DNA of 64,000 nt from Lachnospiraceae bacterium (GCA_021628825.1 JAJXRY010000002.1:1338972-1402971), one strand, 5' to 3'. Shown: positions 1-64,000, counted from the first letter of the stretch. Numbers and translations: made by a program. The notes: generated by a model from the letters alone, not told the origin.

Positions 1-117
1 AGGATTCTTTCCATTAATGGAATTATTGATGCTGTAGGAACTACAGTAAATGAAAGCACTGAAAATATATCGTTAGGTACATATGAAATACCGGTATTTG
101 GGGGAATAATTGTATGA
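1..117 (+). CDS. Phage baseplate J-like protein, C-terminal fragment (partial at window edge)
   Basis: Open frame from base 1. Its TGA overlaps the ATG of the next gene (ATGA). Position upstream of DUF2313 matches XkdT-like gene order. Confidence 0.35.
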   Translation, partial: RILSINGIIDAVGTTVNESTENISLGTYEIPVFGGIIV

Positions 118-654
118 GCAGAGAAATAAATCTTGTATCTTATTTACCGGAATTCATGCAACAGTATAAAGAGCCTGTCGCAACTTTAGATGCAGAAAAT
201 CCGGAATTTGTTCTTTTATGGAAAAATGCTGAAAAGATACTTTACAATCGGTTTATTTCTACGGCTGATGAATATGGTATATCGCGTTTTTGAATCATTG
301 CTTGGAATTTATCCGGCTAGGACAGATTCCATAGAGGTTCGCAGACAGAGAGTATTGTTGCGATGGTATAACAAATTGCCTTACACCATCAGAGTATTTT
401 TGCTCCGGCTAGGACAGATATGTGGTGATAGCGTATTTACAGTAAAACGCAAGTTTGATAAGGAATATGAGATTGATATTACGACACATTTGGAAAAATC
501 AGGTTTGGTTGATGAGGTTAATAAGCTAATTGAGGAGATGATACCTTGTAACATGCTTATAGTTTCTGTTAATAAGGTATTGTGTAAGCCAAATCAAAAT
601 ATCTATTTAGCAGGAGCCGTAGGATTTGTGGAATATATCGAAATATCAGATTAA
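114..654 (+). CDS. Phage tail protein, DUF2313 (XkdU/YmfQ-like); frameshifted in a T-run near 286-290
   Basis: N-terminus MSREINLVSYLPEF..FISTADEYGISR continues in the +1 frame as FESLLGIYPARTDSIEVRRQRVLLRW. Removing one T from the ttttt run restores a single DUF2313-like protein. Confidence 0.7.
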
Positions 655-669
655 GTAGGAGGGTAAAAA

Positions 670-1909
670 ATGGCAGTCTTTTCAAAGCTAGTAACAACGG
701 AAAAGGGTAGAGAACTCATGGCCAAGGTGCTTGCCAATCAACAGACCATAGTTTTTACACAAGTAGCACTATCTAATGTGGAGTATGCAACTGATGAGTT
801 GGAAACATTGGAAACAATCGATGGAATTAAACAGATTGGTAGTATATCCAAAGTATCGAAATTTGAAAAATAGTACAGTAAAAATAGAAACGGTGATTAC
901 TAATACAATTTTGACAGAGGGGTATTACATCAAGACAGTTGCACTGTATGCGCAAGATGAAGAAAACGAAATTGTTTATGCTATTGCAAACGAAACATCT
1001 GGAATATGTTATATGCCGCCGTTTGAGGGTGTAACTGTTTCGGGAGCATATCTTACATTATCAACAACCATAAGCAATGCAGCAAATGTTACTGTGGACG
1101 TAGATAATGCCGTATATGCAACAATAGGAAATATTAAAGATTTGCAGGAGCAGATAAATAGCTTAACTGAATTGCTTGTTGGAAATATTTCAAATACAAA
1201 CGTTCACAGCAAAAATTTGAGTTTGTTAAATCAAATGGGATTTGAAGTATACCATCAGGAAATAAAAGCATCAGTTAAATGCTCGGGAGGAACAACTTTA
1301 TTTCAGGTTGATAAATCAGCCTTTACAGAAGGATCTTGGAGCGATAAGACCTATTATCTTTATCATTTATATGGGGCATTGAATACATATGATTATGTAG
1401 ATTCAGTTGATACATATGAAGGACAGGTGCTTGTTGGACTTAATGTTTATTCTATTGGCGGCCTATGGAATAGCTGGTTCCCAATAGTTCCTACGCAATG
1501 TAATGGAGTGTTATCGGTAAATGCTATTGACTTATGGGGAATTTATGGACCACCGCTTCAATCAGGTATACAGATTAATATACAACCAATGCTCTATAAA
1601 AAGGATAGTCAGGGACAAGTATCTTTGGTGGATGGTACTAAATGGACTGCTCTTAACATGCATTTAAGAGTATATAAACTTGGAAGTATTCTGCAGAGCA
1701 CTCCTAGTAATTCTGATACGGGAGGTTCGTCTGGTGGTGTGAATGACTATGCGCAATTATTAAATAAACCATCCATCAATAATGTTACATTGATTGGAAA
1801 TTTGACATCAGCACAGTTGGGACTTGAAAATAGTAGTTCCGGAGGTGGCGAAACAGAAATGACGTATGATGAAACACTTGCTGAATTAAACGGAGAGGAG
1901 ACAACATAA
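670..1909 (+). CDS. Phage tail-collar fibre protein (DUF3751-like N-terminal domain); +1 frame change in the gaaaaatag tract near 865-873
   Basis: The 670 ORF N-terminus (TEKGRELMAKVLANQQTIVFTQVALSNVEYATD..ISKVSK) and the 776 ORF (VKIETVITNTILTEGYYIKTVALYAQDEENEIVYAIAN) together form a typical tail-collar fibre N-domain. The C-terminal region is Gly/Ser-rich. Confidence 0.7.
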
Positions 1910-2166
1910 TGGGAATACCTAATTTGAAAGCAATAAGGGATTGGTGTATCGGAAAGTTTCAACCAAAAGGAGAGTATTTGACTAGCATTCCATCAGGATA
2001 TGTAACTAATACAGAGTTATCTGAGAAGAACTATACCACAATGGAGGAAGTTGAAGAAAAGTATGTACCGAAAGAAAGCCTTGGTGGGATGACATTTGGA
2101 GTTGATGCCGATGGAAATTATGGTTATATAAAGGCGGGTGCTGATACAGTTATCCCTTTTATATAG
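1909..2166 (+). CDS. Small phage protein (XkdW-position), hypothetical
   Basis: 85-aa ORF whose start overlaps the stop of the tail fibre gene. Function unknown. Confidence 0.35.
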   Translation: MGIPNLKAIRDWCIGKFQPKGEYLTSIPSGYVTNTELSEKNYTTMEEVEEKYVPKESLGGMTFGVDADGNYGYIKAGADTVIPFI

Positions 2167-2198
2167 GTGGCGGTGGATTATGGAGCCAGGCAGAAAAA

Positions 2199-2480
2199 TT
2201 GTATGACACTCAAAGTGGTTATTGGTCATCAGCAATGACAACAAGAACCCTTAGTACAAATTCAATAACTCTGGAAAAAGATTATGACAAATTTTTGCTG
2301 ATTTATGAAAAATACCAAAACCATAACTACGCGCAAGATAAAATAACAGCATGTGAACTTATTAAGAGGAATGACGCAACATATGACATTTCTATATTAG
2401 CTCAAATCGGCAATTTTAAAAAAATTATCAGAGCTTTTTATATGGATATTGGATGGAGCAAAAAAAGGGCGAAATTGTAG
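2199..2480 (+). CDS. Small phage protein (XkdX-position), hypothetical; possible TTG start
   Basis: 93-aa ORF in the phage module. No recognisable motif. Confidence 0.3.
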   Translation: MYDTQSGYWSSAMTTRTLSTNSITLEKDYDKFLLIYEKYQNHNYAQDKITACELIKRNDATYDISILAQIGNFKKIIRAFYMDIGWSKKRAKL

Positions 2481-2633
2481 GCATGCAGGTAAAATCTACC
2501 TTTAATAATCCGTCGTCAAATAAAAAAATATGACACAATAGGTTTATATGGATTGAATTAAAGTATTGGGTAAAAAAAGTCAACAGAGAAATTTTTGTTG
2601 GCTTTTTGTTATTAAGGAAAAGGGGGAAGTCCA

Positions 2634-2909
2634 ATGTACATAGGCATAAATACAATTATTACAATTGCAAGTGTTATGGGAGCGATTATTTCGATCGGCG
2701 GGATACTGATTGCCTGCTATAAGTGGTTCAGCCGACAGAATAAACAGGATGAAGATATCAAGGTTATGAAATCAGAGTTGTGCCTGCTTACCTATGGATT
2801 GCTTGCGTGTCTGAAAGGTTTGAAAGAACAGGGATGTAATGGACCGGTCACAGAGGCAATTGACAAGATTGAAAAGCGGATCAATAAGCAGGCACACGAA
2901 CAGGAGTAA
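2634..2909 (+). CDS. BhlA/UviB-like small membrane protein (holin-associated)
   Basis: 91 aa with a single N-terminal TM (IITIASVMGAIISIGGILIACY) then a charged coiled region. RBS aaggaaaaggggg lies upstream. Position just before the holin. Confidence 0.45.
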   Translation: MYIGINTIITIASVMGAIISIGGILIACYKWFSRQNKQDEDIKVMKSELCLLTYGLLACLKGLKEQGCNGPVTEAIDKIEKRINKQAHEQE

Positions 2910-2913
2910 AGAG

Positions 2914-3267
2914 ATGAGAAAGCTATTATTTCGCAGAGGTTTTACAGATAAACTCTATTATTACAATTTCCGTGCAGTATGGCTGTTTGTGATATTCTGC
3001 TACCTGCTCACGGCATTGAGTGGAGAAAAGAATCTAAACATTTCAGATCTTTCCATTGTAAGTGTGGGTATTCCGGCTGCATTCGCGGAACTTGGGGTAC
3101 ATACCGGTTTTATTATTTGGAAAGCAAAGACAGAGAACTGCAGGAAACATAAAGATCAATCAAAAAGTAAAAAGAATTGGAGGAAATTGAGTTATGACAT
3201 TACAGATTTTTTTAACAGGATTATTATTAGTGAGCATTTTAACAGGACTGGTTACCGAAGCCATTAA
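2914..3267 (+). CDS. Putative holin/antiholin-like membrane protein
   Basis: Starts at ATG 2914 with an RBS, directly after the stop of the previous gene. Two predicted TM segments. The 3' end overlaps the next gene, so it may be frameshifted. Confidence 0.3.
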   Translation: MRKLLFRRGFTDKLYYYNFRAVWLFVIFCYLLTALSGEKNLNISDLSIVSVGIPAAFAELGVHTGFIIWKAKTENCRKHKDQSKSKKNWRKLSYDITDFFNRIIISEHFNRTGYRSH

Positions 3268-3499
3268 GAGGATTCTGGAAGAGCAGAAAAAGCAGTATTA
3301 CAGTAATACCCTTGCCGGTATTGTGGCGGTTGTCATTGCGGTACTGGTGGATATCGGATACACCGTATTAAATAACATGGCATTTGATGTAACCTGGGTG
3401 GTATATCTGATTGCTTTGATTGGCCTGTCCTGGTTATGTGCTATGGTTGGCTATGATAAAGTGATTCAGGCACTGTCACAGATTCGGAGCAAATCATGA
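3194..3499 (+). CDS. Phage holin
   Basis: 101 aa with three hydrophobic helices and a charged C-terminus. Strong RBS ggagg. Lies two small ORFs upstream of the endolysin. Confidence 0.55.
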   Translation: MTLQIFLTGLLLVSILTGLVTEAIKRILEEQKKQYYSNTLAGIVAVVIAVLVDIGYTVLNNMAFDVTWVVYLIALIGLSWLCAMVGYDKVIQALSQIRSKS

Positions 3500-3762
3500 G
3501 CCGGTTATTAGAGGTTCTCGTTGTTGTTGGAGTGGTTATTTATCTTGCACTGGCGCTGATCGGAGTAAGTAAGACCGAGCCGGTGAAATACCGGGATGTG
3601 AGGCATCAGATTGAAAGTGAGGCCATGATCTTATGAAAAGGGTAGTTGAGGCAATTAAGAGCATTTTATTAATAATGGCAGTCCTGATGGGGATTGTATA
3701 TGTGATCACAATCCCCATCGGGTGCCTGATCTATGCAATTGTGAATGGAGGGTTTATGTGAT
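3497..3762 (+). CDS. Two very small single-TM ORFs (46 aa at 3497-3637, 42 aa at 3634-3762) between holin and endolysin
   Basis: Hydrophobic peptides MSRLLEVLVVVGVVIYLALALIGV.. and MKRVVEAIKSILLIMAVLMGIVYVITIPIG... Not in the ORF track (too short). Coding status uncertain. Confidence 0.2.
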
Positions 3763-4455
3763 GGCAACACAGACACAGGTAAAGCATTTATTGAAAGAAT
3801 CGCACCGATCGCACAGGCAAAGTCTAAAGGGCGGGCATTGCCGTCCGTGTGTATTGCACAGGCCTGTTGTGAGTCTGCATATGGGACAAGTCCTAAGATG
3901 ATCCGGGCAAATGCTGTATTCGGTATCAAGGTCGGTAAGTCAAAGGTGCATTTCGGTACAGCATGGCACGATAAGGCATACAGCACACGTACAAAAGAGT
4001 GCTATGACGGTAAGACATACACGAATATCACGGACCTGTTCAGGGCGTATGACAGTATCGATGATGCAGTGGAGGATTATTATGATATGCTCGGTACCTG
4101 TAAGAGGTACAAGGCATGTGTCAATGAAAAGAATCCACAGAAGTGCATTACTGCTATTAAAAATGGTGGGTACGCAACAGCTCCTGATTATGTATCAACG
4201 ATTATGAGTATTATTAATAAGTATAATCTGACAAAATACGATTGCCTTACACTTCGAAAAGGATTTTCGGGATCTGAGGTAAAAGAGCTGCAGATCTTGC
4301 TTATCAAGGCAGGATACAGCTGTGGTAAATACGGATCAGACGGTAAGTTTGGTGACAGCACTCTGGAAGCAGTGAATGCATTCCAGGCAGACAGGGGGCT
4401 TGCAGTTGACGGTGTTGTGGGGACAAAGACATGGGCAGAATTGTACAAAGATTAA
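3745..4455 (+). CDS. Endolysin: N-terminal mannosyl-glycoprotein endo-beta-N-acetylglucosaminidase domain plus C-terminal PG_binding_1 domain
   Basis: N-terminal motifs AQACCESAYGTS..FGIK match the glucosaminidase family. C-terminus LRKGFSGSEVKELQILLIKAGY..GKFGDSTLEAVNAFQADRGLAVDGVVGTKTW is a peptidoglycan-binding domain. Confidence 0.85.
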   Translation: MEGLCDGNTDTGKAFIERIAPIAQAKSKGRALPSVCIAQACCESAYGTSPKMIRANAVFGIKVGKSKVHFGTAWHDKAYSTRTKECYDGKTYTNITDLFRAYDSIDDAVEDYYDMLGTCKRYKACVNEKNPQKCITAIKNGGYATAPDYVSTIMSIINKYNLTKYDCLTLRKGFSGSEVKELQILLIKAGYSCGKYGSDGKFGDSTLEAVNAFQADRGLAVDGVVGTKTWAELYKD

Positions 4456-4560
4456 TTGATGGTGTATTGGAGGTATTGTGCCTGATACTTCTTACAATAG
4501 CAGTAGGAGTGTTGTTTCCTATTGCCGTAGTTTTTTTAAATGGTTGGATAAATAACAGGG

Positions 4561-4588
4561 ATCCCGGCGTTATGCCGGGATTTTTTTG
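4561..4588 (+). terminator. Rho-independent terminator after the lysis cassette
   Basis: 8-bp stem atcccggc/gccgggat followed by a T7 run. Confidence 0.6.
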
Positions 4589-4603
4589 CGTATAAACTAT
4601 TGT

Positions 4604-5235
4604 TTATGTCTTTGTATAATGGAGTAGTAAATTGTGTATTACTACAGAAAAATCTCCCTGGCCACCGGAAAAGGCGGCAGCGGTAGAACCGAAATCAATG
4701 GACTGGTCGATCGAAAGATCGGTTTTCGGATCGATGTTATTCTTTTTTAAAATGTATTCAAATACCATTTCAGGCATACCGCCGGCGCGTCCGCCGAGAA
4801 TGGTCTTTCCCTTCAACATATCCCATTGGAAATCATCAATTGGCTCTCTGGAAACCAGAAAGTTTCCGGCCCGCTGGGTGAGCTGCGCAAAATTTAGCAC
4901 ATAATCGGATGCCCCACCTGCATAGGTATAGATCGTGGACTCACTTCCCATGAAACCGATGTCTGCTTCCCCGGTAAGAACGGCGGTCATGGTTTTGTCG
5001 GCACCAAAGCCGGTAACCAGTGTCACATCAAGACCTTCGTCGGCAAAATAACCTTCCTCAATGGCAACATACATCGGTGCATAGAAGATGGAATGGGCCA
5101 CTTCGTTTAAGGTGATGCTTTTTTTAACCCATCCGTGCCGGCAGAACCGGGAGAAGAGCTGCTGCATCCGGAAAGCACCGGAAGCAGGGTCAGTACAAGG
5201 AACAGCACAAAGGGCAATGTTTTTCTTTTTTTCAT
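4604..5235 (-). CDS. NMT1/THI5-like ABC substrate-binding lipoprotein; internal A7 frameshift and 3'-truncated
   Basis: Minus-strand ATG at 5235 gives signal peptide MKKRKTLPFVLFLVLTLLPVLSGCSSSS with an RBS. After an aaaaaaa run the frame changes to ITLNEVAHSIFYAPMYVAIEEGYFADEGLDV..FSGGQGDF. The protein ends about 100 aa early at VVIHNLLLHYTKT, beside the prophage terminator. Confidence 0.6.
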
Positions 5236-5404
5236 ATAACCTCCAGAAAGGATACCCGAAAGAGGGCATTTTGGTTGATAATTTATGGTATGTCATTGGG
5301 AAAAAAGGGTGACATGTATGAAGGGAAAAGCGGTAGACAGTAGTCGACAAAATATGTATAATAATAAAAAAGGGAGTTGACCCAGAAAAACGGAGGGAAA
5401 AAGA

Positions 5405-6775
5405 ATGGGATTAATTAAAGCAGTAACAAGCGCTGTTGGTGGTGTGGTTGCAGATCAGTGGGAGGAGTACTTCTACTGTGATTCTTTAGACGCTGATGTA
5501 TTGGTGACCAAGGGACATAAGCGTCAGAAAGGCCGTGGCGCAGGCAATAACAAGGGTGAAGATAACATTATATCAAACGGATCAGTCATCGCTGTCAACG
5601 AAGGACAGTGTATGATCATCGTAGATCAGGGCAAGGTTGTTGAGCTTTGTGCAGAAGCAGGAGAATTCAGGTATGATACCTCTTCCGAACCGAGTATTTT
5701 CTGCGGAAACCTGGGAGAGAACATTAAGAAAACCTTCTCAACCATAGGAAGACGTATTGCATTTGGCGGTGAAACAGCCAAGGATCAGAGAGTTTATTTC
5801 TTTAATACAAAGGAGATTATGGGGAATAAATACGGAACAGCCAATCCGGTACCGTTCCGTGTTGTAGATCAGAACATCGGACTGGATATTGATATTTCCA
5901 TCCGCTGCAATGGTGAATATTCTTATCATATTACCGACCCGATTCTTTTCTATACCAATGTGTGCGGTAATGTCGTAAGTGATTATGAGAGAAGTGAGAT
6001 TGACAGTCAGTTAAAGACCGAGCTGATGACTGCTTTACAGCCGGCATTTGCGAAGATTTCCGCTATGGGAATCCGTTACAGTGCCGTACCGGCACATACC
6101 ATGGAGCTTGCAGACGCATTGAATGAGGTCCTTTCTGAAAAGTGGGCACAGCTTCGCGGTATTGAAATTGTTTCATTTGGTATTAATACCATGAAGGCCT
6201 CTGAAGAAGATGAAGCAATGATTAAAGAGCTTCAGAAGAGTGCGGTATTGCGTAACCCGAATATGGCAGCAGCAACGCTTGTTGGTGCACAGGCAGAGGC
6301 AATGAAGGCAGCAGCCTCTAATACATCCACCGGACCGATGATGGCATTTGCCGGTATGAATATGGCCAATATGGCAGGAGGTATGAATGCACAGGGATTG
6401 TTTGCAATGGGTGGTTCCCAGCAGGCACCGGTACAGAATGCCGCACCGCAGGCAGCAGCACAGAACGCAGCACCTGCCGCAGCCGCTCCTGCTCCCGCAG
6501 CAGATACATGGACCTGTTCCTGTGGAAAGACAGGTAACACCGGTAAGTTCTGTGCAGAGTGCGGATCACCAAAGCCTGTTGCAGCAGATGGATGGGTATG
6601 TTCCTGCGGCGCAGTCAACAAGGGCAAATTCTGTTCGGAATGCGGAGCCAAGAAGCCGGCAGGAGAACCGCTTTATAAGTGTGACAAGTGCGGATGGGAG
6701 CCGGAAGATCCGAAGAATCCTCCGAAGTTCTGTCCGGAGTGCGGAGATCCGTTTGATGATAATGACGTGCAATAA
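5405..6775 (+). CDS. SPFH/band-7 family protein of the COG4260 (YdjI-like, 'virion core protein-like') type with three C-terminal zinc ribbons
   Basis: N-terminus MGLIKAVTSAVGGVVADQWEEYFYCDSLD..NIISNGSVIAVNEGQCMIIVDQGKVVE is characteristic of COG4260. The tail carries CSCG..FCAECG, CSCG..FCSECG and CDKCG..FCPECG zinc ribbons after an Ala/Gln/Pro-rich linker. Confidence 0.7.
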   Translation: MGLIKAVTSAVGGVVADQWEEYFYCDSLDADVLVTKGHKRQKGRGAGNNKGEDNIISNGSVIAVNEGQCMIIVDQGKVVELCAEAGEFRYDTSSEPSIFCGNLGENIKKTFSTIGRRIAFGGETAKDQRVYFFNTKEIMGNKYGTANPVPFRVVDQNIGLDIDISIRCNGEYSYHITDPILFYTNVCGNVVSDYERSEIDSQLKTELMTALQPAFAKISAMGIRYSAVPAHTMELADALNEVLSEKWAQLRGIEIVSFGINTMKASEEDEAMIKELQKSAVLRNPNMAAATLVGAQAEAMKAAASNTSTGPMMAFAGMNMANMAGGMNAQGLFAMGGSQQAPVQNAAPQAAAQNAAPAAAAPAPAADTWTCSCGKTGNTGKFCAECGSPKPVAADGWVCSCGAVNKGKFCSECGAKKPAGEPLYKCDKCGWEPEDPKNPPKFCPECGDPFDDNDVQ

Positions 6776-6810
6776 GACAGTTGGCTTTGTTGTTGAAGCA
6801 GAGGTGGAGC

Positions 6811-7911
6811 ATGAGTGAATTTGATACGAATTTAGATGCCAGAACGGTATCAACGATGGAAGAAACGGATAAAAAATGTCCAAACTGTGGCGGGGTCATG
6901 GATTTTGACCCCAAAACAGGAGGTCTTCTTTGTCCGTACTGTGGACATACACAGGAAATCGCAGCAAAGACGGACGAGCCGAAGGAAGCGGCAGAGTTAT
7001 CCTTTGATACTGCGGAAAACACAGAAAACTGCAACTGGGGTGCGGAGAAGAAAACCGTAATCTGCAAGGCCTGCGGTGCTGAATCTGTTTATGATGCATT
7101 GGAGATTTCCGCGGTCTGTCCGTTCTGTGGCTCCAATCAGGTCATGGAAGCTGCAGACCAGAATACGATAGCACCCGGAGGTGTGGTTCCCTTTCAATAC
7201 TCTGATAAGCAGGCTGCTGACCTGTTTCAAAAGTGGATCAAAAAGAAGTTCTTTTGTCCGAAGCTTGCCAAGGAAAGTGCGAAGGCCAAGCATTTTAAAG
7301 GGATTTATCTTCCTTACTGGACATTTGATGCACAGACGGATTCTACCTATCGTGCAGAGTACGGAATAGAAAGAACCGTAAAGGAGAACGGAGAAGAAAA
7401 GACAGTAACGGACTGGTACCGGTGCTCCGGTCATCACAAGGAGTTCTTTGATGATGAGCTGGTGTGTGCGACTACGAACCAGAACCGCTCCATGCTTGCC
7501 GGAATTGAACCCTTTAACACGGCAGAAAACAAGGCATATAAGCCGGAATATGTGGCCGGCTTTGCAGCAGAGCGTTATGCCATCGGGTTTAAGGAAGGCT
7601 GGGAAATCGCAAAGAAGAGCATCGATAGTAAGCTCAGACGGTCCATTGACGATAAGATCCGTGATGAGCATGATGCAGATGATACACGTAACATTCAGAT
7701 AAACAGCACATTCAGTAACCTGACCTACAAATACCTGCTGCTTCCGGTATGGCTTTCCAGCTATAAATACAAGGATAAGATATACAACTTCATGGTGAAC
7801 GGTCAGACCGGTAAGGTATCCGGTAAGACACCGATCTCTATTCCGAAGGTGATCATTACTGTTCTTGGATGTATTGCAGCCATTGCCCTCATTTACTATC
7901 TGATGAATTAA
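6811..7911 (+). CDS. Multi-zinc-ribbon protein with C-terminal TM anchor (YdjG-like partner of COG4260 proteins)
   Basis: Motifs CPNCGG..CPYCGH, CKACG..CPFCGS and a C-terminal hydrophobic helix. RBS gaggtgga sits before ATG 6811; the track ORF starts upstream at a TTG. Confidence 0.55.
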   Translation: MSEFDTNLDARTVSTMEETDKKCPNCGGVMDFDPKTGGLLCPYCGHTQEIAAKTDEPKEAAELSFDTAENTENCNWGAEKKTVICKACGAESVYDALEISAVCPFCGSNQVMEAADQNTIAPGGVVPFQYSDKQAADLFQKWIKKKFFCPKLAKESAKAKHFKGIYLPYWTFDAQTDSTYRAEYGIERTVKENGEEKTVTDWYRCSGHHKEFFDDELVCATTNQNRSMLAGIEPFNTAENKAYKPEYVAGFAAERYAIGFKEGWEIAKKSIDSKLRRSIDDKIRDEHDADDTRNIQINSTFSNLTYKYLLLPVWLSSYKYKDKIYNFMVNGQTGKVSGKTPISIPKVIITVLGCIAAIALIYYLMN

Positions 7912-7977
7912 GCGTGCCGGAATGCTCCGGAGTCATTAGATTTCTGACAGGTAAATGCATATAAAGGAGCTTAGAAA

Positions 7978-8746
7978 ATGTCATTAAATGTGTTAGGTCT
8001 TACATTTAGTGCGGTTGTCTTTTTAGGGATTTTTATTGCGGCAGCAGTTGCCGGAATGAAAATCTACAGAAAGGTACGGTCGATTTCACGACAGGCATTT
8101 GGAACAGAGAATATTTTAGAAGACTTCCGTCAGATGGAAGTTGAGAATTCCACGACGCCGAAGTCTGTTGCAGGAATGACCAGTCTATACCTTCCCAAGA
8201 TCAAGAAGGATTTTCCTGAATTTCAATATGATGAAATGAAAGTCAGGGCAGAAAAATGCCCTGACTTCTTATCTGTTAGCCATCAGTTCTATGAATCCAT
8301 CATTTTTTTAAAAAGAGGGAGGACAGGAATTGAGAGATCATCTCTCTATGAAGCTTGCCATGCTTCGTGAGGAAGAAGTATGGGAAACTTATAGAGACAT
8401 CAAAATCCACCGCACAGAACTTGCAAATTACAGAAAACGGAACGGACGCTGTATTGTGACGTTCCAGAGCTCTTTACAGAGCTTTTATACCAAGACAGAC
8501 AGAAGCGGGAAGCTTCTTGCAGGAAATGCACAGCTTTATACACAGACGAAATATAACGTGGATGTGATTTATATACAGGATCGGGAGCTGGTCGAAAAGG
8601 AAACCGATCTTTCCCTGGGATTAAACTGTCCGAACTGCGGAGCTCCCATTTCCACGCTGGGAAGCAAGGTGTGCGAGTATTGCGGAACTCCGATTGTGGA
8701 ATTGAACATTTATGCATGGACATTCAGTAACATTGAAGAGGTATAG
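7978..8746 (+). CDS. Membrane-anchored protein with C-terminal zinc ribbon (YdjH-like); frameshift in a T7/A5 run near 8300
   Basis: N-terminal [23 protein letters not shown]. The two track ORFs (7978-8370 and 8330-8746) overlap across tttttttaaaaa. The C-terminus carries CPNCG..CEYCG. Combined length is about 256 aa. Confidence 0.5.
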
Positions 8747-8751
8747 GTCGA

Positions 8752-10991
8752 ATGAGCATTTATGATAGCTTAAATGAAGAACAGAAAAAGGGCGTGTTTA
8801 CTACAGAAGGTCCCGTACTTTTACTTGCAGGAGCAGGCTCCGGGAAAACGCGGGTGCTGACGCACCGCATTGCCTATCTGATTGATGAGCTGGGAGTGAA
8901 TTCCTATCAGATCATGGCGATTACGTTTACCAATAAGGCGGCCGATGAGATGAAGGAACGAGTGGAACGGCTCGTAGGAATGGGTGCAGAAAGCATCTGG
9001 GTGACCACCTTTCATTCGACCTGCGTGCGGATTCTACGCCGTTTCGCAGACCGTCTGGGATATGATAATAATTTCACTATTTATGATACGGATGATCAGA
9101 AATCGGTAATGAAGGATGTCTGCAAGCATTTACAGATTGATACGAAGCAGATGAAGGAAAGGACGATTCTGTCTGCCATTTCTTCCGCGAAAAAAACGAG
9201 CTTGTGGGTGTACAGGAATATGAAACGCAGGCCATGGGGGATTTCCGTAAGCAGAAGGTGGCAGCTGCTTACCGGGAGTATCAGAATATCCTTAAGAAGA
9301 ACAATGCGATGGATTTTGATGATCTCATCATGAATGCGGTGGAGCTGTTCAAGGCGTGTCCGGATGTACTGGAATATTATCAGAAGCGGTTCCGGTACAT
9401 CATGGTGGATGAATATCAGGATACGAATACGGCACAGTTCCAGTTGATCCGTCTGTTGGCAGAGGGATCGCGCAACATCTGTGTGGTCGGTGACGATGAT
9501 CAGTCCATTTACAAATTCCGTGGAGCCAATATCCGGAATATTCTGGATTTTGAAAAATATTATCCGGAGGCTGTTGTGATCCGCCTGGAGCAGAATTACC
9601 GTTCCACGCAGAATGTACTGGATGCAGCGAATGCGGTCATCCGGAATAATGTAGGGCGTAAGAGCAAGACGCTCTGGACGGACAAAGGAGCAGGAAACCG
9701 GATTCATTACCGCCAGTTTGACAATGCATATGAAGAAGCTGAATTTATTGCAGATGATATCAGCCGGAAGATCAAAGACGGCATTGTGGAAGCCGGAGAA
9801 TGTGCAGTCCTTTTCCGGACAAATGCACAGGCTCGTCTCCTGGAAGAGCGCTTTGTTGTGGAAGGCATCCCCTATGATGTGGTTGGTGGAACGAACTTTT
9901 ATGCCAGAAGAGAAATTAAGGATCTCCTTTCTTATTTAAAAACGGTTGATAACGCACGGGATGATCTGGCTGTAAAGCGTATCATCAATGTGCCAAAGCG
10001 TGGGATTGGTGCAGCGACCATTGCTAAAGTGGATGATTATGCACAGATGCATGAAATCAGTTTTTACGAGGCATTGTGTCATGCGGATGAAATTCAGGGA
10101 CTTGGTAAGGCGGAAGCGAAGATCCGTCCCTTTGTCAATATGATTCAGGTATTCCGCAGCCGGCTTTCTTATTATAGCCTGAAGGAATTGATGCATGATA
10201 TTCTGGATACGACGAATTATATTAATGAAATGGATGTCGATGATGAGATTGAGGCACAGAGCCGGATTGATAATATCGATGAATTGATTAATAAAATTGT
10301 TGCATATGAAGAGGCCAACGATGAGCCCTCCTTAAGTGCATTTTTGGAGGAAGTGGCGCTGGTAGCCGACATTGACCGGCTATCCGAAGACGATAACCGT
10401 GTGCTGCTGATGACACTGCACAGTGCAAAGGGACTGGAATTTTCGCATGTGTATCTTGCCGGCATGGAGGATGGTATTTTCCCAAGCTACATGACGATTG
10501 CCTCTGATGATCCGGCAGAGATCGAAGAGGAACGCCGTCTTGCCTATGTGGGAATTACCAGAGCGAAAGACGATCTGACGCTGTGTTATGCCAAAATGCG
10601 TATGGTGCGTGGTGAAACACAGATGAATGCGGTCAGCCGCTTTGTCAAAGAAATTCCGCCGGAGCTGATGGACAATAAGCCACCTGCTCCCAGATATCAG
10701 CCGGTTGTGGCAGATAAATCCTCACGTACCATTTCTGCTCCGAAAAAGCCGTATCTTGCATCTGCCGGAACAGGATCGTTTGGAGCATTGGGAATTTCCA
10801 AAGGATCCGAAGCGGTAAAGGGCGGTAAGCCGGACTATGATATCGGGGACCGCGTCAGGCATGTAAAGTATGGAGAAGGCTTTGTGACAGACCTGGAGCC
10901 GGGACCGAGGGATTATAAGGTGACGGTTGATTTTGATGACGCCGGACAGAAGATTATGTACGCGGCTTTTGCGAAGCTTGAGAAGCTATGA
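8752..10991 (+). CDS. pcrA: ATP-dependent DNA helicase PcrA (UvrD family); single-A insertion in an A7 run at about 9190-9196
   Basis: Walker [20 protein letters not shown] plus motifs through the C-terminal domain. Removing one A gives ...[35 protein letters not shown], matching the UvrD consensus. An essential gene, so the split is probably an assembly artefact. Confidence 0.9.
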
Positions 10992-11402
10992 TCCGCATGC
11001 CATTCCGTAATGTTGTCTGGTTATGTTATTCAGCCATACCATTCAGTAATGCCATTTAGCCATGCCATTCATAAGCTGCCGGATTGTACAGAGGTACTTA
11101 AAGGAAAAGATATATTGTCTCCGGCAACTTATTTCATGCCGGGCATCTGCCCTATAGAAATGATGATACAAAATGCCCTTTGTGAGCAAGCTCCCACGGT
11201 CATCTTGTACAATTATTTCTGCATGGCTGATTATTTGTACAAATTTTGGAAAATGACTGTTGTTAAAATGCGGATGAGATGATATATTATCTAATAACAA
11301 GAGCAGACCGGAATAGGAATTCTTATTTTGGGAAGACTAGACGGGTAATGATCTGCCGGATTGGTGAAACAATGGAAATGCAGGAAAGGACAGGGTGAGG
11401 AT

Positions 11403-11774
11403 ATGAACAAGATAGAAGAGATCGCAGCTATGCTGAAGCAGTATGATATCAAGGATTTGAAGAATGTCAGAGATCTGAATGATTTAAAGGATTTTCTGGC
11501 ACATAAGGAAGAAGAAAAGAAAAAAGGCAAGAATGTGCTTCTGTGCATCTTTGCAGTTGTTGGAGTGATCGTTGTGGTAGCAGCAATCTGCTATGGTGTA
11601 TACCGTTATCTCGTGCCGGATTATCTCGAGGATTTTGATGATGATTTCGATGATGAATTTGACGATGACTTCTTCGATGATGAGGACGAGGATAAGGAAG
11701 ACAAGGAAGAGCAGCCCGCAAAGGACTGGAAGGATGATGTCGAAAAGGAAGATCTTGCAGCTTCTGAAGAATAA
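11403..11774 (+). CDS. Small membrane protein with a coiled N-terminus, one TM and a poly-acidic tail; hypothetical
   Basis: MNKIEEIAAMLKQYD..TM VLLCIFAVVGVIVVVAAICYGVY..DFDDDFDDEFDDDFFDDEDEDKEDKEE. A terminator follows. Confidence 0.4.
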   Translation: MNKIEEIAAMLKQYDIKDLKNVRDLNDLKDFLAHKEEEKKKGKNVLLCIFAVVGVIVVVAAICYGVYRYLVPDYLEDFDDDFDDEFDDDFFDDEDEDKEDKEEQPAKDWKDDVEKEDLAASEE

Positions 11775-11805
11775 AGGATATCAGTCAAAGTGATCATCTA
11801 ATGTC

Positions 11806-11837
11806 GGGATGTGCCGGTGCACATCCCTATTTTTTTG
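11806..11837 (+). terminator. Rho-independent terminator
   Basis: Hairpin gggatgtgc-cggt-gcacatccc followed by T8. Confidence 0.6.
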
Positions 11838-12035
11838 AGTAGAGCACTTAGTGAAAGCGAATCGAAGATGAAGCTTGAGATTCGTGCGAACCATACCTGT
11901 GCACTTAAAGAATGCAAGCCGGAGGTGCAGCATGAATTTAGTGCAGCAGGTAGAGTAGAACTCATTAGGTATTTGTCATATTGGGCATGAAAAAAAGAAA
12001 AAAATTTTTAAATTAGCCCACGGGAGAGAGCAGTG

Positions 12036-12420
12036 TTGGGTATAGAGAAAGAAAAAAACTTGAAAAAAACCCAGAAGAAAAAAAGAAATAGTGGGTACAT
12101 GAGAAGAAAAGTTTAGTAAAAACCCAGTGGAGAGAAAAACAGTGGGTATATGAGAAGAAAAGTTTGGTAGAAACCCAAGGAAGCAAAAAGTATTGGGTAT
12201 ATGAGAAGAAAAGTTTAGTAGAAACCCAGAGAAGAGAAAAATAGTGGGTATAAGAGAAGAAAAGTTTAGTAGAAACCCAGAGAAGAGAAAAAAATAGTGG
12301 GTATAAGAGAAGAAAAAGTTTAGTAAAAACCCAAGGAAGAGAAAAAAATAGTGGGTATATGAGAAAAAAATTTAGCAAAAACCCAAGGAAGACAGAAACA
12401 CTTGGGTATATAAATAAGAG
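12036..12420. repeat. Tandem direct repeat, about 8 units of 51-55 bp (TGGGTATATGAGAAGAAAAGTTTAGTAGAAACCCAGAGAAGAGAAAAATAG), running into the rlmD RBS
   Basis: TGGGTA boxes sit at 12036, 12091, 12142, 12193, 12244, 12297, 12351 and 12402 (spacings 51-55 bp). Units differ by a few substitutions and indels and are purine-rich on the + strand. Confidence 0.9.
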
Positions 12421-12432
12421 AGGAATCATGAC

Positions 12433-14208
12433 ATGAAAAAGGGACAGATCATTGAAGGAGTGGTAGAGCGGGTTGATTTCCCGAATAAGGGGATTGTGAA
12501 TACAGCAGAGGGAATCTGCACAGTAAAGAATGTGCTTCCCGGTCAGAAGATCACACTGATGGTCCAGAAAAACCGTAATAAAAAAGCCGAAGGAAGAGTA
12601 CTCAGTGTGGATCAGAAATCTCCATTGGAAATTGAAAGTCCCTGTCCTTATTTCGGAGAGTGCGGTGGCTGCACCTATATTTCACTTCCCTATGAAGAGC
12701 AGCTTGCCATCAAGGAAGCCCAGGTGAAAAAGCTTCTGGACAGTGTTCTTGACCGGCAGGAGGAAGACTGGGAGTTTCAGGGGATCAAAGGAAGCCCTGC
12801 GCAGTTCGAATACCGCAACAAAATGGAGTTTTCTTTTGGAGATGCCTACAAGGATGGCCCGTTAAGTCTGGGTATGCATAAGAGAGGCAGCTTTTATGAT
12901 ATTGTATCGGTATCAGACTGCCAGATTGTAGACGAAGATTATCGGAAAATTCTTGTCATGACTCAGGAGCATTTCAAGGACTGCAGCTTTTACCACCGCC
13001 TGCGCCATGAAGGATTCCTGCGTCATCTGCTCGTTCGAAAAGCAAAAAAGACGGGGCAGATTTTGGTGGCACTTGTGACAACCTCGGAAGGAATTTCTAA
13101 TGTTCCGGGGGAGGATGTATATCATTATGAAGCTCTTTTGGAAAATCAAAATGGTATAGAGCAGAAGAATCCGGATTCTTCATTGATTGATGCTTATGTA
13201 CAGCAGGATCATGAGCAGCTTGTGGAGGAATGGAAAGAGAAGCTTCTTGCTATGGAGCTGCATGGCACCATGACGGGAATCCTGCATATTATCAACGACT
13301 CTGTGGCAGATGTGGTACAGAGCGATGAAACCAGAGTGCTTTATGGACAGGAATACATCGAAGAGGAATTGCTGGGACTGAAGTTTAAGATTTCCACGTT
13401 TTCCTTTTTCCAGACCAATTCTCTCGGGGCAGAGGTACTCTATGAAACGGCACGGGAGTATGTCGGGGATCTGACACATAATAAGGATAAAGAGGTTGTC
13501 TTTGACTTATATAGCGGGACTGGTACGATTGCACAGCTTATGGCTCTGGTTGCAAAGAAGGTAATCGGTGTTGAGATCGTGGAGGAAGCTGTGGAGGCTG
13601 CAAAGAAGAATGCAGAATTGAATGGTTTACATAACTGCGAGTTTATTGTGGGTGATGTCCTGAAAGTGTTGGATGACATTACGGAAAAACCGGATATGAT
13701 CATCTTAGATCCACCACGAGATGGAATCCACCCGAAGGCGCTGACGAAGATTATTGCCTATGGAATTCCAAGGCTTGTGTATATTTCCTGTAAGCCGACA
13801 AGTCTCATTCGTGACCTTGAGACGTTCCTTGCCAGTGGCTATCATGTAGAGAAGGCGGTTGCCGTGGATCAGTTTCCGTGGACGGCGAATGTTGAGACGG
13901 TTGTTCTTCTTTCCCAACTCCGTCAGAAGCCGGATGATTATATTGATGTGGATATTGATGTTGCTGAATTGGAAGGTACTTCAGCAGAGACAAAGGCAAC
14001 CTATGAAAAGATAAAGAAGTATGTTGCAGAGCATAATGATGGGATGAAGGTTTCGAATCTCTATATTGCTCAGATAAAACGGAAATGTGGTATTGAATTG
14101 GCTGAGAATTTTAATTTGCCAAAGTCGGAGGATGCTAGACAGCCACGGTGCCCGAAGGAGAAGGAAGAGGCAATTGTGGAGGCACTGAAGGCGTTTCAGA
14201 TGATATAA
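12433..14208 (+). CDS. rlmD: 23S rRNA (uracil-C5)-methyltransferase RlmD/RumA, long form
   Basis: Carries a TRAM-like N-terminus, Fe-S cysteines CPYFGECGGCTY, and SAM motifs DLYSGTGTI and ILDPPRDG. An internal ~100-aa insertion and a ~110-aa C-terminal extension are present. Confidence 0.85.
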   Translation: MKKGQIIEGVVERVDFPNKGIVNTAEGICTVKNVLPGQKITLMVQKNRNKKAEGRVLSVDQKSPLEIESPCPYFGECGGCTYISLPYEEQLAIKEAQVKKLLDSVLDRQEEDWEFQGIKGSPAQFEYRNKMEFSFGDAYKDGPLSLGMHKRGSFYDIVSVSDCQIVDEDYRKILVMTQEHFKDCSFYHRLRHEGFLRHLLVRKAKKTGQILVALVTTSEGISNVPGEDVYHYEALLENQNGIEQKNPDSSLIDAYVQQDHEQLVEEWKEKLLAMELHGTMTGILHIINDSVADVVQSDETRVLYGQEYIEEELLGLKFKISTFSFFQTNSLGAEVLYETAREYVGDLTHNKDKEVVFDLYSGTGTIAQLMALVAKKVIGVEIVEEAVEAAKKNAELNGLHNCEFIVGDVLKVLDDITEKPDMIILDPPRDGIHPKALTKIIAYGIPRLVYISCKPTSLIRDLETFLASGYHVEKAVAVDQFPWTANVETVVLLSQLRQKPDDYIDVDIDVAELEGTSAETKATYEKIKKYVAEHNDGMKVSNLYIAQIKRKCGIELAENFNLPKSEDARQPRCPKEKEEAIVEALKAFQMI

Positions 14209-14296
14209 ACATACTGGAGCAAGTTTATTTATAATTAAAATTGAGGTTTTCATATATTAGGATGGAACTTATACTTAATCAGAAGAGGTGATTTAA

Positions 14297-14833
14297 ATGT
14301 GGATAGAAACTAATATATTGATTATTCGATCCATACAGCGCGGAGACGAGATTATCTTTTTCTGGTATGTCTCAAGATGGGAGTCTTAGTCAAGTTTGGT
14401 TTTGATGCTAATTGTTCAGAGTGGATCAATGATTGGATTGAAGAGGCTTTAAAATTAACAAATAATGATAATCCAAGAGAAAATTATATACCTTGCACTG
14501 TTATACTAAAAAGAAACAGAAGAGGTCATAGGCTCTGTTGGTTCTACATATTATGAAGATGTGGATAAGGTTGGTATTTGTTATTTTATAGGAACACCTT
14601 TTAGGAAAAAAGGATATATGACAGAGGCGATAAATGCATATGTTCAGTTTTTCTTTAAACAATATAGTGAGTCTGAAATAATAGCAACTATTCTCGATGC
14701 GAATACACCATCATGGAAAGTAGCAGAGAAATCTGGTTTCAAATTAATAGAAAAGAAAATGTACAAAGACATTGATGATGAAAAAGAAGAATTGTATCGC
14801 TTTTATGTAATACGAGGCCATGAGGGTAAATAA
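14297..14833 (+). CDS. GNAT family N-acetyltransferase (RimJ/RimL-like), fragmented by at least two frameshifts
   Basis: MWIETNILIIRSIQRGDEIIFFW.. then (other frame) ..SEWINDWIEEALKLTNNDNPRENYIPCTVILK.. then the track ORF 14561-14833 IGTPFRKKGYMTEAINAYVQFFF..KSGFKLIEKKMYKD. Indels fall in T/A runs. Confidence 0.5.
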
Positions 14834-15240
14834 ATGGAGATAAGAGTAGTTAATCAAAATGATATCGAGGAGCTTGCCGGAGTAATGGGGCAGGCATATT
14901 CAGAGGAGCCTTGGAATGAGGCTTGGGTTCAGGAAAAGGCAGTAAGAAGAGTACAGTCCATTTTGTGCGGATTTGAAGCCTTGGGTTTAGTGGCAGTAGA
15001 AGACGGTGAAATTATAGGTGGTCTTTTTGGGATTTGTGGATCCTTATGCAGACTATGATATGTTCTTTGTTTCAGAAATTTTTTTGTTGCTTCAAAAATG
15101 GAAAAGAAAAAGGAGTAGGGCGTAAGCTGCTTAGTGCCTTAGAAGAGCAACTTAAAGTAAAAAGATATTCATACAATAGAACTTATTTCTATAAATGATA
15201 ATCTAGAGTTTTATAAAAAAATGCGGACTCAATAATGGTG
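14834..15240 (+). CDS. GNAT family acetyltransferase no. 2, frameshifted
   Basis: MEIRVVNQNDIEELAGVMGQAYSEEPWNE..LGLVAVEDGEIIGGLFG, then after a frame change FVSEIFVAPKWQKKGVGRKLLSALEEQLK (acetyl-CoA binding motif). Confidence 0.5.
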
Positions 15241-15392
15241 ATGTTAATTGCCTAGGGAAGTCTTTTTAATAAAGGAAAGGGGCATTTTATTTATGAAAAA
15301 AAGATATGTTTTTGGCTCAGTAGTCTGAGCTTAAAATAAAAAGAATAGTTAAGCTCAGATGAATCCTAAGAAATTATATTTAGGAGGATACT

Positions 15393-15671
15393 ATGAGCTA
15401 TATTAGAGCAGAAGAGGTTCTGCCAAAAGAATTAATAGAAACTATTCAGCAATATGTAAATGGAAAAGCAATATATATTCCCAGCACATCTAAAAAGGAG
15501 TGGGGAAGTCATACTGATACAAGACAATATCTGATACAGCGAAATCACGAGATTAGCCAGAAATATCAAGGTGGTAGTTCTATTGCCAGTCTTGCCATGC
15601 AGTTTTCACTTTCGGAGAAAAGTATTCAAAGAATCGTTCGCGAAGGAAAGAGAAAATCTGGCAAGTTGTGA
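15393..15671 (+). CDS. CD3324/Mor-like small DNA-binding protein
   Basis: 92 aa: MSYIRAEEVLPKELIETIQQYVNGKAIYIPS..QRNHEISQKYQGGSSIASLAMQFSLSEKSIQRIV resembles the CD3324 (Mor activator-like) family. Good RBS aggagga. Confidence 0.45.
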   Translation: MSYIRAEEVLPKELIETIQQYVNGKAIYIPSTSKKEWGSHTDTRQYLIQRNHEISQKYQGGSSIASLAMQFSLSEKSIQRIVREGKRKSGKL

Positions 15672-15785
15672 AGAAAAGTGCAAGTGGGATTTTTAAGATA
15701 TAATAGTGCTGAATTTGATTAAGAATTAGAGATAAGGTGGGCTATTTTTAGCCTGCCTTTCATATTATTGGAGGATATTAATAAT

Positions 15786-16219
15786 ATGAACAATTATAGA
15801 ATTATAACATTAAGAGAACGGCCGGAATTAGTAGCTATTGCAGCTGAGTGGTTTCATAGTAAATGGGGTGTGCCGGCAGAGGCATACCTGGAGTGTATGA
15901 AAGCGTATTTATCAGGAAAAACCGAGTATGGTTGGTATATATGCTTATATGATGAATCCATTGTCGCAGGACTTGGGGTAATAGAAAAATGACTTTCATG
16001 ATAGAAAGGATTTGACTCCAAATGTATGCGCCGTATATGCTGAAGAAGAACATCGAAAAAAAGGGACTAGCTGGGAATTTGCTAAACAAAGTTGTTGATG
16101 ATATGAGAAATAAAGGAGTAACGCCTTTATATTTGGTGACGGATCAGATTGGCTTTTATGAACGATATGGATGGGAATTTTTTTATGTATGGTTCAAGGT
16201 GATGATGAACCCAAAATGA
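15786..16219 (+). CDS. GNAT family acetyltransferase no. 3, frameshifted
   Basis: MNNYRIITLRERPELVAIAAEWFHSKWG..GLGVIE, then HRKKGLAGNLLNKVVDDMRNKGVTPLYLVTDQIGFYERYGWEF in a second frame. Confidence 0.5.
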
Positions 16220-16311
16220 CAAGAATGTACATCCACAGATAAAAATGATTGACAAGCGTTACAAACAAGAGTAATCTTAACATAATAATTTTTTTGAAAG
16301 GAGTTTTTCTC

Positions 16312-16413
16312 ATGAATAGATTTGCAGTCGGATATTCATATACTGAAATTTATGCTATGCACATTATGAACGTGTATGGTCTTAATTGCGTATGTAAATA
16401 TTTGAATTGCTAA
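16312..16413 (+). CDS. Candidate 33-aa peptide MNRFAVGYSYTEIYAMHIMNVYGLNCVCKYLNC
   Basis: RBS aaaggag lies 8 nt before the ATG. An intrinsic terminator follows (16451-16490, gaccac..gtggtc then T7). No homologue recognised. Confidence 0.2.
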   Translation: MNRFAVGYSYTEIYAMHIMNVYGLNCVCKYLNC

Positions 16414-16730
16414 GATGAGAAAATGGTTCAATAATTAGAATATAGTATATGCTGACCACTTATCTTTGCAGGTAGGTGGTCTTTTTTTATCCGAATAAAG
16501 TAGTTACAATAATTGAAGAGAAAGAGTGAGCGATATTATGCTACAGAGTGATTTTTGACAAAGAGACAGAGGCATTAATTGATTTAAATGTTATTTATGG
16601 AGCCGGAAAGCATATTACAGACAAATGTATGATTATCTTTTTCTAAGGAGATACATACATATTTAGTATCACATTATAAATGTGAAATTATAGGTGAAAT
16701 TGGCGCTTGTAATGGAAACATTTCAATCTA

Positions 16731-17291
16731 TTGTCTGGATTACAAGGGAGAGAAAATAGCTTTTTTTATCTGACGGGAATAGGTTCTGCTGTTGCATCCT
16801 CTATGTGTTATGAAAGCCATCATGTTATTGGTGCAACAAAGTATATTATGTTTGGTTCTTGTGGAAGTCTTGATAAAGAAACAACCAGAGGTAAGTTCAT
16901 TATCCCAACTGAAAGTTATAGAGGAGAGGGAGCATCCCATTATTACGCACCATCTTCTGACTACATTACTATTAAAAATTGTGATGTGTTGGCAGAGGTA
17001 TTTGAAAAAATAAAAGCTCCGTATGTTAAAGGCCGTGTATGGACAACTGATTCTATGCTCCGTGAAACGAAGGGACTAGTGGCAAAAAGAAAAGGTGAAG
17101 GGTGCATAGCAGTAGAAATGGAGCTTGCAGGTGTTCAGGCAATATGTGATTTTTACGGGTTAGAACTTTATGATTTTCTGGAAGCAGGAGATGTATTGGG
17201 AGACAGCGGATATGAGTTTGAAGGACTGCATGATGCTAACCATAATGTTGGGAAAGCATTGATAGCTCTGGAGGCTGCAACATATTTGTAG
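16731..17291 (+). CDS. Nucleoside phosphorylase family (PNP_UDP_1) protein; N-terminal part (about 16540-16730) broken by several frameshifts
   Basis: FYLTGIGSAVASSMCYE..IMFGSCGSLD..VEMELAGVQAICDFYGL. Upstream frames encode ..CEIIGEIGACNGNISIYCLDYKGEKIAFF, interrupted at a T7 run. Confidence 0.5.
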   Translation: MSGLQGRENSFFYLTGIGSAVASSMCYESHHVIGATKYIMFGSCGSLDKETTRGKFIIPTESYRGEGASHYYAPSSDYITIKNCDVLAEVFEKIKAPYVKGRVWTTDSMLRETKGLVAKRKGEGCIAVEMELAGVQAICDFYGLELYDFLEAGDVLGDSGYEFEGLHDANHNVGKALIALEAATYL

Positions 17292-17326
17292 ATTAATTAT
17301 TGTTTTGTACGGAGGAAGTGATAAAA

Positions 17327-18379
17327 ATGAATCTTATAGTACTTATAGGAAGTGGTGCGGTTGGTAAGATGACCGTGGGCCAGGAATTGATGAAAATAAC
17401 AGATTATAGACTCTTTCATAATCATCATATGATAGAGCCGGTAATCGAGATCTTTGGTAAATTTGATGGAGCAGTGGTAGGCAAACTTCGGGAAGATATC
17501 TTTGATGCCTTTCTAAAAACTGACTATAGTGGATTAATATTTACTTATATGTGGGCCTTTGATATGCAGTCAGATTGGGATTATATAAAGTCGGTTACAG
17601 ATAAATTCGAGGCTACCGGTGGAAATGTATATTATGTGGAGCTTGTTGCGGACAGGGCAGTTAGAATAGAACGAAACAAAACGGAAAACCGCTTAAAGAA
17701 CAAGGCTTCTAAGCGGGATATTGTGGTATCAGAAGATCGTATGCTTCGTGAGGAGACAAAATATCGACTTGTAAGTAATGATGGTGAGATTCCTTTCGAA
17801 AATTATATGAAGATTGATAATACGAATCTTGAGCCTTCAGAGGTTGCTCTTATGATAAAGGAGAGATTCAACTTACAGGGAATTAGCGTAACTGAACTGA
17901 TGAACAGGGTGAAGCTTGAAGGAGTCCGAGAAGATGAAATAGAGCAGCTTTATGACATGCAGATTAAGAGTTTTATGTCGCTATATGAAAAATATCATGA
18001 TGAGGGATCACCTGCAATTGAATCTATAGAGAGAGTAAGAGACAGGGCTTCACAGGAAAATAGAAAGTATTATTTTATTGTTAAGGATGGAGCAAGAGTC
18101 GGAGCCATCAATATCGGCAAAAGACTATCCGACCCAGAAGAACCCTGTCTATACATCAGCCCTCTTTTCATTCTTCCTAAATATCAGAAGCAGGGAATCG
18201 GATATGTTGCAATTCAAAAAGCTTTCGCATTGTATCCTGACACTAAGGTATGGAAGCTTGATACAATTCTTCAAGAATCCGGAAACTGCCACCTGTATGA
18301 AAAATGTGGTTTTGTGCGAGTTGGTGAAGAACATATTATAAACGATAAGATGACATTGGTAAATTACGAGAAAAGATAA
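17327..18379 (+). CDS. Fusion protein: N-terminal P-loop kinase-like domain (AAA_33/CPT-like) plus C-terminal GNAT acetyltransferase domain
   Basis: MNLIVLIGSGAVGKMTVGQELMKITDYRLFHNHHMIEPV is a Walker A/P-loop kinase signature. The C-terminus YYFIVKDGARVGAINIG..ISPLFILPKYQKQGIGYVAIQKAFALYP..YEKCGF is a GNAT motif A/B. Confidence 0.55.
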   Translation: MNLIVLIGSGAVGKMTVGQELMKITDYRLFHNHHMIEPVIEIFGKFDGAVVGKLREDIFDAFLKTDYSGLIFTYMWAFDMQSDWDYIKSVTDKFEATGGNVYYVELVADRAVRIERNKTENRLKNKASKRDIVVSEDRMLREETKYRLVSNDGEIPFENYMKIDNTNLEPSEVALMIKERFNLQGISVTELMNRVKLEGVREDEIEQLYDMQIKSFMSLYEKYHDEGSPAIESIERVRDRASQENRKYYFIVKDGARVGAINIGKRLSDPEEPCLYISPLFILPKYQKQGIGYVAIQKAFALYPDTKVWKLDTILQESGNCHLYEKCGFVRVGEEHIINDKMTLVNYEKR

Positions 18380-18428
18380 AATAAGGATAAGGCAGAGCAG
18401 ATGAATAAGGCGAAGGAGGAACAGAATA

Positions 18429-19276
18429 ATGGCTAAGAATAGAGTTATTACAGTTCAGGGAATACCGGTTACGGTATCGTATGAAGACATAGATGACTAT
18501 ATCTGTATTACAGATATAGCAGCTGCTAAATCGGATAATTCGCGAGCTGCGGATGTTATTCGAAATTGGTTAAGAAATAGAAGCACTTTGGAATTCTTAT
18601 CAACATGGGAAGAAATATATAATCCGAATTTTAAAGTGTTCGAATCTGAACACTTTAAAAAAAGAGGCAGGACTTGTTACGTTTACACCAAGCGTATCAG
18701 AATGGGTAGAAAAAACTAATGCAGTTGGACTGTATGTTAAACGTGGAAAATACGGCGGAACATTTGCGCATAAGGATATTGCATTTGAATTTGCTTCTGC
18801 TATCAGTCCGGTGTTCAAATTGTACCTGATCAAAGAGTTCCAAAGACTAAAGGAAGCTGAAAATGATTTGCAGAAGTTGGAATGGGATGCAAAGAGATTT
18901 CTATCCAAGAATAATTATTTAATTCAAACGGATGCGGTTAAGAATTATTTGATTCCTGTATGCAATTATCGTGAGGATTTACAGTGGCTTCCTTATGCAG
19001 AAGAGGCGGATTTACTTAATGTAGCATTATTTGGTTTTTACTGCAAAAGCTTGGAGAGAGGCTAATCCAGAGCTTGCAAAAAAGAGTAATGTTAGGGATT
19101 ATGCAACAATAAATGAATTAACTGTTCTATCGAATCTTGAATCGCATAACGCACAAATGATTCGAGAGGGAATGGATAAGAAAGATAGATTCGAAGCGTT
19201 GAAGGAGATTGCAGAGTATCAACTTCGAGTCCTAAATGAGGCTGAAAAAATCAGCAATAGGATTGAGGAACAATAG
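18429..19276 (+). CDS. KilA-N domain protein (phage/mobile-element associated), frameshifted at A7 and T5 runs
   Basis: MAKNRVITVQGIPVTVSYEDIDDYICITDIAAAKSDNSRAADVIRNWLRNRSTLEFLSTWEEIYNPNFK is a KilA-N motif. The downstream frames (18811-19065, 19031-19276) continue a coiled C-terminal domain. Confidence 0.55.
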
Positions 19277-19305
19277 TATTCAACCATTTTGTCGGCATTG
19301 GCAAA

Positions 19306-19581
19306 ATGGTTGATATATATTTTGGAGGAGGATTTCTTACGAACTCTTTAGTGACGGATTTTCAAAATGAATATCCAACAATTCGGATTAAGCCGAATCC
19401 TGATTGTCACGACAGATTGATTGTACTTGATTATGGTGAAGAAACCGAGAAGGTATATCATTGTGGAGCATCCAGTAAGGATGCAGGGAAGAAACTTTGT
19501 GCCATCAATCAGATTACAGAGACAGCAATCATTCATCCGGTAATAGACAGATTACTTTCATTGCCAGATAAAAAAATATAA
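19306..19581 (+). CDS. Hypothetical protein
   Basis: 91-aa ORF. No recognised motif. Confidence 0.25.
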   Translation: MVDIYFGGGFLTNSLVTDFQNEYPTIRIKPNPDCHDRLIVLDYGEETEKVYHCGASSKDAGKKLCAINQITETAIIHPVIDRLLSLPDKKI

Positions 19582-19629
19582 TTAGCGGTCATACTCTGAC
19601 CGAAAAAATGATATTATGAGGTGGTAAGA

Positions 19630-19728
19630 ATGTCTAAAGAAAAGATAAAAGTGTATCTTTACACCCGTGTTTCTACAACCATGCAGATAGACGGATATTC
19701 TCTAGATGCACAGAAAACAAAAAAATGA
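19630..19728 (+). pseudogene. Serine recombinase (resolvase/invertase family) N-terminal remnant
   Basis: MSKEKIKVYLYTRVSTTMQIDGYSLDAQKTKK* carries the catalytic Ser motif (Y.RVST..Q) and terminates after 32 aa. RBS ggtggtaag upstream. Confidence 0.5.
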
Positions 19729-19844
19729 AAGCCTTGACAGAATGGTTCACAAGGCGTTCTGCCTTGAATAAATGGCAAGAACATGCGTAATCCGGTGTAA
19801 CTTAAAAGCTTCCCGTTTGGAGCGGACAGCCTTCCCGCTGAAGC

Positions 19845-20114
19845 GTGCAGGCTGTTCCGTTCAAGCGGAATACGCAGATAGCCACGAAGAGCTTCATTAA
19901 GAGCTATGCCGCCGTATGTCTTGAAGGTGCGGTTATCGTGCTTGTCTGCATTATCTTTTCCCTGTTTGCTTCTTCTCCGCCCGTAGTCAATCCCGATGCG
20001 GCTGCGGTATCTATGGTGTGGAGCTATATCGGGGAGCTTGTATTCAATATGCTCGTTCTTGTCGGTGCTGTCAAAATGGCAGACCGTGTTGTAAGAGAAA
20101 TGATGGGCTTGTAA
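19845..20114 (+). CDS. Hypothetical two-TM protein (possible mobile-element remnant)
   Basis: 89-aa ORF with two hydrophobic segments. Follows the recombinase remnant. No family assigned. Confidence 0.2.
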   Translation: MQAVPFKRNTQIATKSFIKSYAAVCLEGAVIVLVCIIFSLFASSPPVVNPDAAAVSMVWSYIGELVFNMLVLVGAVKMADRVVREMMGL

Positions 20115-20210
20115 ATGTAAATTTTTCTATATCCGTTGACCTCGTTGTATGAAATGAGTATAATATGGTTAGAATATTACTATCACGATTGTTTTTAAGG
20201 AGGAGCAAAT

Positions 20211-20480
20211 ATGAATATTCGTCCATCAGCAGCAATCCGCCAGAACTACAACGAGATTGCAGATATGTGTCGTAAAACGGCAGAGCCGATATTCCTTACA
20301 AAGAATGGTGAAGGAGATTTGGTTGTTATGGATATTGAAACTTATAACCGTCGGGGAAAAAAATGCTGAAGCTAAGAGAAGAACTGCTTGCTGTCGAAGA
20401 AGACAGAATAGCAGGAAGAAATGGCTGCACTCTTGATGAGCTCGATACTTACCTTGACGACGTAATCGCAGAGGTATAAG
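20211..20480 (+). CDS. Type II antitoxin, Phd/YefM family (frameshift in A7/A8 run near 20352)
   Basis: MNIRPSAAIRQNYNEIADMCRKTAEPIFLTKNGEGDLVVMDIETYNRR then, after a frame change, ..LKLREELLAVEEDRIAGRNGCTLDELDTYLDDVIAEV. Confidence 0.55.
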
Positions 20481-20483
20481 CCT

Positions 20484-20803
20484 ATGTCAGATAAAAAAAT
20501 ATAAAGTCATTGTTTCCGACAGAACAAAGCGTATGTTGGGGAACACATATTCGTTTTTATGGCACAGGTTAATAAAGATGCTGCCAAAACGAAAAAAAGC
20601 AAGAGCTTATGGAAGCAATGCGTTCTTTGGAACGTATGCCGCAGCGTTTTCCGTTTTTTGAAGAAGCGTATATGCCGACGAATAAATATCATAAGATGTT
20701 TGTTGCAAAGTGGTATCTCGTTCTTTACCAAATCCAAGATGATACGGTTTATGTGGATTATATCCTTGACTGCCGTAAAGATTACAGTTGGCTTATCCGT
20801 TAA
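20484..20803 (+). CDS. Type II toxin, RelE/ParE family (frameshifted in A-runs)
   Basis: MSDKKYKVIVSDRTK..VNKDAAKTKK.. and track ORF 20609-20803 MEAMRSLERMPQRFPFFEEAYMPTNKYHKMFVAKWYLVLYQIQDDTVYVDYILDCRKDY give the typical RelE/ParE C-terminus. Its start overlaps the antitoxin stop. Confidence 0.55.
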
Positions 20804-20883
20804 AACAGAATATCAAATACACAAATCGTCACTTCACAGCAGGTGGCGATTTTTTTGTACTCAAAAAGGAGGTGCTATGATTG

Positions 20884-21041
20884 GAAGTCAAGATAAATAA
20901 GGAAATCCGTAATTATACGGAGAGTATGTTTTTTGGACTGTCCCTCAGACAGTTCATTTTTTTTCTGTCCTTGCCTGCAGCGTGGCGGTGGGTTTGTATT
21001 TCCTTCTCCGTCCACGGTTTGGTACGGAAATGGAAAGAATT
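20884..21041 (+). pseudogene. TcpE-family (conjugative-transfer membrane protein) N-terminal fragment
   Basis: [27 protein letters not shown] then (frame change at T8) [23 protein letters not shown]. This is the conserved TcpE/ICE N-terminus and it is cut off where the MazF-like reading frame begins. Confidence 0.4.
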
Positions 21042-21227
21042 ATTAAGCGTGGCGACATTTACTATGCGGAGCTTAATTCCGTTATCGGCTCAGAACAAGG
21101 CGGCACAAGACCTGTACTTATCATTTCCAATGATATAGGAAACAAGCACAGCCCGAAACATTCAATTCTTTTTATCAATGTTATGGTGCAGATAGTTGAA
21201 AAAAATACGGAAAAAAAGCGAAGGTGA
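21030..21227 (+). pseudogene. MazF/PemK-family toxin, truncated
   Basis: [42 protein letters not shown] matches the MazF N-terminal consensus, then diverges into ..[23 protein letters not shown]. No cognate antitoxin upstream. Confidence 0.5.
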
Positions 21228-21249
21228 ATGCAGAAAGAGGTTGGGGAAA

Positions 21250-21733
21250 ATGAATGGCATTGAGCTGGCGAAGAAAATCCTTGAAGTAAATCAGGATATA
21301 CAGATATTATTCATTACGGATTATCCGGTTTATATGGCAGAGGGATATGAAGTATATGCCCTGCATTATCTTATGAAACCGGTCAGTCAGGAAAAAGCTG
21401 GTTAAGGTAATGGAAAAGGCAGTAGGAAATTTAAAGAGTCTGGAAAAAAATATATTCTGCTACAGGGGAACGGTGAGAGGCTCCGGCTGCCGGTAAATAA
21501 AATCATCTGTGTGGAAGTGTTTTTCGCATTCCTGTGTGCTTCATATGACCGACGAAACCGTGGAAACAAGAACATCGATCGGTGAACTGGAAAGTGAGTT
21601 GGGAACGGAATTTATCCGGGTTCATCGTTCCTTTCTGGTTCATCTTTCCTACATCAAAAAGATTGTAAAGGCAGAAATTTTTTGGAAAACGGTGAGGCAG
21701 TTCCACTGGCGCGAAGAAAATATGCTGAGGTGA
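21250..21733 (+). pseudogene. LytTR-family response regulator remnant (receiver N-terminus missing; LytTR domain in at least three frames)
   Basis: MNGIELAKKILEVNQDIQILFITDYPVYMAEGYEVYALHYLMKPV is the receiver C-terminal half. Downstream fragments ..GERLRLPVNKIICVEV.. and ..ETRTSIGELESELGTEFIRVHRSFLVHLSYIKKI..ENGEAVPLARRKYAEV are LytTR motifs. Confidence 0.5.
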
Positions 21734-21779
21734 ATCTTGCATTTATCCATTTTTTTATGGAGGAGGACAGGACTTACAA

Positions 21780-22319
21780 TGAAATTAATGGATGTTTTGT
21801 TTGGAAGGATGATTGACCGGAAGATCGTGGAATATGGATCAGGCTTCTCCGTTTGCAGCCAGAATAGAGACCGCACTGATCTGGAAGGTAATGAGCCGCT
21901 TTGCGAAAGATCCGGAGAAGTTCATTGCCAAAAATGAAGAAGCAAATGGCGAAAAAAAGAACATGAGTATAGGAACTACGCCGGATGGCAAAAGAAAGTG
22001 ACGGCTCCTTTATGCTTTCGATTATGGAGGGACTGATTGCCAACATACAGAAGATTGATCCGAAGACCGGAAAGAATCAGTTTTTATTACGATCTGGTAA
22101 CGAAGATCGATGATCATATTGAGGTGGCAGGGTTCTACCGTACATGTCTTTTATGCGGAAGAAATGGGAGAGAAATACCTGAAACGGTATCGCCAGCATT
22201 TTGCGAATCCCGATATTATTCCGTTCCCTTGTGGGCATGAGGGCTGGCTGGCAAGTCCGGACAAGATGCTTCCGGTATTTGACCGTTGTTTGAAAGGCAT
22301 CGGGAAAAGTAATTCTTAA
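21780..22319 (+). pseudogene. Alpha/beta-hydrolase-like gene split over at least three frames
   Basis: Fragments 21813-22001, 22037-22240 and 22110-22319. The last frame ends ..HVFYAEEMGEKYLKRYRQHFANPDIIPFPCGHEGW... A terminator lies at about 22424-22447. Confidence 0.25.
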
Positions 22320-22535
22320 GAGGTATGCCGGAACATAAATAGGAAGGGAAATAGGAAATAAGCTCTGTTTGACGTACTACAGTCAAAAACGTTAAAATAA
22401 TACAGAAGTAATCGAAATAACCGCTAAGTTTGAAAATCAGACGTGGCGGTTTTTTTCTACCTGGAACTTTTTCATTAATAAAAGGAAATTTGCAGGTAAG
22501 CGAATCATGCTGAAAATAAAGAAAGTGAGGTGCAT

Positions 22536-24841
22536 ATGGCAATGAAGAACAGACAACTGCTGGCGTTTGCATTATCAGGAGCGCTGGTAATCAGTACCTT
22601 GGGAGGATGTTCGGCGTTCGGACAGTTGGCAAAAGCAGACAGTTGAAACCGGAAAGGAATATTACGATCAGAATAAGGATTCGGAGCAGGAAGATCCGTC
22701 TTCACAGGAAGATGCAACGCAGGGAAAAACTGATGGAACAGGCAGTGACGGAACCGTAAAGCTGCAGGACCAGGCGGCAGGACAGCAGAGAATTTATTTA
22801 AATGATCTTAGTACGCAGGAGCCGTTACGGGACTATACCCCATCGGTAGCAGCTTATCAGACAGCTCCTGATTTATCGAACATTGAGAACCTTGAACAGT
22901 TCTATGCTTATGATACGGATGAGGATATTTCCGGGAAGCTTGCAGCCAATAACTTTATTGTGATGGATAGTGGATATAGCGAGTTCTTTGATGTGTATGA
23001 ATACAACCGCTATAGTCAGGTGCCGAGCTTTGTGACCGTGGATTCGATGATGCATACCTATCATCTGTATTTTGCGCTGCTGCAGCGGACAACGGAACGG
23101 GATTATCTTGCTTCCATGGTAAAGGAAATGAGCCATTCCATGTATCAGACCTGCCTGACGCAGTATGAGGAATTAAAGGGAAGTGAATGGGAACAGGCAG
23201 CCGCTTTAAATGTGGGATTCTTTGCAGTTGGAGTCTCCCTGATGGGGGATGAAGCAGCAATTTCGATTCCGGATGAAGTGAAGAATGCGGTGGATCAGGA
23301 GTTGTCCTTTATTGAAGCAGCGGACGGCATCTATGATTCAGCACTTTTTGAAGGAGAGATGGAGGACTATTCCCAGTATAAGCCACGTGGCTATTATGAG
23401 GGAGAGGAGGCACTGGAGCAGTACTTCCGGGCAATGATGTGGTATGGACGAAGAAATTTTGCACAGAAACAGGAGCTTACCGACCGGGCAGCACTTCTTA
23501 TGACAATGGCCTTAAGCAATGAGGCCTTTCAGGATTGGGAGGCGGTATATACCATTACGTCCTTTTTTTCGCAGGGGCAAGTGATGATTCCGGATTCTAT
23601 GAATATGCGCCGTTAATCCGTGAGGCTTATGGAGACGGAGCGGGAACCGGAAATCTGATAGGAAATGAGGCTGCATTTGATGCCTTCCATGAGCTTACCG
23701 GAAAGCTTGATCCTCCGGCAATTAATTCTGCTGTTTTTATGGATGATAACGGCGAAACGGATAAGACCCAGGAAGCGAAGGGCTTCCGCTTTATGGGACA
23801 GAGGTTCACTCTCGATGAAGCAATTTTTACCAACCTCACCTACAGTAAGGTCAGGGAAAATGCAGATGGAAGCAATAGAATGCTTCCGATGGCAATGGAT
23901 GTCCCGGCGGTTTTGGGCTCGGATACAGCGAAGAGAATTTTAGAAGATAACGGTGCGTTCGAGTATCAGGGCTATGCAGAAAATATGGAGAAGCTGCAGA
24001 ATGCTGTTCAGAATGCGGACGATACGCTGTGGAACGGCAGCCTTTATGCAGGATGGTTACAGACACTGTGTCCATTGCTTGAGGAGCGGGATGAAGGGTA
24101 TCCATCGTTCATGCGTAACGAGGAATGGCGGAAGAAGAATCTGGAAAGCTTCTTAGGAAGTTATACAGAGTTAAAGCACGATACCGTTCTGTATTCAAAA
24201 CAGATGCTTGCCGAAATGGGTGGCGGTATGGAAGAGATGGATGACCGGGGCTATGTAGAGCCGGAACCGGAGATCTTCCATGCACTGGGAAGCCTTGCGA
24301 AGAATACCTCTGAAGGAATGGAGCGGTTTGGTATTCTTTCGGCGGAGGATAAAGAGAATTTGGAGAAGCTGCAGCAGTTATCCGACCAGCTTGCAGAAAT
24401 TTCGATTAAGGAACTGGAAGGTGGCAGTACCGTAACAGATGAAGATTATGAGCTGATCCGGACATTTGGCGGAAATCTGGAACACTTCTGGAAAGAGACC
24501 ATCAGGGATCAGACCACAGAGGAATACGTTGATTCACGGGATTTCCCGGCAGCACTTGTTGTGGATATTGCGACCGATCCCAATGGCACAATTCTGGAAG
24601 AAGCCATTGGTGGAGTTTCAGAATTTCTGTGGTTGTGCCGGTGGATGGAAAGCTGCGGCTTGCGGTAGGAGGTACATTCAGTTATTATGAATTCACGGTA
24701 CCGATTGACAGCCGGATGACGGACTCCGAATGGAGACAGATGATCGGCATGGAACTGAATGACGATATGGAGTATGAGTATGACAATGAAGTGGAACAAC
24801 CGTCCTGGACGAAGAGCTACCGGTACTCCTGGGACGGATAA
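22536..24841 (+). CDS. DUF3160-like large secreted lipoprotein; at least three homopolymer frameshifts
   Basis: Signal MAMKNRQLLAFALSGALVISTLGGCS. Frames 22960-23616 (NNFIVMDSGYSEFFDVYEYNRYSQVPSFVTVDSMMHTYHLYFALL), 23535-24668 and 24629-24841 join into one protein of about 760 aa. Confidence 0.55.
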
Positions 24842-25301
24842 GGCAGTCCGGCATACAAAATGGATTATAGCAGGTGGAATAGCAGTGGTGGTAAGCATCA
24901 CTGCTGTTTTCACCTTGTGGTGGTATGGAGCTTTTCTGCCCCGCTGGATTACCTGGGAGGAAAGAGAGTTTTCCTATGAAGGCTGTGAGGTGATTTTGAA
25001 AAACCGGACACTCCGGGTGGCGAAAACGGATATGGAGGACACCGGAGACCGTCACCGATTTACGAAAAGAGATCAATCGGAGCACATATGGAAAACTCCG
25101 GCGGACTGGCAGGTGCAGGATGTTCTGGTAATGGATATTGACAGGGATCAGCAGGAAGAGCTGGTACTGCTTATCTGGAAGCATGGGAGCTATGGCAGGC
25201 ATCTTCCCGTCTGGGAGAAAAGAATGACATCCGTCTGGAGCAGCATATCTTCATTTACCGGTTACAGAAGAATACGAAGTATGAGGATGAAGAAGATATA
25301 A
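24759..25301 (+). CDS. Membrane-anchored hypothetical protein (one TM then a soluble domain); may be the N-terminal part of the following CapA-like gene
   Basis: TM WIIAGGIAVVVSITAVFTLWWYGAF. No ATG lies between the upstream stop and the TM, so the start is uncertain. The 3' end runs into the frames of the CapA-like ORF. Confidence 0.3.
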   Translation: MTIWSMSMTMKWNNRPGRRATGTPGTDKAVRHTKWIIAGGIAVVVSITAVFTLWWYGAFLPRWITWEEREFSYEGCEVILKNRTLRVAKTDMEDTGDRHRFTKRDQSEHIWKTPADWQVQDVLVMDIDRDQQEELVLLIWKHGSYGRHLPVWEKRMTSVWSSISSFTGYRRIRSMRMKKI

Positions 25302-25363
25302 GAGCACAGGATGAAACAGCGGCAGAAGGAAAATCCGGAGAACAGAATACCAATACGGATGTA

Positions 25364-26450
25364 ATGAAACCGGTCTGGATGTCTTCTTCACTGGGAAAGA
25401 ATATCCGATCGATTGCCAGAGGAAAAAAGGAAAGCCTGATTTTAAATCCATATTGCGAGACTGGTATAAGCACCCTTTGGGTCTGGAAGGACTTTGGCCT
25501 AAAATATGCAGGAGAGTCCAAAGAGCAGCAGGCGCAGGTGGTCTGTGCAGGTGATAATCTGATTCACTTAAGTCTGCTTGCAGCAGAACAGAAGAAATTA
25601 AGAGACGGAGAAGTGTCAGCAGGGAATTTATACGATTCGTTTTATGATTCTGTCAGGGATAAGCTTCAGAATGCGGATCTGGCAGCTGTAAATCAGGAGA
25701 CGATTTTTGTGGCAGACCACAAGCGTGTCAGTGACTATCCCCGTTTTGGAACGCCGACAGAAGTAGGGGATGCCATGGTGAGGGCAGGCTTCAATCTCAT
25801 TACTCTGGCAAATAACCATGCGCTCGATCAGGGAGTTTACGGAATCGATACAACGACCGCTTTCTGGGAGGAGAAAGGAATTTCCTTTGTTGGGGCGCAG
25901 TCGACAAAAAGCTACAGCGAGGAGGCACAGACGGCCGTCAATTTATGGAAATCAATGGGATCCGCTTTGCGTTTGCTGCATATACCTATGGGACAAACGG
26001 CATGTCGGAGCCGGAAGGCTATCCTCATCTGGTAGAAAAGCTCGGAGACGAAGACCGTATGCACCGGCAGCTTTCGTATGCGAGGAGCCGGGCAGATGTT
26101 GTGATGGTATTTGTACACTGGGGAACGGAGTATGATACGGAAATTGACGATCGGCAGGAGTACTACCGCGACTTTTTTTATCGGGAGGGCGTCGATGCAG
26201 TGATCGGAACGCATCCCCATGTCGTGCAGAAGTGGGAAATTGTTGAAAATAATGGAACGGCTTATGCGGCAGATGCTGTCGGATGGAAAAAAAGGATTCG
26301 GAACAACACAAAATGCTGGTTTATTATTCTCTCGGCAATCTGATCTCCGCGCAGACAAATGAGGAATGCAAAAACCGGAGGACTGGCAGAGTTCACGGTG
26401 GTGAAGAAGGCGGACGGCAGTATTTGTTTTGAAAAGGAAAAGTTACAATA
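25364..26450 (+). CDS. CapA/PGA_cap family metallophosphatase-like protein, frameshifted
   Basis: VVCAGDNLIHLSLL..AVNQETIFV..GFNLITLANNHALDQGVYGIDTTTAFWEEKGISFVGA.. then track ORF 25945-26343 ..VFVHWGTEYDTEIDD..VDAVIGTHPHVVQ.. then ..VYYSLGNLIS in a third frame. Confidence 0.55.
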
Positions 26451-26500
26451 ACACGACATGTTTCTGTAAGAAACGGCAGATATGATACTAATAATCTGAC
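26440..26500 (+). promoter_or_regulatory. Conserved ~50-bp intergenic element (copy 1) upstream of the GH31 gene
   Basis: acaataacacgacatgtttctgtaagaaacggcagatatgatactaataat is 80-90% identical to 39445-39503. It contains a tgaca..tataat-like promoter. Confidence 0.4.
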
Positions 26501-26550
26501 AGGCAGGATTTATAATAATAGTATGGAATGATTCTGATGGAGGAAGAGAT

Positions 26551-28938
26551 ATGCTGAATGTCGTGAAAGGAAAAAGCAGGGCAATTGAAAAAGCAGAAAG
26601 AAAAGAGAACACCCTTTATCTTTATTCTGAAGCTGGAATTCATAGAATAGAGCCGAAAAATGACGCTGTCATAAGGGTGACCTATACACAAAGGGAAGAG
26701 TTCAGCAATACAGAAAAGCCCGGAGTGCTGTTAAGAACCGTATTCCCGGATTGGGATTATATGGAAACGGATACGGAAATATGGCTGAAAATGAGAAGAC
26801 TTACGCTTGTTGTTAATAAAAAGACAGCTTCTTACAGCTATTTTGACAGTCATGGAAAGAAGCTGTTAAAGGAGCGGGAAAGGGAAAGTAAAAATCTGGA
26901 GGAATTTACGGTTTACAGATTGGAAGCACAAAGCAGCAGGATCGAGAAGGTACATACACCGGATGGGGATAAAGAGGTAGTTATGGAAGCTGCCAAAGTA
27001 CCGCTTGGCAAAAGCTATCATACAAGAATGTATCTGGAATGGGCCGAAAACGAAGCCTTATATGGACTCGGACAGCATGAGGAGGGATTTGCCTCCCTGC
27101 GCGGACAGACACTGTACCTGCATCAGGCTAACCGGAAGATAGCAATCCCGCTGCTGGTTTCTACCTTGGGATATGGAATATTGGTGGACACCTATAGTCC
27201 GTTGATTTTTAGTGATACGTCATATGGTTCTTATATTTACACTGAGTCAGATCCGGAAATGGATTTTTATTTTATTAATGGAGAGACCATGGATGGATTG
27301 ATTGCACAATATCGGAGATTAACAGGAAAGGCCGCAATTTTACCAAGATGGGCATATGGATATATACAGTCTCAGGAACGATATGAAACCCGGAAAGAAA
27401 TTCTGGATACGGTAAAGGAGTATCGTAAACGTAATATAGGCATAGATGGAATTGTTCTTGACTGGTGTTCTTGGAAGGGAAACCTTTGGGGGCAGAAAAC
27501 CTTTGATGAAACACGTTTTCCGGATCCGGACAATATGATTGAACAGCTTCATGAGGAACAGGTGCATTTTATGTTGTCTATATGGCCTAATATGGACAAA
27601 GAGACAGAGAATTATAAGGAATTTGAGGAAAGACAGCTTCTTTTGCCGGGATGCAGTATTTATAACGCCTTATCTGAGGAAGGAAGACAGTTGTATTGGG
27701 AGCAGGTGAAAAGGGGATTGTATGCACACGGGGTTGATGCATGGTGGTGTGACAGCAGTGAACCGTTTACTCCGGAATGGAATCATGTGGAAAGGACAGA
27801 ACCGGCAAAAATGTATGCCGAGTACTGTGAAACAACGGAAAACCATCTTCCCACAGAAAAAACAAATGCCTATGCGTTATATCATGCACAGGGAATTTAC
27901 GAGGGACAAAGAGGGGAGCCTGACAACAGAAAACGGATTTTTAATCTTACCAGAAGTGCATGGACCGGGCAGCAGCGTTTTGGAACAGTCCTCTGGTCAG
28001 GAGACATAGAGGCTTCATGGGAGACACTCCGAAAACAGATTGCAGCAGGCTTACAATTCAGTGCCAGTGGTCTGCCATTCTGGACAGTGGATATAGGTGC
28101 ATTTTTTGTAAAGAATGGTAATCTCTGGTACTGGAAAGGACATTATGATGCAGGAACAGAGGATCTGGGATATCGGGAATTGTTCGTCAGATGGTATCAG
28201 TGGGCATGCTTCCTTCCGGTATTCCGCGGGCATGGAACAGACTGCAGAAGAGAACTTTGGCATTTTGAAAATACAGAAATCCCTTTTTATGATGTTCTTG
28301 TACAAATGAATCATCTGAGATATACACTGATGCCTTATATTTATTCCTGTGCCGGCCTGTGCTGGCTGAAGGATCGCTCCATGATGAAGCTGCTTGCTTT
28401 TGCCTATCCGGAAGAAACAGCAGTTTTTCATATTATGGATCAGTATTTGTTCGGAGAAGAACTGATGGTTTGTCCGGTCACAGAACCTATGTATTATGGA
28501 GAAAATTCATCAGAACTTACGGATACCGTTAAAACAAGGAGGGTATATCTGCCGGAGGCACACGGCTGGTATGATTACTGGACCAATACCTATTACGAAG
28601 GGGGACAGTGGATTGAGGTCTGTGCATCTATTGACCGAATACCATTATTTGTCAAAGAAGGAGGGATCCTCCTGAAGACAGACTTTGCCGGTTCCACAAA
28701 GGAGCTTGACGGTAATTGCAGCGTTACGGTTTATACCGGCCGGGATGGCTGCTTCGACTTCTACGAGGATGAAGGTGAGGGGTATGACTATGAAGAGGGA
28801 AAATATCGTCTTACCAGACTGACCTGGAAGGAAGCAGACAGGACTCTCAGCACAGAGGTGATGACACCGGAATCCCGGTGGAGCAATATAGACAGGCTTT
28901 ATCAGATCCAAAAGGTATATATGGTAGAAAAAGAGTAA
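26551..28938 (+). CDS. Glycoside hydrolase family 31 (alpha-xylosidase/alpha-glucosidase-like)
   Basis: 795-aa intact ORF with GH31 catalytic-region motifs (..GIDGIVLDWCSWKGNLWGQKTFDE.., WWCDSSEPF, ..FLPVFRGHG..). Confidence 0.8.
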   Translation: MLNVVKGKSRAIEKAERKENTLYLYSEAGIHRIEPKNDAVIRVTYTQREEFSNTEKPGVLLRTVFPDWDYMETDTEIWLKMRRLTLVVNKKTASYSYFDSHGKKLLKERERESKNLEEFTVYRLEAQSSRIEKVHTPDGDKEVVMEAAKVPLGKSYHTRMYLEWAENEALYGLGQHEEGFASLRGQTLYLHQANRKIAIPLLVSTLGYGILVDTYSPLIFSDTSYGSYIYTESDPEMDFYFINGETMDGLIAQYRRLTGKAAILPRWAYGYIQSQERYETRKEILDTVKEYRKRNIGIDGIVLDWCSWKGNLWGQKTFDETRFPDPDNMIEQLHEEQVHFMLSIWPNMDKETENYKEFEERQLLLPGCSIYNALSEEGRQLYWEQVKRGLYAHGVDAWWCDSSEPFTPEWNHVERTEPAKMYAEYCETTENHLPTEKTNAYALYHAQGIYEGQRGEPDNRKRIFNLTRSAWTGQQRFGTVLWSGDIEASWETLRKQIAAGLQFSASGLPFWTVDIGAFFVKNGNLWYWKGHYDAGTEDLGYRELFVRWYQWACFLPVFRGHGTDCRRELWHFENTEIPFYDVLVQMNHLRYTLMPYIYSCAGLCWLKDRSMMKLLAFAYPEETAVFHIMDQYLFGEELMVCPVTEPMYYGENSSELTDTVKTRRVYLPEAHGWYDYWTNTYYEGGQWIEVCASIDRIPLFVKEGGILLKTDFAGSTKELDGNCSVTVYTGRDGCFDFYEDEGEGYDYEEGKYRLTRLTWKEADRTLSTEVMTPESRWSNIDRLYQIQKVYMVEKE

Positions 28939-29022
28939 CGATTCTGTACAAGCGGAAGCTTTTGCTTCTGAAGCGATAAAAAAATCATTTGATCATGTAA
29001 GATCAGAAGAGGAGGAAAAAGA

Positions 29023-31495
29023 ATGCAACGTATTAATTTAGATGAAAAATGGTGTTTCAGACGAGGAATGCTGGACTCTGTGAGCATGCTGCAGCAGGAT
29101 CCGGGAGAACTTGTGAATCTTCCACATGACGGAATGATTCACCTTGATGTGACGAAGGAGGCACCAGCACAGTACGATTCCGGTTATTATCTGGGGGATA
29201 CCTGCAATTATACCAGATATGTGATGATTCCCAGGGAATGGGAAAAGGATCTGGTAGGACTGCAGTTTGATGGGGTGATGATGCATACCTCTATTGATGT
29301 GAACGGCTGTAAGGTGGGGGAACATCATTATGGCTATTCTCCTTTTTATGTTGATTTGACGGATTATGTGACCTTTGGTGAAGAAAACAGAATTACGATC
29401 AACGTAAATACCGGCGTGCAGCCCAGTTCAAGATGGTACACCGGTTCCGGTCTGTTCCGGGGAGTGACCCTGTGCCACAGTCCGAGAGTATTTATCCTGC
29501 CGGATGGAATTAACGTGGTTACCAGGGAAGTTACGGATCAGATTGCTTTTCTGGAGGCACAGGTAGAGATCGGAAATGAGACACTGGAAAACCATATGGT
29601 GGAAGTAAAGGTGGAATTGCGGAAGGAAGGTGAGCCGGAGAAAAAAGCTGTGGCGGAAGCGAGGCGCATGATTGAAGTCAGGAAGAATGACCGGGAAACA
29701 GCCAGAATTTCCATTCATCTATCCAATCCATTGCTTTGGGATGCAGAAAATCCCAATTTGTATACCGTAAAGGCAACCGTAACAGATCAAAGTGTTTTCC
29801 GTACCCATAGCAATCCGGTTCCGGTACAGACTGTGGATGAAGCACAGACACTGTTCGGAATACGGACCATCACGGTTGACTCCGTAAGGGGACTTAGGAT
29901 CAACGGAAAGCCCGTCAAGCTTAAGGGAGGCTGTGTTCATCATGACAATGGCTTGCTGGGAGCGGTCAGTTTATATGAGTGCGAGGAGAGAAAGGTAAGA
30001 AAGCTTAAGGAAACCGGCTTCAATGCAATCAGAACCGCGCATAATCCACCGTCCAGGGTGCTTGTGGAGGCCTGTGACAGACTGGGAATGTATATTTTTG
30101 ATGAAGCATTTGATGCATGGGGAATGGCGAAACGCACCGGTGACTACAGTCAGTATTTTGAAACCTGGTGGGAGAAGGATCTGACTGCATTTGTTAAAAG
30201 AGACCGGGTCCATCCATCGGTTATCATGTGGTCCACAGGAAATGAAATACCGGAAAGAGGTGGACTGAATCAGGGCTATTCCACTGCCACAAAGCTTGCA
30301 GAGTGTATCAGGACCTTAGACCCGACAAGACCGGTCAGCAATGGAATCTGTTCTTTCTGGAGCGGATTGGACGATGCCATGGCCAAGGGGCAGGATCAGA
30401 CACAAAATGCAGCCACGGAAAAGGAAGCAGATTTCTGGGAAAAACAGACCGAGGCCTTTACCAATGGTCTGGATGTGGTAGGCTACAACTACATGGAAGA
30501 TCTCTATGAACGGGATCATGAGCTTTACCCGGAACGTGTCATTCTGGGGTCTGAAAATTTTCCGAGGGAAATTGGATTCCGATGGCCGGTAGTAGAAAAG
30601 CTTCCTTATGTGATCGGAGACTTTACCTGGACAGCATGGGATTATATCGGAGAAGCCGGAATCGGAAAAATCCCTGTTTGTAGATGAAACGGATCCGCTT
30701 GTCAAAAAAGGACCGTGGGCGGTCATGCCTCCGTCTACTACCTGTTACCCGTGGCGGCTTGCCAATGATGCCGATTTTGATATAACAGGTATCCGGAAGC
30801 CCCAGGGAGATTACCGCAGTGTGGTATGGGGAAGTGAAAAGACATATCTGTATTCTATGCAGCCGCAGAATTATGGTAAGGCAGAAGTGATCAGCATGTG
30901 GGGGTTTACAGATGTTCGTAAATGCTGGAATTACGCAGGATTTGAAGGAAAACCGGTCGAGGTTATAGCTTTTTCAGGTGCAGAGGAAGTGGAACTGCTG
31001 TTGAATGGAGTGTCTGTTGGGAAAAAGGAGGTTCAGAAAGATGGAAATTTGCCGAATTCAGTCCGGTTTGTGCTTCCTTATGAAAAGGGTGTACTCGAAG
31101 CGGTAAGCTATACGGACGGAATGGAAGTCAGCAGGGACCGGCTGGCAACAACCGGAGAACCGGCAGAAATCCGTCTGATACCGGAGAAGAAGGAGCTTCG
31201 TGCGGATGGACATGATGTGGTTTTTGTACAGATTGAGATTCTGGATCAGAATGGTCTGCTGGTAACGGATGCGCAGATTCCTCTGAAGGCAGTTTTATCA
31301 GGAGTGGGAGAGCTTTCCGGCTTTGGAAGCGCCAATCCTGTGACTGAGGACAACTATACACAGCCTGAAACATATTCCTTCAGGGGAAGAGCCACGGCTG
31401 TGATCCGGAGCGGCTATGAACAGGGAAGCGCAGAACTTGTGATAGAGAATGCGCAGCTTGGCAGCTTCCGTACAGAAATCAGAATGCTTCTGTAA
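29023..31495 (+). CDS. Glycoside hydrolase family 2 (beta-galactosidase/beta-glucuronidase-like); frameshift near 30660-30725
   Basis: N-terminus NLDEKWCFRRG..LPHDGMI, TIM-barrel motif ..HPSVIMWSTGNEIPE.. (acid/base NE), then ..DFTWTAWDYIGEAGIG. After the frame change the C-terminal beta-sandwich domains follow (30725-31495). Confidence 0.8.
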
Positions 31496-31681
31496 AACAT
31501 ATGAAATTATGAATATTGCCGGATAAAAAAATGAATATCGTAATCGAAACGGTAATAAATGAATAATTTCAAAGTATAAGTGAAGATTTACTTTTTATAT
31601 GTATATGTGTAATACTGAATCTGATATCTATAAATATCACACTTAGAGAATCGCCAGATGATGATAAGGGAGGGAAGAACG

Positions 31682-33310
31682 ATGTGGATCAAAAATCGGA
31701 AGCCTGAAGAATCGGATCATGGAACAAAGAGGTCTTCCCTCTGGAAAAGATACCTCATTGTCATGCTGGCTGTCCTGATGCTTGTCGTGACAGGAATCGC
31801 TTATAACGCAGCGCGCAGAACCGGAGACCCGGTTAAAAACGTGCGGGAGGCAGAGAAAGAACCGATAGAGCTGTTTGTTCTTGCTCCCTGCGAGAGCTGT
31901 CATGAGGAGGAAAAATTCCGTCAGGAAATAGCAGACCGTTTTGCCAAAGCGGGGATTGAAAATCAGGATTATACCGTTTATCACGTCTATAAAGAAAGTG
32001 GTGCATCCCATTTTGAAAAAACGGTTGGAAAATATGGACTTGGGATCACACTGACGGATCTGCCAGTGGCGGTCGTTGATGGGGTGGCATATCAGGGAAG
32101 CTATCAGGAGATCAGCGAAGCTGTGGTGAACTACCTTGAGACCGGTATGGCAGAAGAGGACAGGAAGACCGCATCCGGTTCCGGGGTAGAAACTGACGGA
32201 GACATGGAAAGTGAACAGGAAAAAGATACGGCATTTTACCGTGAGGTCAGTGAGATCGGTGAAGAGGATACGACACTGGTTTTGTTTGTGACAGGAGCCT
32301 GCGAGAGCTGTCAGAAGGCAGATCAGTATTTGCAGGGAAGCCTGTCGGATAAAAGCTTTCATCTGTTGATCTACAATATCCTGGATGAAGAAAATGCGGT
32401 TATACTTCGCAGACTTATGAAGATATATGGTGTACCGGAGAGCGGACAACAGGTTCCGCTTCTTTTTTCCAGGAGCAGTTATCTGTCCGGAGCGGAGAAG
32501 ATTGTGAACGGTACGGTTGGAATGCTGGAAAGCGGAGAAGCACAGGGATCCTGGAAGGACATAATAGAAGAGCTTGCCGGAGAGAAAGAAAGCGTTAAAA
32601 TTTCAAAAGAGCCGGCTGGCGGTCACGGGATTTTTTTAATGGCTTAAACCCATGCGGGATTTCAATGCTGTTGATGGTTCTGTCCATACTTCTTATGTCG
32701 AAACGCAGCTTTTTACGGGGGAAGTTTCACTTATCTGGCAGGAAAATTTCTTACCTATCTGCTTTTGGGATTTACGATCGGAACACTTTTTGGCGTGATT
32801 GAGAATACCCTGTTCCGGACGGTACAGAAGGGACTTGAACTTTTCTTTGCAGTACTGGCTTTTATCTTTGGTGTGTTTTATCTGATCGATTTTATCCATG
32901 TCCTGAAAAAGGAGTATGGCAGGACAAGATTTCAGCTTCCAGAACGCTTCCGGAAGTGGAATCACAAAATGATTAACAGGCTTACGAAGATACCGGGGCA
33001 ATTCTGGTATCCGGCCTTATTTCTTCTGGGAATTGTGATTTCCGCAGGAGAGTTCCTGTGCACGGGACAGGTTTACCTGGCCTCTCTTCTTTATATGGTG
33101 GAGCAAAATGCCGGATTTAACCCGGAATTGGCAGGAAACCTGGTAATCTATCTGATTGCAATGTGTGTGCCGATGGTTCTGCTGACGGTACTGGTATCCA
33201 AGGGGAAATCCGTGATGTCGGCGTCCCATCTGTCACTGAAGATCCTGCCGATGATCAAACTGGTATACAGTATTTTTTTCTTTGTTTTGTTTTTTACCTT
33301 GCTTTTCTGA
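31682..33310 (+). CDS. Fusion of two thioredoxin-like CxxC (CESC) domains with a CcdA/DsbD-type transmembrane thiol-disulfide transporter domain; two frameshifts
   Basis: N-terminal TM, then ELFVLAPCESCHEEEKF and LVLFVTGACESCQKADQY. After a T7 run the frame continues as ..FFNGLNPCGISMLLMVL.. (CcdA-type Cys in TM1), followed by a multi-TM region containing GEFLCTGQVYLASL. Confidence 0.55.
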
Positions 33311-33326
33311 GAGAGAGGAGATTCCT

Positions 33327-35680
33327 ATGGAACACAATTATCATATGTATTATGACAACCCTGCAAAAAGATGGGGGAATGCACTGCCGTTGGGAAACGG
33401 ACGGCTGGGCGCAATGGTTTATGGAGAGACCGATATGGAGCGCATTACACTGAATGATGACTCTTTATGGTATGGTCTTGCCATGGATCGCAATAATCCG
33501 GCATACCGGCAAAAACTACCGGAAATCCGCAGATTAATTCTGGATGGGAAAATGCATGAAGCGGAGGAACTGATTGCTCAATATATGGCAGGGGTGCCTT
33601 ATTCGCAGCGTCCTTATACCTTCCTTGGGCAATTAAGCATGGCTTTGAATCAGAAGATGCCGTTTGCCATGGGGGGAAGATCAGAGTCGCCGAAGCCGGA
33701 AAAGTATCGTATGGATCTGGATCTGATGACGGGGATTCTTGAGATAGATCATAAATTGGAAGGTGTTTCCTATCATAGAGAGATGTTCATCAGCAATCCG
33801 GCCGGCGTGCTTTGCATCCGACTTACATCCGATGCTTTTCAGGCAATCCGTCTGGAATTGAAACTGGATCGTGTCGTTGTATCCGATGCGTATATTGAGG
33901 ACGACCGCCGACCCGGCATGAAGACCAAAGGAGGCGGATGGCCGGGAACACGGGTGGACTTTTCGAGAACCATTGATGATCATACGTTTTTTTAATGGCA
34001 GGCAATGATGCAGGAGTGCAGTTTGCGGCGGCATTCCGGGTAGAATGTGACGGAAAACTTATGAATCCGGTATCCCAGCTCACAGCTGATGACTGCAGTG
34101 AAGTAATCATTTATCTGACAACTGCCACATCCAACCGTTATGCCGATCCCCGTACCGAGGTAATAAAGGTGCTGGATGCTGCACAGAAAAAAGGATATCA
34201 GAGCCTGAAGGAAGAGCATATCAGGGATTTTTCGGCACTTATGGAGAAATGCCAGCTGGATCTGGGGAAACCGGCGCAGGGAAACCTGGAGCAGCGGCTT
34301 TGTGCACTGCGGGATGGAAGGGAAGACCCGGCGCTGGCGGCACTGTATTTCCAGTTTGGCCGTTATCTGATTGTATCAGGAAGCAGACAGGATAGTGCAC
34401 CGTTAAATCTCCAGGGAATCTGGAATGCTGAGTTTATGCCTATGTGGGATAGTAAATATACCATCAATATCAATCTTCAGATGAATTACTGGCTGTCCTG
34501 GACAGGAAATCTGACAAGGCTTCACGAGCCGGTCCTGGATTTGCTTGAGACGATGCATGAGCCGGGGAAAAAGACGGCGGAAGTAATGTACGGTATGAGA
34601 GGAATGGTTTGCCATCATAACACAGATTATTACGGCGACTGTGCACCGCAGGATGTCTATATGGCATCTACACCATGGGTAATGGGCGGAGCGTGGATGG
34701 GAATGCATGTGTGGGAACACTATCTTTACACCGGTGACAAGGATATATTGGAGCGGATGTATCCGGTTCTTAAGGATATAGCTCTGTTCTATGAAGATTT
34801 TTTAATAGAGGTCGATGGACAGCTTCTTACCTGTCCGGCAATCTCACCGGAGAACCGCTATTATCTTCCGGATGGTACCGATACGCCGCTGTGTGTAAGT
34901 CCGGCAATGGACAACCAGCTGCTGCGTGAATTTTTCGGAGCATGTATTGAAATCCAGAGAATTCTGGAAATTGATCGGGAATATGGAGAAACTTTAAAAG
35001 CAATGATAGCAAAACTTCCGAAGGATCAGATCGGTTCTGAGGGGCAGCTTATGGAATGGAAGCAGGATTATAAAGAGCAGTGCCCGGGAATGGGGCATGT
35101 GTCTCACCTGTATGCGGTTTATCCGGGCTGTTCCATTAACTGGAAAGACACGAAGGAATTGATGGAGGCGGCAAAAATTTCATTAAAACGACGCAGGGAT
35201 CATGGAGCAGGACAAAACGGCTGGCCTTTGGCATGGCAGATCTGTCTTGATGCTCGTTTCAAAGATGGAAGGAGTGCAGACCAATATATACGCCGGATGC
35301 TGACCGATTCCACTTCCAGCAGCTTATTAAATGCAGGCTATGTTTTCCAGATCGATGGAAATCTGGGCGCTGCTGCAGGAATAGCCGAATGTCTGCTGCA
35401 AAGCCATTTGGGATTGGATTTCCTTCCGGCACTGCCGGTATCCTGGAAGAAGGGAAGCTGCAGAGGGCTTCTTGCCAGGGGTGGGCATGAGGTTGATCTG
35501 TATTGGGAAAACAGCAGTCTGACCAGTGCCGTGATAAGACCGGGAAGTGACGGCATAATTAACGTGGTCGGAAAGGAACTGTCCGTTATCTGCAAAGGTA
35601 AGGCAGTCAAAGTTACCGGAACAGAAACAGGATTTTCTTTTGAAGCTTCTGTAACAGAAGAATATGAACTGAAACCATAG
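33327..35680 (+). CDS. Glycoside hydrolase family 95 (alpha-L-fucosidase-like) no. 1; frameshift at the T7 run near 33985
   Basis: MEHNYHMYYDNPAKRWGNALPLGNGRLGAMVYGETDMERITLNDDSLWYG (GH95 N-domain), ..NINLQMNYW.., catalytic (alpha/alpha)6 region. Confidence 0.8.
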
Positions 35681-35712
35681 AGAGACAGGAAGGGAATGGG
35701 AGGAAAACAAGG

Positions 35713-38036
35713 ATGAGCAGATTGTGGTATCGGCAGCCAGCCGGGTTCTGGGAGTGGGAGGAAGCACTTCCGGTTGGAAACGGACGGCTGGGAGGAATGG
35801 TATACGGCAGAACGGATTATGAGAGAATACAGTTAAATGAGGAAAGCATATGGTATGGAAAGCCGCTGGACCGGAATAATCCGGATGCTTTAGGAAATCT
35901 TGAAAAAATCAGGGAACTGATATTTGGCGGAGAGATTGAACAGGCGGAAAAACTGATGCTGACGGCACTTTCCGGATGTCCCAGTACACAGCGGACATAT
36001 CAGACACTGGGAGATTTATATCTGATATCGGATCTGGATACAGAGCAGGAATGTAAGGAGTTTGTCCGCGAACTGGACCTGGAGAAAGCCATATGCAGAG
36101 TTTCCTTTTTACAGGGAGATGTGCGCTATGAACGGGAAGTGTTTGTCTCGAAACCGGAAGATTGTATGGTGATCCGGTTTGCAGCAGATGCAGCTGGCAT
36201 GATCAGTCTGCGGGCGAGATTGGAGAGAGACCGGTTCCTGGATGGAGTCGGGAGACTTTCCCAGGATACAGTCTTTCTGTACGGGGGTCTGGGAGAAGGC
36301 GGCACACACTTTACAACAGTTTTAAAAGCGGTTGCAAAGGGTGGAAGAGTATTCGTGACAGGAGAACATCTTTGCGTGGAGGGAGCAGATGAGGTTATAC
36401 TGTATCTGACAGCCTGCACGGATTTTCAGGATATCAGGAATGGAACAGCTACGCATGGTTCCGGAGAGCAGATTTGTGAGAATCTGGCTAAAAAAGCAGA
36501 AGCAATTCTGCTTGAGGCGTGTGCGAAGGACTATGAGGAAGTAAAGAAAAGACATATTGCAGATTATCAGGCTCTTTATCACAGAGTATCCCTGCAGCTT
36601 GGAGGAGAGGAAAAGGATGCGGTTCCGACAGATGAAAGATTGAAGGGATCAGTCGGCGGGGATACCGGACTGTCAAAGTTACTGTTTGATTATGGAAGAT
36701 ATCTGCTGATTGCAAGCAGCAGGAAAGGAGGTCTTCCTGCCAATCTGCAGGGAATCTGGAACAAGGAATATCTCCCACCATGGGACTCGAAATACACAGT
36801 GAATATTAATGCAGAGATGAATTACTGGCCGGCGGAGGTATGTGGGCTGTCCGAGTGTCATGAAGCCCTGCTTGATTTCATCCCGACTCTTGTAAAGAAC
36901 GGCAGGGAGACTGCCAGAAAAATGTATGGCTGCAGGGGATGGACGATGCATCATAACACAGATGCCTTCGGTGATACCGCTCCGCAGGATATCTGTATTT
37001 CGTCTACTTACTGGATGATGGGACCTGCATGGCTGTGTACACATTTCTGGACCCATTATGAATATACCGGTGACCGTGAGTTCCTGAAAAAGATTTTCCC
37101 TGTCATGCTGGAGGCAGCATTGTTTTATCTGGACTTTCTGGTTGAAAAAGACGGAGTTCTGGTGATGTGCCCGTCTGTATCTCCCGAAAATATCTATCGA
37201 TTGCCGAACGGACAGAAGGGTGCGGTCAGTTATGGGGTGACAATGGATAACCAGATTCTTAGGGATCTGTTCAGCCAGTGTATAAAAGCAGGAGAGATTC
37301 TGGAAGGAACTGATTTTTTTCCGCACATCTGAAGGAAATGGGAGTTATGGAAAATTGCGGGGAATTCATCGACAAGATCGTGGATGCCTGTGGGAAGTTA
37401 TCCCCGACACAGATTGGAAGTGATGGGAGAATTAAGGAATGGATGGAAGAGTATGAGGAATGTGAGCCGGGACACAGACATATCTCTCATCTGTACGGAT
37501 TATATCCGTCCCGTCAGATATCTGTGGATAAAACCCCGGAGCTTGCCGAGGCAGCAAAAAAGACTCTGGAGATGCGGCTTCGCTTAGGTGGCGGACACAC
37601 AGGATGGAGCAGGGCATGGATTATTAATTTCTATGCAAGACTGCACGATGGAGAGGCTGCTTATCGTAATATAGAATTAATGCTGGAACAATCAACATAT
37701 TCTAATTTGTTTGACCGGCACCCGCCATTTCAGATTGACGGGAACTTTGGCGTGGTATCCGGTATTGTAGAGATGCTTCTGCAGTCGGACGAGGAATCGG
37801 TCAGATTACTGCCAGCTCTGCCCGGGGCATGGAAGGATGGAAGCGTAAAAGGTCTGAGAATTGCAGGGGGCGGAAGCGTTTCCATGGAATGGAAAGACGG
37901 ACATCTTGACCGCTGTGTGATCGAGGCAGAGAATCCGACGAAACGGGTGATCCGCTATGGTGACATCGCTGACGAAATTATGCTCGCATCAGGGAAAACG
38001 GAATGGAATCCTGTTTTTATGCTGATTTCTTGCTGA
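35713..38036 (+). CDS. Glycoside hydrolase family 95 no. 2; frameshift in a T8 run near 37315
   Basis: MSRLWYRQPAGFWEWEEALPVGNGRLGGMVYGRTDYERIQLNEESIWYG..NINAEMNYWPAEV... The C-terminal part lies in ORF 37338-38036. Confidence 0.8.
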
Positions 38037-38039
38037 TAA

Positions 38040-38433
38040 GAATGGCTGACCATTAAAAAGGCGCCACAGCGTGTGGCACCCGGCTGTGAATACAGTGCAG
38101 GAACCGGATTTGAGGGACATGAGTTCTTTGAAGCTCCCTCCATACGGAGCCGGGATATATCGCCAATTTTACGGAATCAGCTACAGCGGGCTTTAAATAC
38201 TTCCTGTGTGAGGATATCCGTGAGATCAGTATTTGGGTAAGAGGCTATGGAAATGGCTTCTTTGAGGTGAAAACGTCATGGAACGGAGAGGTACTTGCAA
38301 AGCTGCCGGTACAGAATACGAATGTCTGGGAAAAATATACGGCACCGGTTTCCATACCGGATGGCGTACAGGCAATTTACCTGACTTACCGGGGAGATGG
38401 AGCACCGAGTCTGCGTTCCTTTGAACTGGCATA
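38040..38433 (+). pseudogene. Carbohydrate-binding-module-like beta-sandwich fragment (orphan or C-terminal extension of GH95 no. 2)
   Basis: Frame encodes ..ANFTESATAGFKYFLCEDIREISIWVRGYGNGFFEVKTSWNGEVLAKLPVQNTNVWEKYTAPVSIPDGVQAIYLTYRGDGAPSLRSFELA*. No start codon or RBS. Confidence 0.25.
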
Positions 38434-38456
38434 GGACGGTGAATGATTACCCATAA

Positions 38457-39299
38457 CTATGACAGGTGCTTCCGGAATTCCCGGGGACTTGTGTTGTAGA
38501 ATCTCCGGAAAGAGGAAGAAAAGTGTTCAATAGAGGAGTATCCCAGGTTTTCTGCAATGTCTGTGATACTTAAGGATTGGTCGGAGAGCAGAATGGCGGC
38601 AACGGACATTCTGGCTTCGGCCTTTTTTTGTTGGAAGGATTTCCCATAGTGTTCCATCAGAAGACGCTGCGTCTGTCTTGCGCTTAAGTTCAGTCTCTGG
38701 GACAATCCCTCTAAGGACAGGGTCTGGTATTCATAGAGAAAATATTCGTCAATAATAACAGATTTGGAGTCAGCCATGCTGTTGTGCGAAAGAAACAGAT
38801 TGGAAACAGGGTGATCTTCATAATTACGGACAGTGTAAATCAGCAGCTGGGATAAAAGAATCCGGATCAGATCCTGTTGTCCTGTATAGGAGTGCCCCAG
38901 TTCATAAAAAAGCTGTTTCATCAGGGCATCTATTCCCTGGGTATCCTTGCCGATCCAGAAGGGAGCAGAGGTAAAAGCGCTGATGACAGGTGTGTTCTTT
39001 GTTCCGGCAGACTGGCTTCGTATTTTTAAATAAACACAATATTCCTGCATGGGATCTGACTGAAGCGGTGTCTGAGCATGTTCAATGTGGGGACCGGTGA
39101 CAAAAAGAGTATTGGGCGATATGTCATAATACTGCCCATTTGCGACCAGCTTCCCATAACCGGCCGGAATATAATGGATTTCGTAACAGTGATTCCCATG
39201 GCTATGGGTGGGAATCGTCCTGGTAAAAAAAGCTCAAATACAATATTCAACGCGTGGATCTTTACATTTTCAACTGAAAAAAATGGATATCAATATCAT
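38457..39299 (-). CDS. AraC family transcriptional regulator (cupin sensor plus HTH); at least three homopolymer frameshifts
   Basis: C-terminal HTH ..LSDQSLSITDIAENLGYSSIEHFSSSFRRFYNTSPREFRK. N-terminal fragments MKTSYHDIDIHFF.. and ..HSHGNHCYEIHYIPAGYGKLVANGQYYDISPNTLFVTGP lie in other frames. Confidence 0.65.
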
Positions 39300-39444
39300 G
39301 ATATGAGGTTTTCATAGAATTACACCTTCTTATATTTTAGCCAGTCTGCATCGTCCGGCAGCTTATGGATGATGTGGCTGAGCGATTACCGTCTGAAGCT
39401 CAAAGCACCTGATCCTGATTACAGGGAAGCACTGATATTATAGC

Positions 39445-39503
39445 ATGAAAGTTATAATAATACGACATATTTTTGTGTGAAAAAAACGGCAGATATGACA
39501 CTA
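39445..39503 (+). promoter_or_regulatory. Conserved ~50-bp intergenic element (copy 2) upstream of the ADH/AKR/fucU/GH29 genes
   Basis: ataataatacgacatatttttgtgtgaaaaaaacggcagatatgacactaataat matches copy 1 at 26440-26500. Confidence 0.4.
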
Positions 39504-39642
39504 ATAATTTTATGTGAGGAGCTTATAATTACAGTATAAAAATACTTTATTTGAAACAGCGCGCAGATATCAGAAAGTATCAGATCCGTAACAGAGGGAA
39601 CAAAAGTGACATACATGTTAAATGAAGAAAGAAGGTATGATT

Positions 39643-40723
39643 ATGGCAGTGAAAATGTTGATGAAGGGAGCTGTTCTTCCGGGAAACAGCACCGTAGAAT
39701 TAAAGGATTTTGAAATTCCGGTACCGGGACATGGACAGGTTTTGATTCAGACAAAAGCAACCACCATCTGTGGCAGCGATATCCGGTGTATTTACAGGGA
39801 ACATACAGGAAAAGGACCGGAAGGCTATATTCCCGGTATGGTTGCCGGACATGAGCCCTGCGGTATTATTGTAGAAGAAGGAGAAGGCTTGAAACGCTTC
39901 AAAAAGGGTGACCGTGTCATTGTATATCATATATCAGGCTGCGGTGTCTGCAATGACTGCAGAAGAGGATATTACATTTCCTGTAAGAGCAGATTCCGTC
40001 AGGCCTATGGCTGGCAGCGTAATGGCGGAATGGCACCCTATATTCTTGCTGAGGAAAAAGACCTCATAGCATTGCCGGATGAGCTGACCTATAAGGATGG
40101 GGCACAGGTGGCCTGCGGATTTGGTACCGTATACGAAGCAATCGAAAAAATCGGTATCTGTGGAAACGATGCAGTTTTAGTCACAGGTCTTGGACCGGTA
40201 GGACTGGCAGCTTTGATGCTTGCCAAGGCATTGGGAGCCAATAAGCTGATCGGTGTTGAAATGAACGATTACCGGATTGATCTTGCAAAGAAGCTGGGAC
40301 TTGCCGATTATGTGTTTAAACCGGGAGAGGATACATTGGAAAAGATTCTGGAGGTTACGGATGGCAAGGGCGTTGAAAGAGCCATTGATGCTTCTGCAAA
40401 CGATGCAGGAAGACAGCTTGCTATACGTGCGACCAGAGAATGGGGTAAAAATCGCATTCGTAGGAGAAGGCGGAACCTGCACCTTCAATCCAAGTCCGGA
40501 TATCATCCATGGACAAAAGACGATCTATGGATCCTGGGTAACTTCGCTTTGGAGAATGGAAGAACTTGTGGAGAGACTGGTCCGGTGGAACATTCATCCG
40601 GAGGATCTGATCACCCATGAATTCCCGATTGAACAGGCAGACGAAGCATACCGGCTTATGGCTGGAGGACAGTGTGGCAAGGTTGCAGTCGTATTTCAGG
40701 ATTCATGTGGAGGAAAAGAATGA
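39643..40723 (+). CDS. Zinc-dependent alcohol/sugar dehydrogenase (MDR family); frameshift near 40440
   Basis: ..GHEPCGIIVEEGEG.. (catalytic Zn), CGVCNDCRRGYYISC (structural Zn), GLGPVGLAALMLAKALGA (Rossmann). The C-terminus continues in ORF 40277-40723. Confidence 0.75.
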
Positions 40724-40732
40724 TTGATGTGA

Positions 40733-41735
40733 TGGAACAAAGCAAAAATTCCGACCAGGGAATTATACAGTGGTGAAAAAATTCCCTGTGTGGGACTGGG
40801 AACCTTCGGTTCAGACAAATACGGTGCAGATGCGGTCTCAGAAGCAGTGTATGGTGCGGTGAAATACGGCTACCGGCTGATTGACTGTGCTTCTGTATAT
40901 CAGAATGAGGATAAGATCGGACAGGTGCTCCACAGGCTTTTTGAAGAAAAAGTGGTACAGAGACAGGATTTATTCATTACCTCCAAGGTCTGGAATGATA
41001 TGCACGGGCAGGGACAGGTTATGGAATCCTGCCATAAGAGTCTGAAGGATCTGGGACTTGAAACAATAGACCTGTATTTTGTACACTGGCCATTCCCGAA
41101 CTATCATGCTCCGGGATGCAGCAAAGATGCGAGAAATCCGGATTCCAGACCGTTTTCACTTGAGGAGTTTATGTCTGTATGGAGACAGTGTGAGGAACTG
41201 GTGGATCAGGGACTTGTCCGCTACATCGGAATGAGCAATATGACGATTCCGAAGTTAGAAAAAGGTGCTTCCACTCTGCAGGATACAGCCGGCAGCGCTT
41301 GAGATGGAGCTGCATCCTTCCTTCCAGCAGCCGGAGCTGTTTGATTATGCACGTAAGCATCATATTCTTCCCATTGGATACTGTCCGATCGGCTCACCGT
41401 CCAGACCGGAAAGAGACAGAACATCAGAGGATGTGGCAGACATGGAGCTCCCTGCAGTGGTAAAAGCGGCTAAAGCACATAAGGTGCACCCTGCTGTGAT
41501 CTGTCTGAAATGGGCAGTCCAGCGCGGGCAGGTACCGATTCCTTTTTCTGTGAAGGAGAGCCAGTACATTTCCAACCTGAAATGTACCACCTGTGATCCG
41601 CTGACAGACGAAGAGATGGAGGAAATCCGGCAGGAAGACCGGAACTGCCGTCTGGTGAAGGGACAGGTATTTTTGTGGAAAGGTGCCAAAGGCTGGGAAG
41701 ATCTCTGGGACGAAAACGGAGTGATTACGACGTAA
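40733..41735 (+). CDS. Aldo/keto reductase family oxidoreductase; frameshifts near 40760 and 41290
   Basis: ..CVGLGTFGSD..YRLIDCASVYQNE..LFITSKVWN..IDLYFVHWP.. Confidence 0.7.
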
Positions 41736-41759
41736 TACGAATTAAGAAGAGAGGTTTAT

Positions 41760-42199
41760 ATGTTAAAAAGGAATTCCTAAAATTTTATCACCGGAGTTAT
41801 TAAAGGTTTTATGCGAAATGGGGCATAGTGACAGACTGGTTATTGCGGATGGAAATTTCCCGGCCGAATCCATGGGAAAAGATGCAATTGTCATCCGGAT
41901 GGACGGTCATGGAACCAGTGAAATCCTTGAGGCAGTTCTGCAGCTGTTCCCGCTGGATACCTATGTAGAGCATCCGGTGAATCTCATGCAGGTTATGCCC
42001 GGAGATGCGGTAGAGACACCGATCTGGGAGGAATACAGCAGAATCGTCCGGCAGAAGGATGAACGCGGTGATGCAGTCATTGGGCAGATTGAACGCTTTG
42101 CATTTTTATGAAGAGGCGAAGAAGGCATATGCGATCATTGCGACAGGCGAGGGTGCTTTGTACGCCAATATCATGTTACAAAAGGGTGTTGTGGTTTGA
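41760..42199 (+). CDS. fucU: L-fucose mutarotase FucU (RbsD/FucU family); frameshifts at both ends
   Basis: ..[57 protein letters not shown](Y)[29 protein letters not shown] matches FucU throughout. Confidence 0.65.
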
Positions 42200-42226
42200 T
42201 GTTCTGAAGATGAAAGAGGTAGATAT

Positions 42227-43654
42227 ATGTATCAATTAGAAAAAAATATCTTGAAATCATTGATGATGTATTGGAGAAGGGCCCATATAAGCCAACGTGG
42301 GAATCGTTATCTGCTTATGAACCGCCAACGTGGTATCGCAATGCCAAGTTTGGTATTTTTATTCACTGGGGGATCTATAGTGTTCCGGCATTCTCAAGTG
42401 AATGGTATTCCAGAAATATGTATATCCAAGGTTCTCCGGAGTATGAGCATCATATAAAGACGTACGGTGAACATAAGAATTTCGGTTATAAGGATTTCAT
42501 TCCCATGTTTAAGGCAGAAAAATTCAATCCGGATGAATGGGCAGAGCTGTTTAAAGAAGCAGGAGCTAATTATGTAGTTCCGGTGGCAGAGCATCACGAT
42601 GGTTTTTCAGATGTACCGGAGTGAAATCTCTCATTGGAATGCATATGAAATGGGACCAGGACGGGATGTGCTTGGCGAATTGAAGAATGCATGTCAGAAA
42701 AAGGGAATGCAGATTGGAGCTTCTTCCCATCGGATTGAACATTGGTTCTTTATGGGGCATGGAAAAGAATTTGAAAGTGATATAAAGGATCCCATGCAGA
42801 GGGGAGATTTTTACTGGCCGGCTATGCCTGAACCGGAAGATCTTCATGATATTTTCAGTAAGCCAGAGCCCACAGAAGAATTTCTTCAGGACTGGCTGGT
42901 ACGTACCTGTGAAATCATTGACCGGTATCATCCGAAAATCCTGTATTTTGACTGGTGGATCCAGCACAGTGCCTGCAAGCCTTATTTGAAAAAGCTGGCA
43001 GCATATTATTATAACCGGGCACAGGAATGGGGAGAGCAGGTGGTTATTAATTATAAACATGATGCTTTCCAGTTTGGAACAGCGGTACCGGATGTGGAAA
43101 GAGGACAGTTTGCAGATGTGAAGCCTTATTTCTGGCAGACGGATACAGCAATTGCATTAAACTCCTGGTGCTATACAGAAAATAACCAGTTCCGTCCGGC
43201 AGCAGATATTCTGTGTGATTTTGTGGATATTGTCAGTAAGAACGGGTGTCTGCTGCTTAATGTAGGACCCAAAGCAGATGGAACGATTTCCCGGGAAGAC
43301 CGTGAAATCTTACTAAAGATTGGGGATTGGATGAAAGTAAACGGTGAGGCCATCTATGAAACCAAAGTATGGAGAAAATATGGGGAGGGTCCCACAAAGA
43401 TTGTAGAGGGACAGTTCTCAGACGGAATCAAAAAGAATTTTACCTCTGAGGATTTCCGGTTTACGACATCCGGGGGAAAGCTTTATGCGATTGCCTTAAA
43501 GTGCAGTAGCAATGGAGAGTATTGCATCCGTTCTTTGGGTGAACAGGATGCTTCGAAGCAGGCTAATTTTTCATGGTATTATAAAAGGTGTGGAAACACT
43601 GGGAGCAACGGAAAAGACAGAGTGGAGAAGAGACGGGCAGGGACTGCATATTAA
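42227..43654 (+). CDS. Glycoside hydrolase family 29 alpha-L-fucosidase; frameshifts at the A7 run (about 42245) and near 42600
   Basis: ..KGPYKPTWESLSAYEPPTWYRNAKFGIFIHWGIYSVPAF..YVVPVAEHHDGFS.. then ..GPGRDVLGELKNACQKKGMQIGASSH.. Confidence 0.8.
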
Positions 43655-43814
43655 GAGCGGGCTTGTAAGTGATAGTCCGGTTGTATTTAGAATTGATGTT
43701 GACTAATGAATCCGACAGCCATGAGTCATGGTGATATTTTCTACTCAGGAATCAGAATGCTCATCCTTTAAAATATGTGCAATTTCCCTGGCTTCCTTAT
43801 GAAGGTCATGCAGG

Positions 43815-44549
43815 TCATCCTGTATGGCCTTTTTCTTCTTCGCGGATTTCCGGATGCTCTTCAAGCTCCTGCTTGATGAACATCAACAGGAAGCTTATAA
43901 GCAACAGCAGGCAGGAGACCCATATGGTGCGAAGTCTAAAGAGTGCGATGAAGCGGCTCCCAAGTCCGGCACCGAGGGCGAACAGGAAGATGACCCCGAA
44001 ATAATGGGAAGCCTTATACAAGGTTTCTTTGTTATGGGTCTTGCGATATGCACACAGGGATTCCATGCCGCTGCGGATGTTACCGATACACATGGTGCTG
44101 GCAAAGGCAAAGCTGTTGACCTTGCGGAACGCCTGTACCTGCATGGCGCAGGAAAAAGGAAACCATGGCATTGGCAATCAGATTAAACCGTTCCGGTAAG
44201 AAGCCGACCAGAAACAGCAGCAAAATTTCTATGATGAGCACCAGCTGTCTCCAGTGAATCCGCTGTGCCTTCTGAAAGTGCTGCCTGATCAGCTCCGCAG
44301 CAGCAACTCCGAATGCAAAGAAAACAACCGGCACCAGATAGTGGAGCATGGAATGAAAATCGCCTGTAAAAAAATGTGCTGGCTCAATAAAAACAATATT
44401 ACCGGTCTGGGCGTTGGCGAAGACCTTTCCGCGGGAAATATAGGTGTAGGCATCCTGAAGTCCTCCGGATATGGATAAAAAAACGCGGCAGTTACAAAGG
44501 CCTCGGACATTTGTTTGTGTGATTTGGGTGTTCTATGGAATTTCATCAT
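43815..44549 (-). CDS. YoaK/DUF1275 family membrane protein, frameshifted (three track ORFs)
   Basis: Minus-strand fragments 44289-44549, 44080-44349 and 43815-44177. The reconstructed N-terminus ..FLSISGGLQDAYTYISRGKVFANAQTGNIVF.. fits DUF1275. Confidence 0.5.
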
Positions 44550-44603
44550 CTGTTATCTGCCCTTCCTTCCGGTAAAATTTTACCGAACTGATTGTATCAC
44601 TTT

Positions 44604-45272
44604 TTATTCTGAGGAATAAAGGGGTGAATCTGTTTTCAGAGTGAACGAATTCTTGTGAAAATCAATCAACCCTTCCTTCCGCATTTTGCCAAGCTCCTTC
44701 GAAAGCGCACTCCGGTCGAGATTCAGGTAGTCTGCCATCTGTTGGCGGTCGAAGGGAACCTGGAAGGTTTTGCTTCCGTTTTTGACAGAAAGATTCGAAA
44801 AGTAGGTAAACAGACGCTCACGGATAGTTTTGGCACTGGTGCAGAAGATCCGGTTTGACAGAACCAGATTTTTCTGTGCTAAAATATGCAAAAGGTTATT
44901 GATCATCTTGAAGTACCAGGTCTTTTCATGATGCTGTCCGCTTAAGAGAATATCCGTGTTCACGAACGCAATTGCACTGTCTTTTGAGGCAATGGCATCC
45001 ACGAGCATCGGCTCATGACAGAGCGCATAGGTTTCTGCAAAGGCATGTCCTTCAGGAACATGGGAAAGGATACTCTTATTTCCCCACAGATCAATGCTTT
45101 CGATATGGACACAGCCGCATAAAACGATTCCGATTTCATGAACGATGTCACCGGTCTGAAAAATCGGTGTATTCTTTTCATAAGAAGCAGTCCGAAGAAA
45201 AGGAAGACGCTTCATATCTTCGAATTCCTCTTCCGTTAAATTTTGAAAAATAAAGGTTTCAAAAAGCTTCAT
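44604..45272 (-). CDS. Crp/Fnr family transcriptional regulator
   Basis: cNMP-binding-like N-domain. C-terminal HTH ..FDRQQMADYLNLDRSALSKELGKMRKEGLI. Confidence 0.75.
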   Translation of the reverse strand: MKLFETFIFQNLTEEEFEDMKRLPFLRTASYEKNTPIFQTGDIVHEIGIVLCGCVHIESIDLWGNKSILSHVPEGHAFAETYALCHEPMLVDAIASKDSAIAFVNTDILLSGQHHEKTWYFKMINNLLHILAQKNLVLSNRIFCTSAKTIRERLFTYFSNLSVKNGSKTFQVPFDRQQMADYLNLDRSALSKELGKMRKEGLIDFHKNSFTLKTDSPLYSSE

Positions 45273-45285
45273 AATTCCTCCGTTC

Positions 45286-45299
45286 GTGGTTATAACCAC
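45286..45299. promoter_or_regulatory. Perfect 14-bp palindrome GTGGTTATAACCAC (5-4-5, FNR/CRP-like architecture) between the Crp/Fnr gene and the divergent 4Fe-4S gene
   Basis: Sits 14 bp upstream of the minus-strand Crp/Fnr start and about 60 bp upstream of 45362. A tataat box lies nearby at 45320. Confidence 0.4.
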
Positions 45300-45361
45300 A
45301 TATTTGTCACTGTTATTGTACTATAATGCAGGCATAACGACAAGAAAGGAAGGAATCAGAA

Positions 45362-46096
45362 ATGATCAGAAAAATAATTCAGATTGATGAAGAGCTTTGC
45401 AACGGCTGTGGAGCATGTGCCAATGCCTGCCACGAAGGAGCCATTCAGATGATAGACGGAAAGGCGAAGCTGATCCGTGATGACTATTGTGATGGACTGG
45501 GAAACTGCCTGCCGGCATGTCCGACCGGAGCCATTACCTTTGTGGAACGTGAAGCAGCGGCCTATGACGAAAAGGCAGTAGAGGAGCATCAGAAGAGGCT
45601 GGAAGAACAAAAGCACAGGGCTTCCGAACGGCCGGTATTTCAGGGCTGCCCGGGATCACGGATGCGCACGATGGCACAGGAGGAGCCGGAAGAGGAAAAG
45701 GCAACGGTTACCGGTACGATGGCATATGTAAAATCCTGTCTGGGACAGTGGCCGTGCCAGATTAAGCTTGTTCCCGTGAATGCACCATATTTTAATGGAG
45801 CAAAGCTGTTAATTGCAGCAGACTGTACGGCGTATGCCTATGCCAACATGCATGAAGAATTCATGAAAGGAAAAATTACGATCATCGGCTGCCCGAAGCT
45901 GGACGATATCGATTACAGTGAGAAGTTACAACAGATCATTGAGCATAATGATATTCAGAGCGTTACGGTCGTGCGCATGGAGGTTCCCTGCTGTGGAGGA
46001 CTGGAGCATGCAGCAGTGACAGCTCTGAAAAACAGTGGTAAGTTTATTCCATGGCAGGTTGTTACGATTTCCATTGACGGAAAGATTCTCGACTAA
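45362..46096 (+). CDS. 4Fe-4S ferredoxin-domain protein with C-terminal Cys-rich domain
   Basis: CNGCGACANACHEGAI and C..GNCLPACPTGAI (2x[4Fe-4S]). The C-terminus carries ..IGCPKLDD..VPCCGGLE. Confidence 0.6.
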   Translation: MIRKIIQIDEELCNGCGACANACHEGAIQMIDGKAKLIRDDYCDGLGNCLPACPTGAITFVEREAAAYDEKAVEEHQKRLEEQKHRASERPVFQGCPGSRMRTMAQEEPEEEKATVTGTMAYVKSCLGQWPCQIKLVPVNAPYFNGAKLLIAADCTAYAYANMHEEFMKGKITIIGCPKLDDIDYSEKLQQIIEHNDIQSVTVVRMEVPCCGGLEHAAVTALKNSGKFIPWQVVTISIDGKILD

Positions 46097-46319
46097 ATGG
46101 AAAAGAGACAGATCATGGAAGGAGAAATATCAGCAAAGCATCCCTATGTCGTATTTATTACACATAGGGGTGTTCTTTCATGGAGGTTATCATAAACTTT
46201 ACAATCGTTGCAGGGTCAAGAATTACTGTTGGAATCATATAGGGATTTTGTTATAATGTTAACATGCATCTGCCGGAAGGCAGATACGGAATGCGTGAAA
46301 ACTGGGAGAGCAAATACGT

Positions 46320-46944
46320 ATGATGGTAAGAGCACTGTTATTTATACTGCTAGGCTATTTGTCCGGCAGTGTGTTATATGCAAAGATCTGGGGAAAACTA
46401 CTATGTGGAACCGATATCACGAAGGGAAGCACCGATGGAAATCCGGGAACGGCGAATGCCTTTATACAGGGCGGTTTCTGGTGCGGAGTGCTGACACTGT
46501 TTTGTGAATTGTTAAAGGGAATTCTCCCGGTTTATTTTTATATGCGGGGGATGGGACCGCAGGCATTGTCAGATGGCTGGATAGCGCTCGTCCTTGCAGC
46601 TCCGGTATTGGGACATACCTTTCCCCTGTTTCAGAAGCATCACGGTGGAAAGGGGATCGCGGTTTCCTTCGGATCCCTCCTGGGGTTATATCCTTACCGG
46701 ATGCCGGTACTGGTGTTTGCTTTTTGTTTTTTTAATTTTCTTTTCAGTGGTGGTCTGCGTGGAGCCGCATTTTTACCGGACAATTGCGGCATACCTTGCA
46801 ACGCTGGCAGGATTATTTGTGACTAACGTTATACCGGCGGTGCGGTATGGATTTGGCATGATGACGATTCTTGTGTGTATACGAATGAAGCTTAGTACAG
46901 AAGAACGGGAAAGAATGAGGATTAAGTTATTATGGATGCACTGA
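46320..46944 (+). CDS. plsY: Glycerol-3-phosphate acyltransferase PlsY; frameshift near 46735
   Basis: ..GSTDGNPGTANAFIQGG..LKGILPV..APVLGHTFPLFQKHHGGKGIAVSFGSLLG. The C-terminal TM region is in the second frame. Confidence 0.7.
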
Positions 46945-48062
46945 TATTAACATGTGGTACGGGAGGCGGACACAATTCTGCTGCAAAGGCCGTGAAGGAA
47001 GAAATGGAACGCCGGGGACATCATGTACATCTGATGAATCCCTATATGCTGCGCAGTATGGCACTTACCAGAGCAATTGACGGTCTGTATATTTTTTTAT
47101 TGCAAAAAGGATGCCGCGTTTCTTTGGAGTGATTTATAACATTGGAGAGGCTTACCGGAGACTTCCGGGGCATTCGCCGGTGTATGGAGCTAATCACAGG
47201 GCAGCACGGTGCCTCAACGATTATCTGAAGGAAAATCATTTTGATGCGGTGATTATGACACATCTTTATCCGGCAGAAATGATCACATATCTGAAATCAT
47301 TGGGAGAAGAGCTCCCGTTTACGTTGTTTATCGCAACAGATTATGCCTGTATTCCCTTTACCGAGGAAACCGATTGTGATGCCTATGTAATTCCGATGGA
47401 GTCCCTGAAAAAAGACTTCCTGCGTTTCCATATTCCTGAAGAAAAGCTCAAGCCCCTTGGAATCCCTGTATCAAAACAGTTTTCACAGAAGGAATCCCGC
47501 AGGGAGGCCATCGAAAAGCTTGGCCTTGAGGAGGATAAGCATTACATTCTCATATCGGGTGGAAGCATGGGCGCCGGACACATTGAGCAGATGGTGGAGT
47601 ATCTGCTGGAGCGTTATGAAAAATGAAGAGAATGTGCGGCTCATCGTTCTGTGCGGAAGCTTTCAGAAGCTCTATAATAAGCTGAAAGCACATCCCAGCC
47701 AAAAGGTGATCCCGCTTAACTTTACCGATCAGATGCCGGATTATCTGAAGGCCTGTGACCTTTATCTAACAAAGCCGGGAGGACTTTCCTCCACGGAGGC
47801 CGCGGTTGCGGGAGTTCCGCTGATTCACATATCCCCGATCCCGGGATGTGAAAGCAAGAACCTGAAATGCTTTAAGAACCGGGGCATGGCCATTCCGGCG
47901 GTTAAGACGAAAGAGGAGCTGTTCCGGGCACTGGATGCACTCGACAGCGAACAGGCAAGGGAAAACATGATCCGCAATCAGCATAAATGGATTCCGGAGA
48001 ATGCGGCAGGGGCGATCTGCCGGTTTGTGGAAGAACAGGTAGGGAAAAGCCCGAAAATTTGA
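46932..48062 (+). CDS. GT28-family lipid glycosyltransferase (MGDG synthase/UgtP-like); at least two frameshifts
   Basis: MDALILTCGTGGGHNSAAKAVKEEMERRGH..; C-terminal ..LTKPGGLSSTEAAVAGVPLIHISPIPGCESKNLKCF.. Confidence 0.65.
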
Positions 48063-48137
48063 CTTTAACAGGGGAAAAGGCTATAATAATCTGTTGTCAC
48101 TAAAGGAGTATATTTTCAAAGAAAAGAGGTTGGAAAC

Positions 48138-49289
48138 ATGACAAAAATAGATATCGTATCAGGCTTTTTAGGAGCCGGTAAAACAACATTAATCAAGAAG
48201 CTTTTAAATGAAGCATTAAAGGACAGCAAGGTCGTACTGATCGAGAACGAATTCGGCGAGATCGGTATTGATGGTGGCTTTCTTAAGGATGCCGGAATTG
48301 AAATCAAAGAAATGAATTCAGGATGTATCTGCTGCTCCCTTGTTGGAGATTTCGGTACTTCCTTAAAGGAGGTAATGAAGACCTATCAGCCGGAAAGAAT
48401 TCTTATTGAGCCTTCAGGCGTTGGCAAGCTTTCCGATGTTATGAAAGCAGTACAGGACGTTATTGACGAGCATGAAGTTGTATTGAACAGTGCGGTAGCA
48501 GTTGTAGATGCTTCCAAGTGCAAAATGTATATCAAGAACTTCGGTGAGTTCTTTATCAATCAGATTGAACATGCCGGAACCATTATCTTAAGCAGAACCG
48601 GCAATATTTCCGAGGACAAGCTGAAAAAGGCTGTGGAACTGATCCGTGAACACAATACCAAGGCCACCATCATTACTACTCCCTGGGATGCACTGGATGG
48701 CAAGGATATTCTTGCAACCATCGAGGGGGCAACCGATCTGGAAGCAGAACTGATGGCAGAGCTGAAAGAACAAAGAGAGCATGATCACGAGCATGAACAT
48801 GAGCACCATCATCACGATCACGACGAGTGCTGTCATCACGATCATGACCATCACCATGATGACGACGATGATGATGATGAGGAGCACGAACATCATCACC
48901 ACGACCATGACGATCATGATCATGAGGAACATGAGCATCATCATGAGCATGGAGAAGACTGCACCTGTGGTTGCCATGACCATGACCACGATCATCACCA
49001 CCATCATCACGCAGATGAAGTGTTCGGAAGCTGGGGAATGGAAACTCCGGACCAGTACAGCAAGGAAGATCTCGAGAAGATCCTTGCAGACCTCGAGGAT
49101 GATGACAAGTACGGTATGGTTCTTCGTGCCAAGGGTATGGTTCCCTGTACCGAAGGCGGATTTATTTACTTTGACTATGTTCCGGAAGAAAGCAATATCC
49201 GTCCGGGCAAACCGGATGTAACCGGTAAGTTCTGTGTCATCGGCTCCAAGTTAAAGGAAGATGCCTTAAAAGAACTGTTTATGAAGTAA
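48138..49289 (+). CDS. COG0523 (CobW/ZigA/YciC-like) metallochaperone GTPase with a ~100-aa His/Asp/Glu-rich insert
   Basis: GFLGAGKTT Walker A, CICC (CxCC motif), then EHDHEHEHEHHHHDHDECCHHDHDHHHDDDDDDDEEHEHHHHDHDDHDHEEHEHHHEHGEDCTCGCHDHDHDHHHHHH, followed by a CobW_C-like domain. Confidence 0.8.
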   Translation: MTKIDIVSGFLGAGKTTLIKKLLNEALKDSKVVLIENEFGEIGIDGGFLKDAGIEIKEMNSGCICCSLVGDFGTSLKEVMKTYQPERILIEPSGVGKLSDVMKAVQDVIDEHEVVLNSAVAVVDASKCKMYIKNFGEFFINQIEHAGTIILSRTGNISEDKLKKAVELIREHNTKATIITTPWDALDGKDILATIEGATDLEAELMAELKEQREHDHEHEHEHHHHDHDECCHHDHDHHHDDDDDDDEEHEHHHHDHDDHDHEEHEHHHEHGEDCTCGCHDHDHDHHHHHHADEVFGSWGMETPDQYSKEDLEKILADLEDDDKYGMVLRAKGMVPCTEGGFIYFDYVPEESNIRPGKPDVTGKFCVIGSKLKEDALKELFMK

Positions 49290-49370
49290 AGCTATGGCAT
49301 GACGAAGGCTTTATCTGCACAGTGACAGAAAACAGATATCTTAATTTTTGAATAGAAAAGGATAAACAAC

Positions 49371-50303
49371 ATGAAACCAGTATTTATAGTCAATGGTTTT
49401 TTAGAAAGTGGTAAAACCGAATTTATCTGCTATACACTGGCACAGCCGTATTTCCAGACTAAAGGAAGTACCCTTTTGATTGTCTGTGAAGAGGGTGAAG
49501 AAGAGTATGACGAAGAGCTTTTAAGCCAGAGCAGAACCATTATGGAAGTGATCGATGACGAATCTGCATTTACTCCGGCGAACCTGATGGAGCTTGATAA
49601 GAAATACAAGCCGGAGAGAGTCATCGTTGAATATAACGGTATGTGGAACTTTAAGGATATGAAGCTGCCGTGGCACTGGTCGGTAGAACAGCAGATTACA
49701 ACGATCGATGCCTCTACCTTTCCGATGTATTACACCAATATGAGATCTCTCCTTGCTGAGATGATAAGGAAGTCCGAAATGATTATTTTTAACCGTTGTG
49801 ACGGACTGACCGATCAGCTTGCATCCTACCGCCGGAATGTAAAGGCGGTAAATCCACAGGCCGAGATTATTTTCGAGGACTCACAGGGAGAGGTGAACCA
49901 GATCTTTGAAGAGGATCTTCCTTATAAGCTGGATGCTCCGATTATTGAACTGGATAATCAAGGCTTCGGAATCTGGTATCTGGACTGTATGGACAATCTG
50001 GACCGCTATATTGGCAAGACCATTCAGTTTGTCGGTATGGTTCTGATTCCGGAGGAATTTCCGAAGGGATACTTTATTCCGGGACGTATGGCAATGACCT
50101 GTTGTGCAGAGGATATGGCATTTTTAGGCTTTGCCTGTGAATATGATAAGACGGATACCCTGACGAATAAGCAGTGGGTTAAGGTAACCGCGAAGGTTAC
50201 GAAGGAATACTTCGCCGATTACGGCGGTGAAGGTCCTGTCTTAAAAGCAGTCAGTGTTGAGCAGACAAAGAAACCCAAGGAAGAAGTGATCAGTTTTAAC
50301 TAA
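49371..50303 (+). CDS. Second COG0523-like protein (GTPase-like domain plus C-terminal domain), no His-rich segment
   Basis: NGFLESGKTEF P-loop, ..MAMTCCAEDMAFLGFACEYD... Confidence 0.6.
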   Translation: MKPVFIVNGFLESGKTEFICYTLAQPYFQTKGSTLLIVCEEGEEEYDEELLSQSRTIMEVIDDESAFTPANLMELDKKYKPERVIVEYNGMWNFKDMKLPWHWSVEQQITTIDASTFPMYYTNMRSLLAEMIRKSEMIIFNRCDGLTDQLASYRRNVKAVNPQAEIIFEDSQGEVNQIFEEDLPYKLDAPIIELDNQGFGIWYLDCMDNLDRYIGKTIQFVGMVLIPEEFPKGYFIPGRMAMTCCAEDMAFLGFACEYDKTDTLTNKQWVKVTAKVTKEYFADYGGEGPVLKAVSVEQTKKPKEEVISFN

Positions 50304-50323
50304 GGTCGAAGGAGATTGTACGG

Positions 50324-51260
50324 ATGTATCATTACACCTTTATACAATGGTTGTTTTTCTTTTATTTTTATTGCTTCTTTGGATGGATATTTGAAAGCAC
50401 CTATGTATCCATTTGTAAACGGAAGTTTGTAAACCGCGGATTTATGCGTGGCCCTTTCCTGCCGATTTACGGTTCGGGAGCGATTATGATGCTCGTGGTA
50501 TCCATGCCGTTTTCAGGACAACCTCGTTCTGACTTATCTGGCAGGGTGCGTGGGTGCGACAGTCCTTGAACTGGTAACGGGGCTTACCATGGAGGCACTG
50601 TTTAAAGTAAGATACTGGGATTATTCCAATCAGAAATTTAATTATAAAGGTGTGATCTGCCTGTCCTCCACATTGGCGTGGGGATTCCTGACATTATTTA
50701 TGACGCAGTTTCTGCATAAAATAGTAGAAGCATTTGTGTTCAAGATCCCTGCAATGGTTATTAATGTCGTTACCGTGGTGCTGTCTGTGGGGATTCTGAT
50801 CGACTTTACGTTATCCTTTAAGGCAGCTCTCGACCTTCGAAGTGTCCTCGTCGGACTCGAGAAGGTATGGGAAGAAATGGAACGTATCCAGAAGCGGCTT
50901 GACGTGATTGCGGCGGTTACCAGTGATGAACGTGAGACGAGAAGATTAGAGCGCAGCGAACGCATGAATGATCTGATGGACAGTATTGAAGGAAAGTTCA
51001 ATGTAGTTAAGGAACGTTTGAAGGTGAATCCTTATGCTTATCCGGAAGAGGTTAAGGAAAAGATCGCTGAATTGCGCAGCCGCTACTTTGTAGAAAAGGA
51101 TCATCATTTAGAATTCCGTAAGATAAAGGATGTATTCCAGAGAGGCTTAATTAAAGGTAACCCGAGCATGACCTCCGGTAAGTATGCGGAAGCACTGGAA
51201 GCATTGAAGAAGACACTTGAAAACAAAGGTAAGAACAAAGACGGGCAGAGTGAAGAATAA
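50324..51260 (+). CDS. Membrane protein of the PF06541 (putative ABC-transporter type IV/CmpB-like) family with C-terminal coiled-coil; one frameshift near 50515
   Basis: ..FFGWIFESTYVSI..FVNRGFMRGPFLPIYGSGAI.. continuing ..LTYLAGCVGATVLELVTGLTMEALFKVRYWDYS.. Confidence 0.45.
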
Positions 51261-52537
51261 ATGAAAAATCGAATCATAAGTCTGTTCTGTGCCGGAACGG
51301 CAGCTCTCTTTATGCTGAGCGGCTGCAGTGCAGTCAGACAGATTGCTGCAATGGAACATCCGGCAGACCAGGCACGTGAAGATGCCAGTGAAGAGGATAC
51401 AGAAGAAGCGGATATAGAAGAACTTATAAAAAGAACTTATAGAAGAGCGTACGGAAGAAGCGCCGGAGAATACAGAAGAGCAGGAAGACATACAGGATGT
51501 GAACGGGCCGGTGGATGAAACAGAATATCCGGTGGCGTTACAGCAGGGAGTATATCCGGATTGGAAAGCATCGTATAAAGCACTGATGCGGGAATTAATG
51601 GAAAACAGCTATGGCGTGGACGGCTATTATCTTTATGATGTAGATAAGGATGGGATTCCGGAGATTACCGTGGAGTTCGGAGACTGTGAAGCCAATTATG
51701 GCGGCTGGCTATATACGTTTGACGGTGAGAAGGCAGTATATGCCGGAGAGTTTCACCTTGGACACTCCGGCCTGGCAACCTGTCCTTCACAGAACAGGGA
51801 TGATTCTGAGCTTTGGACAGATGGGCGTCGCTTATATGAAGAAGATTACTTTGGAGAACGGGCAGCTTGGATTTGAGGATCTTCTGGAGGAAACATTTGA
51901 GGATTGGGATGATACCTATACGGATCCGGGGGAAATCATTCCGGGAGCAGATTATCTTTCAGAGATGAAGCCCGGGGATACCCTGCCGATGGACACCTAT
52001 GGGATCTGGCTTGGGAACATGAGGGCAGAGATTGATGCGACAACCACAGCAGATGAGGCGTTGGAGCAGCGGTATCTTGATATTATTTTACAGAATGGAA
52101 CCATTGTCGGAATTACAGCAGACGGTTTTGGCGGTGATCTCGGTACATGTACCATGGAAGAATACCTGGGACCGAACATGGTGGAGAAGTATGCCGATGC
52201 AGGCATGGTGGTTGAAGCCTATACCTATATTGATATGAACGGGGATGGCACAGAGGAATGTGTCCTGAGACTCGGTGAAGCAGATCCGGAGGAAGCGTAT
52301 TACGTTTCCGATCTATGGGTGGTATTAAGTGAGCAGGACGGTACGATGTACGCCTACTGCATTAATTACAAAGACTCCTTCACACTGTTGGAGAATGGTA
52401 CATTCCGCCCGGATGGTGAGTATTATGTGAACAATTTCCGTATGCTGTTTGATAAAGACCAGTGCTTTCTTTATAATACCTGGCTGGATGAAAAGCATGC
52501 CGAACAGGAATGGATCGATATTGCAGTAGAAGAATGA
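51261..52537 (+). CDS. Lipoprotein of unknown function, paralog A (frameshifted)
   Basis: MKNRIISLFCAGTAALFMLSGCS, then YGVDGYYLYDVDKDGIPEI, LGHSGLATCPSQN, GITADGFGGDLGTCTMEEYLGPNMV, QDGTMYAYCINY, LFDKDQCFLY, LDEKHAEQEWIDIAVEE. Confidence 0.55.
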
Positions 52538-52573
52538 CGATAAATGACTTAAGGAGGGCAATCCGGGATATTT

Positions 52574-53867
52574 ATGAAAAAATTATCAGCTCTATTTTGT
52601 ATAGGAACGATGATGCTTGGAATAATGGGCTGCAGTGCCGGTAAGCAGATTACAGAATTACCGGAAGACACCACGGTAATCCTTGAAGATACGGAAGACG
52701 GAATGTCGGAAGAAGCCGGCAGCAGTGAAGAGGAACAAAAATACGGATACTGCGGAAACAACAGACCTTAACGAAGGGCAGAAAATTAAAAAAATGACCA
52801 GCTCTGGCAGACTGCTTATAAAGCTTTAATGAAAGATCTGGTAAGTGGTAATTTCGGAGAGGATATTCCTTTCTTTGGCTATCTGCCCGGAGATTCGGAG
52901 TATGACCAGTTAATGGAATATGGTTATGGCGTGGACGGCTATTATCTTTATGATGTAGATAAGGATGACGTGCCGGAGCTTATGGTAAAAATTTGGTACC
53001 TGCGAAGCAGATTATGATGGCCGGTTATATACGTTTGACGGTGAACATGCAGTATATGTCGGAGAGTTCCCTCTTGGACATTCCGGTCTGGCAACCTGTC
53101 CTTCACAGAATGGGGTGATTCTGAACTATGGACATATGGGCGGCGCTTATATGCAGAAGATGACTCTTAAGAACGGGGAGCTTGAATTTGAGGAGCTTCT
53201 GTCGGAAACACTGGGAGATGATCCGTATGCGTCTTATACCCTTCCGGGAGAAGTGATTCCGGGAGCGGACATCCTTTCAGAGATGAAACCGGAAGATACA
53301 CTTCCGATTGATACATATCGAATCTGGATTCAGAATCTTGAGGCAGATGTAGAACCAACTACTGTGGAGGATGAGAGTCTGGAACAGAGGTATCTTACTA
53401 CCATTTTACAGAATGGAACCGTTGTTGGAATCACGGCGGACGGTTATGGCGGTGATACCGGTACATGTACGATGGAAGAATATCTGGGGCCCAATATGGT
53501 GGACCAATATTCTGATGCAGGTATGGAGATTGTAGCCTATACCTATATTGATACGAATGGGGACGGCTCAGAGGAATGTGTCCTGAGACTCCGTGGAGCA
53601 GATCCGGAGGAATCGGATGATTTATCCGGAAAGTGGGTAGTATTAAGTGAGCAGGACGGCACAATGTATGCCTATTGCATTAATTACCAAATGACCTACA
53701 CACTGCTGGAAAACGGTGCATTTCGTCCGAACGATGCGTACAGTACGAATAATTTCCGCATTCTGTTTGATAAAGATCAGTGTTTCCTTTACTATACGGT
53801 GTTGGATGAAAAGCACGCCGAACAGGAATGGATCGATATTGCAGTAGAAGAACCGGTTATGAAATAG
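52574..53867 (+). CDS. Lipoprotein of unknown function, paralog B (frameshifted); about 70% identical to paralog A over the C-terminal 250 aa
   Basis: MKKLSALFCIGTMMLGIMGCSAG and the same conserved blocks as paralog A (track ORFs 52829-53017 and 53115-53867). Confidence 0.55.
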
Positions 53868-53886
53868 TAGGAAATGGACAAAGACA

Positions 53887-54545
53887 ATGGCTAAAGCAGA
53901 AAATAATTTTTTTCGTGTAGCAGCAGATGGATTTTATGGAGAATTATTTCATCCTGAAAAGGATTGTTATCCGGGTAAGGCACTCATCTGTTTCAGTGGA
54001 AGTGATGGAGGAATAGAACTGGCAAAGGCTCTGGCTGGCGTTTTTCAGGCGCAGGGGCTGACAACACTGGCACTGGCTTATGTGCTGGAGGAGGGACTGC
54101 CGAACCAGTTTTCCAAAGTGCCCCTTGACACCCTTGAGGCGGCAGCGAAACGTCTGCATGATATGGGCTATGAAAAGGTAGGAGTATGTGGCATCTCGAA
54201 AGGAGCAGAGCTTGCCGGTATGTCAGGGATTTGTCAAGGACAAAGGAACTTCCTTATTCCGCTTATAGAACGGAAAAGTTTCCGCTCGGTCAGATCCTTT
54301 GGAAAAGTATTAGAATCGGGGATGTTACCATGTATGACCTCTATGAGCCGCTGGTGCTGAATCCGAATCCGGATGCGGTGATTCAGGCAGAGAAGATTAT
54401 CAAGCGGTTAAGGGAGCACAACTTTGCCTACGATTATCAACACTTAAGCTATGATTATGGCGGACATATGTTTGTTCCCATGGAATTTGGACAGACTAAG
54501 ATGTTCAAGGGTGACCGTGGCAAAAAAACAAAGAAGCCGGTCTGA
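53887..54545 (+). CDS. Alpha/beta hydrolase (BAAT/acyl-CoA thioesterase C-terminal-domain-like), frameshifted
   Basis: Nucleophile elbow GISKGAE. The C-terminus ..YDYGGHMFVP.. lies in a second frame. Confidence 0.45.
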
Positions 54546-54931
54546 AAGCACGTCTTGATTCCCTTGCGAAAACACTGGAGTTTGTGGCAAAATGGTAAAA
54601 CGGAAAAGCACACGGAGGATTAATTTACTTACCGGGCAGAAGAAACAAGATCTTCTGTCCGCTGAAGATAATCACCGGTGTGCTTTTTTTACTGCCTTCT
54701 TGGTGAGAGCAATTTTATAAGAAAAAAATCATTCATATTATCAACACTGATTTTTCTCATTGGTATAAAGAGCGCCGGAAATGGAAGCCAGTGGAAAAAA
54801 ACCTCCGGTTCACCATGACGATTCAGGGAATGGATTTCTCCGTGATTTGACGTAATTGCTGTTTAATAGATAATGTGTAAAAAAATAGATAAAAATATAA
54901 TTTGGAATATATTCGGAAAGGAATATCAGTG

Positions 54932-56314
54932 ATGAAGCGATTGCAGCAACGATTATTTAGAACAAGAATTTACTCCAGCGGGATCGGTTTATGTATCCTG
55001 ATGCTTGCTTTGCTTTCCGGTTGTGCAGGAGCAGAGAAGACGTTGCTTGATGGTACTTTACAGGGCAGCCTTCCGGTAGAAAGTACAGGCTTAACGATTC
55101 AGAAGACGATTTCTGCTTCAGCAGATTCCGGTCTGGAAGAGGCTGATCCGGCAGATGCCAATCAGGAAAATTCAGAGGGAAAGTTAGCACAAGGGCTGTC
55201 AGAGAATACACTGTCAGAATCCGAAGAGGAAGCAACCGGGGCAGGAACTGAATACAGGATTGTGATGGTCGGGGATGTGCTTTTGCACGCACCGGTAGAA
55301 GAAAGCTGCAGGAGACCGGATGGAAGCTATAACTATGATTCTTTGTTTGCACATACAAATGAGGAAATTTCGGCGGCAGATCTGGCACTTGTGAATCAGG
55401 AGGTGATTATCGGCGGCTCTGAACTTGGAATTTCCGGATATCCCTGCTTCAATGCAGACTTTAGCCTCTGTGATTCTCTGGCGAGTACCGGATTTAACGT
55501 GATCTGTCATGCGACAAATCATGCGCTGGACAAGGGCCGGGCAGGGCTTATAAGCTGTGCACAGCATTGGAGAGAGCAATATCCACAGATTACTGTTCTG
55601 GGGATTCATGATACTGCGGATACCGCAACATCATGTGGTGCTGATCCGGTAATTATCGAGCTGCCGGAGTTATGCATTGCTGTTTTGAACTATACCTATG
55701 GAACGAACGGTATTCCCCTTCCTGAAGACATGCCATATGCGGTAGATCTGCTTAATGAGGAACAGGTGGCGGCTGATCTTCGCAGAGCAGAGGAACTGGC
55801 AGATTTTACCATTGTCTGTCCGCACTGGGGAACAGAATACCGGCTTACCCCGGATGCTTCACAGGAAAAGTGGGTTCAGATTTTTCTGGAAAACGGTGCG
55901 GATCTGGTTCTTGGTACGCATCCCCATGTGATTGAGCCAATCGAATGGGTTACAGATCCTGAGAATGGTCATGAAATGCTGGTCTATTATTCGCTTGGTA
56001 ATTTTGTGAACTGGACATCAGGAACCGGTGAAGGTGTTGCAAACCGCATGGTAGGTGGTATGGCAGAGGTCACTATTACAATGAACGATGTAGGAGAAGC
56101 TGAGATTACCGATTATGGAGTACGTCCCTTAGTCAGCCATGTGACAGCAGGATCTGGCGGCGTGACAACCTATTTTCTGGAGGATTATACACAGGAACTG
56201 GAAGCACAAAATGAGATCACCTTACAGGATTCGGATTTTTCCCTGGAATATTGTATTAATCTGTGCGATTCCGTATGGGGAGATCTGTGGAAAAAGAGTA
56301 TTTGTAATTTTTAG
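54932..56314 (+). CDS. CapA/PGA_cap family lipoprotein (second copy), intact
   Basis: MKRLQQRLF..LLSGCAG lipobox. RIVMVGDVLLH..NVICHATNHALDKG..CPHWGTEY..LVLGTHPHVIEP..VYYSLGNFV. Confidence 0.7.
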   Translation: MKRLQQRLFRTRIYSSGIGLCILMLALLSGCAGAEKTLLDGTLQGSLPVESTGLTIQKTISASADSGLEEADPADANQENSEGKLAQGLSENTLSESEEEATGAGTEYRIVMVGDVLLHAPVEESCRRPDGSYNYDSLFAHTNEEISAADLALVNQEVIIGGSELGISGYPCFNADFSLCDSLASTGFNVICHATNHALDKGRAGLISCAQHWREQYPQITVLGIHDTADTATSCGADPVIIELPELCIAVLNYTYGTNGIPLPEDMPYAVDLLNEEQVAADLRRAEELADFTIVCPHWGTEYRLTPDASQEKWVQIFLENGADLVLGTHPHVIEPIEWVTDPENGHEMLVYYSLGNFVNWTSGTGEGVANRMVGGMAEVTITMNDVGEAEITDYGVRPLVSHVTAGSGGVTTYFLEDYTQELEAQNEITLQDSDFSLEYCINLCDSVWGDLWKKSICNF

Positions 56315-56317
56315 CTA

Positions 56318-56346
56318 TTGACATACGACATTTCGCATGTTATATT
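56318..56346 (+). promoter_or_regulatory. Sigma-A-like promoter (TTGACA-17-TATATT)
   Basis: ttgacatacgacatttcgcatgttatatt, about 240 bp upstream of the 56587 ORF. Confidence 0.3.
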
Positions 56347-56586
56347 CTTTGCAAAGCATATATTTCAAATAAATAAATCTGAATCGTCCGTGTCTGATGC
56401 GGATGAATTTCGAAGATATTCATAGAAAGGAACGATACTGAAATACATGCTTTTTAAATCACATTCAAACAATTGAAAAAAAGCGGGACGAAGGAAAAAC
56501 AGACGCTGGTTTGTATGAACAGGGATGAACGTTTATATGGAACGTTGACCGGTTCGTTTTTTATCTTCCCGTAAAGGGAGGAAGAT

Positions 56587-57681
56587 ATGGGAGAAGTAAA
56601 AGTAACCAAAGAAGTGACAGAGGGAGTAACAAAAACAGCAGAAGTAACAGCAAAGGCAGTAGAAGCAACAGGGAAAACAGTCAAAGAAATAGCAAGAGAA
56701 ATAAAAGTACAAAGAAATTATAAAGATACGGTAAGCCGGATGCTGTTCCGGGAACCGGAGAATGCGCTGTCTTTATATAATGCTTTAAATGGAACAAGTT
56801 ATACGGATGCTTCACAGATTACATTTAATATGTTAGACAATGCAATCTATATGGGGATGCAGAATGACATTTCATTTTTGATTATGAATGAAGTCAACCT
56901 GTATGAGCATCAGTCTACTTATAATCTGAATATGCCCTTACGGGATTTGTTTTATGTGGCAGAACTGCTGCAGGTTTATGTGAAAGATCAATCGTTGTAC
57001 AGTTCCAAATTAATTAAGTTACCAACACCGCATTTTGTGGTATTCTATAATGGAATAGAAAGCAAACCGGAAAAAGCGGATCCTGAGACTATCGGAAGCA
57101 TTTGAAGTACCAACGGATGATCCGGAACTGGAATTAAAGGTAACGATACTGAACATTAATCCTAAGATGAATGAAGAATTGAAGGGAAAATGTCCGGTGT
57201 TAAAGCAATATACACAGTATGTAGAGCAGGTCCGGTACAACAGTGCAAATATGCCATTGGAACAGGCTGTAGAAGAGGCGATCGAATATTGTGTCAGACA
57301 TGATATATTGAAGGATTTTTTTGTTAAAGCAAAAGAGCAGAGGTAGTCAAGATGAGTATTTTTTTGAATATGATGAAGAACGTGAAATTGAGTTGATTCG
57401 GAGAGATGAACGTGAAATCGGAGAGCAGATTGGAAAAGAGATCGGACAAGAAATTGGAGCTCGGAAGGAACGTCAAAATACACAGAAAATCCTGAAAGAA
57501 GAGAGACGGAAAGCCCAGCAGGAACTAGACAAAAAGTCAGGAGAATGCTATTCAATCAATGATTTCTCTTTGCCGGAGATTGGGTGGAACAAGAGAGCAG
57601 GCAATAGAAGAATTACAGGAAAATTATGGTCTGACCAAAGAGAAGGCAGAAGAGAAGGTAAAGATTTATTGGAAGGAATGA
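56587..57681 (+). CDS. Rpn-family (YhgA-like, PD-(D/E)XK) recombination-promoting nuclease/putative transposase, frameshifted
   Basis: ..DTVSRMLFREPENALSLYNALNG.. in the N-domain, a middle Glu/Arg/Ile/Gly-rich repeat (EREIGEQIGKEIGQEIGARKER), and C-terminal ..EEAIEELQENYGLTKEKAEEKVKIYWKE typical of the family. Parts lie in three frames. Confidence 0.4.
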
Positions 57682-58327
57682 GCAAAATCATATCCTGCCG
57701 ATAACGTTATATATTATTTCTAAATTTCTTGATAAATCATTCATTACTTCCATTCGATGCCCTACATTTTTTTCAATATAGCAATTGATGTTTTCAGCTT
57801 CGCATAATGACTTTACTATATTCCACTCTATTATTCGGTCCTTTGTTCCTAAAGAAACCAAAAAGAATATTATTGTCTTTTTTTAATATATCTAAGGGTA
57901 TCTTCAATTGGAGTAAAAAAAGTATTAATTGGACATTTAGATTGTATATCTCTTTTATTTTACAAGCAACAACTGTTCCAATGCTTTTTGCCAATAAATA
58001 CGATGTCATCATATTTGCTAAGATTTAATGCATCTAGTACCATATAAAAAAACAAAACGCGGAAGATGGGGCTTGAAGATTAAGAGAGTCCTGAAAGTAT
58101 TGTAGTAGGAGGGGTTCGGCACATCGTTTTTAAGTGTAACTCAGTTTGTAACCAGAACTATTACTTTTTTATAAAATAATATTCCTATTTGCATAACTAA
58201 ACTAATGGAATTATAATCATTCATATAGGAACAGGGGGATAAAAAAATAATAAAAATCATTACCAATTATTTTAGCAATTTTTAGTTTTTCGTATCTATA
58301 ACAGGAAATGTCCTCTTATATTCTAAA

Positions 58328-58800
58328 TTGAAATCAGCAAATACAGAGAATCAAAACCTGAATGCTACTGTATCAGAAATTCAGTCTTCCATGAACAATC
58401 TGGAAAACCAGATATCCGAAGTCCAAACAGACCTTTCAGATACAAACACCAAAAACGAAGAATTACAATCCGAAAATGAATCCCTGCAATCAGAGATAGA
58501 GTCATTACAGGCAGAACAAATAGAAAAGGTAAAAAAAGCTGGAACAACAGGAAACAACCAAAGTAGAGTTTACAGAAGAGAGATATCAGTACTTTTTCTA
58601 AAATGATGCAGGAAGATCCAGAGAATAAAACAGGCTGGCAGGATGATTATTCTTATGATGAGGTAGTAGAATACATAACAAGGGATGTTATGAAAGATAT
58701 GCCGAGTGGTGGTTCCAGTGGACACATTGATGCTCCTGCTCCCGAAGGAAGTGCACCAAGTAACGCAAATGAAATTGGTGACGGTGGTATTGATTTTTAG
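58328..58800 (+). pseudogene. Coiled-coil protein fragment (no proper start; two frames)
   Basis: ..NQNLNATVSEIQSSMNNLENQISEVQTDLSDTNTKNEELQSENESLQSEIESLQAEQ.. then ..MMQEDPENKTGWQDDYSYDEVVEYITRD... Lies in an AT-rich region. Confidence 0.25.
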
Positions 58801-59077
58801 TGGACCAAGAGACCCTAGTGGTATAGGTGTAGTTATTCAATAATATGGTGTAATAGGTGCTTGAATAGTGGTAGAATGTCTGATATGATAAAAAAATAAA
58901 GATGTAGGTCAAGAATGACACGTCTATAGTAAAAATTTTTTTATATGTCTTTACAAAAAAAGTGTTGACGTTATGCAAGGCAAATGATAACTTTATATAT
59001 GTGAAAAGTAATAAAAAGAGCGTTACCGTAAAGAAACGGTTCGCCCAAGTTAATAGTTACTATTTAAAAAAAGCAAC

Positions 59078-59212
59078 CTATTCCTTTGGTCGAGGGCGGT
59101 TGCTTTTTTGATGTTTATCTTTTCTGCAAGTCTGAATAATACTGACAAGCGTAACAATTATGCTGATAACTGTTACAACAATACCAATGACACTCACAGT
59201 AATTTCTGGCAT
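59078..59212 (-). CDS. Candidate 44-aa hydrophobic peptide (type-I-toxin-like): MPEITVSVIGIVVTVISIIVTLVSIIQTCRKDKHQKSNRPRPKE
   Basis: Single TM plus basic tail. The stop lies inside a strong terminator hairpin (59066-59109, aaaaaagcaacc..ggttgctttttt). No clear RBS. Confidence 0.2.
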   Translation of the reverse strand: MPEITVSVIGIVVTVISIIVTLVSIIQTCRKDKHQKSNRPRPKE

Positions 59213-59507
59213 CAAATTATGTACCTTTCGTTATATTTTCCATTTGTACCACCTCCTAAAATACAGGAAGTTCTCAAAATGTCAAACATTTTGGCGAGAG
59301 AAGAACCACTACCCGTTTGAGTAACGCTCATTCTTATATGATACTCTAAGATGGGATTGAAGTAAACAGAATTATAACAAGAAACATATAAAAATACAAA
59401 AACATGAATTTGTAAAGTTTATCAGACCATTTCAAATTAGAAGCTGACTTGAAATTCTAAATTCCAGTGCACAGGTAAATTCCAAGGTTTTTAGGCTAAA
59501 CATAACA

Positions 59508-59760
59508 ATGTGGAAGATGGGGTGCACGAGGTCCGGTGGACCTCGGTTTTGCACCGACCGGAGCGAAGCGGAGACCTTGGACTTCATGATGAAAAATTTG
59601 AGAAATTGCGGAAGATGGGGTGAGGAGGAAAGAAAAAAAGGTTCAGGGAACCTTTTTTTCCTCCGAACTCGACCGACGAGGCATGATCATGCCGAGGAGA
59701 CCTTGGACCTTGGGTTCAAGGGACTCCTCGGCATAAATCAAAAAGACTCAGGTTAAAACC
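59508..59760. repeat. Repeat-rich region next to the tRNA 3' end: partial copies of the tRNA 3' terminus plus long hairpins
   Basis: tgtggaagatgggg (59510), tgcggaagatgggg (59590) and tgcggaagatggga (59778, the tRNA). Hairpin cgaggtcc-ggtg-gacctcg; about 19-bp hairpin ggaggaaagaaaaaaaggttc-aggg-aacctttttttcctcc; atgccgaggag..ctcctcggcat; repeated ggagaccttggac. Confidence 0.6.
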
Positions 59761-59777
59761 TGAGTCTTTTGATTTTA

Positions 59778-59861
59778 TGCGGAAGATGGGACTTGAACCC
59801 ACACGGTATTGCTACCACAAGATCCTTAGTCTTGCTCGTCTGCCAGTTCCGACACTTCCGC
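59778..59861 (-). tRNA. tRNA-Leu (class II, long variable arm), apparent anticodon AAG; CCA not encoded
   Basis: Reverse complement GCGGAAGTGTCGGAACTGGCAGACGAGCAAGACTAAGGATCTTGTGGTAGCAATACCGTGTGGGTTCAAGTCCCATCTTCCGCA. It has a perfect 7-bp acceptor stem, a D-loop with GG, anticodon stem CAAGA/TCTTG with loop CTAAGGA, variable stem GGTA/TACC, T-loop TTCAAGT and discriminator A. Confidence 0.8.
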
Positions 59862-59940
59862 TTGACTTACGCCACGAATGATATATTACCATCTTATATG
59901 GTTTTTAGTCAAGAAATTTTTGCAAAAATTTCACTTTTTC

Positions 59941-60450
59941 TTAAAAACTTTGGAACAGTCCAATAGCTGGTGGTAAATACGTGAAGAGAACAAAACATAG
60001 GAGTAACAGGATAACGGTTATCATAAGCGGGAAGGTAAAGGTACGGAAACGGCATGAGAGCGTGAGCCGGTACACGATCCGGAAGGCGCACAGGACACTG
60101 GCTATAAAGGTTGCAATATCCAGTGCCATTACATTTTTCCCAAGAATGCCGCTGTAGGTGTAAAAGAACACCGGAATGAGAAAGGTTCCCGCGAGAATTC
60201 CACAGCACAGCGCGGATGTGATACAGGGATATTCCTGCTTCAGTCCCTGATTCATATAAAGCGCATACAGAAACATAGGGAAAAACAAAAGCTTCATATG
60301 CTCCCAGGTGGATTCGCTCACCGGTACAAGAAAACCGACCAGCGTGTTTTGTCCGCTCCAGTCGTACACAAAGTGCGAGATCGTTCCAAGCACGAGGACA
60401 AAAACAATTCCAATGATCGTGGTTGATTTTAAAATATTGTCTGAGTTCAT
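59941..60450 (-). CDS. Multi-pass membrane protein, hypothetical
   Basis: 169 aa with 4-5 predicted TM helices. The overlapping 183-aa ORF in another minus frame is judged spurious. Confidence 0.4.
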   Translation of the reverse strand: MNSDNILKSTTIIGIVFVLVLGTISHFVYDWSGQNTLVGFLVPVSESTWEHMKLLFFPMFLYALYMNQGLKQEYPCITSALCCGILAGTFLIPVFFYTYSGILGKNVMALDIATFIASVLCAFRIVYRLTLSCRFRTFTFPLMITVILLLLCFVLFTYLPPAIGLFQSF

Positions 60451-60590
60451 AATTTTTCATGTTTCTAGTATATGTAAAAAAATCCGGTAATTAGTCCTCA
60501 AATACATTATCTTATATCATTAAAAAGTGGAAAAGATATTGACAATCATTAGCGGTTAGCCTAAACTAACCACAGAGGGAGGATAAAATA

Positions 60591-61292
60591 ATGTTTTTGG
60601 AAATAAATGGAATAAAAAAGAACTTTGGCGAGGGAGACAGTCTTGTGGAAGTCCTGAAAGGGATTGATTTATCCGTGGAGAAGGGAGAGTTTTTGCGTAT
60701 TGCTCGGCCCCTCCGGATCAGGCAAGTCAACCCCTTTTTAAACATTATAGGAGGAATTGACCGGGTAGATGAGGGCAGTATCACCATCAACGGAGAAAAG
60801 ACCGAGGATATGAATGAAAAGCGCCTGACCATGTACCGGAGAAAGCACCTTGGCTACATCTTCCAGATGTATAACCTGATTCCCAATCTTACCGTACAGG
60901 AAAATATTGAGGTGGGCGCTTACTTAAGTGAGCATCCTCTGGACGTAGGAGAACTGATTGAGACACTGGGGCTTACCCAGCATAAGCACAAGCTCCCGAA
61001 CCAGTTATCCGGAGGACAGCAGCAGCGCTGTGCGATCGGACGTGCGATTGTGAAGAATCCGGATATCCTGCTTTGTGATGAGCCGACCGGGGCATTGGAT
61101 TACAATACATCGAAGGAAATTCTGAAGCTCATTGAGACTGTGAACCGGAAGTATGGAAATACCGTCATTATGGTTACCCACAACGATGCAATCAAGAATA
61201 TGGCAGACCGTGTGGTGAAGCTTCGTGACGGACAGATCCGTAAGAATTACCTGAACGAAGAAAAAATGAAAGCCGAAGATCTCGACTGGTAA
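60591..61292 (+). CDS. ABC transporter ATP-binding protein (MacB/LolD-like); compensating indels garble the Walker A region
   Basis: ..[13 protein letters not shown][..]LNIIGGID.. Q-loop, [16 protein letters not shown] signature, [12 protein letters not shown] Walker B, H-loop VTHN. Confidence 0.8.
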
Positions 61293-61303
61293 GGAGGCAG
61301 ACC

Positions 61304-63628
61304 ATGAAGAACCCATTAAATAAGCGCCTCCCAAGGGAGATCCGGGAGGACTTTGGAAAGTATCTGGTGATCTTTTTGCTGCTGGTGTTAAGCATAGGAC
61401 TTATTTCCGGATTTCTGGTAGCAGACAACAGCATGATCAGGGCCTACAATGACGGATTTGAAAAATACAACGTAGAAAACGGGCATTTTCTTACGGAACG
61501 TAAGATGAACAAGGCACAGAAAAAGACTGTGGAAACGAACGGAATTACCCTGTATGACCAGTTTTATGTTGAGCAGGAGGCTGACTTTGGTGCGAAGGTG
61601 AGAATTTATACCGATCGGAATGAGGTAAACACGGTCTGTCTGATGAAGGGAATGCTTCCTGTAAAGGAAAATGAAATTGCACTGGACCGTATGTTTGCGG
61701 ATAATCACGAATTGACAACGGGAGATACGATCCTTCTTGCAGACAAAGAGTACACGATTACCGGTCTGGTGGCCCTGCCGGATTACAGTTGTCTGTTTGA
61801 AAAGAACAGCGATTCCATGTTTGACGCGATGCTGTTTGGTGTTGCAATCGTTTCGAGCGATGCCTTCGCGCAATTTGCGGAGGAAGAACTGAATTATGAT
61901 TATGCTTGGAAATATCATACGGAGCCGCAAAAATGAGGCAGAAGAAAAGAAGGTTTCAGAGGATTTGATGAGTGCGGTCAATGAGGAAGTTACCCTTAAG
62001 GATTACATACCGCGTTTCGAAAATCAGGCCATTAATTTTACAGGAGAGGACATAGGCAGTGACCGTGCCATGATGATCGTTCTTCTTTATATGGTCATTG
62101 CCATTATGGCATTTGTGTTTGCTATTACCACGTCAAACACGATTGAAAAAGAGGCAAATGTGATCGGAACGCTTCGTGCAAGCGGTTATACGAGGGGAGA
62201 ACTGATTCGTCACTATATGGCAATGCCCTGCATCGTGACTCTGATCAGTGCAGTTCTCGGAAATGTGTTAGGCTATACTGTAATGAAGAACTTTTTGCGC
62301 AGGCATGTACTATGGAAGCTACAGCCTGCCGACCTATGAAACGGTCTGGAATGCAGAAGCTTTTCTTGAAACAACCGTGGTCCCGGTAGTGCTTATGGTA
62401 CTCATTAATTTCTGGATTCTGCACCGGAAGCTGAAATTGAGCCCGTTGCAGTTTCTGCGCAGGGATCTTTCACGGAAGAAGAAAAAGGAGAGCAGTGCGG
62501 CTTAATCCTTCCTTACGGTTCTTTACCAGGTTCCGGATCCGTGTGCTTTTTGCAGAATGCGGCAAATTATCTCATCATGTTTATCGGGATCCAGTTTGCC
62601 TATATGTTATTGATGTTTGGACTGGTCATGCAGCCGATTCTGGAGCACTATCAGGCACTCATCACCGACAATATGATCGCGGATTATCAGTATATCCTGA
62701 ACATGCCGGTATCGGAGATGAATGAGAAATATAAGCTGAAAAATGCTGTTGGCCATGCTGGAGTTTGAGCAGAATGTCGAGACGGAAAATGAGGATGCGG
62801 AGAAATTCAGCGCCTATACCCTGCGGACAACGGATGAAAGCTATATGCTTGAGGATGTGCTGCTTTATGGAATCGAACCGGACAGCCGCTACGTGCATCT
62901 TTCCTTAAAGGAGGATGAGGTTTATGTTTCTTCTGCCTATGCGGAGAAATTTGGTCTGCAAAAGGGAGATACCATTACGTTAAAGGAAAAGTATGAGGAC
63001 AAAACCTATACCTTTACGATAACAGGGTTTTACCCCTATGAAGCAGGTCTTAATGTATTTATGACGCGGGATCACTTAAATGAAGTGTTTGATCTGGGTG
63101 ACGGCATGTTTGGCGGATATTTCAGCAACACGGAAATTACCGATATTGATGAGAAATATATCGGATCGGTCATTGATCTGGATGCTTTGACGAAGGTCAG
63201 CCGCCAGATGGTTCTTTCCATGGGTGAAATGATGAAGCTGGTCTGTGGTTTTGCCGTTCTGATCTTTGTCATTCTGGTTTACCTGCTCAGTAAAATTATT
63301 ATTGAGAAGAATGCACAGTCCATTTCCATGACCAAGATTCTGGGATATTCCAGAGGAGAAATTGCACGGCTTTATATCCTGCCGACTTCCATTATGGTGG
63401 TGCTTTGTGTACTTATAAGTATTCCGGTTACATCGTATGAAATTGGAATCATCTTGTAAAGCTATGATGTCCGGTATGATGACCGGCTGGCTGCCCTACT
63501 GGGTGCCAAAGCTGGATTATGCACAGATGATCGGCAGCGGACTCCTTTGCTATCTTGTGGTAGCGGTACTGGAATTACGCAGAATCAGCAGAGTGCCGAT
63601 GGATATGGCGCTTAAGAATGTAGAGTAA
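61304..63628 (+). CDS. FtsX-domain ABC transporter permease (MacB-type, two permease halves), split into at least six track ORFs by frameshifts
   Basis: N-terminal TM, a large extracytoplasmic domain and the FtsX TM region (..IGTLRASGYTRGELIRHY..). The second half (62743-63459) ..MTKILGYSRGEIARLYIL... Confidence 0.65.
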
Positions 63629-63642
63629 GGTAGGTGAAAGAT

Positions 63643-64000
63643 ATGAAACAGTTAAAGAATAAATTGCTTTATTGGGCAGTGATCATTGTGATTGTGGGGA
63701 TTATTGTTCTGACAGGCTGTCAGGCGAAAGGGACAGATGCGGCAGATGAAAAAGCAACCGATACCGCACTCACAGAGATTACAGATGAAAAAGAGGATCC
63801 CGTTGTTTATGAATACCACGAAAGCGGGATGGAAAACGACAAGGAAGACTCCGTTTATGTGCTGGCAGATCCGGATGGGACACCCAATGAGATTACGGTC
63901 AATGTTTCCCTGAAAAATAAAGGGCTGGATCAGAAACTCACCGATGAGACGTTTCTGACCGGTTTGAAGAATAAAGAAGGAGACGAAGAGGTGACAGACC
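63643..64000 (+). CDS. Lipoprotein, hypothetical (partial at window end)
   Basis: MKQLKNKLLYWAVIIVIVGIIVLTGCQ lipobox, then an acidic region. Runs off the window. Confidence 0.4.
   Translation, partial: MKQLKNKLLYWAVIIVIVGIIVLTGCQAKGTDAADEKATDTALTEITDEKEDPVVYEYHESGMENDKEDSVYVLADPDGTPNEITVNVSLKNKGLDQKLTDETFLTGLKNKEGDEEVTD

Follow-up and report, generated by a model that had tools for sequence, protein, structure and literature searches.

What might a long run of purine-rich tandem repeats be doing directly in front of a gene for rRNA modification? The question is raised by the region upstream of rlmD in a 64,000-nucleotide stretch of Lachnospiraceae DNA (hereafter the window, to which coordinates refer unless a locus is named). 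The answer that we favor, at a probability of roughly 0.6, is that the array is a lineage-specific minisatellite (VNTR) of ~51 bp that sits between the likely core promoter of rlmD and its Shine-Dalgarno (SD) sequence, where a change in copy number would change the leader and thereby tune rlmD.

The gene itself occupies 12433–14208 on the plus strand and encodes a 591-residue RlmD/RumA-type 23S rRNA (uracil-C5)-methyltransferase (Pfam PF05958, E = 1.3e-22), the homologues of which are named RumA or RlmD by the database sources. At about 12640–12670 it carries a CPYFGECGGC motif, which we take to be the iron-sulfur-cluster motif of RumA-type enzymes. The PF05958 match spans only residues 260–495, so that ~95 residues at the C-terminus and some of the N-terminal half lie outside, and the cluster also has members of 496 and 461 residues. 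The SD region, AGAGAGGAA (12417–12425, plus strand), precedes the ATG by 7 nt, and every allele has conserved it.

An earlier note on this DNA described the array as the whole upstream region of rlmD. This description cannot be upheld, since an intrinsic terminator hairpin (11806–11827) and a conserved leader of ~150 nt precede the array. Reading towards the array, the order is pcrA/uvrD, a small acidic ORF, the terminator and the leader. The terminator (11806–11836, plus strand), a strong one that ends the pcrA/small-ORF unit, consists of a 9-bp stem, in which 6 pairs are G-C, and a T run after it; it was found by a terminator scan, and its hairpin is shared by every related locus and by distant genera. 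The leader (11837–11973, plus strand; ~140–150 nt across loci) is confined to the Anaerobutyricum clade. It contains a strong, invariant inverted repeat at ~11895–11960 (ACCTGTGCACT...AGTGCAGCAGGT) and is present in nearly all related loci, including one with a different upstream gene (L025); in L009 a part of it has been replaced, and L007 has lost most of it. The segment 11828–11980 is predicted to fold as RNA with −43.6 kcal/mol (z = −2.95), for which covariation is not available from the leader sequences, as these are nearly alike across loci. Rfam has no match to the leader. Possible identities are an RNA leader with structure, a palindrome for a transcription factor, and what remains of a repeat element.

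The locus lies on the chromosome and retains its synteny in other genera, with pcrA, the small acidic ORF, rlmD and acetyltransferases as neighbors. Relatives with 69–71% protein identity (L049 and L051) have the same succession of pcrA, small ORF, terminator and rlmD, with the SD following the terminator after only ~35–40 nt. Neither leader nor array is present at these two loci or at a third with 72% identity (L053), and we therefore regard both as additions specific to the Anaerobutyricum clade.

Several other features of these loci were recorded. The small ORF (11361–11774; ~112–137 residues) is kept in its place between pcrA and rlmD in different genera, as seen in L002, L003, L049 and L051. 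No Pfam family matches it; its C-terminus is very acidic and rich in D, E and F, and this repeat-like tail gives 12-bp tandem-repeat signals at 11631–11698. Between the end of pcrA and the small ORF (10993–11152), ~150 nt are missing in L002; a 13-bp tandem repeat, ATTCAGCCATGCC, lies within this segment (11028–11071, 3.4 copies). In L049 (71% RlmD identity), genes for DarT (PF14487) and a Macro-domain protein follow rlmD directly (4165–5823 of that locus), a pair that looks like a DarTG toxin-antitoxin. In L062 (RlmD 89% identical), where rlmD starts at 962, a different, GC-rich tandem repeat with internal hairpins (~97 bp, ~2.2 copies; ACGCGAAGCAACGAGCCAAGG...CGTTTTCT) occupies about 690–950 and stands in place of the terminator, the leader and the 51-bp array. 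The intergenic position upstream of rlmD seems prone to acquiring repeats.

Turning to the array, Tandem Repeats Finder returned one strong entry (12065–12392; period 51, 6.3 copies, 86% matches, score 425) and no comparable array elsewhere in the 64-kb window. By motif anchoring, TGGGTA boxes start at 12037, 12092, 12143, 12194, 12245, 12298, 12352 and 12403, giving successive spacings of 55, 51, 51, 51, 53, 54 and 51, and the ACCCA partners start at 12069, 12122, 12173, 12224, 12275, 12329 and 12381. A 20-mer taken from the unit gave 6 matches at no more than 3 mismatches, as opposed to 0.02 expected by chance. The score, the anchored boxes and the 20-mer matches far above chance together establish that the tandem repeat claimed upstream of rlmD is real. 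The interval 12030–12432 contains 204 A, 101 G, 66 T and 32 C, that is, 76% purine and 8% C, and each unit contains a TGGGTA box and an AAACCCA partner in this purine-rich background. The AACCCA/TGGGTA inverted pair and the purine richness pointed out in the earlier note are thus both borne out. Elsewhere in the window, at 48834–49010, overlapping CAT/CAC-rich tandem repeats with periods of 3, 6, 12, 15 and 45 suggest a histidine-rich low-complexity coding segment.

Two details of the earlier description had to be revised. First, it placed eight units in 12030–12432. That interval holds 7 full units and a terminal box; the eighth is a diverged unit lying just upstream, at 11982–12036. The array as we delimit it therefore comprises 8 full units (11982–12402) and a terminal TGGGTATA box (12403–12410) that represents the start of an incomplete ninth, followed by a gap of 7 nt to the SD. 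Second, the string said to occur in every unit, TGGGTATATGAGA, is exact in only 3 of them, the others having TACATGAGA, TATAAGAGA (twice), TATAGAGAA and TATATAAAT.

All units lie on the plus strand. Unit 1 (11982–12036), in which box and partner read TGGGCA ... AGCCCA, measures 55 nt in the window and 51 nt in L020; its orthologues are the first units of L020, L013, L009, L027 and L029. Unit 2 (12037–12091; TGGGTATAGAG ... AAACCCA) is likewise 55 nt long here, with 50 nt in L020. Units 3 (12092–12142), 4 (12143–12193) and 5 (12194–12244) are each of 51 nt, unit 4 being of a 'GCAAAAAGTAT' type with positional orthologues in L013, L009, L027 and L029. Unit 6 (12245–12297; 53 nt) is missing in L020, and unit 7 (12298–12351) is 54 nt long here and 51 nt in L001 and L020. 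The last, unit 8 (12352–12402; 51 nt), is of a 'GACAGAAACAC' type that is kept in all array-bearing alleles. The terminal TGGGTATA box is also present in alleles without any full unit (those of the L002 type) and is absent in four loci, L058–L061.

The quality of the sequence bears on both the unit length and the existence of the array. L001, an Illumina-derived contig, comes from a strain 99.8% identical to the window, from which it differs by 4 mismatches over 3257 nt. Downstream of rlmD there are also 10 indels between the two, and at each of these the window has an additional base in a run of A or T. The A-runs of the array are also longer in the window than in L001 and L020, and all 38 units from short-read assemblies are 49–52 bp long, mostly 50 or 51. 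Thus, of the reported unit length of 51–55 bp, the lower figure stands, while the units of 53–55 bp are probably homopolymer sequencing errors, which puts the real period at ~51 bp. The window's pcrA is split into overlapping ORFs (8752–9333 and 9204–10991), in relatives an intact gene for 745 residues, and the split is caused by two extra A in an A-run at 9190–9191. Given that this assembly inflates homopolymers, frameshifts elsewhere in the window are suspect as well.

It could be asked whether such an assembly had also expanded the array spuriously. The systematic homopolymer insertions and the frameshifted pcrA lend this some color; however, five independent short-read assemblies (L009, L013, L020, L027 and L029) hold orthologous arrays of 5 to 8 diverged units at the rlmD locus, and the units differ among themselves, which speaks against simple spurious expansion. 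Furthermore, the contig of the near-identical strain, the Logan contig L001, shows the last two units and then ends inside the array, which bears out the earlier note's expectation of assembly trouble without making the array an artefact. We consider a spurious expansion extremely improbable. As for the exact numbers, copy numbers from short-read assemblies are lower bounds, the count of 8 for the window comes from the window's assembly only, and one of the window's two near-identical units is missing in L020.

Is the unit a member of a dispersed family? A scan for the box-partner-box arrangement in one genome per species (185,579 species) gave 7 stretches, with ~7 chance matches expected by our own rough estimate. 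Multiple tandem matches occurred in only two of these, both of which are the rlmD locus (Anaerobutyricum sp. CAVHRK01, L013, with 7 units; 'bacterium' CAVERH01, L009, with 6 units), and the other five were single matches. Viral contigs yielded one single match, taken as chance, and the 64-kb window has no further unit copy or box/partner pair outside the array. The search for other copies that the earlier note recommended has thus found the unit at the rlmD locus only, which makes it a single-locus repeat and rules out an interspersed family of the REP, BOX or MIRU-like kind. A literature search on tandem repeats in Anaerobutyricum returned nothing relevant, and the 51-bp unit is outside any described RNA or repeat family.

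How variable, then, is the array? We compared ~50 related loci, 34 of which are metagenome loci retrieved through a probe from the conserved SD and start region, together with exact-protein look-ups; those metagenome loci that are identifiable by name are human-gut assemblies. Counting the full units from the first box up to the terminal one, we found 8 units in the window and L029, 7 in L013 and L020, 6 in L009, 5 in L027, 2 in L018 and 1 in L003–L005 and in L007, the last of which also has the leader deletion. In L058–L061 a partial first unit is fused directly to the SD. No unit at all is present in L002 and in 29 of the 34 metagenome loci, where the intergenic region is 183–184 nt long. 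Alleles with 0, 2, 5, 7 and 8 units co-occur among loci that are 96–98% identical to the window over the first 1.2 kb of rlmD. Copy number is thus variable among related strains, from 0 to 8 units at one locus, and at this level of identity the variation is a polymorphism within one species-level group.

The junctions of the short alleles suggest how units are lost. At the zero-unit junction only TGGGTAT is common to both flanks, so that collapse by a k-mer assembler could not have produced this allele. The two-unit locus, L018, is a hybrid in which the first unit passes into an internal one within the GAAGAAAAG that both share, and in L058–L061 the GGGAGAGAG of unit 1 is joined to the SD through GAGAG. 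Such deletion junctions in short repeats are the expected footprints of slippage or unequal recombination. With imperfect units arranged head to tail and a copy number that differs among close strains, the locus has the marks of a minisatellite. Taken together, the alleles of 0 to 8 units in one species-level group and the junctions in short repeats show that the array is a genuine VNTR. It is also dispensable: most strains are without it, so rlmD does not need it.

The array is not young. Four lineages that differ by ~10% in rlmD keep the same order of unit types, namely the first, the second, a 'TATGG' type, further units, the 'GCAAAAAGTAT' type and the last, 'GACAGAAACAC'; the array is therefore older than these lineages and has repeatedly been lost or shortened. 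Among positionally orthologous units, 32 of 690 sites (4.6%) differ in the box columns (TGGGTATA and AAACCCA), as against 197 of 1625 (12.1%) in the remaining columns. Boxes thus diverge ~3-fold more slowly than linkers, which indicates some constraint on them. Between the same lineages, four-fold degenerate sites of rlmD differ by 14–28%, and the whole array diverges no faster than synonymous sites. An exception is L027 versus the window, where linkers differ by 15% but four-fold sites of rlmD by only 3.8%; this discordance suggests that array alleles have been exchanged by recombination.

These data bear on the simplest alternative, that the array is a neutral product of slippage with no effect on rlmD expression. 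Presence and absence that vary within a species, many independent deletions and the predominance of the zero-unit allele are all what a neutral repeat would show. However, boxes that are far more conserved than linkers, in an array that diverges no faster than synonymous sites, do not fit well, and it also seems to us unlikely that 400 nt inserted between a promoter region and an SD would be without any effect. We therefore regard neutrality as a minority view, with perhaps one chance in five. The arrays of 5–8 units that keep their order, together with the slow boxes, point to more constraint than a merely tolerated repeat would be under, which also counts against the reading that we favor.

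If the boxes are constrained, a protein might recognize them. According to this alternative, TGGGTAT/AAACCCA is a selected binding site, read as DNA or as RNA hairpins, and the array, by titrating or recruiting a protein, possibly RlmD itself, would regulate rlmD. It could account for the ~3-fold slower divergence of the boxes, which are 98% pairable over 40 distinct units, for the matched TGGGC/GCCCA change in the first unit, for a period held at 49–52 bp (mostly 50–51) in all Illumina assemblies, and for the keeping of arrays in four lineages. On the other hand, most strains have no array and the 64-kb window no other paired site. Nor does covariation help: box and partner can be paired within a unit or between a partner and the next box, both registers are 95–98% pairable over the 40 distinct units and fit equally well, and the only double change is the TGGGC/GCCCA of the first unit. 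Being a single evolutionary event, this change can separate neither an RNA from a DNA reading nor one register from the other. Two specific forms were checked by sequence. Mimicry of the enzyme's substrate is unsupported, as the two units aligned with the 23S rRNA of E. coli and with 23S-containing records of Subdoligranulum and C. difficile do no better than shuffles (159, 198 and 67 of 200 shuffles score at least as high) and none of the best local alignments falls in the U1939 or U747 regions. A CsrA-type sponge is rejected, GGA being present in only 5 of 8 loops, with many orthologous loops reading GTGAAGAG or GAGAAGAG. A selected binding-site array is thus improbable in our view, although the constraint on the boxes leaves room for a binding-site or hairpin role that may have been selected.

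The position of the array relative to the promoter is central to the reading that we favor. A consensus scan found no sigma-70-like promoter on the plus strand of 11300–12700. A relaxed scan admitted −10 hexamers that match at 4 or more of 6 positions, with A in second and T in sixth place. The only −10-like site that is positionally conserved is a hexamer just 5′ of the first box, found in all scanned alleles except L007. In the window it is CATATT within TGTCATATT (11974–11982, plus strand), a TG-extended −10-like element that ends on the opening T of the first box and that we take as the candidate core promoter of rlmD. The hexamer reads CATATT or TATATT with TG-N, as in an extended −10, in the window, L013, L009 and L003, and TAGATT without the TG in L002 and L029; the TAGAT context before the first box is also seen in L027, L018 and L058–L061. 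The candidate is weak, with 4–5 of 6 matches and no −35. Its distance to the ATG is 35 nt in the zero-unit alleles, where the resulting leader would have a normal length of ~25 nt. As the sole position-conserved −10-like hexamer is upstream of the first box, we infer a transcription start near that box, with the array forming part of a 5′ leader and not a stack of promoters.

The opposite view, one of several raised in the earlier note, is that the units are reiterated promoter modules. Each would then be a degenerate copy of the core promoter, and copy number would scale the number of start sites and with it transcription. There is something to be said for it. Most boxes are preceded by AATAGT, AATACT or AACAGT, which share 4 of 6 bases with TATAAT, among them the A in second and the T in sixth place, and thereby equal the first-box hexamer; AATAGT or AACAGT followed by GGG resembles the CATATT-GGG at the start of the array, and the units resemble duplicated copies of the stretch that runs from the first box in the direction of the SD. 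A precedent also exists in promoter-bearing repeats of 54–58 bp (PMC12817950). However, these internal hexamers have no TG extension, no unit has a −35 of at least 4 of 6 matches at a consistent position, and sigma-70 promoters inside the units were found neither by the consensus nor by the relaxed scan. The TATATG/TATAAG string that had been likened to a −10 box fares no better, for it lacks the final conserved T and the units contain neither a −35/−10 pair nor a TG-extended −10. Furthermore, alleles without internal units, as well as those without the terminal TGGGTATA box (L058–L061), keep an intact rlmD, which tells against the idea of promoter modules. A promoter stack is thus a possible but weaker reading than a 5′ leader, and we consider it improbable.

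As a transcribed leader, the array would have distinctive properties. The RNA of 11975–12440 is predicted to fold with −71.6 kcal/mol, compared with −45.0 ± 4.8 for shuffled sequences (z = −5.5), into a string of ACCCA/UGGGU hairpins. Individually these are modest: a partner paired with the next box gives −5.4 to −10.2 kcal/mol, and the alternative register, in which a box pairs with the partner of its own unit, −5.6 kcal/mol. The ACCCAAG of unit 8 pairs with the CUUGGGU of the terminal box (−10.1 kcal/mol, z = −4.1), and no hairpin of the array covers the SD. All three plus-strand frames are closed in every unit, as judged by reading the unit sequences. Rho prefers C-rich RNA, so a composition of 8% C and 76% purine would in our view suit a long untranslated leader. 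Most probably, then, the array makes up a long 5′ leader that is rich in purines and has weak structure.

Other identities were considered and rejected. Rfam gave no match to the array at gathering or permissive thresholds, the best hits in 11750–12600 reaching 11–16 bits (E > 2), and across the whole window the gathering score was exceeded by a tRNA at 59778 alone. A minus-strand ORF of 138 codons (12013–12429) would encode a hydrophobic low-complexity protein without a Pfam hit, cannot be encoded by zero-unit alleles, and is a by-product of the purine-rich strand. Plus-strand mini-ORFs (ATG AGA AGA AAA GTT TAG) fail in that the ATG is missing from TATAAG/TATAGA units and the upstream spacing is poor. 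By inspection, A-tract phasing or curvature is not indicated, the A-tract spacings not being multiples of 10.5 bp, and a G-quadruplex would require loops of ~48 nt between GGG runs.

We propose the following scenario. The array would grow and shrink by slipped-strand mispairing or by unequal recombination between units or short direct repeats, whereby strains of one species would come to carry 0 to 8 or more units. Transcription from the candidate promoter would then copy the array into a C-poor, purine-rich 5′ leader of up to ~450 nt, in which each ACCCA could pair weakly with either neighboring UGGGU. Copy number would alter the length and structure of this leader and give graded rlmD expression without an on/off switch. 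In this way array length may tune rlmD expression. A bolder extension, which we regard as no better than a long shot, is that the leader is a selected, copy-number-tunable cis-regulatory element, the conserved boxes of which, as UGGGU/ACCCA hairpins or as DNA, bind a trans-acting factor, and that gain and loss of units give gut Anaerobutyricum strains heritable, reversible differences in RlmD dosage. If this were true, m5U modification of 23S rRNA would be altered, and the array would be a contingency locus acting on ribosome modification.

The array fronts a conserved rRNA-modification gene in a prominent butyrate-producing genus, Anaerobutyricum. If copy number changes rlmD expression, ribosome modification would be tuned at the strain level, possibly reversibly. 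If it does not, the array is still a marker for strain typing and a warning of a systematic assembly breakpoint. In gut commensals, few minisatellites close to promoters have been catalogued, since assembly from short reads breaks or collapses them.

Several known systems share features with the rlmD array. REP/BIME elements, the pneumococcal BOX and the Neisseria Correia elements are short intergenic inverted repeats that are transcribed, form stem-loops and can alter the expression of neighboring genes. The rlmD array similarly has intergenic inverted repeats that are able to form stem-loops. However, a genome contains tens to hundreds of scattered copies of those elements, with stems that are longer, whereas the rlmD unit is strictly tandem, has stems of 5–7 bp and is found at one locus; MIRUs, too, are interspersed at many loci. 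The sponge RNAs CsrB and RsmZ are arrays of hairpins presenting GGA, and like them the rlmD array would place many short hairpins with purine-rich loops on one RNA. Unlike them, GGA occurs in 5 of 8 loops here and in fewer in relatives, there is no Rfam match, and the array leads a protein-coding gene and has no terminator of its own.

A conserved short motif at regular spacing also brings CRISPR to mind. That the array is not one, as the earlier note maintained, is confirmed: the segments between boxes are themselves repeated, the 51-bp period is a single unit, and no cas hit was found by Pfam in the flanking ORFs (8752–14208), which match a helicase and a methyltransferase. Plasmid iteron or partition-site arrays such as sopC (43 bp x 12) are accompanied by adjacent rep or par genes and a cognate binding protein; such genes are absent at the rlmD locus, which is chromosomal.

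The closest analogue is the promoter tandem repeats, or MIRU-type VNTRs, of M. tuberculosis, with units of 54–58 bp located just upstream of lpdA, cysG and dop; these units contain a mapped promoter, and their polymorphic copy number changes promoter dosage (PMC12817950). The two differ in that the unit sequences are unrelated, the host here is a member of the Lachnospiraceae, and the units of the rlmD array have no convincing promoter, the array probably lying downstream of the start site. Both consist of imperfect units of ~50–60 bp in an intergenic region directly upstream of a gene start, and both differ in copy number between close strains through exact deletions of whole units, a variation that short-read assemblies obscure.
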